DNA of 31,883 nt, from positions 1-31,883 of the forward strand of contig JBCDEZ010000012.1 in assembly GCA_039179045.1 (NCBI GenBank). Reading direction: 5' to 3'. Both the position numbers and the translations under genes were made by a program. Below the pieces are notes generated by a model, which saw only the letters and a program-made list of their open reading frames with translations, was not told the DNA's origin and did not search any database. The DNA is from Chlamydiota bacterium (GTDB lineage Bacteria; Chlamydiota; Chlamydiia; Chlamydiales; SM23-39). Below are positions 1 to 31,883 of this stretch, piece by piece. Every line of letters starts with the position of its first letter. Position 1 is the first letter of the stretch.

Positions 1-915
1 ATTGATCATATACAACCATCTCCTACTGTGGAAGCAATCATCAGCGAGGGGCAACAACCTCAAACTGCGCTAAACACAATAGAAAAAATTTTTTATGCCA
101 TTTTCTCATTTGCGGCAACTCGCAGCCTAAATTGGCTGGCAAAAACCTCTATCAACTGTCTAGGTATCAAAAACTTAACAAGAATCTACCAAGTACTCGA
201 AGGCAAAATGGCCGAAGACGGTATTCAGGAATTGTTCTTGGGTTCTATTTGTAAAAGATTCACCCATAAATCCAAATTCTTTGGTTTTCTGGAGAATAAC
301 AACGTTCCGGAAGATGAGCGAAATCTCTTGATGAGGGCTTCTCAAGGAAATCAGACTCTATTTGAAGAGGGATTCACACCACTCATGGTAGCAATCCACG
401 AGCAGCGCACCGATCTTGCAAAAAAAATCCTCGAACAATGCGAACGAACAGATATCAACCGGACAGCCCTAGGACAGTACAAAGATTTTGCAATGGGCGC
501 TCTGCAGATCGCCATTGACTTGCAATCGCCTCTTCAATCCCAGTTAATCGAAAAAGGGGCTTGTATCCAAGGAGCTGCAATCGCAAAAATCTTAGATCGA
601 GATACCGAACAGTTAGACCAAGATCTGATCTGGCACTTGGAGCGGTATGTCGAGGCTCCTATTGAAAAGATAAACTTTCAAAAACAAATCGGCAGAACGG
701 GATATAGCAAAACTCCCTATTCCCTTGTACAAAGACACATCGAAAATTTGGAGAACAAAATAGCAGCAGGCTCCGAAGAAGGAAACGCCAAAGATAGTAA
801 GCTCAATGAGCTCATACAAAAAAAAGAGGTTTTTGCAAGAATCCTTGCCCATTTAAAGAAGAAGGGCGGCTTGGACAAACCGATTTACAAAGATGCAGGT
901 TTGCTTGCTCAATAA
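1..915 (+). CDS. Ankyrin-repeat protein, putative host-interaction effector (probably 5'-truncated by window edge)
   Basis: Frame is open from base 1 (IDHIQPSPTVEA...). Ankyrin-like repeats EGFTPLMVAIHEQRTDLAKKILEQ and MGALQIAIDLQ...LIEKGACI. Confidence 0.7.
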   Translation: MDHIQPSPTVEAIISEGQQPQTALNTIEKIFYAIFSFAATRSLNWLAKTSINCLGIKNLTRIYQVLEGKMAEDGIQELFLGSICKRFTHKSKFFGFLENNNVPEDERNLLMRASQGNQTLFEEGFTPLMVAIHEQRTDLAKKILEQCERTDINRTALGQYKDFAMGALQIAIDLQSPLQSQLIEKGACIQGAAIAKILDRDTEQLDQDLIWHLERYVEAPIEKINFQKQIGRTGYSKTPYSLVQRHIENLENKIAAGSEEGNAKDSKLNELIQKKEVFARILAHLKKKGGLDKPIYKDAGLLAQ

Positions 916-956
916 AAAGTAGCAAACAAGCCTGGCAGTGCATGGACCGCTTCCGA

Positions 957-1006
957 TAGCTAGGGCTGGAGAAAACCCCTTTTACACTCTTTACCAGCCC
1001 CAGCTA
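957..1006. repeat. Inverted repeat/hairpin downstream of the ankyrin gene (possible terminator or REP-like element)
   Basis: TAGCTAGGGCTGG (957-969) and CCAGCCCCAGCTA (994-1006) are 12/13 reverse-complementary. A T-run follows shortly after. Confidence 0.45.
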
Positions 1007-1307
1007 CACTTTTTACTGTCGTCATATCTCAATGAAAAGCTGGTAAAACCATCAGAAATTCTTCTAGAGATTCTGCTTTTCTAAAGTTTCTATTCATAAC
1101 ATTTTTTGCGTTGCATTCTAGTGCATTAGGCTCAAAGTCAGCAAAAAGAATGTACGTGAATGGTCCACTCTGAAACAGGCTTTTTTGCGAGTCCACTGCC
1201 TAGAGAGATACGAGTTATAAATTCAAGCAATTAGGTCAAAGTGAATTGCGAATGCTTTTTCTTAATTACAGTGCGAATGAGGGTGGATTTTGCATCGTTT
1301 GTTTACG

Positions 1308-2968
1308 CTAATGAAGATTTTCTCGATCATTCTTTTCTTTGCAATGGCTCCGTTCTTTTTGCAGCCCTCCTTGATAAGAGGATGCTGCTTGCTCTTTTCT
1401 GGAAATAAAAAGAAGACAGAATTCCGAGCCAGTTTTTTTCAATCTATTGCATGTTTCGTAGGCTATAATTTTACGCATATCATAGCTCTTGGCTATTTGA
1501 GAATACCTAGCGTATTTGAGGAAGCATTCTATACCCATCTTGACTGAAGAATTGCGGAAAGAAATTCTTGCATAGGGAAAAAGTTCGAGTTTTGGGAGAG
1601 TTTATCTCGACCGAGTCCAGAGCTTTTCCAGGAACTGAAGAAACAAATCACAAATAGCTCTTCTCTCTATTTTTCCACCTTAACCCAATTCTTGAAATGA
1701 ACCGGGTATAAAGTGATTAAGAAGAGACCTTCCATGCTCAATTTTTTGCCAAGAGAAGAATTTCCTTGCACAACCCTTCGGTCAAGATAGGTACATCTAG
1801 AATTTCTTTCTGCTGACAGAAAAAGAATTGAGAATATTCTTCCTTAAGATTGTATCTGGACGAAAGAGAGTATATCCCATTCTACAACAAAAGAGTTCTA
1901 TCGATTTGAACAGGCTTTTTTCATTGGCTTTTGAGAAAAGAGTCCTTAATAGAGTTGATGGAACACAAGTCAATCGTGCATTGCTATTCAATTGAACCCA
2001 GCTTATTTTTTCACGTAGTGCAAATCTTGTAGACATTGACCGCTCTCTCCTAAAGTGACTTTGATGTAAAATTGTTTTACATTTTTCTTTCATCTGTAGC
2101 AATGGAAGTTTAGACACTGGAAATCAATCTATCAAATAGAGCAAAGAAGTAAAAGAATTTGCTAGATAGAAAAAGATGAAAACTCTGTATACCTCTGCTC
2201 TCAAACTGCATTCGGCTAGGAAATCGAGTGCAGAAAAAATTCCTTCGAGTCAATCACCGAGTTTCGCTTTCCTACTTTTTTCTTTTGGGAACTTGTATGC
2301 AAGTTTTTAATAGAACGTTCTACAAGCTCTACGAAAAAATTATAGATTGTGTGATTTAATCGAATATTTTACCGAGTAAAGAGCTTGTCAAAGAGACACA
2401 TTGCTCAGGACTTTCCTCCCTGTGCAACGGTGGACAGTGGTTAGTGGCAGGCGAAGAAAAGAGGAATAGAATAGGAAATACCCCAAGCTCTCCTTGCAAA
2501 GGCTCTTAATAGCTCTAGTTAGAGGAAAAATCTCGAGTAAAGGATGATTGAATCGCAAAGACTGAAAAGAACTACAGTATCTCAAGAACAGGGCATGAAT
2601 AAGGGAAAAACCAAAAAGAGGGAAATATCATATCTTCGTAAATACGTAAAATCCTATCCTAAGAATTTTTCAAAAAGCTCTCGAAAAATAGTGGAATTTG
2701 TACTGAGTCTGTAGAGATATGAGTTAGAGAAAAACGATGGAAATTTGTCACCGCAAAGAAAAAGATTGGGTACCATGGACAAAAAGTCGCTTGTTGAAAG
2801 GAGCTTTGCCTGAATCCAGCACTTTCGAAGAATCCCCAAAACTTTTGAAATTATCCTAAATTCGACTGAAAAGATCGTGCAAATTCCTCGCTCCACAGTT
2901 CTGATTAGATGAGCAACGGAACTATGTGTATTTCTTAGAAACGAAGGATTTTTCTCAAAACCTGTCAT
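1308..2968 (-). pseudogene. Probable decayed lineage-specific gene(s)
   Basis: Successive minus-strand ORF fragments (2654-2968, 2388-2585, 1797-2117, 1308-1538) in AT-rich DNA, with no recognisable domain. Confidence 0.25.
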
Positions 2969-3035
2969 ACAGGAGAAAATATTATTCTTTCGATAAAGGT
3001 TAAAGAACTACACAATAGATGAAAAGATTGGATTT

Positions 3036-4673
3036 CTACAAGGAAGCAAACTCTTCTTGAATGAGCGAATCTCTCCAAGAGTCTTGCTCTAAAATTTTTG
3101 AAAAAGCCTGCTCTTTCCCGAGTATTTGCAAGCTTTTCTTGGCTCGAGTCGCAGCCGTATAAAGAATTTTCTTCCCGAAAGAGGCGCTTTCCTGTCCTAA
3201 AGAGAGCAAGACATGGTCAAATTCGCTACCTTGACTTTTGTGCACCGATAAGCAAAACGCAAGTAAATAACCCCATTTTTCTCCTAAGGGCTGTGCAGGC
3301 AGTTCTCTGAAATCCTTCCCTTCTTGAAAAAGATAATGGTCTTTTTCTGGTGACTGCGCATGGCGCACACACACACCAAGCGTTCCATTGTAAAGGGATT
3401 TTACATAATTATTCTCTGTGGTAATGATCGGAAGATACAACACCTTTTTTCTCAAATTAGAGGCATATTCCAAAAGGTGCTGATTGAAAAATGCAACACC
3501 AAAAGGCCCTTGAATATGCGTTGCCAAAATCTGCCATCGAGCTAAAAATGCAAAGGCTGATTTCGCATTGTTTATCGTAGAATATTCTTCTAAATACTTG
3601 GATAAAAGTCTGCACGCAGTTGTATCTGGATCAGAAATCTTATCCAAAGAAAGGAAGTGTAGCGAGGCACTCTTTTGGAAAAATTCACGAAAATTCACCT
3701 GATCTGGTTTTTCAAGCATAGAGACAAAAACGGACAAGTCTCTCGTTTCAAAGCGTTTTGCTTTTTCTAAATAAGTTGCTTGAAGAGGGGTATGCGTGAA
3801 GTCATGGAACACACTTCCTGCATCGACAGAGGGCAACTGATGAGGATCTCCTACCAAGACCAGACGGGTTTTTTCTCTTATGCTTTCCAAGAAACGGCCC
3901 ATGAGATGCGCGCCAATCATCGAGCTTTCATCTGCCACAATCAAGTCATAGGGAAGGGGGGGGAGAGAAGAGGGAAAAGAACCATCTTTCTTCATTCCTA
4001 AAAGAGCATGTAGTGTCTTTTTGACAATACGCCCGCCTCCCACTCTACCAATCCGCAAGCTAAGCTGGTGCACTGCTTTTCCTGTAGGGGCTGTGACTGC
4101 AATTTCAGCGTCTGGATGGAACCTTAAAAAGAGCTCTAAAAGAGCCACGATTGTGTAGCTCTTACCCGTTCCAGGACCACCGAAAATCAGAGAAAAAGGA
4201 GATTTCCAGACTTGAAGAAGAGCTTTCCTTTGCTGTGCATCGAGAGTCTCAAAAAGAGCGCTCCGAGTATCAGGTAAATCCAGGAAATTTTGGCTTTTTG
4301 CGCTAATTAAACGTCGGATATTCCGAATGATCCTCGATTCATTAATCCAGTTACGCTGCAAATACAAAGATCCCTTCCAAAAGCAAAGGGGAAGAGCTGG
4401 AAAGTCTGCTCTTGTGGAGGGAAAAGCGCAGTAAGAAGAGGAGAGGTATTCTTCTGCCGTGTCGAGTAGCTTCTCTAGTTGTTTTTCATGGGGAGCAAAC
4501 CGAAGTAAATCGCTTTTTGGGCCAAGACATAGATGTCCTCGATCTGTATGATCCCAAAGAGAGGCGAGAAGCAGGTGTTCTTCACTACTTCGGGGTTTGA
4601 GGCTGCGCGCCGCCTCCCAAGCAAAAAAGGAACAAACTGCTTCATACGAATTTTTTTTGTTTTGGTCAAACAT
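3036..4673 (-). CDS. recD: Exodeoxyribonuclease V alpha subunit RecD
   Basis: SLYLQRNW N-terminal motif, Walker A GGPGTGKS, TAPTGKA, VADESSMI, LVGDPHQLPSV, SVHKSQGSEFD, LYTAATRAK. Downstream of recB. Confidence 0.95.
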   Translation of the reverse strand: MFDQNKKNSYEAVCSFFAWEAARSLKPRSSEEHLLLASLWDHTDRGHLCLGPKSDLLRFAPHEKQLEKLLDTAEEYLSSSYCAFPSTRADFPALPLCFWKGSLYLQRNWINESRIIRNIRRLISAKSQNFLDLPDTRSALFETLDAQQRKALLQVWKSPFSLIFGGPGTGKSYTIVALLELFLRFHPDAEIAVTAPTGKAVHQLSLRIGRVGGGRIVKKTLHALLGMKKDGSFPSSLPPLPYDLIVADESSMIGAHLMGRFLESIREKTRLVLVGDPHQLPSVDAGSVFHDFTHTPLQATYLEKAKRFETRDLSVFVSMLEKPDQVNFREFFQKSASLHFLSLDKISDPDTTACRLLSKYLEEYSTINNAKSAFAFLARWQILATHIQGPFGVAFFNQHLLEYASNLRKKVLYLPIITTENNYVKSLYNGTLGVCVRHAQSPEKDHYLFQEGKDFRELPAQPLGEKWGYLLAFCLSVHKSQGSEFDHVLLSLGQESASFGKKILYTAATRAKKSLQILGKEQAFSKILEQDSWRDSLIQEEFASL

Positions 4674-4737
4674 GCAACCATCAACCCATTTGGTATAAAA
4701 AAGACTCTAGAGGAGACGAACTGTGTACACGAGCCAT

Positions 4738-5364
4738 CTATGACAAAGCGTTACCCCCCCTGCGTGCAACCGCGCATCTAGAAAAACAGGCAGCAACTAT
4801 GCATAGATTGCGACTAAAAGTTCCAAACGCATGTCCAAAAATCTGATAGAGCTTTGTACTTTTAGAGAAAACTATAGTGACAAGTTCCAGGAAATGCAAG
4901 AAAGAGCGAAACAACGTGTATTTCTCAGCGGCCTGATTGAATCGAACCAATACAACGCCTTTTTAACTGCGCTCGCCCAAAGAAAAGTCACTGAAAACAG
5001 GCGCAATGTCCCTGCCGTATGAATGGAAAAAAGACGCGCTTTTTAGATAATGGTGCCAATAAAAGGAGGGATTATTCGCCGCAACCAAATTCGCAAAAAT
5101 CCTTTCCAAAGGATCCCGGCCTTTTCGAAAGCTTTAGTCAAAAGTATATCGCAAACTTTTATTGGAATTCCCAAGTTCGCATGCAAAGAGCTCGACAATG
5201 TCGGTGTATTCGCGTACTTTTGGACTGTTTTGATGCCCAGTTTCTGTTCTTTTTGAAAGATCTTCTCGAAGGCAGTCGAATGTGTTTTGGCAAAAAAACG
5301 CCGACGCATCGAAAAGACGATTGTAGGGATTGTCGCTTCGTTCAATTGAAGTTATCTGTGACAA
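4738..5364 (-). pseudogene. Fragmented ORF inserted between recB and recD
   Basis: Overlapping minus-strand fragments (5134-5364, 5043-5345, 4738-4950). The 5364 frame stays open for a further ~85 codons past the TAA at 5134. AT-rich promoter-like DNA at 5365-5444. Confidence 0.3.
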
Positions 5365-5444
5365 TATTTAAGATTTTTAAAACTACTATTCTATAAAAAC
5401 TGACTATAAAATGGTATTTTTTATCAAAAAGAAGAATAGTTTTT

Positions 5445-8400
5445 TTATTTTTTTCCTCTAAAATTTTCGAGAGTAACGAAAAAAGAGGGATGATCCTTGG
5501 AATAGGATAAGACTGTGGGGCCAGAGCGGAAAAAGATGAAAAAGACCCCTCCTATTTCTTCTCTACTCGATGAACGTCGTAAATATTTTTTTACTGCTTT
5601 TTCATACATTGCCCCTTGCTTCTCATAGCCCTGGGCGAGGGCATACTCGATAAGATACGAACCGTAAGGAGAAGGCAGTCCCTCTGGAGGTGCATGCGAC
5701 TTCCAATCGACAAGATACCACTTCCCTTCGTAGAAAAACAGGAGATCGATGACCCCTCGATACAATATTTTCCCCTCGCGGAAAGCAAATGCGACTTCCA
5801 CACGCTTTTCCTTCCAAGAGAGTTCTTGCGCGGAGGGTCCACCAGGAAACATGGGCGTACAAAGGGCTTGGCACACCAATTCCTCAATTTCTGCGTGAAA
5901 GGGATGATAGGTCTGAGGAAGGAGATCTAAGGAAAGCTTTTCTACTCCTTGGCTCCTTTTTTTCAGCTGCTTTTCCAAAAGAGCATGCAGAAGCGTCCCT
6001 GTTTCTGCCCCTAAAGGAAGTCTAGATGAAGATACTCCTTTTTCTTGGGGTACAGGGGAGAAAGAGGCATGGGCGCGAAGGGAAGAAAACGACACCGTAT
6101 CATGTTTAGGTGGGGAAAATTTAGGGGGAGGAATGAAAGATCCCTCCAGAAGGTTCTCTGATTGAGGAGAGTAAGAAGAGGGGTAAAGACGGGTATAGTT
6201 GAGTTCTAAATCATCGAGTAAAGAGATGAGATCTTCCTCTTTGACCTTGCGCATATTTTCATACAGCGGCTGTCCGTAAAGGAAGTGGGATAAGAAGAGC
6301 TCCATGCTCGATGCCGCACCCTCTTCAGGAACATTTCCTACAGTACCGCATACGATAGGAACGTAGAGGCGCTCTTTTGCACGAGTAAGAGCGACGTAGA
6401 GCTGACGGAATTTTTCCGCTTCTCTTTCTGCGTCATGCCCTTTGGTAGGCACTCTTGCAATGAGTCCTAAAGGCACCACCAAGTCAAACTCGAGTCCTTT
6501 ACTCGCGTGGATTGTCATGATTTGCACTGCCTCTTCATCAGCGGCAGGGACGAAGGGTGGAGCTTGCTCTACTCGCTTCCAAAAAAGATCGAATGCAGCT
6601 AAAGAAAAAGGGCAGGTTTGTGCTACTTCAGCCACATGCTCCACGATGCGGAGCGCGTCTATATACTCGCCTCGGTCGTAGAGCCGTTTTCGTACCGATT
6701 TCCCCTGAAAATGTTCTCTACAAAAAAGAGACCAAAAACACCCAAATCCTTGCTTTTCCAATACCTCTTGCCATTGAAAAAAGCGTGTCCTTAAAGACTC
6801 TAACTCAACCTCGGATGCAGCTTGGATTGTATGAAAAAAGTAGCCGCAAAAACTCGTGAAAAGCGCTTTTCGAAAAGCCTTTTCATCGAGTGGAGAGGCG
6901 ATTGCTTGAAAAAGATCGTGAAAAGCTGCAAAAAGGGGGAGCTCTTGCAAAGGCAACGAGGATTTCATCGCACAGGAAAAGCCCCGATTGCATAAAAAGT
7001 CGCGCACTCTTTCTCCCTGAAAGCGGTCTTTTACAAGAATCGCGGCTGTTTTTCCAGGTCTCTCTTTTTGAAAACGTACCAGTACGCGCGCAATTTCTGG
7101 ATAGAGGGACTGCTCTTCGGCCTCTTTTATATGCCCTTTACCCCGCTTGCTCTCGGCATATGAGAGCCAAAAACGGAGCTCTGGAGCGCCTTCGGTGGCT
7201 TCTTTTGCGTAGTGTACAGGAGAGTAAGCGAGAGCATCTCCTGTTTTGGGCAAAAAGAGCCATTCTTTTTTATAAGAAAAAAAACGGTTCAGCCCTTCAA
7301 CGATCGTCCGGTCGGAGCGGTAGTTGGTATCCAACACATAGTGCCGGTCCATAGAAGCGCTCGCCTCTAGATAGGTATAGATATCGGCATTCCTAAACCC
7401 ATAAATCGACTGCTTGGGATCCCCTACAAGATAAAAAGCGCGCGCCGACTGGAAAAAAAGTGCGTGGAAAATTTCCCACTGCAGCTGGTCTGTATCTTGG
7501 AACTCATCGATCATGATCGCTAAATAACTCGACCGCACCTTTTCCAAACATTTTGGATGCCCAAGAAGAGCTGCTGCCTGCTCGAGAAGATCATCGGGGG
7601 AGATGTCTTGCTCTTCGAGCAAGAAGCTCGCAAAGGGCTCTTGCACCTCACTTTGGATGTTGCCAAGAATCCTCTTTACGCTCCGCGCTGTTGCGACAAG
7701 AGGCAAGAGGTGTTGAGAGGCTAAGGAGCTGACCTCTTCCCAAAAAGCGGAGGCGCGCGCGCCTCTTTTTTTGCGGTTTTCGGGAGAAAAATGGCGCAAA
7801 AGACCCGCTTTTTGGTCCATCCACAGAACAAAGCGCTCCCACGTGAGAGTGCCCCGCAAAAAGTCGTGGAAATACGCGACCTCTTCGAGAAGAGAAGAAA
7901 ACGCGCGCTTTTCTTTCCGATAATAGGGATAGGCTTCTTGGAAAAGCATCTCTAAAGAGGGGCGCTCTTGAACAAAAGAAGCGAAATAAGGGGCTTTTTC
8001 CAAGAACATTTCGTATACGCTTTTTAACGGCACAGAACGCCGCTTTTCCCTCCCTTTTTCTAGAGATTGGTACACAGCATCAAAGCTCTTTTTTTCCTGA
8101 AATACCCATCGTAGTTCCAAAGGGTGCAAACGATCTGGATCGAGAGAATACAGAGATTCGCGAAAGAACTGCTTCCGCTTGCGAACGCGCGCACTGTCTT
8201 CCACAAGAGGTAAAGAAAGGGGCATGCCAAGGGAAAAGGCGTGGTCTTGTAAAAGCTGATGACAAAATCCATGGATCGTATAGATGGGAGCCTCATCGAA
8301 CAGATAAAGAGCATTTTCGAGCAAGAAAATCGCTTCTTGGGGAGGGCAAAGTTCCATGTAGGGGTATAAAGGGAGATCTTGCCGGTAGGCAGAGAGGACC

Positions 8401-8612
8401 TCCTCGATATTTTTCCGTATTCTACTGCGTAGCTCTCTTGTAGAGGCATTTGTAAAGGTAACCAGAAGGATCTGATCGAGAGAAAGTCTCTCTTCCAAAA
8501 GCAAGCGTACTGCGATGTGCTGCAAAGCAAATGTTTTTCCCGTCCCTGCTGAAGCCTCAAGTAAACAGCGCCCTTGCATTTTGGTCATAGGAGAGAGAAC
8601 ATCAAACGACAT
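5445..8612 (-). CDS. recB: Exodeoxyribonuclease V beta subunit RecB
   Basis: LLEASAGTGKT, VTFTNASTRELRSRI, IDEFQDTD, VGDPKQSIYGFRNAD, TIHASKGLEF, LYVALTRAK, and nuclease motif GVIDLLF...LVDWKS. Start reassigned to ATG at 8612 (MSFDVL), which has an upstream AGGAGAGG and overlaps the recC stop. Confidence 0.95.
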   Translation of the reverse strand: MSFDVLSPMTKMQGRCLLEASAGTGKTFALQHIAVRLLLEERLSLDQILLVTFTNASTRELRSRIRKNIEEVLSAYRQDLPLYPYMELCPPQEAIFLLENALYLFDEAPIYTIHGFCHQLLQDHAFSLGMPLSLPLVEDSARVRKRKQFFRESLYSLDPDRLHPLELRWVFQEKKSFDAVYQSLEKGREKRRSVPLKSVYEMFLEKAPYFASFVQERPSLEMLFQEAYPYYRKEKRAFSSLLEEVAYFHDFLRGTLTWERFVLWMDQKAGLLRHFSPENRKKRGARASAFWEEVSSLASQHLLPLVATARSVKRILGNIQSEVQEPFASFLLEEQDISPDDLLEQAAALLGHPKCLEKVRSSYLAIMIDEFQDTDQLQWEIFHALFFQSARAFYLVGDPKQSIYGFRNADIYTYLEASASMDRHYVLDTNYRSDRTIVEGLNRFFSYKKEWLFLPKTGDALAYSPVHYAKEATEGAPELRFWLSYAESKRGKGHIKEAEEQSLYPEIARVLVRFQKERPGKTAAILVKDRFQGERVRDFLCNRGFSCAMKSSLPLQELPLFAAFHDLFQAIASPLDEKAFRKALFTSFCGYFFHTIQAASEVELESLRTRFFQWQEVLEKQGFGCFWSLFCREHFQGKSVRKRLYDRGEYIDALRIVEHVAEVAQTCPFSLAAFDLFWKRVEQAPPFVPAADEEAVQIMTIHASKGLEFDLVVPLGLIARVPTKGHDAEREAEKFRQLYVALTRAKERLYVPIVCGTVGNVPEEGAASSMELFLSHFLYGQPLYENMRKVKEEDLISLLDDLELNYTRLYPSSYSPQSENLLEGSFIPPPKFSPPKHDTVSFSSLRAHASFSPVPQEKGVSSSRLPLGAETGTLLHALLEKQLKKRSQGVEKLSLDLLPQTYHPFHAEIEELVCQALCTPMFPGGPSAQELSWKEKRVEVAFAFREGKILYRGVIDLLFFYEGKWYLVDWKSHAPPEGLPSPYGSYLIEYALAQGYEKQGAMYEKAVKKYLRRSSSREEIGGVFFIFFRSGPTVLSYSKDHPSFFVTLENFRGKK

Positions 8613-11600
8613 CTTGCACCTCTCCTTTAAATACGGGAATAAAAAGATCGGTAAAAAAAGGGTGCCACTCTCGGTAAAGTGTCGAAAAAGAGGAGGGAGC
8701 CTCTTGTAAGAAAACCCACGATAGATAGGGATCTTTTTCTTCCTTCCATTTTTTTGCTCTCGCGACAAAGGCGGCCTCTTCTCGCGTCACAAGCTCTTTT
8801 GCCCAGAAGGGAATCAGGGGAGAGGGAGATACAAGCGAGAGGGAAAAATAGGTGAGATAGCGCTGCAAACAGGAGACAGGATCCTCTACGATCCACTCTT
8901 GCTGTGCCACTTTTTCTTTGCCTAGGAAGTAGAGCATGCATGACGTTTTCTTTTCCTGTACCAGGTAGCAAAGGGCTTTTGGCCATAACTCAAGCAAAGA
9001 GGTAATGGTCTTTTCCCTTAGAGTCCACAATCCATTTGGATGCACTCCATCGAGTGTACCTCGTATGGCAACGGAGGAATCTTCCCTAGGAATCGTAAAA
9101 GATACAGGCAGCTCTGTTGCAAATGTGGATCCCATATTTGCCTTTTGTAACGAGGAAAACAACAAGGAGCGCGCCTGGGAAAGTTGCTGTTCGGCTAACA
9201 ACGAAAAGATCCCTACCGGAGAGGCGCTACTTTTTTCTAAAACCTGGCAAGAAGGGCTGACTTCTTTTCCGACCCACTCTTTCTTTTGAAGAAATCGGTC
9301 GAGCGGAGATAGAAAAAATCCCGTCTCCTCTACAGAAGGATAGGGGAGAGTGATATTCATCTGCTTTTGTAAAAAAAACCGCAAAGGGTGCTTCGAAAAG
9401 CGGACGATGTCTGCGAGAAACACCTCAGATAACGGGGAAGGTTCGCGCTCTTTTAAAGAGAGAAAAAGAGGCTTTTCCCTCTCTTCAAGAAGAGTTTTTG
9501 CGAGGGAAAACTGCTCTTGAGAATAGCAGCGGTACGCTCCTTTTTCTTGAAATAAACTCGGGTGGTTGGGAGCAATCGGAATCTCTTTTTGCCAGACCTC
9601 TTTAGGGATGCCAAACTGCTCTTCTATTGAGAGCAAAACAGCATGAACGAGGGGAGAGATAGCAAGATCTTTCCCGTCAGAGGGCATTTTTTTTTGGTAA
9701 CTCACATAGAGGCGCTTTTGCGCGCTTAGAAGAATTTGTAAAAAAACAGAGCGATCAATATCTCCCCTTTTCGGCACGTAGCAATCGAGAAGATCCAAGG
9801 GGCGCTTTTTTTCCTGTCTCGGGAAAGCATCTTCGCTCATTCCCAAAAGGCATATGATCTTGGCAGGAAGCGTAGACGCCTCTCGCAATCCACGAAAAGA
9901 GAGAACGCACTCCTGGACACGTGGAGAAAAAAAGATTTTTTTCTCCAACCGTTCTTCTAAAAACATCACCAGATCTCGGAAGGTCATCATGCCTGTTCCT
10001 GGAAACTGGCGAAGGGAGAGCAAAAGAGCCTCTACTTCTTGACGCATATTCCCCTCTTCAAGCTTCGGAAAAAAATAAAGGCGTATTCTCTCTTCTAAAA
10101 AAGCGCTCCAAAAAAAGAGCGTCCCTTTTCTTTTTTCCTTCAGAAGCGCGCGATCGGATCGAAGATGGGAAAAACAACGCAAAAAAGGCTCTAACCAGTC
10201 CCGATCTTGCCAAGAAATGGAGGGGAAAAGCGGGGGGGAAAAAGGATCAACTGTTTCTGGTTTTTCCATCATCAAAGAACGGAAAAGGCGCGCGCATACA
10301 GACTCCCAATCGTGTCCGATGAAGCAGTCTTTATTCTTGCCTACCGTACTTTCTCGCGCATGCTCCTGATCTATTCCGAAGAGCAGTTCGGTATCTGTGA
10401 AAAACTGGCACACTCTCGCAACTTGCTCTTTAGAGGCTTGGAACTGCATATGGACGGGGGAAAGAGAGAAAAAATCGAGGAGATCTTCTTTTCGAAAAGC
10501 GCCTGTAACCAATTGTAGATAGCACAGAAATGCCTGCAAGAAGAGGCTTCTAGCGATTGCAGGACGCTCCTCTACATGGTAGGCAAGCCCTGCCTGCTCG
10601 CAGGCTAAATCGATTGCCTGGGTGTATGCACTGATGTCAGGGGCGTAAACAGCAATATCGGATAGGATCAAAGAAGGATCTTTCCTCTTCCAAGAAAAGA
10701 TCTGGTCGATCAATGCCTCTACTTCGCGTAACTTCGATCCAAATGCTCCAAAAACACAAATAGAATCATCGGCAAAAAGTGGCGCGCTTTTTTCTTCTGC
10801 TTCGAAAAAAGAACGCTGCAAATGGCCAAGTACACTCATGGGAAATTCCGCTCGGTAGCCCTCTTCGGTTGCAAAGTTGTACGCATCGCATAGGGGAAAA
10901 AATTGCTGTTCGATCCGTCCGCACTGCGACAAAACTTCGTGTCTTATTTCTTTGAGGCCAACAAGATTTCCTTCCCGTTTTGCAGCAAAACGGTAAGATC
11001 GGCGCGAGCGCATATCCTGCCAGTAGAGGGGAGAGGCAGAAAAGTGATACTGGATCAGGGAGGCGTTTTGAGAGATCTGATGCAGGCGCTGTAAGTACAA
11101 GGGGGGCAAAAAAGAGAATCCGAATAGATGGATCACCACCCCATCTAAATCTTTGCAAAGGTCGGGTAAAAATGCTTCCCCTTGAAAGGGGCAAGAGTAG
11201 CTTTTTTGGTCGAAAAGAGCGCTCCAAAGATACTCTTGCCACGTCTTCTTCTGAAGCCACACTTTTTCTTGGGATAGTCCGTAAACTCCGTAAAGAGAAA
11301 ATAGCCGCGCAAGTTCTCTCCTCAAAGAATGGGACTGACTTGGGCAGGGACGGCGCAAATACCCATGCAAAGCTTCGAGAGCTGGCTCGCGTGGGAGAGA
11401 CTCAAAGATTTCTTGCAACAAGAAGAAAATCTGATCTTCTGTAAGAGGGGAAAAAGACGTCTTTTCTCCCTGAAAAACCAGGGAGAAAAAATCTTCGATT
11501 TCCATCCACTCTAAAGAGCAAAGAGCAAAACTAGGATTTCTCTTCGACCAGAAATAGAGCATCCATTCCTTCCAAGGCGAATGTGCGCTCGGCAGCAGCA

Positions 11601-11709
11601 AATACTGAGGGCGCGTGGGACAAATAGAGCGCCATTCTAGATACAATTTTTCTGCTAAAATCTCTAGATCATTACTGAAGAAAAATTTATAACCTTTTTG
11701 ATCTACCAA
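8602..11709 (-). CDS. recC: Exodeoxyribonuclease V gamma subunit RecC
   Basis: N-terminal SNDLEILAEKL, SKLREVEALIDQI, DIAVYAPDISAY, ICLLGMSEDAFPR, LLSAQKRLYVSY, HPLRFFLQ. 1035 aa, coupled to recB. Confidence 0.92.
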   Translation of the reverse strand: MVDQKGYKFFFSNDLEILAEKLYLEWRSICPTRPQYLLLPSAHSPWKEWMLYFWSKRNPSFALCSLEWMEIEDFFSLVFQGEKTSFSPLTEDQIFFLLQEIFESLPREPALEALHGYLRRPCPSQSHSLRRELARLFSLYGVYGLSQEKVWLQKKTWQEYLWSALFDQKSYSCPFQGEAFLPDLCKDLDGVVIHLFGFSFLPPLYLQRLHQISQNASLIQYHFSASPLYWQDMRSRRSYRFAAKREGNLVGLKEIRHEVLSQCGRIEQQFFPLCDAYNFATEEGYRAEFPMSVLGHLQRSFFEAEEKSAPLFADDSICVFGAFGSKLREVEALIDQIFSWKRKDPSLILSDIAVYAPDISAYTQAIDLACEQAGLAYHVEERPAIARSLFLQAFLCYLQLVTGAFRKEDLLDFFSLSPVHMQFQASKEQVARVCQFFTDTELLFGIDQEHARESTVGKNKDCFIGHDWESVCARLFRSLMMEKPETVDPFSPPLFPSISWQDRDWLEPFLRCFSHLRSDRALLKEKRKGTLFFWSAFLEERIRLYFFPKLEEGNMRQEVEALLLSLRQFPGTGMMTFRDLVMFLEERLEKKIFFSPRVQECVLSFRGLREASTLPAKIICLLGMSEDAFPRQEKKRPLDLLDCYVPKRGDIDRSVFLQILLSAQKRLYVSYQKKMPSDGKDLAISPLVHAVLLSIEEQFGIPKEVWQKEIPIAPNHPSLFQEKGAYRCYSQEQFSLAKTLLEEREKPLFLSLKEREPSPLSEVFLADIVRFSKHPLRFFLQKQMNITLPYPSVEETGFFLSPLDRFLQKKEWVGKEVSPSCQVLEKSSASPVGIFSLLAEQQLSQARSLLFSSLQKANMGSTFATELPVSFTIPREDSSVAIRGTLDGVHPNGLWTLREKTITSLLELWPKALCYLVQEKKTSCMLYFLGKEKVAQQEWIVEDPVSCLQRYLTYFSLSLVSPSPLIPFWAKELVTREEAAFVARAKKWKEEKDPYLSWVFLQEAPSSFSTLYREWHPFFTDLFIPVFKGEVQDVV

Positions 11710-11825
11710 AGAATTTCTTCCTTTTAATTTTTTAACAATTCCATTAATATGTTACCATTCTTTCTATACAGATTTGCTGAGGGCAGATCCCCTTTTACAA
11801 AGAGAAAAGTTCGAGAATTTGCACC

Positions 11826-13565
11826 ATGAGTCGTCTGCCTACACCCCAACAAAGATCCTTTCACCTTCTCAATGCTACCCAGTTTCTAGGAGCCCTCAAC
11901 GATAACATTTTCAAGTTATTGATCATCTATTTTTTGATTCATTTGAAAGGTCCTGAAAACACCAACACAGTGATCTCTCTTGCGGGGTCGCTCTTTGTGA
12001 TTCCTTTTCTCCTTTTCTCTTCTGCTGCCGGCATCCTTGCGGATAAGGTGAGCAAAAGGAGGGTGATTATTAGCACGAAGATTGTAGAAATTGTCGTGAT
12101 GGCGCTCGGATCTTTTGCCATGTATTGCCAGTCGGAGTTTTTCTGCTACACGCTCCTTTTTTTGATGGGGGCGCAAAGTACTGCCTTTGGCCCCTCTAAA
12201 TATAGCATCATTCCTGAGATTGTAGCCCCAGAAAATCTTTCCAAGGCGAACGGCAGCATCACCGCTTTGACCTATATTGCTATGATTTTAGGGAGCGTAG
12301 TCTCCTCTCTTTTGATGCAAGCGACGGGGGACAATTTCCTGCTTATTTCCTTTGTCTGCTGCGCCATTGCTGTGTTAGGGACTGTAACGAGTTTCGGTAT
12401 TGAAACGACAAATCGGCAAACGTCCAACAGGAAAGCATCTCCTTTTTTCCTGGTCGATATCTACAAAGCGCTTTCTTTGAGCAGCAAACGTTCTTTCTTA
12501 CTACCCGCTATTTTGGGTTCTTCTTTTTTCCTATTCATCGGAGGGTTTGTGCACCTCAATGTGATTCCCTTTGCAATGGAATCACTGCAGCTAAGCGCAG
12601 TAGCCGGAGGTTACCTCTTTGCTGCCACAGCCATCGGGATTGCTATTGGAGCGCGTCTTGCGGGCAAGCTTTCACAGGAGCGTGTTGAGCTAGGCCTCTC
12701 TTGCCTAGCCGGCTTTTGCATCGTGCTCCTTTTCTTCCTACTTACTATATTTTCCCAGAGTCTGATTGCCGTTGTTTGCCTGCTCACGCTTCTAGGAATT
12801 TTCGGAGGCCTCTTTGTGATTCCCCTCGAGTCTTTTATCCAAGCTTCGAGCCCAGAAAAGCGGCGCGGGCAGATCATCGCTGCCAACAACTTTCTTAGCT
12901 TTGGGTGTGTATTTTTGGCCTCTTCCTCGATTTACCTTTTCAACCAACGTTGGGGCTTTTCTGCTTCAGGAAGTTTTGTATTGATGGGTTGCTTGACCCT
13001 AGTATGCAACGCTTTGATTGCGGCGCGTATGAGTTCTCTTTTCTTCCCCTACTTCATGGAGAAGGTAGCTCTTCGCTGGATCCAGCTGCGCTCTTTAGGA
13101 GGTATCGAAAAACCCTGCTACATGGTTTTGCAGCGCTACCGAATCCTTGATATTTTGCTCCTCTCCTACGTCTGCAAAGATCTGCACGTTGTGGCAATTG
13201 CGAGGCCTTGGAGCATTACCTCTTTTTTCACTTCTTTGAGCAATGCCATCTTCTTTTTGCGCCCCTCTACCAACCACAATACAACCTTGCAGCGCCTCTT
13301 TGTGCGGGCAAAGCATCTGAAAAAAGCAAGCAATTTTGTTGCTGTTATTGTCAACAAAAACTACAGCGAAGAGATGATCTTGAAAGCTTACGAAAAAACA
13401 TTTGGGAAAAAAGAACCCGAGCTTTATCTGGCTAAAGTAGAAAAAGAACCCACCAAAGGTCTGTTGAGAAAAAGGAGCTACGTCTGCTCCTTTCAAAAAA
13501 TACAAAAAGAGCTTCCTCTCCTAGAAATCGAGGAGAGAGAGTACCAACTTGTCGGAAGCAATTAG
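11826..13565 (+). CDS. MFS transporter, LplT/Aas-N family (chlamydial YgeD/CT641-like), with degenerate C-terminal acyltransferase-like domain
   Basis: TQFLGALNDNIFK, PFLLFSSAAGILADKVSKR, QSTAFGPSKYSIIPE, RGQIIAANNF are typical of the LplT/Aas MFS domain. Adjacent to recC, as recalled for C. trachomatis. Confidence 0.85.
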   Translation: MSRLPTPQQRSFHLLNATQFLGALNDNIFKLLIIYFLIHLKGPENTNTVISLAGSLFVIPFLLFSSAAGILADKVSKRRVIISTKIVEIVVMALGSFAMYCQSEFFCYTLLFLMGAQSTAFGPSKYSIIPEIVAPENLSKANGSITALTYIAMILGSVVSSLLMQATGDNFLLISFVCCAIAVLGTVTSFGIETTNRQTSNRKASPFFLVDIYKALSLSSKRSFLLPAILGSSFFLFIGGFVHLNVIPFAMESLQLSAVAGGYLFAATAIGIAIGARLAGKLSQERVELGLSCLAGFCIVLLFFLLTIFSQSLIAVVCLLTLLGIFGGLFVIPLESFIQASSPEKRRGQIIAANNFLSFGCVFLASSSIYLFNQRWGFSASGSFVLMGCLTLVCNALIAARMSSLFFPYFMEKVALRWIQLRSLGGIEKPCYMVLQRYRILDILLLSYVCKDLHVVAIARPWSITSFFTSLSNAIFFLRPSTNHNTTLQRLFVRAKHLKKASNFVAVIVNKNYSEEMILKAYEKTFGKKEPELYLAKVEKEPTKGLLRKRSYVCSFQKIQKELPLLEIEEREYQLVGSN

Positions 13566-14893
13566 AACGTATAGATGAATTCGATCTTGAATTTCTTGTA
13601 GTTCGAATCGGGCCCAATGTCATCAAGTCTTTCCGAGATCTGAAAAAGCTGCGACATCGTGACATTGTCAGAAAAAGCATACAAAGTGCGGAGCGCCCAG
13701 CCGTGATAATTGCCGCCTCCAAATGTATTGTACACATTGGTAGCGACCACATCGCTCCCTTTTTTCAAGGTATAAGTACCTACAGAAGCCGCGTTTCCCC
13801 TGCCAATTCCAGAAGCATCAAAATCAGGAATCGCCTGCGCTTGCACCCACTGGTAGTTGGTATCGAGCGCCCAGTCTCCCTGCTTACGTGCTTTGCCAAT
13901 AGAGATCCCAGCATACCAGGCCCAGTTGTATTTCGCATCAGGATCCAAAGAGATCCTCTCTACTTGAGTAAGCTCGTCTTCGGTCAATGTTTCACCCGTT
14001 CTCGGGGTAAAGACTCGGCTAAGAGTATCGGCCGCGTCATTGTACGCTCCCGCTGCGTAAATTTTGCACACTTTGTTGAGCCATTTGGGCAGATACTGGT
14101 AGCCAATTTGCAGCTGTGAAACGCGGAAATTGAACTGGAAGTCCAAGGGATCTGTACTATTGTATTTTTTCCAGTCGATGTAATCTCCCTTAACGAAAAG
14201 ACCTGTACTTGCAATGTTCAAAAAGCCCATTTCGATGGCATAGCCGTAGTAATCGCGAGCAGTATTGATCAAAAAGACACCAAGATTCGTGTAGTAGTCG
14301 CCAATCTCTTCAAATGCTTTGCTAAACCGGAAAAGAGCGCCATCAAATGTGTTGGAAAACTGGATTCTCGAGTCAAACACATCACCAAGCGAGCGTCTAC
14401 CAAGTTCTGCATCAAAGCTAAACGAGTCCCCTGCAATCACTCTACCCCCTAAGTATGCACGGAGCAAGCGGATATTGCTCACGGTTCCATCTTGAATGCC
14501 CATCGAATTCTTGTAATTCAAAAAGACAGAAGACCAAGTTCTCTCAGCTCGGTAGTCGAACAAAAGGTTGAAAGCTACTGAATAGGGACGAGACGGCTTG
14601 CCAGTAGCCGAATTGCTGCCTCTTTGCCGGATGCCCTCTTTCTTCTCATTGATCGCAGAAAAGTCGCTGCGGATATCGCCACTAATCGAAAGATCTCCCC
14701 CTGTCTCCTTGAGAGTGATGAGTCGCTTTTCTCGGATCCACTTACGCAGCGCCTCCATATCGGGATCTCGCTTGGTATCTTCAAATAGAACTTCTTCTGC
14801 GGTCGTGTCTTCTTGCGCTAGCAAAGCCTTCTCTTCAGCTGAAAAGAGAAATGGGGAAGAAAGAAAGAAAAAAACAAGGAATAGGTGCTTCAT
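13562..14893 (-). CDS. Chlamydial outer-membrane beta-barrel/putative porin (CT623, CHLPN 76 kDa homolog-like)
   Basis: Signal peptide, DMEALRKWIREKR..LSISGDIR, FNLLFDYRAERTW, GKARKQGDWAL..NYQWVQAQAIPDFD..GIGRGN, C-terminal aromatic motif IEFIYTF. Confidence 0.8.
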   Translation of the reverse strand: MKHLFLVFFFLSSPFLFSAEEKALLAQEDTTAEEVLFEDTKRDPDMEALRKWIREKRLITLKETGGDLSISGDIRSDFSAINEKKEGIRQRGSNSATGKPSRPYSVAFNLLFDYRAERTWSSVFLNYKNSMGIQDGTVSNIRLLRAYLGGRVIAGDSFSFDAELGRRSLGDVFDSRIQFSNTFDGALFRFSKAFEEIGDYYTNLGVFLINTARDYYGYAIEMGFLNIASTGLFVKGDYIDWKKYNSTDPLDFQFNFRVSQLQIGYQYLPKWLNKVCKIYAAGAYNDAADTLSRVFTPRTGETLTEDELTQVERISLDPDAKYNWAWYAGISIGKARKQGDWALDTNYQWVQAQAIPDFDASGIGRGNAASVGTYTLKKGSDVVATNVYNTFGGGNYHGWALRTLYAFSDNVTMSQLFQISERLDDIGPDSNYKKFKIEFIYTF

Positions 14894-15189
14894 ACTAAAT
14901 CATGCAATTGTTTGAGAAATACATTTCATCATAAAGACCAGTTGCTTTTTCCCCAAGCAGAATTGTAGTGCCATTCACTCCGTGAGTAGAGCTGAGAAAG
15001 CGGAAAAAGCTAGCGCACTTCTTTCATAAAAGATTTCTTCGCTCTTTTCTGTAAAAGATCTTTCTCAAGACAACACCGCTGGATAAGAGCAAGGTACAAC
15101 CCCATTTGATTTTGTGGGAACAGTACTTCCTTGACTATTTTTTTATGAGCTCCTAGAGCATGGGCCTTTTCTGCTTACAAGGAGATTTT

Positions 15190-17316
15190 ATGCGCCTCTT
15201 CGCTCCTTTCCTCTACCTTGCCCTTTTCATCACCACGGTTTCCCTCTTCGGAGCAGAAGAAAGGAGGTGGGAGCTACCCGACACCTACGATGGAGTCTTG
15301 CAGATGGTCCACAATCTCGATTCGGGAGAGTTCATGGAAGAGCGCTCTCTCGAAGAGGCGGGACAGGCCCTACGCTACCTCGCTCTCTTAGCAAGAGAGG
15401 GAGCCCTTCCCAACCAGCCCGCAAGGAACGTAGAGATGGAAGAGAAGATCCAAGGGATCCTCTGCGACCATGAGATCCTCTTCGCCTTTTCTGAGTCCCA
15501 CGCACTTTACGACAAAGCATCCCTTAGCCAATATCTCGAAGAGAGCTGCAACATTGTTCCCTGTGGAGGACTCAGTAGCTTTTGGAAGAATGTCAAAAAC
15601 TTCGTCAAAGAGCACAAAAAAGAGATCATCATCGGCACGATTCTAGTCGTCGCAGCAGTCACGGTAACGGCAGGCGTTCTCGCTGTCCACGCAGCAAATT
15701 CTCCTACGCATAGCCCTTCTCCATCCTCTGCAAAAGATGATGCTGCCTTTCAAGAAGAGGAGCCGTCTGCTCTTGCGACAGCTCTCGAAGAATCAGCCAC
15801 TACCTTTAAGAGCCAGATCATCGAACAAGAGTTTTTCGAACCTCCGGCAAGCGGAGAGGGCTTGTCCCTCAAAGAGACGGGAAGAGCTCTCGGTCTTGTC
15901 TATGCCTACGACCATCTCAATCAGTTCCAGAAACTCTCCTACACACCACAATTCAGAAGGGATCTAAACACCCTCGAAGAGGCTTTTGCCTACACACCTC
16001 CTCTGAACGCAATAAAGGAACCTCTCGACTTTGGATTCGAAGAGATCGATCGGAGGTTTGCAAACTACGTAGATCCCTACGCCCTAGATCCCCCTGTTCT
16101 TGAAGACCTTCCCAATTGCGCCACACGCTCCTACCAGATGAGAGGAGAGGCGGCCCGCTACTACGGCTTTTACGGCGAATCGATTGAAAACTTTACCAAA
16201 GCCATCGAACTCAGTCCCAAGCAGCCGCTCTCGTATCTCCAAAGGAGCATCGCCCACTTCGATGCGAAAAACTACGAAGAGTCTGCAGTCGACTTCTTGC
16301 TCTTCGAGAAGCTCTTAGAGTCCTCTTCCAAAGAGCCATCCCTCGAAGAGTTTTCCCTCGGAAACTTCACCTGCGGGTTTGCTCGGGGATTGCCGACAGG
16401 TATCTACGAGTCAGGTACAGGAACCCTCCTTTTCCTGAGCAATCTCATTTCTGAACCTATCCAGACAGCCCATCAGATGTATACAGCCACCCTGACCTTA
16501 GTGGATCTTGCTCGCAGCGAAGAGTGGGATCTCATGGCAGAGTATCTCTGTCCTGAGATCCACCAACTAGTGCTCGAATGGGACACACTCTCCTCTGATA
16601 AAAGGGGAGAGCTCGCAGGCTACGCTTTCGGCAAGCATGGAGCCAACATCCTCATGCCAAGCGCAATCGGCAAAGTAGCGAAAAAAAGCGCTAAAGGTGC
16701 CCGCAGGCTCCGCTCTGCTCTAAAACGAGTCGAGCGCTCCGAAGAGCTGATTGTGATCGAGACGGCTGCTCGCTCCGGGAAAAGCGTCGAAATAGGACAC
16801 ATCTTCAACAAGGGGAAAGATAGCCTCTTTTTGGGAGAAGAGCTCGGGATCAGCATCCCAGAGATGGCCCGATTGAAAAAAGCAGGCAAGCTGGAGGAGA
16901 CTCTAAAACGGACAATGCGCCACTTGAGTTTTTCCGATCAAGAATCGTTGCATTTGTTTAGTCAGGCAGAAAAATCTCTACGCCGCTATAAAGGATTTCG
17001 ACCAGAGAGCGAGGTCAGAAAGTTGATTCATAACGAGGGAATATGTACTTTCCCAAGACCTGCAGGGATACCAAAAGACTACCGGGTGAAAATATCGGAT
17101 AATGGCTGTGGTATGAAATATGTGCACCCAAAACATACCCATACCTCTATAAGAGTCATGCCAGGCAAGCCGCATAGTCAATGGTCTAGCCAACGGAGAC
17201 CTTATGTTATTATTATGAAAAACGGTGATGTGCTCGATAATGCAGGTAATCTAGTTTTGATTGATACCTTTGAAGCTCACATACCTGTCGAAGAATTTGT
17301 TTTTATAGGAGATTAA
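15190..17316 (+). CDS. Putative polymorphic toxin: signal peptide + TM helix + TPR + C-terminal toxin-like domain
   Basis: ATG 15190 after GGAGA. Signal peptide MRLFAPFLYLALFITTVSLFG, TM IIIGTILVVAAVTVTAGVLAV, TPR pair YQMRGEAARYYGFYGESIENFTKAIELSPKQPLSYLQRSIAHF, basic His-containing tip (...IRVMPGKPHSQ...PYV...LDNAGN...HIP). Confidence 0.75.
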   Translation: MRLFAPFLYLALFITTVSLFGAEERRWELPDTYDGVLQMVHNLDSGEFMEERSLEEAGQALRYLALLAREGALPNQPARNVEMEEKIQGILCDHEILFAFSESHALYDKASLSQYLEESCNIVPCGGLSSFWKNVKNFVKEHKKEIIIGTILVVAAVTVTAGVLAVHAANSPTHSPSPSSAKDDAAFQEEEPSALATALEESATTFKSQIIEQEFFEPPASGEGLSLKETGRALGLVYAYDHLNQFQKLSYTPQFRRDLNTLEEAFAYTPPLNAIKEPLDFGFEEIDRRFANYVDPYALDPPVLEDLPNCATRSYQMRGEAARYYGFYGESIENFTKAIELSPKQPLSYLQRSIAHFDAKNYEESAVDFLLFEKLLESSSKEPSLEEFSLGNFTCGFARGLPTGIYESGTGTLLFLSNLISEPIQTAHQMYTATLTLVDLARSEEWDLMAEYLCPEIHQLVLEWDTLSSDKRGELAGYAFGKHGANILMPSAIGKVAKKSAKGARRLRSALKRVERSEELIVIETAARSGKSVEIGHIFNKGKDSLFLGEELGISIPEMARLKKAGKLEETLKRTMRHLSFSDQESLHLFSQAEKSLRRYKGFRPESEVRKLIHNEGICTFPRPAGIPKDYRVKISDNGCGMKYVHPKHTHTSIRVMPGKPHSQWSSQRRPYVIIMKNGDVLDNAGNLVLIDTFEAHIPVEEFVFIGD

Positions 17317-17318
17317 GC

Positions 17319-17696
17319 TTGGAATTTACGGAACAACACAAAAAGCGGCTTCTCGGTTATTACTTAAAAAACATTTCTCAGATAGCAAGTAGGGAATACC
17401 AGGAGAGAGTCTGGATACGTGCTGAAGGGCCTGAGGTGGATGATTTTACAGAAACTGTTTGTTACTTTTTCGATCTCGGAGATCCAATTTTAGAAAACTA
17501 TAAAGAATATAAAATTTCGGAAGAACAATACCAAATACTTTTGAAGTTTCGGAATTTCTTTGAGTCTTTTGTAGACTTAGATTATCGACCTTATTTAGAA
17601 AAGGATTTTATCGATACTCCCGAATGGCACAGCGTGATGAATAGGGCAAAAGAAGTGCTACAAGCATTCCATTATCAAGAGGAAAAGGAAGTTTAA
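17319..17696 (+). CDS. Putative immunity protein
   Basis: TTG start 2 nt after the toxin stop, with SD (AGGAGA) inside the toxin 3' end. 125 aa, acidic and aromatic-rich, AT-rich DNA. Pattern IASREYQERVW...DDFTE...FIDTPEW..V...A recalls SCO4402-like putative immunity proteins. Confidence 0.7.
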   Translation: MEFTEQHKKRLLGYYLKNISQIASREYQERVWIRAEGPEVDDFTETVCYFFDLGDPILENYKEYKISEEQYQILLKFRNFFESFVDLDYRPYLEKDFIDTPEWHSVMNRAKEVLQAFHYQEEKEV

Positions 17697-17744
17697 ATTT
17701 GCTTGGAGCAAGTCGCCTAAGATGAGCCCTTGGGAAAATCATAG

Positions 17745-17771
17745 TAGGCTACTACTAGCCTAATTGTTTTT
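17745..17771 (+). terminator. Possible intrinsic terminator of the toxin-immunity pair
   Basis: TAGGCTA-ctac-TAGCCTA 7-bp hairpin followed by ATTGTTTTT. Confidence 0.4.
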
Positions 17772-17802
17772 CACAGGACAAACAGCAGAATGAATTTCAC
17801 TT

Positions 17803-17864
17803 AGGGAATATGTGCTTTCCCAAGACCTGCAGGAATTCCAGACGGCTACCAGGCGGAGATATAA
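17803..17864 (+). pseudogene. Orphan remnant of a paralogous toxin C-terminal module
   Basis: 17803-17861 matches 17036-17094 at 49/59 nt by hand alignment (first 31 nt 30/31). Encodes GICAFPRPAGIPDGYQAEI* versus GICTFPRPAGIPKDYRVKI. Confidence 0.75.
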
Positions 17865-17939
17865 GGGAAAATGACCTTGCAGGAGGAAGCATCACTTTGC
17901 TAGAGTGATTCGCGATTTTACTAGACATGAGGAATTTAT

Positions 17940-19100
17940 ATGAACATTATATGTCTGCTTTTTTTGAGTCTTGCATCAATATTTCCCCAGTTTGCAAATG
18001 CGAAATCTTTACCTGAAGATATGCGCTTCAATGCACATGCTCATGGATCCACGATTAGCTCTTGCCGAAAGGACCTAGAAGAACTGGGGTTCTGTGTGAT
18101 TCCTCAGGTTCTTTCAGATGATGAAGCAAGAACTCTATATGTTCGTGTTTGGGATGAGTTCATTGAAAAAGCATGGGCAGATTGCAAAATGGATCACAGA
18201 GGTAACTGGAAAAATACGTTTCCGATACACAACAAAAGGGGAATGTTTGCAGGCCCAGCAGGACAACTGCAGGTCATGTGGGATATAAGACAAGATCCAC
18301 GCATTGTGGGTATATTTGCGCAGATTTGGAACACGGATGATCTTATTGTGAGCATGGATGGGATGTCTTTTATGTGCCCACCTGAGATTAGAGAAGGCCA
18401 TATTGAAACCTGGATGCATGTTGATCAGTCAATATTGTGTAGACAAGACGGTACACGACATAGCAACAATGCTCCTGTAAATTTTATTAGTGAGTCTTCA
18501 TTACAAACACAGCCATATACGATTCAAGGACAGTTCCTGTTCGAAGATTCCTTTGAGGATGATGGAGGGTTTTATTGCATTCCCAAATCACACCGTAGGT
18601 TTGCTGAGTTTGCTCCTAAGCTAGCAAGAATTAGTGCAATCCGTGACGGAATGGAGAGAACAAAAGCGCGGACCGAATTTTTTAAGAAATTTTTTACAGA
18701 AAATAGGGATGAGCTTGGAAATTCTTACAAAATGCAACACGTAAAAGCGCCTCGCGGTTCTTTGATCTTATGGGATTCAAGAACGGTTCACTGGAACCAA
18801 CATGCAAATAAAAATCGATCCTCGGACGATAGTCCCAAGGTGAGGATGGTTGGCTATTTGTGTTATGTACCGAAAAGCAGGCTGACAAATGAAGGAAGAA
18901 AGCTTAGGAAAGAGGCTTTTGAGAAGGGAGTTGCCACAGGTCACAATCCTGCCCGTCCAGAACTTAAGTACACCAAGGACCATATATGGCAAGAGTTCAA
19001 TTATTATCTTGAAAGTACAGAATACGTTCAACCGAATATTCAACTAACTACATTAGGGAAATCATTGCTTGGCATAGACGAACTAGAAGGATGCGAATAA
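17940..19100 (+). CDS. Phytanoyl-CoA dioxygenase (PhyH) family 2OG-Fe(II) oxygenase with N-terminal signal-like peptide
   Basis: LEELGFCVIPQVLS N-terminal motif, HxD (WMHVDQS), GGFYCIPKSH, distal His (GSLILWDSRTVHWN), RMVGYLCYVP. SD GAGGA upstream. Confidence 0.85.
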   Translation: MNIICLLFLSLASIFPQFANAKSLPEDMRFNAHAHGSTISSCRKDLEELGFCVIPQVLSDDEARTLYVRVWDEFIEKAWADCKMDHRGNWKNTFPIHNKRGMFAGPAGQLQVMWDIRQDPRIVGIFAQIWNTDDLIVSMDGMSFMCPPEIREGHIETWMHVDQSILCRQDGTRHSNNAPVNFISESSLQTQPYTIQGQFLFEDSFEDDGGFYCIPKSHRRFAEFAPKLARISAIRDGMERTKARTEFFKKFFTENRDELGNSYKMQHVKAPRGSLILWDSRTVHWNQHANKNRSSDDSPKVRMVGYLCYVPKSRLTNEGRKLRKEAFEKGVATGHNPARPELKYTKDHIWQEFNYYLESTEYVQPNIQLTTLGKSLLGIDELEGCE

Positions 19101-19687
19101 ATATGAGAGGCAATGAGAGTTGATGCCCATCCAATATAGGGAGCGAAAAAACGCAACTTTCGTATGGAATATCTTCCTAGAAAATTGCCCGATTTGGCTT
19201 TTTAAAGGCATTGGTTCATCTTGCTTGAAAAATTGTCGATCAATTCTTCGTGCACAAAAATATCCCATTTTTTTTTCGAAGCGCGACTTGACCTAATGGT
19301 CAACAGTGATCATCAGGTTTTTCTGTACGGTGTCTTTCATCCAACATCTTCGATTTTGCCAAGCGGCAATCCATTTGAGTCACATTTTGCAAGACCGCAA
19401 ACAGTGTGCGCAAAGAACGGGACTCGGTGGAAAGAGGACATTTCTCTTGCGTAGGGTATTCTGTAGAGCAAAACAGCTCACAGTGCGTCAATTGCAAGAA
19501 CAAGCCCATTTTGTGCAAGAGCTCTAGCCGTCCGGATAACTCTGAAAAAGCGAGAAAAAGAGCTCTGATCGTTTTTCCACAAAGCGTATCGAGCAAGGTT
19601 TGAGCCAAGCGTGCCGATCCCCAGCGTTTAGTACCTCCAAGCAAATGGATAGGATAGAGAGGCCCTTGCCCAAGCGAAGAAATATTT

Positions 19688-20467
19688 CTAGAAACGAAAC
19701 GCAGCGAAAACTGTGACCGCCTCTTCATCGATGAGGCGCGCTTCAATCGTGAGCGCAAACGATTTTTTGCTTGTGATCGATGATCCAAGATACAGACCCA
19801 CATGACGGCGACTTCTCCAGAATCTTTCTTGACTCTCTCCGACGAACAGATCGGGAATGTAGGGCAGGTGGGCCGTCGATTTCGCCGAGGTATACTTGAC
19901 TCCAATATAGGGCACCAAAAAGTCCATTTCGTAGGAAAAGCCCACATTCGCCTGCCACTCTCGATAATGCAAAGACCCGTCTTCCGTTGGGTAGCCTACT
20001 CCATCGACAGAAAGATGGGAAATTTTGGGACACAGTCTACTGTAACAAAGCCCTATTCCCAAGGCAAAAAGACGCCAATCAAGTAGCAGTACGTTGCCTC
20101 CAACACTCCAAAAAAGCTCTTCATCGCTGCCCAAGACCGCCCGGTGCTTGAGTGGGCCCGAAGAAAAGGGAAAATTCGCATCGATTCTCCCACTGCCTGC
20201 GGTGCCAAAAAGACTGATCCGATCGAAGATATCACAGGAGATACGTCCCGAATTTGTATAGATCTCATATTTTTCCAAAGAGCCAAAGCCTGTCTGGTAC
20301 TGGTCCAAATAACGATCAAAAACAAAATTTCCCTCGTATCCTACACGCACGTGAATCGGAATCTTGATCAGAGAAAAGAGCTCTTCGCGCAACATCCCTG
20401 GCATAAAGGGATTCCCAATGGGAGCGGAGAAGAGGAAAAAAGGAAGAAACAAAGAGACCCATCTCAT
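19688..20467 (-). CDS. MOMP/PorB-like chlamydial porin family protein
   Basis: Signal peptide then APIGNP (MOMP LPVGNP), GYEGNFVFDRYL, YREWQANVGFSYEMDFLVPYIGVKY, C-terminal IEARLIDEEAVTVFAAFRF. Confidence 0.88.
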   Translation of the reverse strand: MRWVSLFLPFFLFSAPIGNPFMPGMLREELFSLIKIPIHVRVGYEGNFVFDRYLDQYQTGFGSLEKYEIYTNSGRISCDIFDRISLFGTAGSGRIDANFPFSSGPLKHRAVLGSDEELFWSVGGNVLLLDWRLFALGIGLCYSRLCPKISHLSVDGVGYPTEDGSLHYREWQANVGFSYEMDFLVPYIGVKYTSAKSTAHLPYIPDLFVGESQERFWRSRRHVGLYLGSSITSKKSFALTIEARLIDEEAVTVFAAFRF

Positions 20468-20687
20468 AGGTTCTAGCGCCTAATTGTCTAAAGAGAATCA
20501 TGCATGAGTTTGTCAAGAATGGCTCTTTTTTACAATATCGCACTTTTTCGAAAAGTGTGATGGAGCCTTTTTCGCTCGGTCTACGGAGGGAAAAGAGAAG
20601 AAAATTCCTTTGAGCACATGCGCATTTTCTTTTAGTCCCAGTTTTCGTAAACTCGGAGAAAACTTGCTTGAAAGTGGGAAAATAAAG

Positions 20688-22610
20688 ATGATCATACACG
20701 TTCCGGAGAAAGATCCGATTGCATTGGAAGAGGGGAGCCGAGGGGAGGATCTTGCTGAAAAGCTCCATCTAACGGCACCCTATCAGGCTCTGGCTTGCAC
20801 GATCAATGGAGCGCAAAAAGATTTTTCTCACCCCCTTTTTGATCAGGATCACGTAGAGATACAAGGATTCGAAGATCCCAAGGGTAAAGAAGTTTTTTGG
20901 CACACATCGGCCCATCTACTTGCGCAAGCGGTCTTGCGCCTTTGGCCTAAAGCTCTTCCCACAATCGGACCTCCCATCGAGCAGGGCTTTTACTACGACT
21001 TTGCCCATCTGACGATTTCAGAGGAGGATTTCCCGAGAATTCAACGGGAAATGGAAGCGATTGCCCGAGAAAATGCACGCCCAGAGCGGATCGAGTTCTC
21101 CTCAAACGAAGAGGCCTTAGAGGCGTTTTCCCACAACCCCTACAAAACTGAACTCATCAAAGAATTTTCGGGGACCATTTCCGCCTACAAGCAAGGGGAA
21201 TTTTTCGATCTTTGCCGTGGCCCGCATCTCCCTTTTTTGGGGAAAATTCGGGCGATCAAGCTGCTGAAAGTTTCAGGAGCCTACTGGAGAGGAGATGCGA
21301 AAAGGGAGATGCTTACACGGATCTATGGCATCTCTTTTCCCGAACGTAAACTGCTAAAAGCGTACCTCCAAGCGTTGGAAGAGGCAAAAAAGCGGGATCA
21401 CAAGCTTTGGGGAGCCAAGCTCGATCTCTTCTCTTTTCGAGAAGAGGCTCCTGGTATGCCGTTCATCCATCCGAAGGGTTTGCTTATCTGGAACCACCTT
21501 CTGGAATACTTGCGCTTTTGCTTACATGAAGAAGAGTACGTAGAGATCAAAACTCCGATGATCATGTCGCAGGCTCTTTGGGAGCGCTCGGGACACTGGG
21601 AGCATTACCGAGAACATATGTACACCTCCCAGATAGAGGAAAAATCCCTTGCGATCAAGCCCATGAACTGCCCTGGCTGCATGCTCTACTACGCCTCTTC
21701 AGTACACAGCTACCGAGAATTGCCTTTGAGGGTAGCGGAAATCGGATATGTGCACCGCTACGAGCCTTCAGGAGCCCTGAACGGCCTTTTTCGCGTACGC
21801 GCATTCCACCAAGACGACGCACATATTTTCCTGCAGCCAGGACAAATCCAAGAAGAAATTTTGGCCATCTTGCACCTGGCCAATCAGATCTACATGACCT
21901 TTGGCCTCTCGTACCATCTCGAACTATCAACCCGTCCCCAAGATTCGATGGGAACAGAAGAGGAGTGGGCAGTGGCAACAGAGGGACTTCGTAACGCTCT
22001 CGAAGACTGGGGACACTCGTACAAAGTCAACGAAGGAGATGGCGCTTTTTACGGACCCAAAATCGACATCCATGTAAGCGATGCTCTTCAAAGGCGCTGG
22101 CAGTGTGGCACGATCCAGCTCGATCTCTCCTTACCGGAAAAATTCTCTTTAAAATATGTAGACCGCGATGGACAGGCAAAAAAGCCCATCATGCTTCATA
22201 GAGCTCTATTCGGATCCATTGAACGGTTCTGGGGTATCTTGATCGAACATTTCGCCGGGAAATTTCCCTTATGGCTCAGCAGCTATCAAGTAGCGATCAT
22301 ACCGGTTGCCGACCGGCATTTGCCCTATGCGCGTAGCGTCGAAAAAAAGCTAAAAAAGGCTTCTCTCATATCTGAAGTTGATGATACAAAAGAATCGGTG
22401 AGTAAGAAGGTAAGAAAAGCGCAGATGATGAAGACCAACTACATCGTGACTGTAGGCGATCAAGAATGCGCAAAAAGTACCATCTCACTTAGAACCCGAG
22501 ACAACGTTGTGCACGGAGAGATTTCGTTAGACTCCTTCTTAGAAAAAGTATTGGAGGAGAGAAAAACCAGATCCCTACTCTCTCCTTTTGAGGTGGAAAA
22601 AAAACAGTAA
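20688..22610 (+). CDS. thrS: Threonine--tRNA ligase
   Basis: TGS domain, FWHTSAHLLAQAV, DLCRGPH, RDHK, KPMNCPG, HRYEPSGAL.GLFRVRAFHQDDAHIF, GAFYGPKID, MLHRALFGSIERF. Start set to ATG 20688. Confidence 0.98.
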   Translation: MIIHVPEKDPIALEEGSRGEDLAEKLHLTAPYQALACTINGAQKDFSHPLFDQDHVEIQGFEDPKGKEVFWHTSAHLLAQAVLRLWPKALPTIGPPIEQGFYYDFAHLTISEEDFPRIQREMEAIARENARPERIEFSSNEEALEAFSHNPYKTELIKEFSGTISAYKQGEFFDLCRGPHLPFLGKIRAIKLLKVSGAYWRGDAKREMLTRIYGISFPERKLLKAYLQALEEAKKRDHKLWGAKLDLFSFREEAPGMPFIHPKGLLIWNHLLEYLRFCLHEEEYVEIKTPMIMSQALWERSGHWEHYREHMYTSQIEEKSLAIKPMNCPGCMLYYASSVHSYRELPLRVAEIGYVHRYEPSGALNGLFRVRAFHQDDAHIFLQPGQIQEEILAILHLANQIYMTFGLSYHLELSTRPQDSMGTEEEWAVATEGLRNALEDWGHSYKVNEGDGAFYGPKIDIHVSDALQRRWQCGTIQLDLSLPEKFSLKYVDRDGQAKKPIMLHRALFGSIERFWGILIEHFAGKFPLWLSSYQVAIIPVADRHLPYARSVEKKLKKASLISEVDDTKESVSKKVRKAQMMKTNYIVTVGDQECAKSTISLRTRDNVVHGEISLDSFLEKVLEERKTRSLLSPFEVEKKQ

Positions 22611-23381
22611 ATGCCGAAAGATAGCCAGCCAAAAGTCGTAGCTGTGATCAGTTTCAAAGGAGGAACAGCCAAAACCTCCACATCTTTGCATGTAGGAGCA
22701 GCTCTTGCAAAATTCCATAAAAAAAACGTTCTTTTGATCGACTTCGACGCGCAGGCCAACCTCACAACGGGCCTCGGATACGACCCCGATGAGCACGATA
22801 GCATCGCTCCCGTCTTGCAGGGAGAAAAACCGATTGAAGAAGTAATCTTGCCCACCTGTCTGCCTGGTCTCGATCTCATTCCGGCAGACACCTGGTTGGA
22901 GCGAGTCGAGCTAGCAGCGCCACTCGCTACCGATCGCTATTCTCACGAGCGTTTGAAGTCTCTTTTGCAGCCCTTGCAATACGACTACATATTCATTGAC
23001 ACGCCTCCCTCTCTTTGCTGGCTAACCGAATCTGCCCTAGTTGCCTCTGGATGGAGCCTTGTCTGTGCTACTTCTGGTTTTTACAGCCTAAAAGGCCTCC
23101 AAAGACTCGCAACATTTGTAGAGAATATCGGCAAACGTCATCTACTCGAAGTGCTCGGCGTCTCCGTAGCCTTCTGGAACGGAAGAGGGAAGTACAACGC
23201 ATCGTGTCTCCAAGCAATCGAAGAAATCTTCCCTGGAAAAATCTTTCCCTCCAAGATCCGCAGAGATACCCATATTTCCGACGCCTCGATTTATGGAGCT
23301 CCTGTCTTTGTTACCGCCCCTCGCAGCAGAGCATCTGAGGATTACCAGAACTTAACAGGCGATATTTTGCGCCGGATGTAA
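22611..23381 (+). CDS. parA: ParA/MinD-family ATPase (chromosomal pGP5-D/CT582-like)
   Basis: Deviant Walker A SFKGGTAKTS, LIDFDAQANLT, YDYIFIDTPPSL. Sits between thrS and pGP6-D as in Chlamydia. Confidence 0.9.
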   Translation: MPKDSQPKVVAVISFKGGTAKTSTSLHVGAALAKFHKKNVLLIDFDAQANLTTGLGYDPDEHDSIAPVLQGEKPIEEVILPTCLPGLDLIPADTWLERVELAAPLATDRYSHERLKSLLQPLQYDYIFIDTPPSLCWLTESALVASGWSLVCATSGFYSLKGLQRLATFVENIGKRHLLEVLGVSVAFWNGRGKYNASCLQAIEEIFPGKIFPSKIRRDTHISDASIYGAPVFVTAPRSRASEDYQNLTGDILRRM

Positions 23382-23397
23382 CCTTGAAGGAAAGCCG

Positions 23398-24162
23398 ATG
23401 AAAAAGTGTACCTCTCTACTCCAAGAACGCTTGCAGAGCAAAAAACAAGAGAAGATGAGCGCTCTTGCAGAGAAGACATCGAGCGGAAATCTCTCCAGTT
23501 TTGCGGGAGTCTTTCGCGTGGCTTGTTTGAATGCGGCTGAAAAAGAAAGCTTGCGCGCCTTGCTAGAAGAGTTTCGCCATGACGAGCGTCCTTTAGAAGA
23601 AGATCTTCAAGCGCTCATGCAAGTCACATCCGAGGTAAAAGCGATCACGAACCAGGCGATTGTTTTGCATGGGGAAAGGATCGCAAAGGCCCAAAAAGTG
23701 TTGCTACCCTACCGCGACGGCGCTTTTAGCGCCTGGCTTGTTGCAACCTATGGCAATCGGCAGACTCCTTACAACTTCTTGCAATACTACCTATTTCACC
23801 GCTCTTTATCCCCCAAATTCCGCGACAAGCTCGAGACCATGCCCCGCCAAATCGTCTACGCTTTGGCGAGCCGGACGCAGAAAACAGCCCTTCCTGCAAA
23901 AATGGTAGAGAGGTGTAAAGAGGAGATTCTCGAGAAATATACGGGACAGCCCAAAGAAGAGATCATGGAGATGATTCGCCAAGCCTTCCCTTTGAAAGCA
24001 GATGATGGAAGAGCAAGGAACGGAGCGCGCTTTGTTGTAAGTCAGCTCGAAAAAACCTTCCTACTGATGAAAAATCTCTCCTTCCAACCAACCGAAAGGC
24101 AAAAAGAGCAGATTGGGATTTGGTTAGACGAAATCAAGAAAAATCTGGGTGAGAGGATTTGA
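23398..24162 (+). CDS. pGP6-D (CT583/Pgp6) family protein
   Basis: EVKAITNQAIVLHGERIAKAQKVL..YRDGAFSAWLVATYGNRQTPYNFLQYY and MPRQIVYALASR are hallmark pGP6-D motifs. Follows parA. Confidence 0.92.
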   Translation: MKKCTSLLQERLQSKKQEKMSALAEKTSSGNLSSFAGVFRVACLNAAEKESLRALLEEFRHDERPLEEDLQALMQVTSEVKAITNQAIVLHGERIAKAQKVLLPYRDGAFSAWLVATYGNRQTPYNFLQYYLFHRSLSPKFRDKLETMPRQIVYALASRTQKTALPAKMVERCKEEILEKYTGQPKEEIMEMIRQAFPLKADDGRARNGARFVVSQLEKTFLLMKNLSFQPTERQKEQIGIWLDEIKKNLGERI

Positions 24163-24218
24163 ACCTCCGACCTCTTGCACCCCATGCAAGCGCGCTATCC
24201 AAGCTGCGCCACACCCAG
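24144..24218 (-). tRNA. tRNA-Pro (GGG)
   Basis: Reverse complement CTGGGTGTGGCGCAGCTTGGATAGCGCGCTTGCATGGGGTGCAAGAGGTCGGAGGTTCAAATCCTCTCACCCAGA: 7-bp acceptor stem, anticodon arm CTTGC-ATGGGGT-GCAAG, T-loop GTTCAAATC. CCA not encoded. Confidence 0.96.
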
Positions 24219-24476
24219 ATAAGCATCGAGACCTTCGAGCGTGTAATCAGCCTTTTTGAGTTCTTTGAGGCCGATCTTTGCGCACTCGGCGATGATTTTT
24301 TCCATCACATCGCCTAAATTGAGTTCATGAGCGAGTAGATCTACGGTCAGTTGAGCGGAAATCACGACCCCGTTGCTTTCCGCTTTTACCTGAAAATGGG
24401 CATAGAACCCCTCTTTTTTTCGGGAGATGTGTTTGAAACAAATCACATTATTTTTTGTCAGGTCATTCATAAACAC
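24195..24476 (-). CDS. Conserved chlamydial hypothetical protein (possibly CT656-like); start may be ATG 24470
   Basis: 93-aa ORF with NVICFKHISRKKEGFYAHFQVK...LTVDL...EKIIAECAKIG, resembling a recalled small chlamydial family. Divergent from ung. Confidence 0.65.
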   Translation of the reverse strand: MFMNDLTKNNVICFKHISRKKEGFYAHFQVKAESNGVVISAQLTVDLLAHELNLGDVMEKIIAECAKIGLKELKKADYTLEGLDAYLGVAQLG

Positions 24477-24655
24477 TACCTTTGAATAGCGCTCATCTTA
24501 GCAAGCAACCCCGTTTTCGTCAAAAGGAGATTTCCTCCTTTCCCATTGGGAGCACTTAAGGAAAAATCGGCTCTATCCTCAGTCCGTTTAGGAAAATTCC
24601 CTTTTTTAACGAAGCATGCTTGTGGTAAAATGCTTGTCAAACTAAGCGAGGATGC

Positions 24656-25333
24656 ATGCACCACCCTTTCTTGATGGAAGCCTCTTGGAAAGAGCAGCTA
24701 CAGGGAGAGTTTTCTACAGACTATATGAGCAAACTGGCCGATTTTCTACGAGAAGAGTACGCTACGGGAAAAACGGTTTATCCACCGCAAGAAGACATTT
24801 TCCGAGCCTTTTGCCACTGCTCATTTCCCGATACCTCAGTAGTCATCGTCGGACAAGATCCCTACCACAATCCAGGTCAAGCGCACGGTCTGTCATTTAG
24901 TGTGCAAGAAGGTGTGCGCCAGCCCCCCTCTTTGCAAAACATTTTTCAAGAGATCACGCGCGATTTGGAACTACCCATGTCCCAGACAGGGTGCCTTACC
25001 CCTTGGGCAAAGCAGGGTGTTCTTCTTTTGAATACGATCCTCACTGTACGAAAAAATGAGCCCAAATCGCATCACGGCCAAGGCTGGGAGCGATTTACCG
25101 ACGCAGTGATCGAGAAGCTCTCGTCTAGACAAGAGCCCTTGGTCTTCCTCCTTTGGGGAAAATCTGCGCAGGAAAAATGCGAGCGCCTCGATACCTCCCG
25201 GCATCTTTGCCTCAAAGCTGCGCACCCCTCTCCCTATTCAGCTCGCAACGGTTTTTTTGGATGCCGCCACTTTTCTCAGGCCAACGAGTTTCTCAAAAAA
25301 GTGGGCAAGCGACCAATCGTCTGGCAGCTGTAA
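24656..25333 (+). CDS. ung: Uracil-DNA glycosylase (family 1)
   Basis: VVIVGQDPYH, QAHGLSFSV, PPSLQNIF, QGVLLLNTILTV, AHPSPYS. Confidence 0.98.
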   Translation: MHHPFLMEASWKEQLQGEFSTDYMSKLADFLREEYATGKTVYPPQEDIFRAFCHCSFPDTSVVIVGQDPYHNPGQAHGLSFSVQEGVRQPPSLQNIFQEITRDLELPMSQTGCLTPWAKQGVLLLNTILTVRKNEPKSHHGQGWERFTDAVIEKLSSRQEPLVFLLWGKSAQEKCERLDTSRHLCLKAAHPSPYSARNGFFGCRHFSQANEFLKKVGKRPIVWQL

Positions 25334-25377
25334 AAATATTCCCTTCTCATGCTAGCTTGCAGAAAAGGGAGAATACA

Positions 25378-26607
25378 ATGCGAAAAGAGCGCATTTCCGA
25401 TAGAAAACGGCGCCTGGCTCTTGCCGCTGTTTTCTGCACGTTTTTCCTCGACAACATCGCCTGGTCGATGGTCTATCCAGTTTTTGCTCCCTTATTTTTG
25501 GGATCAACTCTTTTCCAAGAGGGGACAAGCACGGCAACCAAGGTGGCTTTTTTAGGCCTATTCCTGAGTGTGTTTCATCTGATGCAATTTCTCTTTGCTC
25601 CCCTCATCGGGGAGTTTTCCGATCGAAATGGGAGGAGAAAAGCCTTTCTCTACACGATCTTTTGCACAACAGCCGGGTTTTTTCTCTCAGCTTGGGGTGT
25701 GGAAATGCGCCATTTAGGACTCCTCTTTTGGGGGAGGGTGGTAACGGGAGCTTTTTCGGGGAATTTATCCCTTTGCCTCGCAGCAATCAGCGATCTGAGC
25801 CCAGCCAAAGGGCGCTCGCGCGTCCACCAATTCGGCAACCTCTCGCTCATCGCAGGGATCGCTTTCATCTTGGGGGCATTTTGGGGAGGAAAACTCTCCG
25901 ATGCGCATCTCTCTCCCTACTTTTCTCCCTCATTACCTTTTTGGATCGGTACCCTCCTCACAGCAGGCAATGGCATTTTTGTTTGGTTCTCATTTGAAGA
26001 GCCATTCGTGCGCAATCGCGCCATCACGTTCCATCTCGGCGAAGGGTGGCGTAATATCTGCCTGGCTCTTCAGACGAAAAATCTACAAAAAATCTATGTG
26101 ATCTACCTCTTTTTCCTTTTAGCTTGGAACATTGTGCTGCAATTTTCTCCCATTTTTGCAGTCAACACTTTCGCTTTTTCTCCTTCAAATCTGGGAAGCT
26201 TCATGGCCTTTTTAGGCGTTTGTTGGGCGCTCGGCTCAGGAATCATTACTAAGTGGCTTGTCTCCTATTTGCAGGAGGCGCAGGTGCTCGGCTCTTGCCT
26301 GTTTGGCTTCAGTATTTTGGCGTTTCTCATCATTTTTGCAAAAAGCGCTTTTACCTTTGTTCTACTCGTCGGGATCGTAGTTTTGCTGTCGGGGATTTCC
26401 TGGCCTCTTTGCACAGAGAATATCAGCAAAAAAGCGACACAAAAGATGCGGGGAAAAGTACTCGGCATGAGTCAGTCTGTACAGTCGTTTGCGATGGGAT
26501 GCGCCCCTACAGCAGCCCTTTTTGCGTATCTTTCTGTGGATATACCTCTCCTTGTTGCGGGGGGATTGGGTCTTGTGGCGTTCTTCTTATTTCTACTGCA
26601 AAAATAG
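25378..26607 (+). CDS. MFS transporter, DHA1/TetA-like drug:H+ antiporter family
   Basis: Motif A GEFSDRNGRRKAF, GRVVTGAFSGN, about 12 hydrophobic segments. Start set to ATG 25378 after AGGGAGA. Confidence 0.85.
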   Translation: MRKERISDRKRRLALAAVFCTFFLDNIAWSMVYPVFAPLFLGSTLFQEGTSTATKVAFLGLFLSVFHLMQFLFAPLIGEFSDRNGRRKAFLYTIFCTTAGFFLSAWGVEMRHLGLLFWGRVVTGAFSGNLSLCLAAISDLSPAKGRSRVHQFGNLSLIAGIAFILGAFWGGKLSDAHLSPYFSPSLPFWIGTLLTAGNGIFVWFSFEEPFVRNRAITFHLGEGWRNICLALQTKNLQKIYVIYLFFLLAWNIVLQFSPIFAVNTFAFSPSNLGSFMAFLGVCWALGSGIITKWLVSYLQEAQVLGSCLFGFSILAFLIIFAKSAFTFVLLVGIVVLLSGISWPLCTENISKKATQKMRGKVLGMSQSVQSFAMGCAPTAALFAYLSVDIPLLVAGGLGLVAFFLFLLQK

Positions 26608-26887
26608 GAATGAGCAGTCAAAGCACCAGAATTTGGGTGGGGGAAACGGTGTGTGGAAAATTGGTCGATAACCCCCCATATCTCTGTAGACAAGATTGTT
26701 CATAACTTTTTTCCGTTCATAACTTCGTACTTATCTTCTGCTTGTGAACAGAGTTATGAACAGCTCTTTTCTCTTGGAAAAAAGGGGGATATGAACAAAC
26801 CAACACCCTTAGAAGAAGAAGAAGTAAGAAATAAGATTTCTTCTTCTATCTTCCCCTCTTTTGCTAAGAACGATATACTGACAAACC
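26608..26887. other. Candidate chromosomal replication origin (oriC)
   Basis: TGTGGAAAA at 26652 is an exact TTWTNCACA box on the minus strand. Several degenerate boxes follow, then CAACACCC and TAG-AAG-AAG-AAG-AAG-TAA trinucleotide repeats. Confidence 0.65.
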
Positions 26888-27544
26888 ATGGACTGGAGTC
26901 AGATTTTCTCATCAAAGACTGTCGCGGAGTGGGAGCTTTTTTTCCAACCAGACCCCCTCTCTCAAGGCTTTTGCCGCGTTCAAAAACACTTAGCCACCCT
27001 TTCACTAGGGGTTATTTGCGTTACGCTCCCTGAGGGCGTTTATTTGCGCAATAAAGAACTAATTTCTATTGAAGAGGGGTGTCAGATCGCGCCAGGTACG
27101 ACGATTCAAGGTCCCTGCCTGATCAAAAAAGGGTGCATTATCGGTCCCGGCGCTTACATACGGGGAGAAAAAGGGTGTTATATCGGTCCAAATTCACGTG
27201 TAGGCCACGGAACAGAGGTGAAAGACTCCATACTAGTTTCGGGAGTCAAAGCTGCCCATTTTTGTTACATCGGAGATAGTTTTCTTGCGCCCGATGTCTC
27301 TTTGGGAGCTGGCGTGAAGTGCGCAAACGCGCACTTACGCGGCCAAAAAATCACGTTCACTATTGGTGGGAAAAAGTATGCTACGGGAAGAAAAAAATGG
27401 GGCGCGATGCTAGGAGATGGAGCGATGGTGGGGTGCAACGCAGTACTCAATCCTGGATCTATAGTGCCAAAAGGAAAAATTGTGTTTCCCCTACAAAACG
27501 TACACGGCGTTTGGAACGAAAGGGTAGAACGTTGCAAAAGATAG
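26888..27544 (+). CDS. GlmU-like hexapeptide-repeat acetyltransferase (CT629-like; no uridyltransferase domain)
   Basis: Left-handed beta-helix repeats, IGPGAYIRG, VGHGTEVKDSIL, AAHFCYIGDS, SLGAGVKCAN, TGRKKWGAMLGD..VGCNAVLNPG. Confidence 0.85.
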   Translation: MDWSQIFSSKTVAEWELFFQPDPLSQGFCRVQKHLATLSLGVICVTLPEGVYLRNKELISIEEGCQIAPGTTIQGPCLIKKGCIIGPGAYIRGEKGCYIGPNSRVGHGTEVKDSILVSGVKAAHFCYIGDSFLAPDVSLGAGVKCANAHLRGQKITFTIGGKKYATGRKKWGAMLGDGAMVGCNAVLNPGSIVPKGKIVFPLQNVHGVWNERVERCKR

Positions 27545-28398
27545 ATGAGAAGCTAGGGAAGATGCGTCTTGCAATTGAGGCCTCTTTGCAAGAACTGGTC
27601 GAGTCATTAGGAGAGCGCACTTGCCTACGCGATGCGATTGGGTACAGCTTGCTTAGCGAGGGCAAGCGTCTGCGTCCTTTGCTTCTTCTTTTGGTGAGTG
27701 AGGCTCTAGGCAAGGGGTACGACGCCATGCCCGCGGCCCTTGCTGTAGAATGCTTTCATAGTGCTTCTCTCATCGCAGATGATTTGCCTTGCATGGATAA
27801 CGAAAAAGAGCGTAGAGGCCTTCCCTGCGTGCACCACATCTACCCAGAGAGCGTGACGATCTTAGCGAGCTATACCCTGATTTCTTTGGGATACGAATAC
27901 ATACACAAAAATGCTGCGCGCCTTCCCCTTGAAAAAGAGGCAAAAAGCGCCATTGGGATGCGCGCTCTTGCCACGGTTACGCAAGCTGCAGGAATCTTTG
28001 GTGCCACTAACGGACAATTTTTGGATCTGTTTCCTCCCGATCAGAGCCTCGGCACGATCGAAACGATCATGGAGCAGAAAACGGTCACTCTTTTCACCAT
28101 CTCTTGTGTGTGTGGTTGGCTTTTTGGGGGAGGAGAAAAAAGAAGACTTGCCCAAGTGGAAAAACTCGCCTACCACCTCGGAAAAGCGTTCCAGATCCGG
28201 GACGATCTCCTCGATCTTGCTGAGGATCTTCCCGGAGAGAAAAATAGCAACTTTGCGACTCTTCTGGGAAAGGAAAAAGCGCGCCAGCACCTCGAGGAGA
28301 ACCTCTTGCGCTTTTCCGCTCTTTTAGAAGAGCTCGAGATTGCGACTCCCGAGCTTTTATTTTTGGCGCGACGGTTGCAAAAAGTGCCCGTTACTTGA
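27532..28398 (+). CDS. ispA: Polyprenyl synthetase (geranyltranstransferase/FPP synthase); start uncertain (TTG 27532 or ATG 27562)
   Basis: GKRLRP, first aspartate-rich motif [23 protein letters not shown], second motif FQIRDDLLD. Confidence 0.9.
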
Positions 28399-29458
28399 CA
28401 TCAGCTGATGAGGCAAGCGTGCACTCTTTTTCCTGTGCGGATCTGAGTTTGGCGTAGATCTGCTCTTCGAGGGTGTTTTGTAGCGCGGGTTGCTTTTTGA
28501 TCTCCTGGATCACCGCTTCTCTTCCCTGGCCGAGTCGTGTTCCTTCAAAAGCGAACCAGGCTCCCTTCTTTTCGATGATGCCTAGCTCAACACCCACGTC
28601 GAGAAGAGACCCTGCTCGGGAGATTCCCTCGCTGAAAAAGATATCAAATTTTGCCACGCCGAATGGAGGGGCCATCTTGTTTTTGACCACCTTGGCTGTG
28701 GCATGCACCCCTTTGATGCCACTACTGTCGAGAAGGCCTTCTTTTGTTTCGCCTTTCATCTTCTTGCTGCGGATCTCGATTCGTACAGAGGCGTAGAATT
28801 TAAGAGCCCTTCCCCCCGTTGTCGTTTCTGGATTCCCAAAGAGGACGCCGATTTTTTCCCGGATTTGGTTGATAAAAATCGCGCAGGTATTGCTGCGAGC
28901 CAAACTTGAGGTGAGTTTACGCAAAGCCTGTGACATCATACGCGCTTGCAACCCTACGTGCAGATCTCCAATTTCTCCATCCAATTCATTTTTGGGAACA
29001 AGAGCCGCCACCGAATCGATCACAATCACATCGACTGCGTTCGAGCGGGCAAGCATTTCTGCAATATTGAGCGCCTCTTCTCCCGAGGTGGGCTGCGCGA
29101 TCAGCAGTTCTTTGGTGTCCACACCGAGGTGTCTTGCGTAGTCAGGGTCCATAGCATGCTCTGCATCGATGTAGGCAGCCACGCCTCCTTGCTTTTGAGC
29201 GTTCGCAACAATGTGGGTGGCAAGAGTGGATTTGCCCGAAGATTCTGGACCGTAGATTTCAACGATTCTTCCTCTTGGCACTCCTCCAATGCCGAGTGCG
29301 AGATCGAGAGTCAGCGCTCCTGTGGAGATCACCGGCACTTTTTCTTGCACCATTCGAGCTCCCAAGGACATGATCGCCCCTTCTCCAAACTGCTGTTTGA
29401 TGTGTTGCACCACACGTTCGAGTGCTTGTTGTTTTCCCTCATTTCTCTGTTCTTTCAT
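28391..29458 (-). CDS. recA: Recombinase RecA
   Basis: [75 protein letters not shown]. Confidence 0.99.
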
Positions 29459-29581
29459 AGCGTCTCCTTAACCTAAATCTGATCCTTGAACTCTGTCTGA
29501 GTCTACTCTTTTCCCGATTTTTACAAAACAGAGCTTGAGGCAGAATACCCTTTTTGCTTCAATGAGGGATGGGGGAGATCG

Positions 29582-30544
29582 ATGCAGATTCTAGCGGCAG
29601 ATATTGGGGGTACAAATACAAGGCTCGCTCTTTTTGAGGAACATGGAAGAGTCTTGAAGAGGAAAAAGACATTTGACTCGCGCGCCTACAAGAACCTTCT
29701 CACAATCGTAAACGAGTTTTTAGAGGGGGAACAACCTGACATCGCCTCATTAGGGATTGCAGGTCCTGTCGAGGGGAGCGTATGCAGAGCTACCAATCTC
29801 CCTTGGGTAGTCGATAGCAAGGAATTGGAGCGCTCTATCCCAATCGGGAAAGTGCACCTGATCAACGATTTGCTTGCCAATGCTTATGGGGTAGAGGTCC
29901 TCGAAAAAGAGGATTTTGCTTTTCTGCAAAAAGGAATACCTGAACAGGGCAACCGGGCATTGATCTCCCCAGGTACCGGCCTCGGTGAAGCCGGTATTGT
30001 TCTCGTAAATGGAGCTGCACATCCCTTTGCTTCAGAGGGAGGACATGCCGACTTTGCGCCCACCGATCCCTTGCAAGAAGAATTGCTCGCATTTCTCCGG
30101 AAAAAGTTTTCCTGCCACATTTCTTATGAAAGGGTTCTCTCTGGCCCGGGTCTTGCGCATATTTATACGTTCTTAGTGGAGGAGAAAGGGGAAAAAGGGG
30201 AGATGTCCCCTGCTATTGCCCAAAAAAATCCTCACGAGATTACCAAAAGAGCTACACAAAAAAAGTGCCCTTGTTGCGTCCTAGCTCTCAAGATCTTCCT
30301 TGCGATATACGGGGCAGAGGCAGGCAACCTCGCTCTGAAATTTCTCGCTCTTTCTGGGATCTACCTAGGAGGTGGCATCGTTCCTCATATCGTTCCCCAG
30401 CTTCGCGAGGGAACCTTCCTTGAACACTTCACCAACAAGGGGAGGTTTCGTCGGCTTCTCGAGAAAGTGCCCATCAAGGTAGTGCTCAATGATCAAGCAG
30501 CCCTTTTAGGAGCCTTTGCCTACGCGGTCAAGAGCTCTGCCTAG
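29582..30544 (+). CDS. glk: Glucokinase (E. coli Glk type)
   Basis: AADIGGTNTRLA, GIAGPV, ATNLPW, LINDL, PGTGLG, SEGGH, SYERVLSGPGL, GIYLGGGI, FTNKGRF. Confidence 0.95.
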   Translation: MQILAADIGGTNTRLALFEEHGRVLKRKKTFDSRAYKNLLTIVNEFLEGEQPDIASLGIAGPVEGSVCRATNLPWVVDSKELERSIPIGKVHLINDLLANAYGVEVLEKEDFAFLQKGIPEQGNRALISPGTGLGEAGIVLVNGAAHPFASEGGHADFAPTDPLQEELLAFLRKKFSCHISYERVLSGPGLAHIYTFLVEEKGEKGEMSPAIAQKNPHEITKRATQKKCPCCVLALKIFLAIYGAEAGNLALKFLALSGIYLGGGIVPHIVPQLREGTFLEHFTNKGRFRRLLEKVPIKVVLNDQAALLGAFAYAVKSSA

Positions 30545-30827
30545 CCTTACTGAAGCAGGGGTATGGGTCTTTTGCAATGTTGTTTGGATGGAAGAGCGTT
30601 CCCGCACTTCTCACCCCACCCATTTTCCCATTCTTCTAGGAAAAAACGCGCAGTTTTGCATTGTGAAAAACCATCTTTTTGGTGCATACTGAAGCTGTTT
30701 TCAAAGGGAGCGCTTGTGGTAATCAGAGAAATCCTCTTATTGAATTTTCCTGAATCTAAGATTGCTTCAGACATTTTTTCTGCTTCCCCGAGATTTTCCA
30801 TTTTTCACTACAAGGAGATGATTTTTC

Positions 30828-31685
30828 ATGAATGGGACGTGCTACCGGCGAGTCATCTCTCGGTTCTCTGCAGATGGAGCGCCTTGCTTTTGTGCTCCGA
30901 AATCTAGCCAGATAGATCCTTCCTTGGGAAAACGAGTAAGCGGCAGCGCTACTTTTCACTACAGTCTTTCTTCTCGCCTCTTTCCTTCTACTTCTTCCGA
31001 GAGGCGGAAATGGTTTTTAGACCATCTACACGGCTTATTCTCCCATCAAATGCCTTTTTCGCAAGCGTGGCAATCCATGGCTCGTTCTATGGAATTTCTT
31101 ATGTACATATCTTCTTGGAAAAACACTGAGAGTTACGGCGTGATTTTTCAGGCTACTTTAGTTGAAGAAGGGGACGATAGCACCGAAAGAACCTTGGGAT
31201 ACGTGGTCCATTACACAGCAAAAAATTCCGAGATCTTGAATCTTTTTCCCGTTTCATTGGATCCATCATTCATGATCAAACCGATTGTGGCGTTCGCTTG
31301 TTCTATTTTCCGAAGTGACTCGCACTACCCCTTCAGACGGATATATTTCGCATTGTACAACGATCTGAAGTGCATTGCCCACTTCCAAAGGGGCAAACAA
31401 GTGCAATATATTGCGCATCTTTTGTACTCAAAAAAGGCAATCGAGTTGCTGCAAAGGGTAGATTGCCTTTTGTTTGTTTGCACGAACCTGCCTATGCTGG
31501 TCACTTCCTATTCGCTTCCCCGCAGTCCTTCTCGTTCTCTAAAAACCAAGGAATGGGGCCTGTTCGGTAACAGGCAGGCGGGTGAAAATACCTCACCCAC
31601 AATCCTCAAGCTACTGGCACCTTCGAGAACTACGGATAGGAAAGAATCTGCAACCTCTTTTTTTCCAAAAACCGGTTCCTGCTAA
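30828..31685 (+). CDS. Hypothetical protein
   Basis: 285-aa open frame with no competing long ORF. No recognisable domain. Confidence 0.5.
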   Translation: MNGTCYRRVISRFSADGAPCFCAPKSSQIDPSLGKRVSGSATFHYSLSSRLFPSTSSERRKWFLDHLHGLFSHQMPFSQAWQSMARSMEFLMYISSWKNTESYGVIFQATLVEEGDDSTERTLGYVVHYTAKNSEILNLFPVSLDPSFMIKPIVAFACSIFRSDSHYPFRRIYFALYNDLKCIAHFQRGKQVQYIAHLLYSKKAIELLQRVDCLLFVCTNLPMLVTSYSLPRSPSRSLKTKEWGLFGNRQAGENTSPTILKLLAPSRTTDRKESATSFFPKTGSC

Positions 31686-31883
31686 TGGTACATGGAAATT
31701 CTTTTATAATGGTTTAAATGATACATTCTATTTTATTGATCATCCGGAAAAATTTTTTTAATTTTCATTTTATATTAAGATGAGATAATAAAAATTCAAT
31801 TTAAAAAAACTAAACATGACTGCTCTGGTCGCGTATCTGTTTAGGATGGGGGGAGTTTCTCGAGTGTGTTTTTTGAGTTCTAA

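What the first reader, a model, noticed from the sequence alone, without database searches (positions are those of the whole stretch)
15190..17696. Putative chlamydial polymorphic toxin-immunity system built on a signal peptide/TM/TPR carrier
Seen: a ~708-aa ORF with a Sec-type signal peptide, an internal TM helix, a Ser/Pro linker, a TPR pair, a Gly/Ala-rich helical segment and a basic ~100-aa tip. It is followed 2 nt later by a small acidic, aromatic ORF whose SD lies in the upstream gene. Established: toxin tip plus coupled immunity gene is the layout of Rhs, CdiA, MafB and LXG/WXG systems. Inference: the tip motif (GIP..Y....S..G.G..YV.P.....IRVMPG.P.S......PYV....NG..LD..GN........HIP) resembles, from memory, tips on Rhs/WXG100 proteins of other phyla and may be a nuclease. 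The carrier has no YD repeats, FHA repeats, LXG, PAAR or MafB N-terminus that I can see. It may therefore be an undescribed delivery class used by an intracellular bacterium against co-infecting bacteria or kin.
Basis: partly seen in the sequence, partly recalled or inferred. Interest (0 to 1): 0.88.

Follow-up and report, generated by a model that had tools for sequence, protein, structure and literature searches.

The report
Chlamydial swappable-tip toxin-immunity family
This gene pair belongs to a widespread, apparently undescribed family in environmental chlamydiae, in which one carrier protein bears interchangeable toxin tips, each followed by its own antidote gene, suggesting that these host-dwelling bacteria fight other bacteria.

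Summary
The 708-aa ORF and its coupled 125-aa neighbour belong to a large chlamydial family. Of 141 distinct carrier ORFs, 138 have intact ends and fall into 11 tip classes; no downstream-gene family is shared between classes. Carrier modules 94-99% identical bear unrelated tips, and orphan tip cassettes occur. Other tips include Ntox50, LHH, DUF4258 and a CdiA-CT tRNase homologue. The window's tip matches the fold of the nuclease toxin PT7 (PDB 8OWU; Z 7.8, next 3.6). It keeps an Arg and a His but apparently lacks PT7's D37 and H47. The same tip with an SCO4402-like partner also sits on Rhs, PT-TG and phage-portal proteins. A predicted complex (0.85; best control 0.02) covers the putative active site. 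The carrier matches no Rhs, CdiA, MafB or LXG model, and no conserved neighbour gene was found. A Cys-rich form without the internal TM points to Sec export. Toxicity, export route and target are inferred, not shown. Verdict: a new carrier class of polymorphic toxin.

The parts
15180..15184 (+). Shine-Dalgarno AGGAG, 5 nt before the ATG at 15190
   Evidence: sequence
15190..17316 (+). Full-length toxin gene, 708 aa: signal peptide, N-module, hydrophobic helix, M-module, TPR, helical C-module, tip
15190..15252 (+). Probable Sec signal peptide (residues 1-21)
   Evidence: hydropathy; similar N-termini in homologues; not tested with a dedicated predictor
15271..15561 (+). Acidic N-module (residues 28-124), family-specific, no Pfam or NCBIfam model
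   Evidence: median net charge -15 in 75 homologues
15562..15693 (+). Conserved Cys125, basic helix, then a long uncharged hydrophobic stretch (residues 125-168)
   Evidence: in 75 homologues median +7 before the run, -1 after it, run median 41 aa
15787..16089 (+). M-module (residues 200-300); directly precedes the tip in the short form of the family
16126..16302 (+). TPR pair (residues 313-371)
16342..16779 (+). All-helical pre-toxin C-module (residues 385-530), shared by carriers with different tips
16975..17313 (+). Toxin tip (residues 596-708), PT7-like fold; R655, M657, S663, Y672, D683 and H697 conserved across the family
17307..17311 (+). Shine-Dalgarno AGGAG of the immunity gene, inside the toxin gene
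17319..17696 (+). Predicted immunity protein, 125 aa, SCO4402/DUF7945-like (below cut-offs)
17745..17762 (.). Terminator-like hairpin after the immunity gene; the number of such sites is at chance level
   Evidence: 3 found, 3.3 expected
17803..17862 (+). Relic copy of the tip start (83% identical to 17036-17095); probable remnant of a downstream cassette

Best explanation
This is a polymorphic toxin-immunity system of environmental chlamydiae on a lineage-specific carrier. Shown by comparison: a conserved carrier ends in interchangeable toxin domains, each followed by its own small coupled gene, and tips are exchanged among near-identical carriers, with spare cassettes downstream. Inferred: the protein is exported by Sec without a dedicated neighbouring transporter, as for MafB. 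It leaves the periplasm by the type II system, vesicles or lysis. The basic-plus-hydrophobic helix and the helical C-module help it engage the target membrane. The tip is released into the cytoplasm of another bacterium, probably a related chlamydia sharing the host. The window's tip is most likely a PT7-fold nuclease (about 0.75) using Arg655, Tyr672 and His697 instead of PT7's acidic/His set. The 125-aa protein blocks that site in the producer. The export and entry steps are the weakest part (about 0.5).
For: Polymorphism: 11 intact tip classes in 138 of 141 ORFs, with 15 downstream families and none shared between classes; class 0 has the SCO4402-like gene in 60 of 65. Swaps: C-modules 94-99% identical carry different tips; 42 tip changes on a 108-row tree, against a minimum of 9 and 49.2 +/- 1.7 for shuffled labels. 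Cassettes: 33 of 203 tip-bearing loci had two or more tip hits, for example L156, L032, L133 and L170 (some are duplicate fetches, broken genes or hits within immunity ORFs). Known toxins among sister tips: Ntox50 99.7 bits, LHH 24.8, DUF4258 29.3, and Colicin_immun downstream, all above cut-off; CdiA-CT 6D7Y at E 7.5e-22. Window tip: 8OWU by sequence profile E 0.0034, Foldseek E 6.9e-3, TM 0.69 by target, VIA Z 7.8, rmsd 2.9, 73 of 76 residues aligned. The same tip lies on Rhs, PT-TG and portal proteins with SCO4402-like neighbours. Complex: score 0.85 against best control 0.02; in calibration 116 of 157 solved and 2 of 215 mismatched pairs reached the mark; runs agree in at least 95% of contacts, partner pLDDT at least 88; the interface includes R655, M657 and H697. 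Export: of 39 carriers lacking the N- and M-modules, 28 have a signal-like start, 2 have an internal TM, and the median Cys count is 11.
Against: No toxicity, binding, expression or secretion was measured. The fold scores are moderate (Foldseek above E 0.001; Z under 8). By the register read, PT7 D37, H47 and H49 correspond to Met657, Tyr672 and Ile674, so PT7's chemistry cannot be transferred. A signal-like start was scored in only 44 of 70 long-form proteins (start-codon errors may contribute). Signal peptide plus stop-transfer TM would leave the tip in the producer's cytoplasm. Two of 20 class-2 tips and the two class-6 tips use alternative downstream families, and 8 of 138 have no adjacent ORF by my rule. 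The ORFs are related and not independent. Tyr672 is not among the listed interface residues.
Confidence: 0.8

Rival explanations
1. Host-directed effector: the carrier delivers nucleases into the eukaryotic host, for example Inc-like through the type III system into the inclusion membrane, and the small gene only protects the producer during synthesis.
For: The uncharged run is long (median 41 aa), like the bilobed hydrophobic domain of Inc proteins (recalled), and one homologue hits an Inc model weakly (E 0.022). The genome has a type III export gate. PT7 lysates harmed fungi (bioRxiv 10.1101/2021.10.19.465003, passages). The TPR is nearest to eukaryote-type and designed TPRs.
Against: Each tip has a cognate immunity gene and orphan cassettes exist, and the tips are shared with antibacterial CDI and Rhs systems. 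Sec-like leaders and a Cys-rich, TM-free form do not fit type III export. Zhang 2012 reads adjacent immunity genes as a sign of intraspecific rather than host targets (PMC3482391, passages).
Confidence: 0.09
2. Self-directed module: an inner-membrane protein with a periplasmic N-module and a cytoplasmic TPR-nuclease held by its antitoxin, firing on stress or phage attack (toxin-antitoxin or abortive infection).
For: Signal peptide plus one TM gives this topology by default. No transporter gene is conserved nearby.
Against: The basic cluster lies before the TM (+7 against -1 after), the wrong side for that topology by the positive-inside rule. The TM-free form would export the tip. Tip swapping and cassettes are typical of competition systems. 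No PADLOC hit for 5 proteins.
Confidence: 0.07
3. The family is a polymorphic toxin system, but the window's tip class is not a nuclease, or is inactive, and works by binding a target.
For: PT7 D37 and H47 appear replaced (register). No Pfam or NCBIfam toxin model matches the tip.
Against: R655, S663, Y672, D683 and H697 are kept in 13 of 13 tips on unrelated carriers and in 39-41 of 41 chlamydial tips. The predicted immunity interface covers the Arg/His site. ESM Atlas feature neighbours are Ntox47-, Ntox30-, Ntox37- and Ntox17-bearing clusters (a lead only, since the recognition value was low).
Confidence: 0.2

Closest known systems
MafB/MafI toxins of Neisseria (and the Microscilla-N group)
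   Same: Signal peptide, lineage-specific conserved N-terminal region, variable toxin tip, adjacent immunity gene and cassettes (PMC3482391 section 37, read in full). An ESM feature neighbour of the C-module is a MafB cluster (0.84, lead only).
   Different: No PF06255 hit in 18 carriers. No conserved upstream mafA-like gene in 79 loci. It has a TM-like helix and TPRs, comes in three modular forms, and spans many chlamydial families.
PT7(Bc)/PIM7, PDB 8OWU
   Same: Tip fold: top hit in three searches, with the Arg and the C-terminal AHIP His aligned. PT7 is a metal-dependent DNase (bioRxiv 10.1101/2021.10.19.465003 section 12) that also degrades RNA (PMC13675652, passages).
   Different: D37 and H47 map to Met and Tyr by inferred register. 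The immunity profile does not hit 8OWU at E up to 10. PT7 is fused to LXG.
Amoebophilus APD1/APD2 effectors
   Same: Endosymbiont proteins with a signal peptide, conserved prodomain and polymorphic C-termini.
   Different: They have a lipobox and are predicted to be host-directed. The window's protein has no Cys at its predicted cleavage site, and this family carries cognate immunity genes. APD sequences could not be compared.
Rhs and CdiA systems
   Same: Shared tip pool: the window's tip on Rhs proteins; the class-2 tip is homologous to CdiA-CT PABL017, a tRNase.
   Different: No RHS/YD or haemagglutinin repeats and no linked cdiB. The genome's TpsB gene sits on another contig beside its own 1595-codon frame.
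SCO4402 family (NF047838) / DUF7945
   Same: The partner scores 33.6 bits (E 3.7e-8) and homologues up to 46.6.
   Different: All are below the cut-off of 50. No paper holding 'SCO4402' was found, so the immunity role is my inference.

Membership tests
Polymorphic toxin system | Conserved N-terminal carrier with variable C-terminal domains | tested here: met
   11 intact tip classes on 138 of 141 ORFs
Polymorphic toxin system | Tips include recognised toxin domains | tested here: met
   Ntox50, LHH and DUF4258 above cut-off; 6D7Y at E 7.5e-22
Polymorphic toxin system | Cognate immunity gene directly downstream, co-varying with the tip | tested here: met
   No downstream family shared between tip classes; predicted complex 0.85 against control 0.02
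Polymorphic toxin system | Orphan cassettes and tip exchange | tested here: met
Polymorphic toxin system | Toxicity, neutralisation and delivery shown by experiment | not testable with these tools
   needs bench work
Rhs | YD/RHS repeat shell | tested here: not met
   no such Pfam or NCBIfam hit; the same scan detects it in L225 and L241
CdiA (CDI) | TPS domain, haemagglutinin repeats, linked cdiB | tested here: not met
   TpsB is unlinked
MafB | N-terminal signal peptide | tested here: met
   by hydropathy only
MafB | MafB-N/DUF1020 domain and upstream mafA | tested here: not met
   0 of 18 carriers hit PF06255 at E up to 0.05; no recurring neighbour in 79 loci
LXG/WXG100 toxins | LXG or WXG N-terminal domain, no Sec signal | tested here: not met
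APD1/APD2 effectors | Lipobox followed by an APD domain | tested here: inconclusive
   no Cys at the predicted cleavage site; APD alignments not in the supplement text held
PT7 nuclease | PT7 fold | tested here: met
   moderate scores, single clear top hit
PT7 nuclease | Essential residues D37 and H47 | tested here: not met
   Met657 and Tyr672 by register inferred from the chain-B sequence (17-residue offset) and the strand pattern; no coordinate superposition was available
PT7 nuclease | PIM7-type immunity protein | tested here: inconclusive
   no sequence hit to 8OWU; the partner's fold was not searched
SCO4402 family | Score above the curated cut-off of 50 bits | tested here: not met
   33.6 bits: related, below cut-off
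PT8(Li) toxin | Sequence identity to PT8 | not testable with these tools
   PT8 sequence not seen: preprint supplements closed, and the PMC13675652 supplement unreadable

The most novel reading that the evidence does not exclude
Environmental chlamydiae carry their own class of Sec-exported, self-entering antibacterial toxin that needs no dedicated secretion partner. An acidic N-module masks a basic-plus-hydrophobic membrane-entry helix, and the commonest payload is a PT7-fold nuclease with a rebuilt, metal-independent Arg/Tyr/His site. Obligate intracellular bacteria would then routinely wage toxin warfare over host cells, giving a molecular basis for superinfection exclusion and symbiont-mediated host defence.
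Probability: 0.35. Interest if true: 0.88.

Novelty: new variant of a known kind. Interest (0 to 1): 0.72.

Why it matters
The main survey of polymorphic toxins holds that intracellular bacteria mostly lack immunity proteins and rarely compete with conspecifics (PMC3482391, passage). Here a toxin-immunity family recurs across many chlamydial families, often in several copies per genome, with active tip exchange. How chlamydial symbionts exclude other bacteria from amoebae is described as mechanistically open, with polymorphic toxins named as one possibility (PMC6520448, passage). This family supplies specific, clonable candidates. It also assigns a likely immunity role to SCO4402-like proteins and defines an unmodelled PT7-fold toxin family (1110 representatives at E up to 0.001).

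Tried and rejected
C-module fold: no clear match (VIA best Z 5.8; Foldseek none at E up to 0.001). This is inconclusive for a helical bundle and does not show a new fold. The N- and M-modules were not folded. Tip class 3 has an RxD..HxH motif like PT7's, but is not detectably related to the window's tip (HHalign probability 0.2) and has no PDB hit; the idea was dropped. Tip classes 1 and 5 have no significant PDB sequence hit. No conserved neighbour gene: apart from the family itself, its opposite-strand shadow ORFs and immunity genes, no family recurred in more than 3 of 79 loci. No T6SS sheath gene was found in the 88%-complete genome. The TOM70 hit is far below cut-off and reflects TM plus TPR composition. 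A search for longer proteins with the C-module alignment used the wrong length window and returned only TPR proteins. No tip match in phage records. No RNA holder listed. Contigs from four DNA runs were too fragmented to show a strain-level tip swap. Promoter and terminator counts were at chance level. Kinship of five genomes with non-chlamydial titles was not returned. One genome was left unscored. The earlier-findings look-ups returned nothing.
Full report
Observation. The window is chlamydial: it holds a Chlam_OMP gene, ParA with UPF0137, and recBCD. ORF 15190-17316 encodes 708 aa with two hydrophobic segments (1-23 and 143-171), a Ser/Pro linker, a TPR pair and a basic end. A 125-aa acidic, aromatic ORF starts 2 nt later, with its ribosome-binding site inside the upstream gene. 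Two features were missed. A 60-nt relic of the tip start lies downstream of the small gene (83% identity). GC3 falls from 0.58 in the carrier to 0.35 in the tip and 0.34 in the partner, against 0.47-0.54 in five housekeeping or membrane genes of the window; the adjacent PhyH gene is also low at 0.36.

Spread. The whole protein matched 27 of 61 related genomes. A carrier-only profile matched 173 of 400 scored genomes of the phylum at E up to 1e-20. Weak matches there may be TPR only; about 73 genomes have a best E below 1e-80 (my hand count from the table). One family had 0 of 29. A scan of 185,579 species genomes confirmed 155 stretches and kept 79 loci. By record title, 55 are Chlamydiota, 9 Verrucomicrobiota, 12 unassigned, and one each Acidobacteriota, Saccharimonadota and an archaeon. 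GTDB once filed chlamydiae under Verrucomicrobiota (recalled); I could not settle the three odd titles. The patterns came from chlamydial sequences, so restriction to the phylum is likely but not shown. One homologue is named by its source as Simkania negevensis Z SNE_A04460.

Polymorphism. From 219 loci I kept carrier ORFs with a complete 3' end and removed identical C-termini: 122 of 209 C-module hits remained, plus 19 short-form ORFs, 141 in all. Three have broken ends. The other 138 fall into 11 tip classes of 65, 24, 20, 14, 4, 4, 2, 2, 1, 1 and 1. Eight have no adjacent ORF by my rule. The rest fall into 15 downstream families, none shared between tip classes; one 'family' is the remainder of a frameshifted tip. 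The window's class has the SCO4402-like gene in 60 of 65. C-modules 94-99% identical carry unrelated tips. On a 108-row, 144-column quick tree, tip class changes 42 times, against a minimum of 9 and 49.2 +/- 1.7 (lowest 44) in 300 shuffles; the tree is short and recombination affects it. Two or more tip hits occur in 33 of 203 loci, including clear orphan cassettes at L156, L032, L133 and L170. That count includes duplicate fetches, broken genes and some hits inside immunity ORFs.

Sister tips are toxins. Ntox50 (99.7 bits), LHH (24.8, one of two tips) and DUF4258 (26.1 and 29.3) pass their cut-offs, and one downstream gene passes Colicin_immun. [quoted passage not shown] Classes 1, 3 and 5 have no significant PDB hit. 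The window's genome has a short-form gene with a class-2 tip and partner on C19, a second carrier start cut off at the edge of C7, and a second partner gene at the edge of C23.

The window's tip. It has no Pfam or NCBIfam model, yet 1110 cluster representatives score E up to 0.001, of which I saw the best 150. Its profile hits 8OWU at E 0.0034. The AF2 model (pLDDT 96) finds the same entry first by Foldseek (E 6.9e-3, TM 0.49 by query, 0.69 by target) and by VIA-align (Z 7.8, rmsd 2.9, 73 of 76 aligned, next Z 3.6). 8OWU is PT7(Bc) D37A with PIM7. PT7 is an EDTA-sensitive DNase whose D37A and H47A mutants lose toxicity in vivo (bioRxiv 10.1101/2021.10.19.465003; sections 9 and 12 read, other passages seen). 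It also degrades RNA (PMC13675652, passages). Reading the chain sequence with a 17-residue offset, PT7 R35, D37, H47, H49 and H74 correspond to R655, M657, Y672, I674 and H697. This register is inferred: HMMER's own alignment places H47 differently, and I had no coordinates. Either way the tip has no Asp at the D37 position. R655, M657, S663, Y672, D683 and H697 are kept in 13 of 13 tips picked from unrelated carriers and in 39-41 of 41 chlamydial tips. The window's copy has them all. I infer a nuclease with a rebuilt site, probably metal-independent.

The tip and partner travel together. The pair occurs on Leptospira plasmids (4 records, 36-37% identity), on a phage portal protein, on Rhs proteins of more than 2000 aa and on a PT-TG protein. 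Six such neighbours score 23-47 bits on NF047838, all below cut-off. Whether the Leptospira copy is the published PT8 could not be checked, because the supplements were not readable. ESMFold2 scored the window's pair 0.85 against a best control of 0.02; in calibration 116 of 157 solved complexes and 2 of 215 mismatched pairs reached the mark. The three runs agree in at least 95% of contacts, with partner pLDDT at least 88. The interface includes R655, M657, Q668, I674 and H697 but does not list Y672. This supports binding; it does not show it, and likeness to 8OWU may have helped.

The carrier. Only TPR models recur across 18 carriers in Pfam, and the 60 PDB sequence hits shown, of 109, centre on the TPR. 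It is modular. Among the 150 best tip representatives, 27 have N+M+C, 13 N+M, 53 C alone and 33 none of the three. Of 39 C-only proteins over 450 aa, 28 have a signal-like start, 2 an internal TM, and the median Cys count is 11; 44 of 70 long forms scored signal-like and 69 of 70 have the TM. In 75 N-form proteins the 15 residues before the hydrophobic run carry a median +7 and those after it -1, and the N-module -15. A plain inner-membrane anchor would put the basic cluster in the periplasm, against the positive-inside rule. With the TM-free form, this favours export and a latent membrane-entry helix, which is inference. The C-module is helical with no clear fold match; its ESM feature neighbours include EndoU-, MafB- and TNT-bearing clusters at scores under 0.9. 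No neighbour gene is conserved. The genome has a type II secretion GspF-like gene, a type III gate and an unlinked TpsB; no T6SS sheath gene was found.

Comparison with what is known. It works like MafB but is not MafB, Rhs, CdiA or LXG. Zhang 2012 (PMC3482391; section 37 read, other passages seen, 300,000 of 357,715 characters held) lists MafB-N, Microscilla-N and APD1/APD2 as lineage-specific Sec carriers and predicts more. It notes chlamydial toxin domains, including a Simkania URI toxin with an immunity gene, but I saw no chlamydial carrier described. Its domain supplement was not available. Literature searches showed no description of this family; I saw only listings for papers not cited here, and most subscription papers are outside the library.

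Verdict. A real polymorphic toxin-immunity system on an apparently undescribed chlamydial carrier. The kind of system is known; the carrier class, its spread among obligate intracellular bacteria and the altered PT7-fold payload appear new. Interest 0.72.

Noticed in passing
G000:C19:691-2259 (-) and 473-694 (-): Short-form paralogue (no TPR or C-module) with a CdiA-CT PABL017-like tip and its own partner gene. A further ORF at 72-506 resembles the class-1 immunity proteins by eye, perhaps an orphan immunity gene.
   Followed up: partly
G000:C7:1-396 (-) and G000:C23:22333-22581 (-): A carrier start (74% identical) and a partner gene end (77%) at two contig edges; possibly the two ends of a second full copy whose middle was not assembled.
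   Followed up: partly
G000:C3:18601-18705, C43:140-220, C8:7050-7339: Decayed fragments of the tip and of the immunity gene elsewhere in the genome.
   Followed up: no
L221:1132-3162: Phage portal protein fused to the same tip and followed by an SCO4402-like gene. An upstream ORF shares the FNPYHD linker motif and precedes a gene like the class-5 partners.
   Followed up: partly
L220:5878-6605: Same tip and partner within a Leptospira plasmid toxin-cassette region; might be the published PT8/PIM8 pair, not checked.
   Followed up: partly
P0134, P0197, P0209 and relatives: Third carrier form: signal peptide, highly variable Cys-rich region (CxxxC near the start in 20 of 39), TPR, C-module, tip. 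The variable part could be a receptor-binding domain.
   Followed up: partly
L193:1548-5738: 1396-aa member ending in a class-0 tip without the usual partner gene; no Pfam hit.
   Followed up: no
L006:2890-3630 and L028:869-1489: Immunity genes fused in tandem (two SCO4402-like units; SCO4402-like plus a class-4-type partner), i.e. polyimmunity proteins.
   Followed up: no
G000:C10:27928-34234 (-): TpsB/ShlB-family gene followed by a 1595-codon frame: a separate two-partner secretion pair.
   Followed up: no
window 13562-14893 (-): 443-aa signal-peptide protein ending in Phe, porin-like by eye, no Pfam or NCBIfam hit; divergent from the toxin gene and not a conserved neighbour.
   Followed up: partly
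window 17940-19100 (+): PhyH-family dioxygenase with a hydrophobic leader and low GC3 (0.36) directly after the relic; may have arrived with the variable region.
   Followed up: no
window 1290-3000: AT-rich stretch (GC about 0.37) with no convincing long ORF between an ankyrin-like gene and recD.
   Followed up: no
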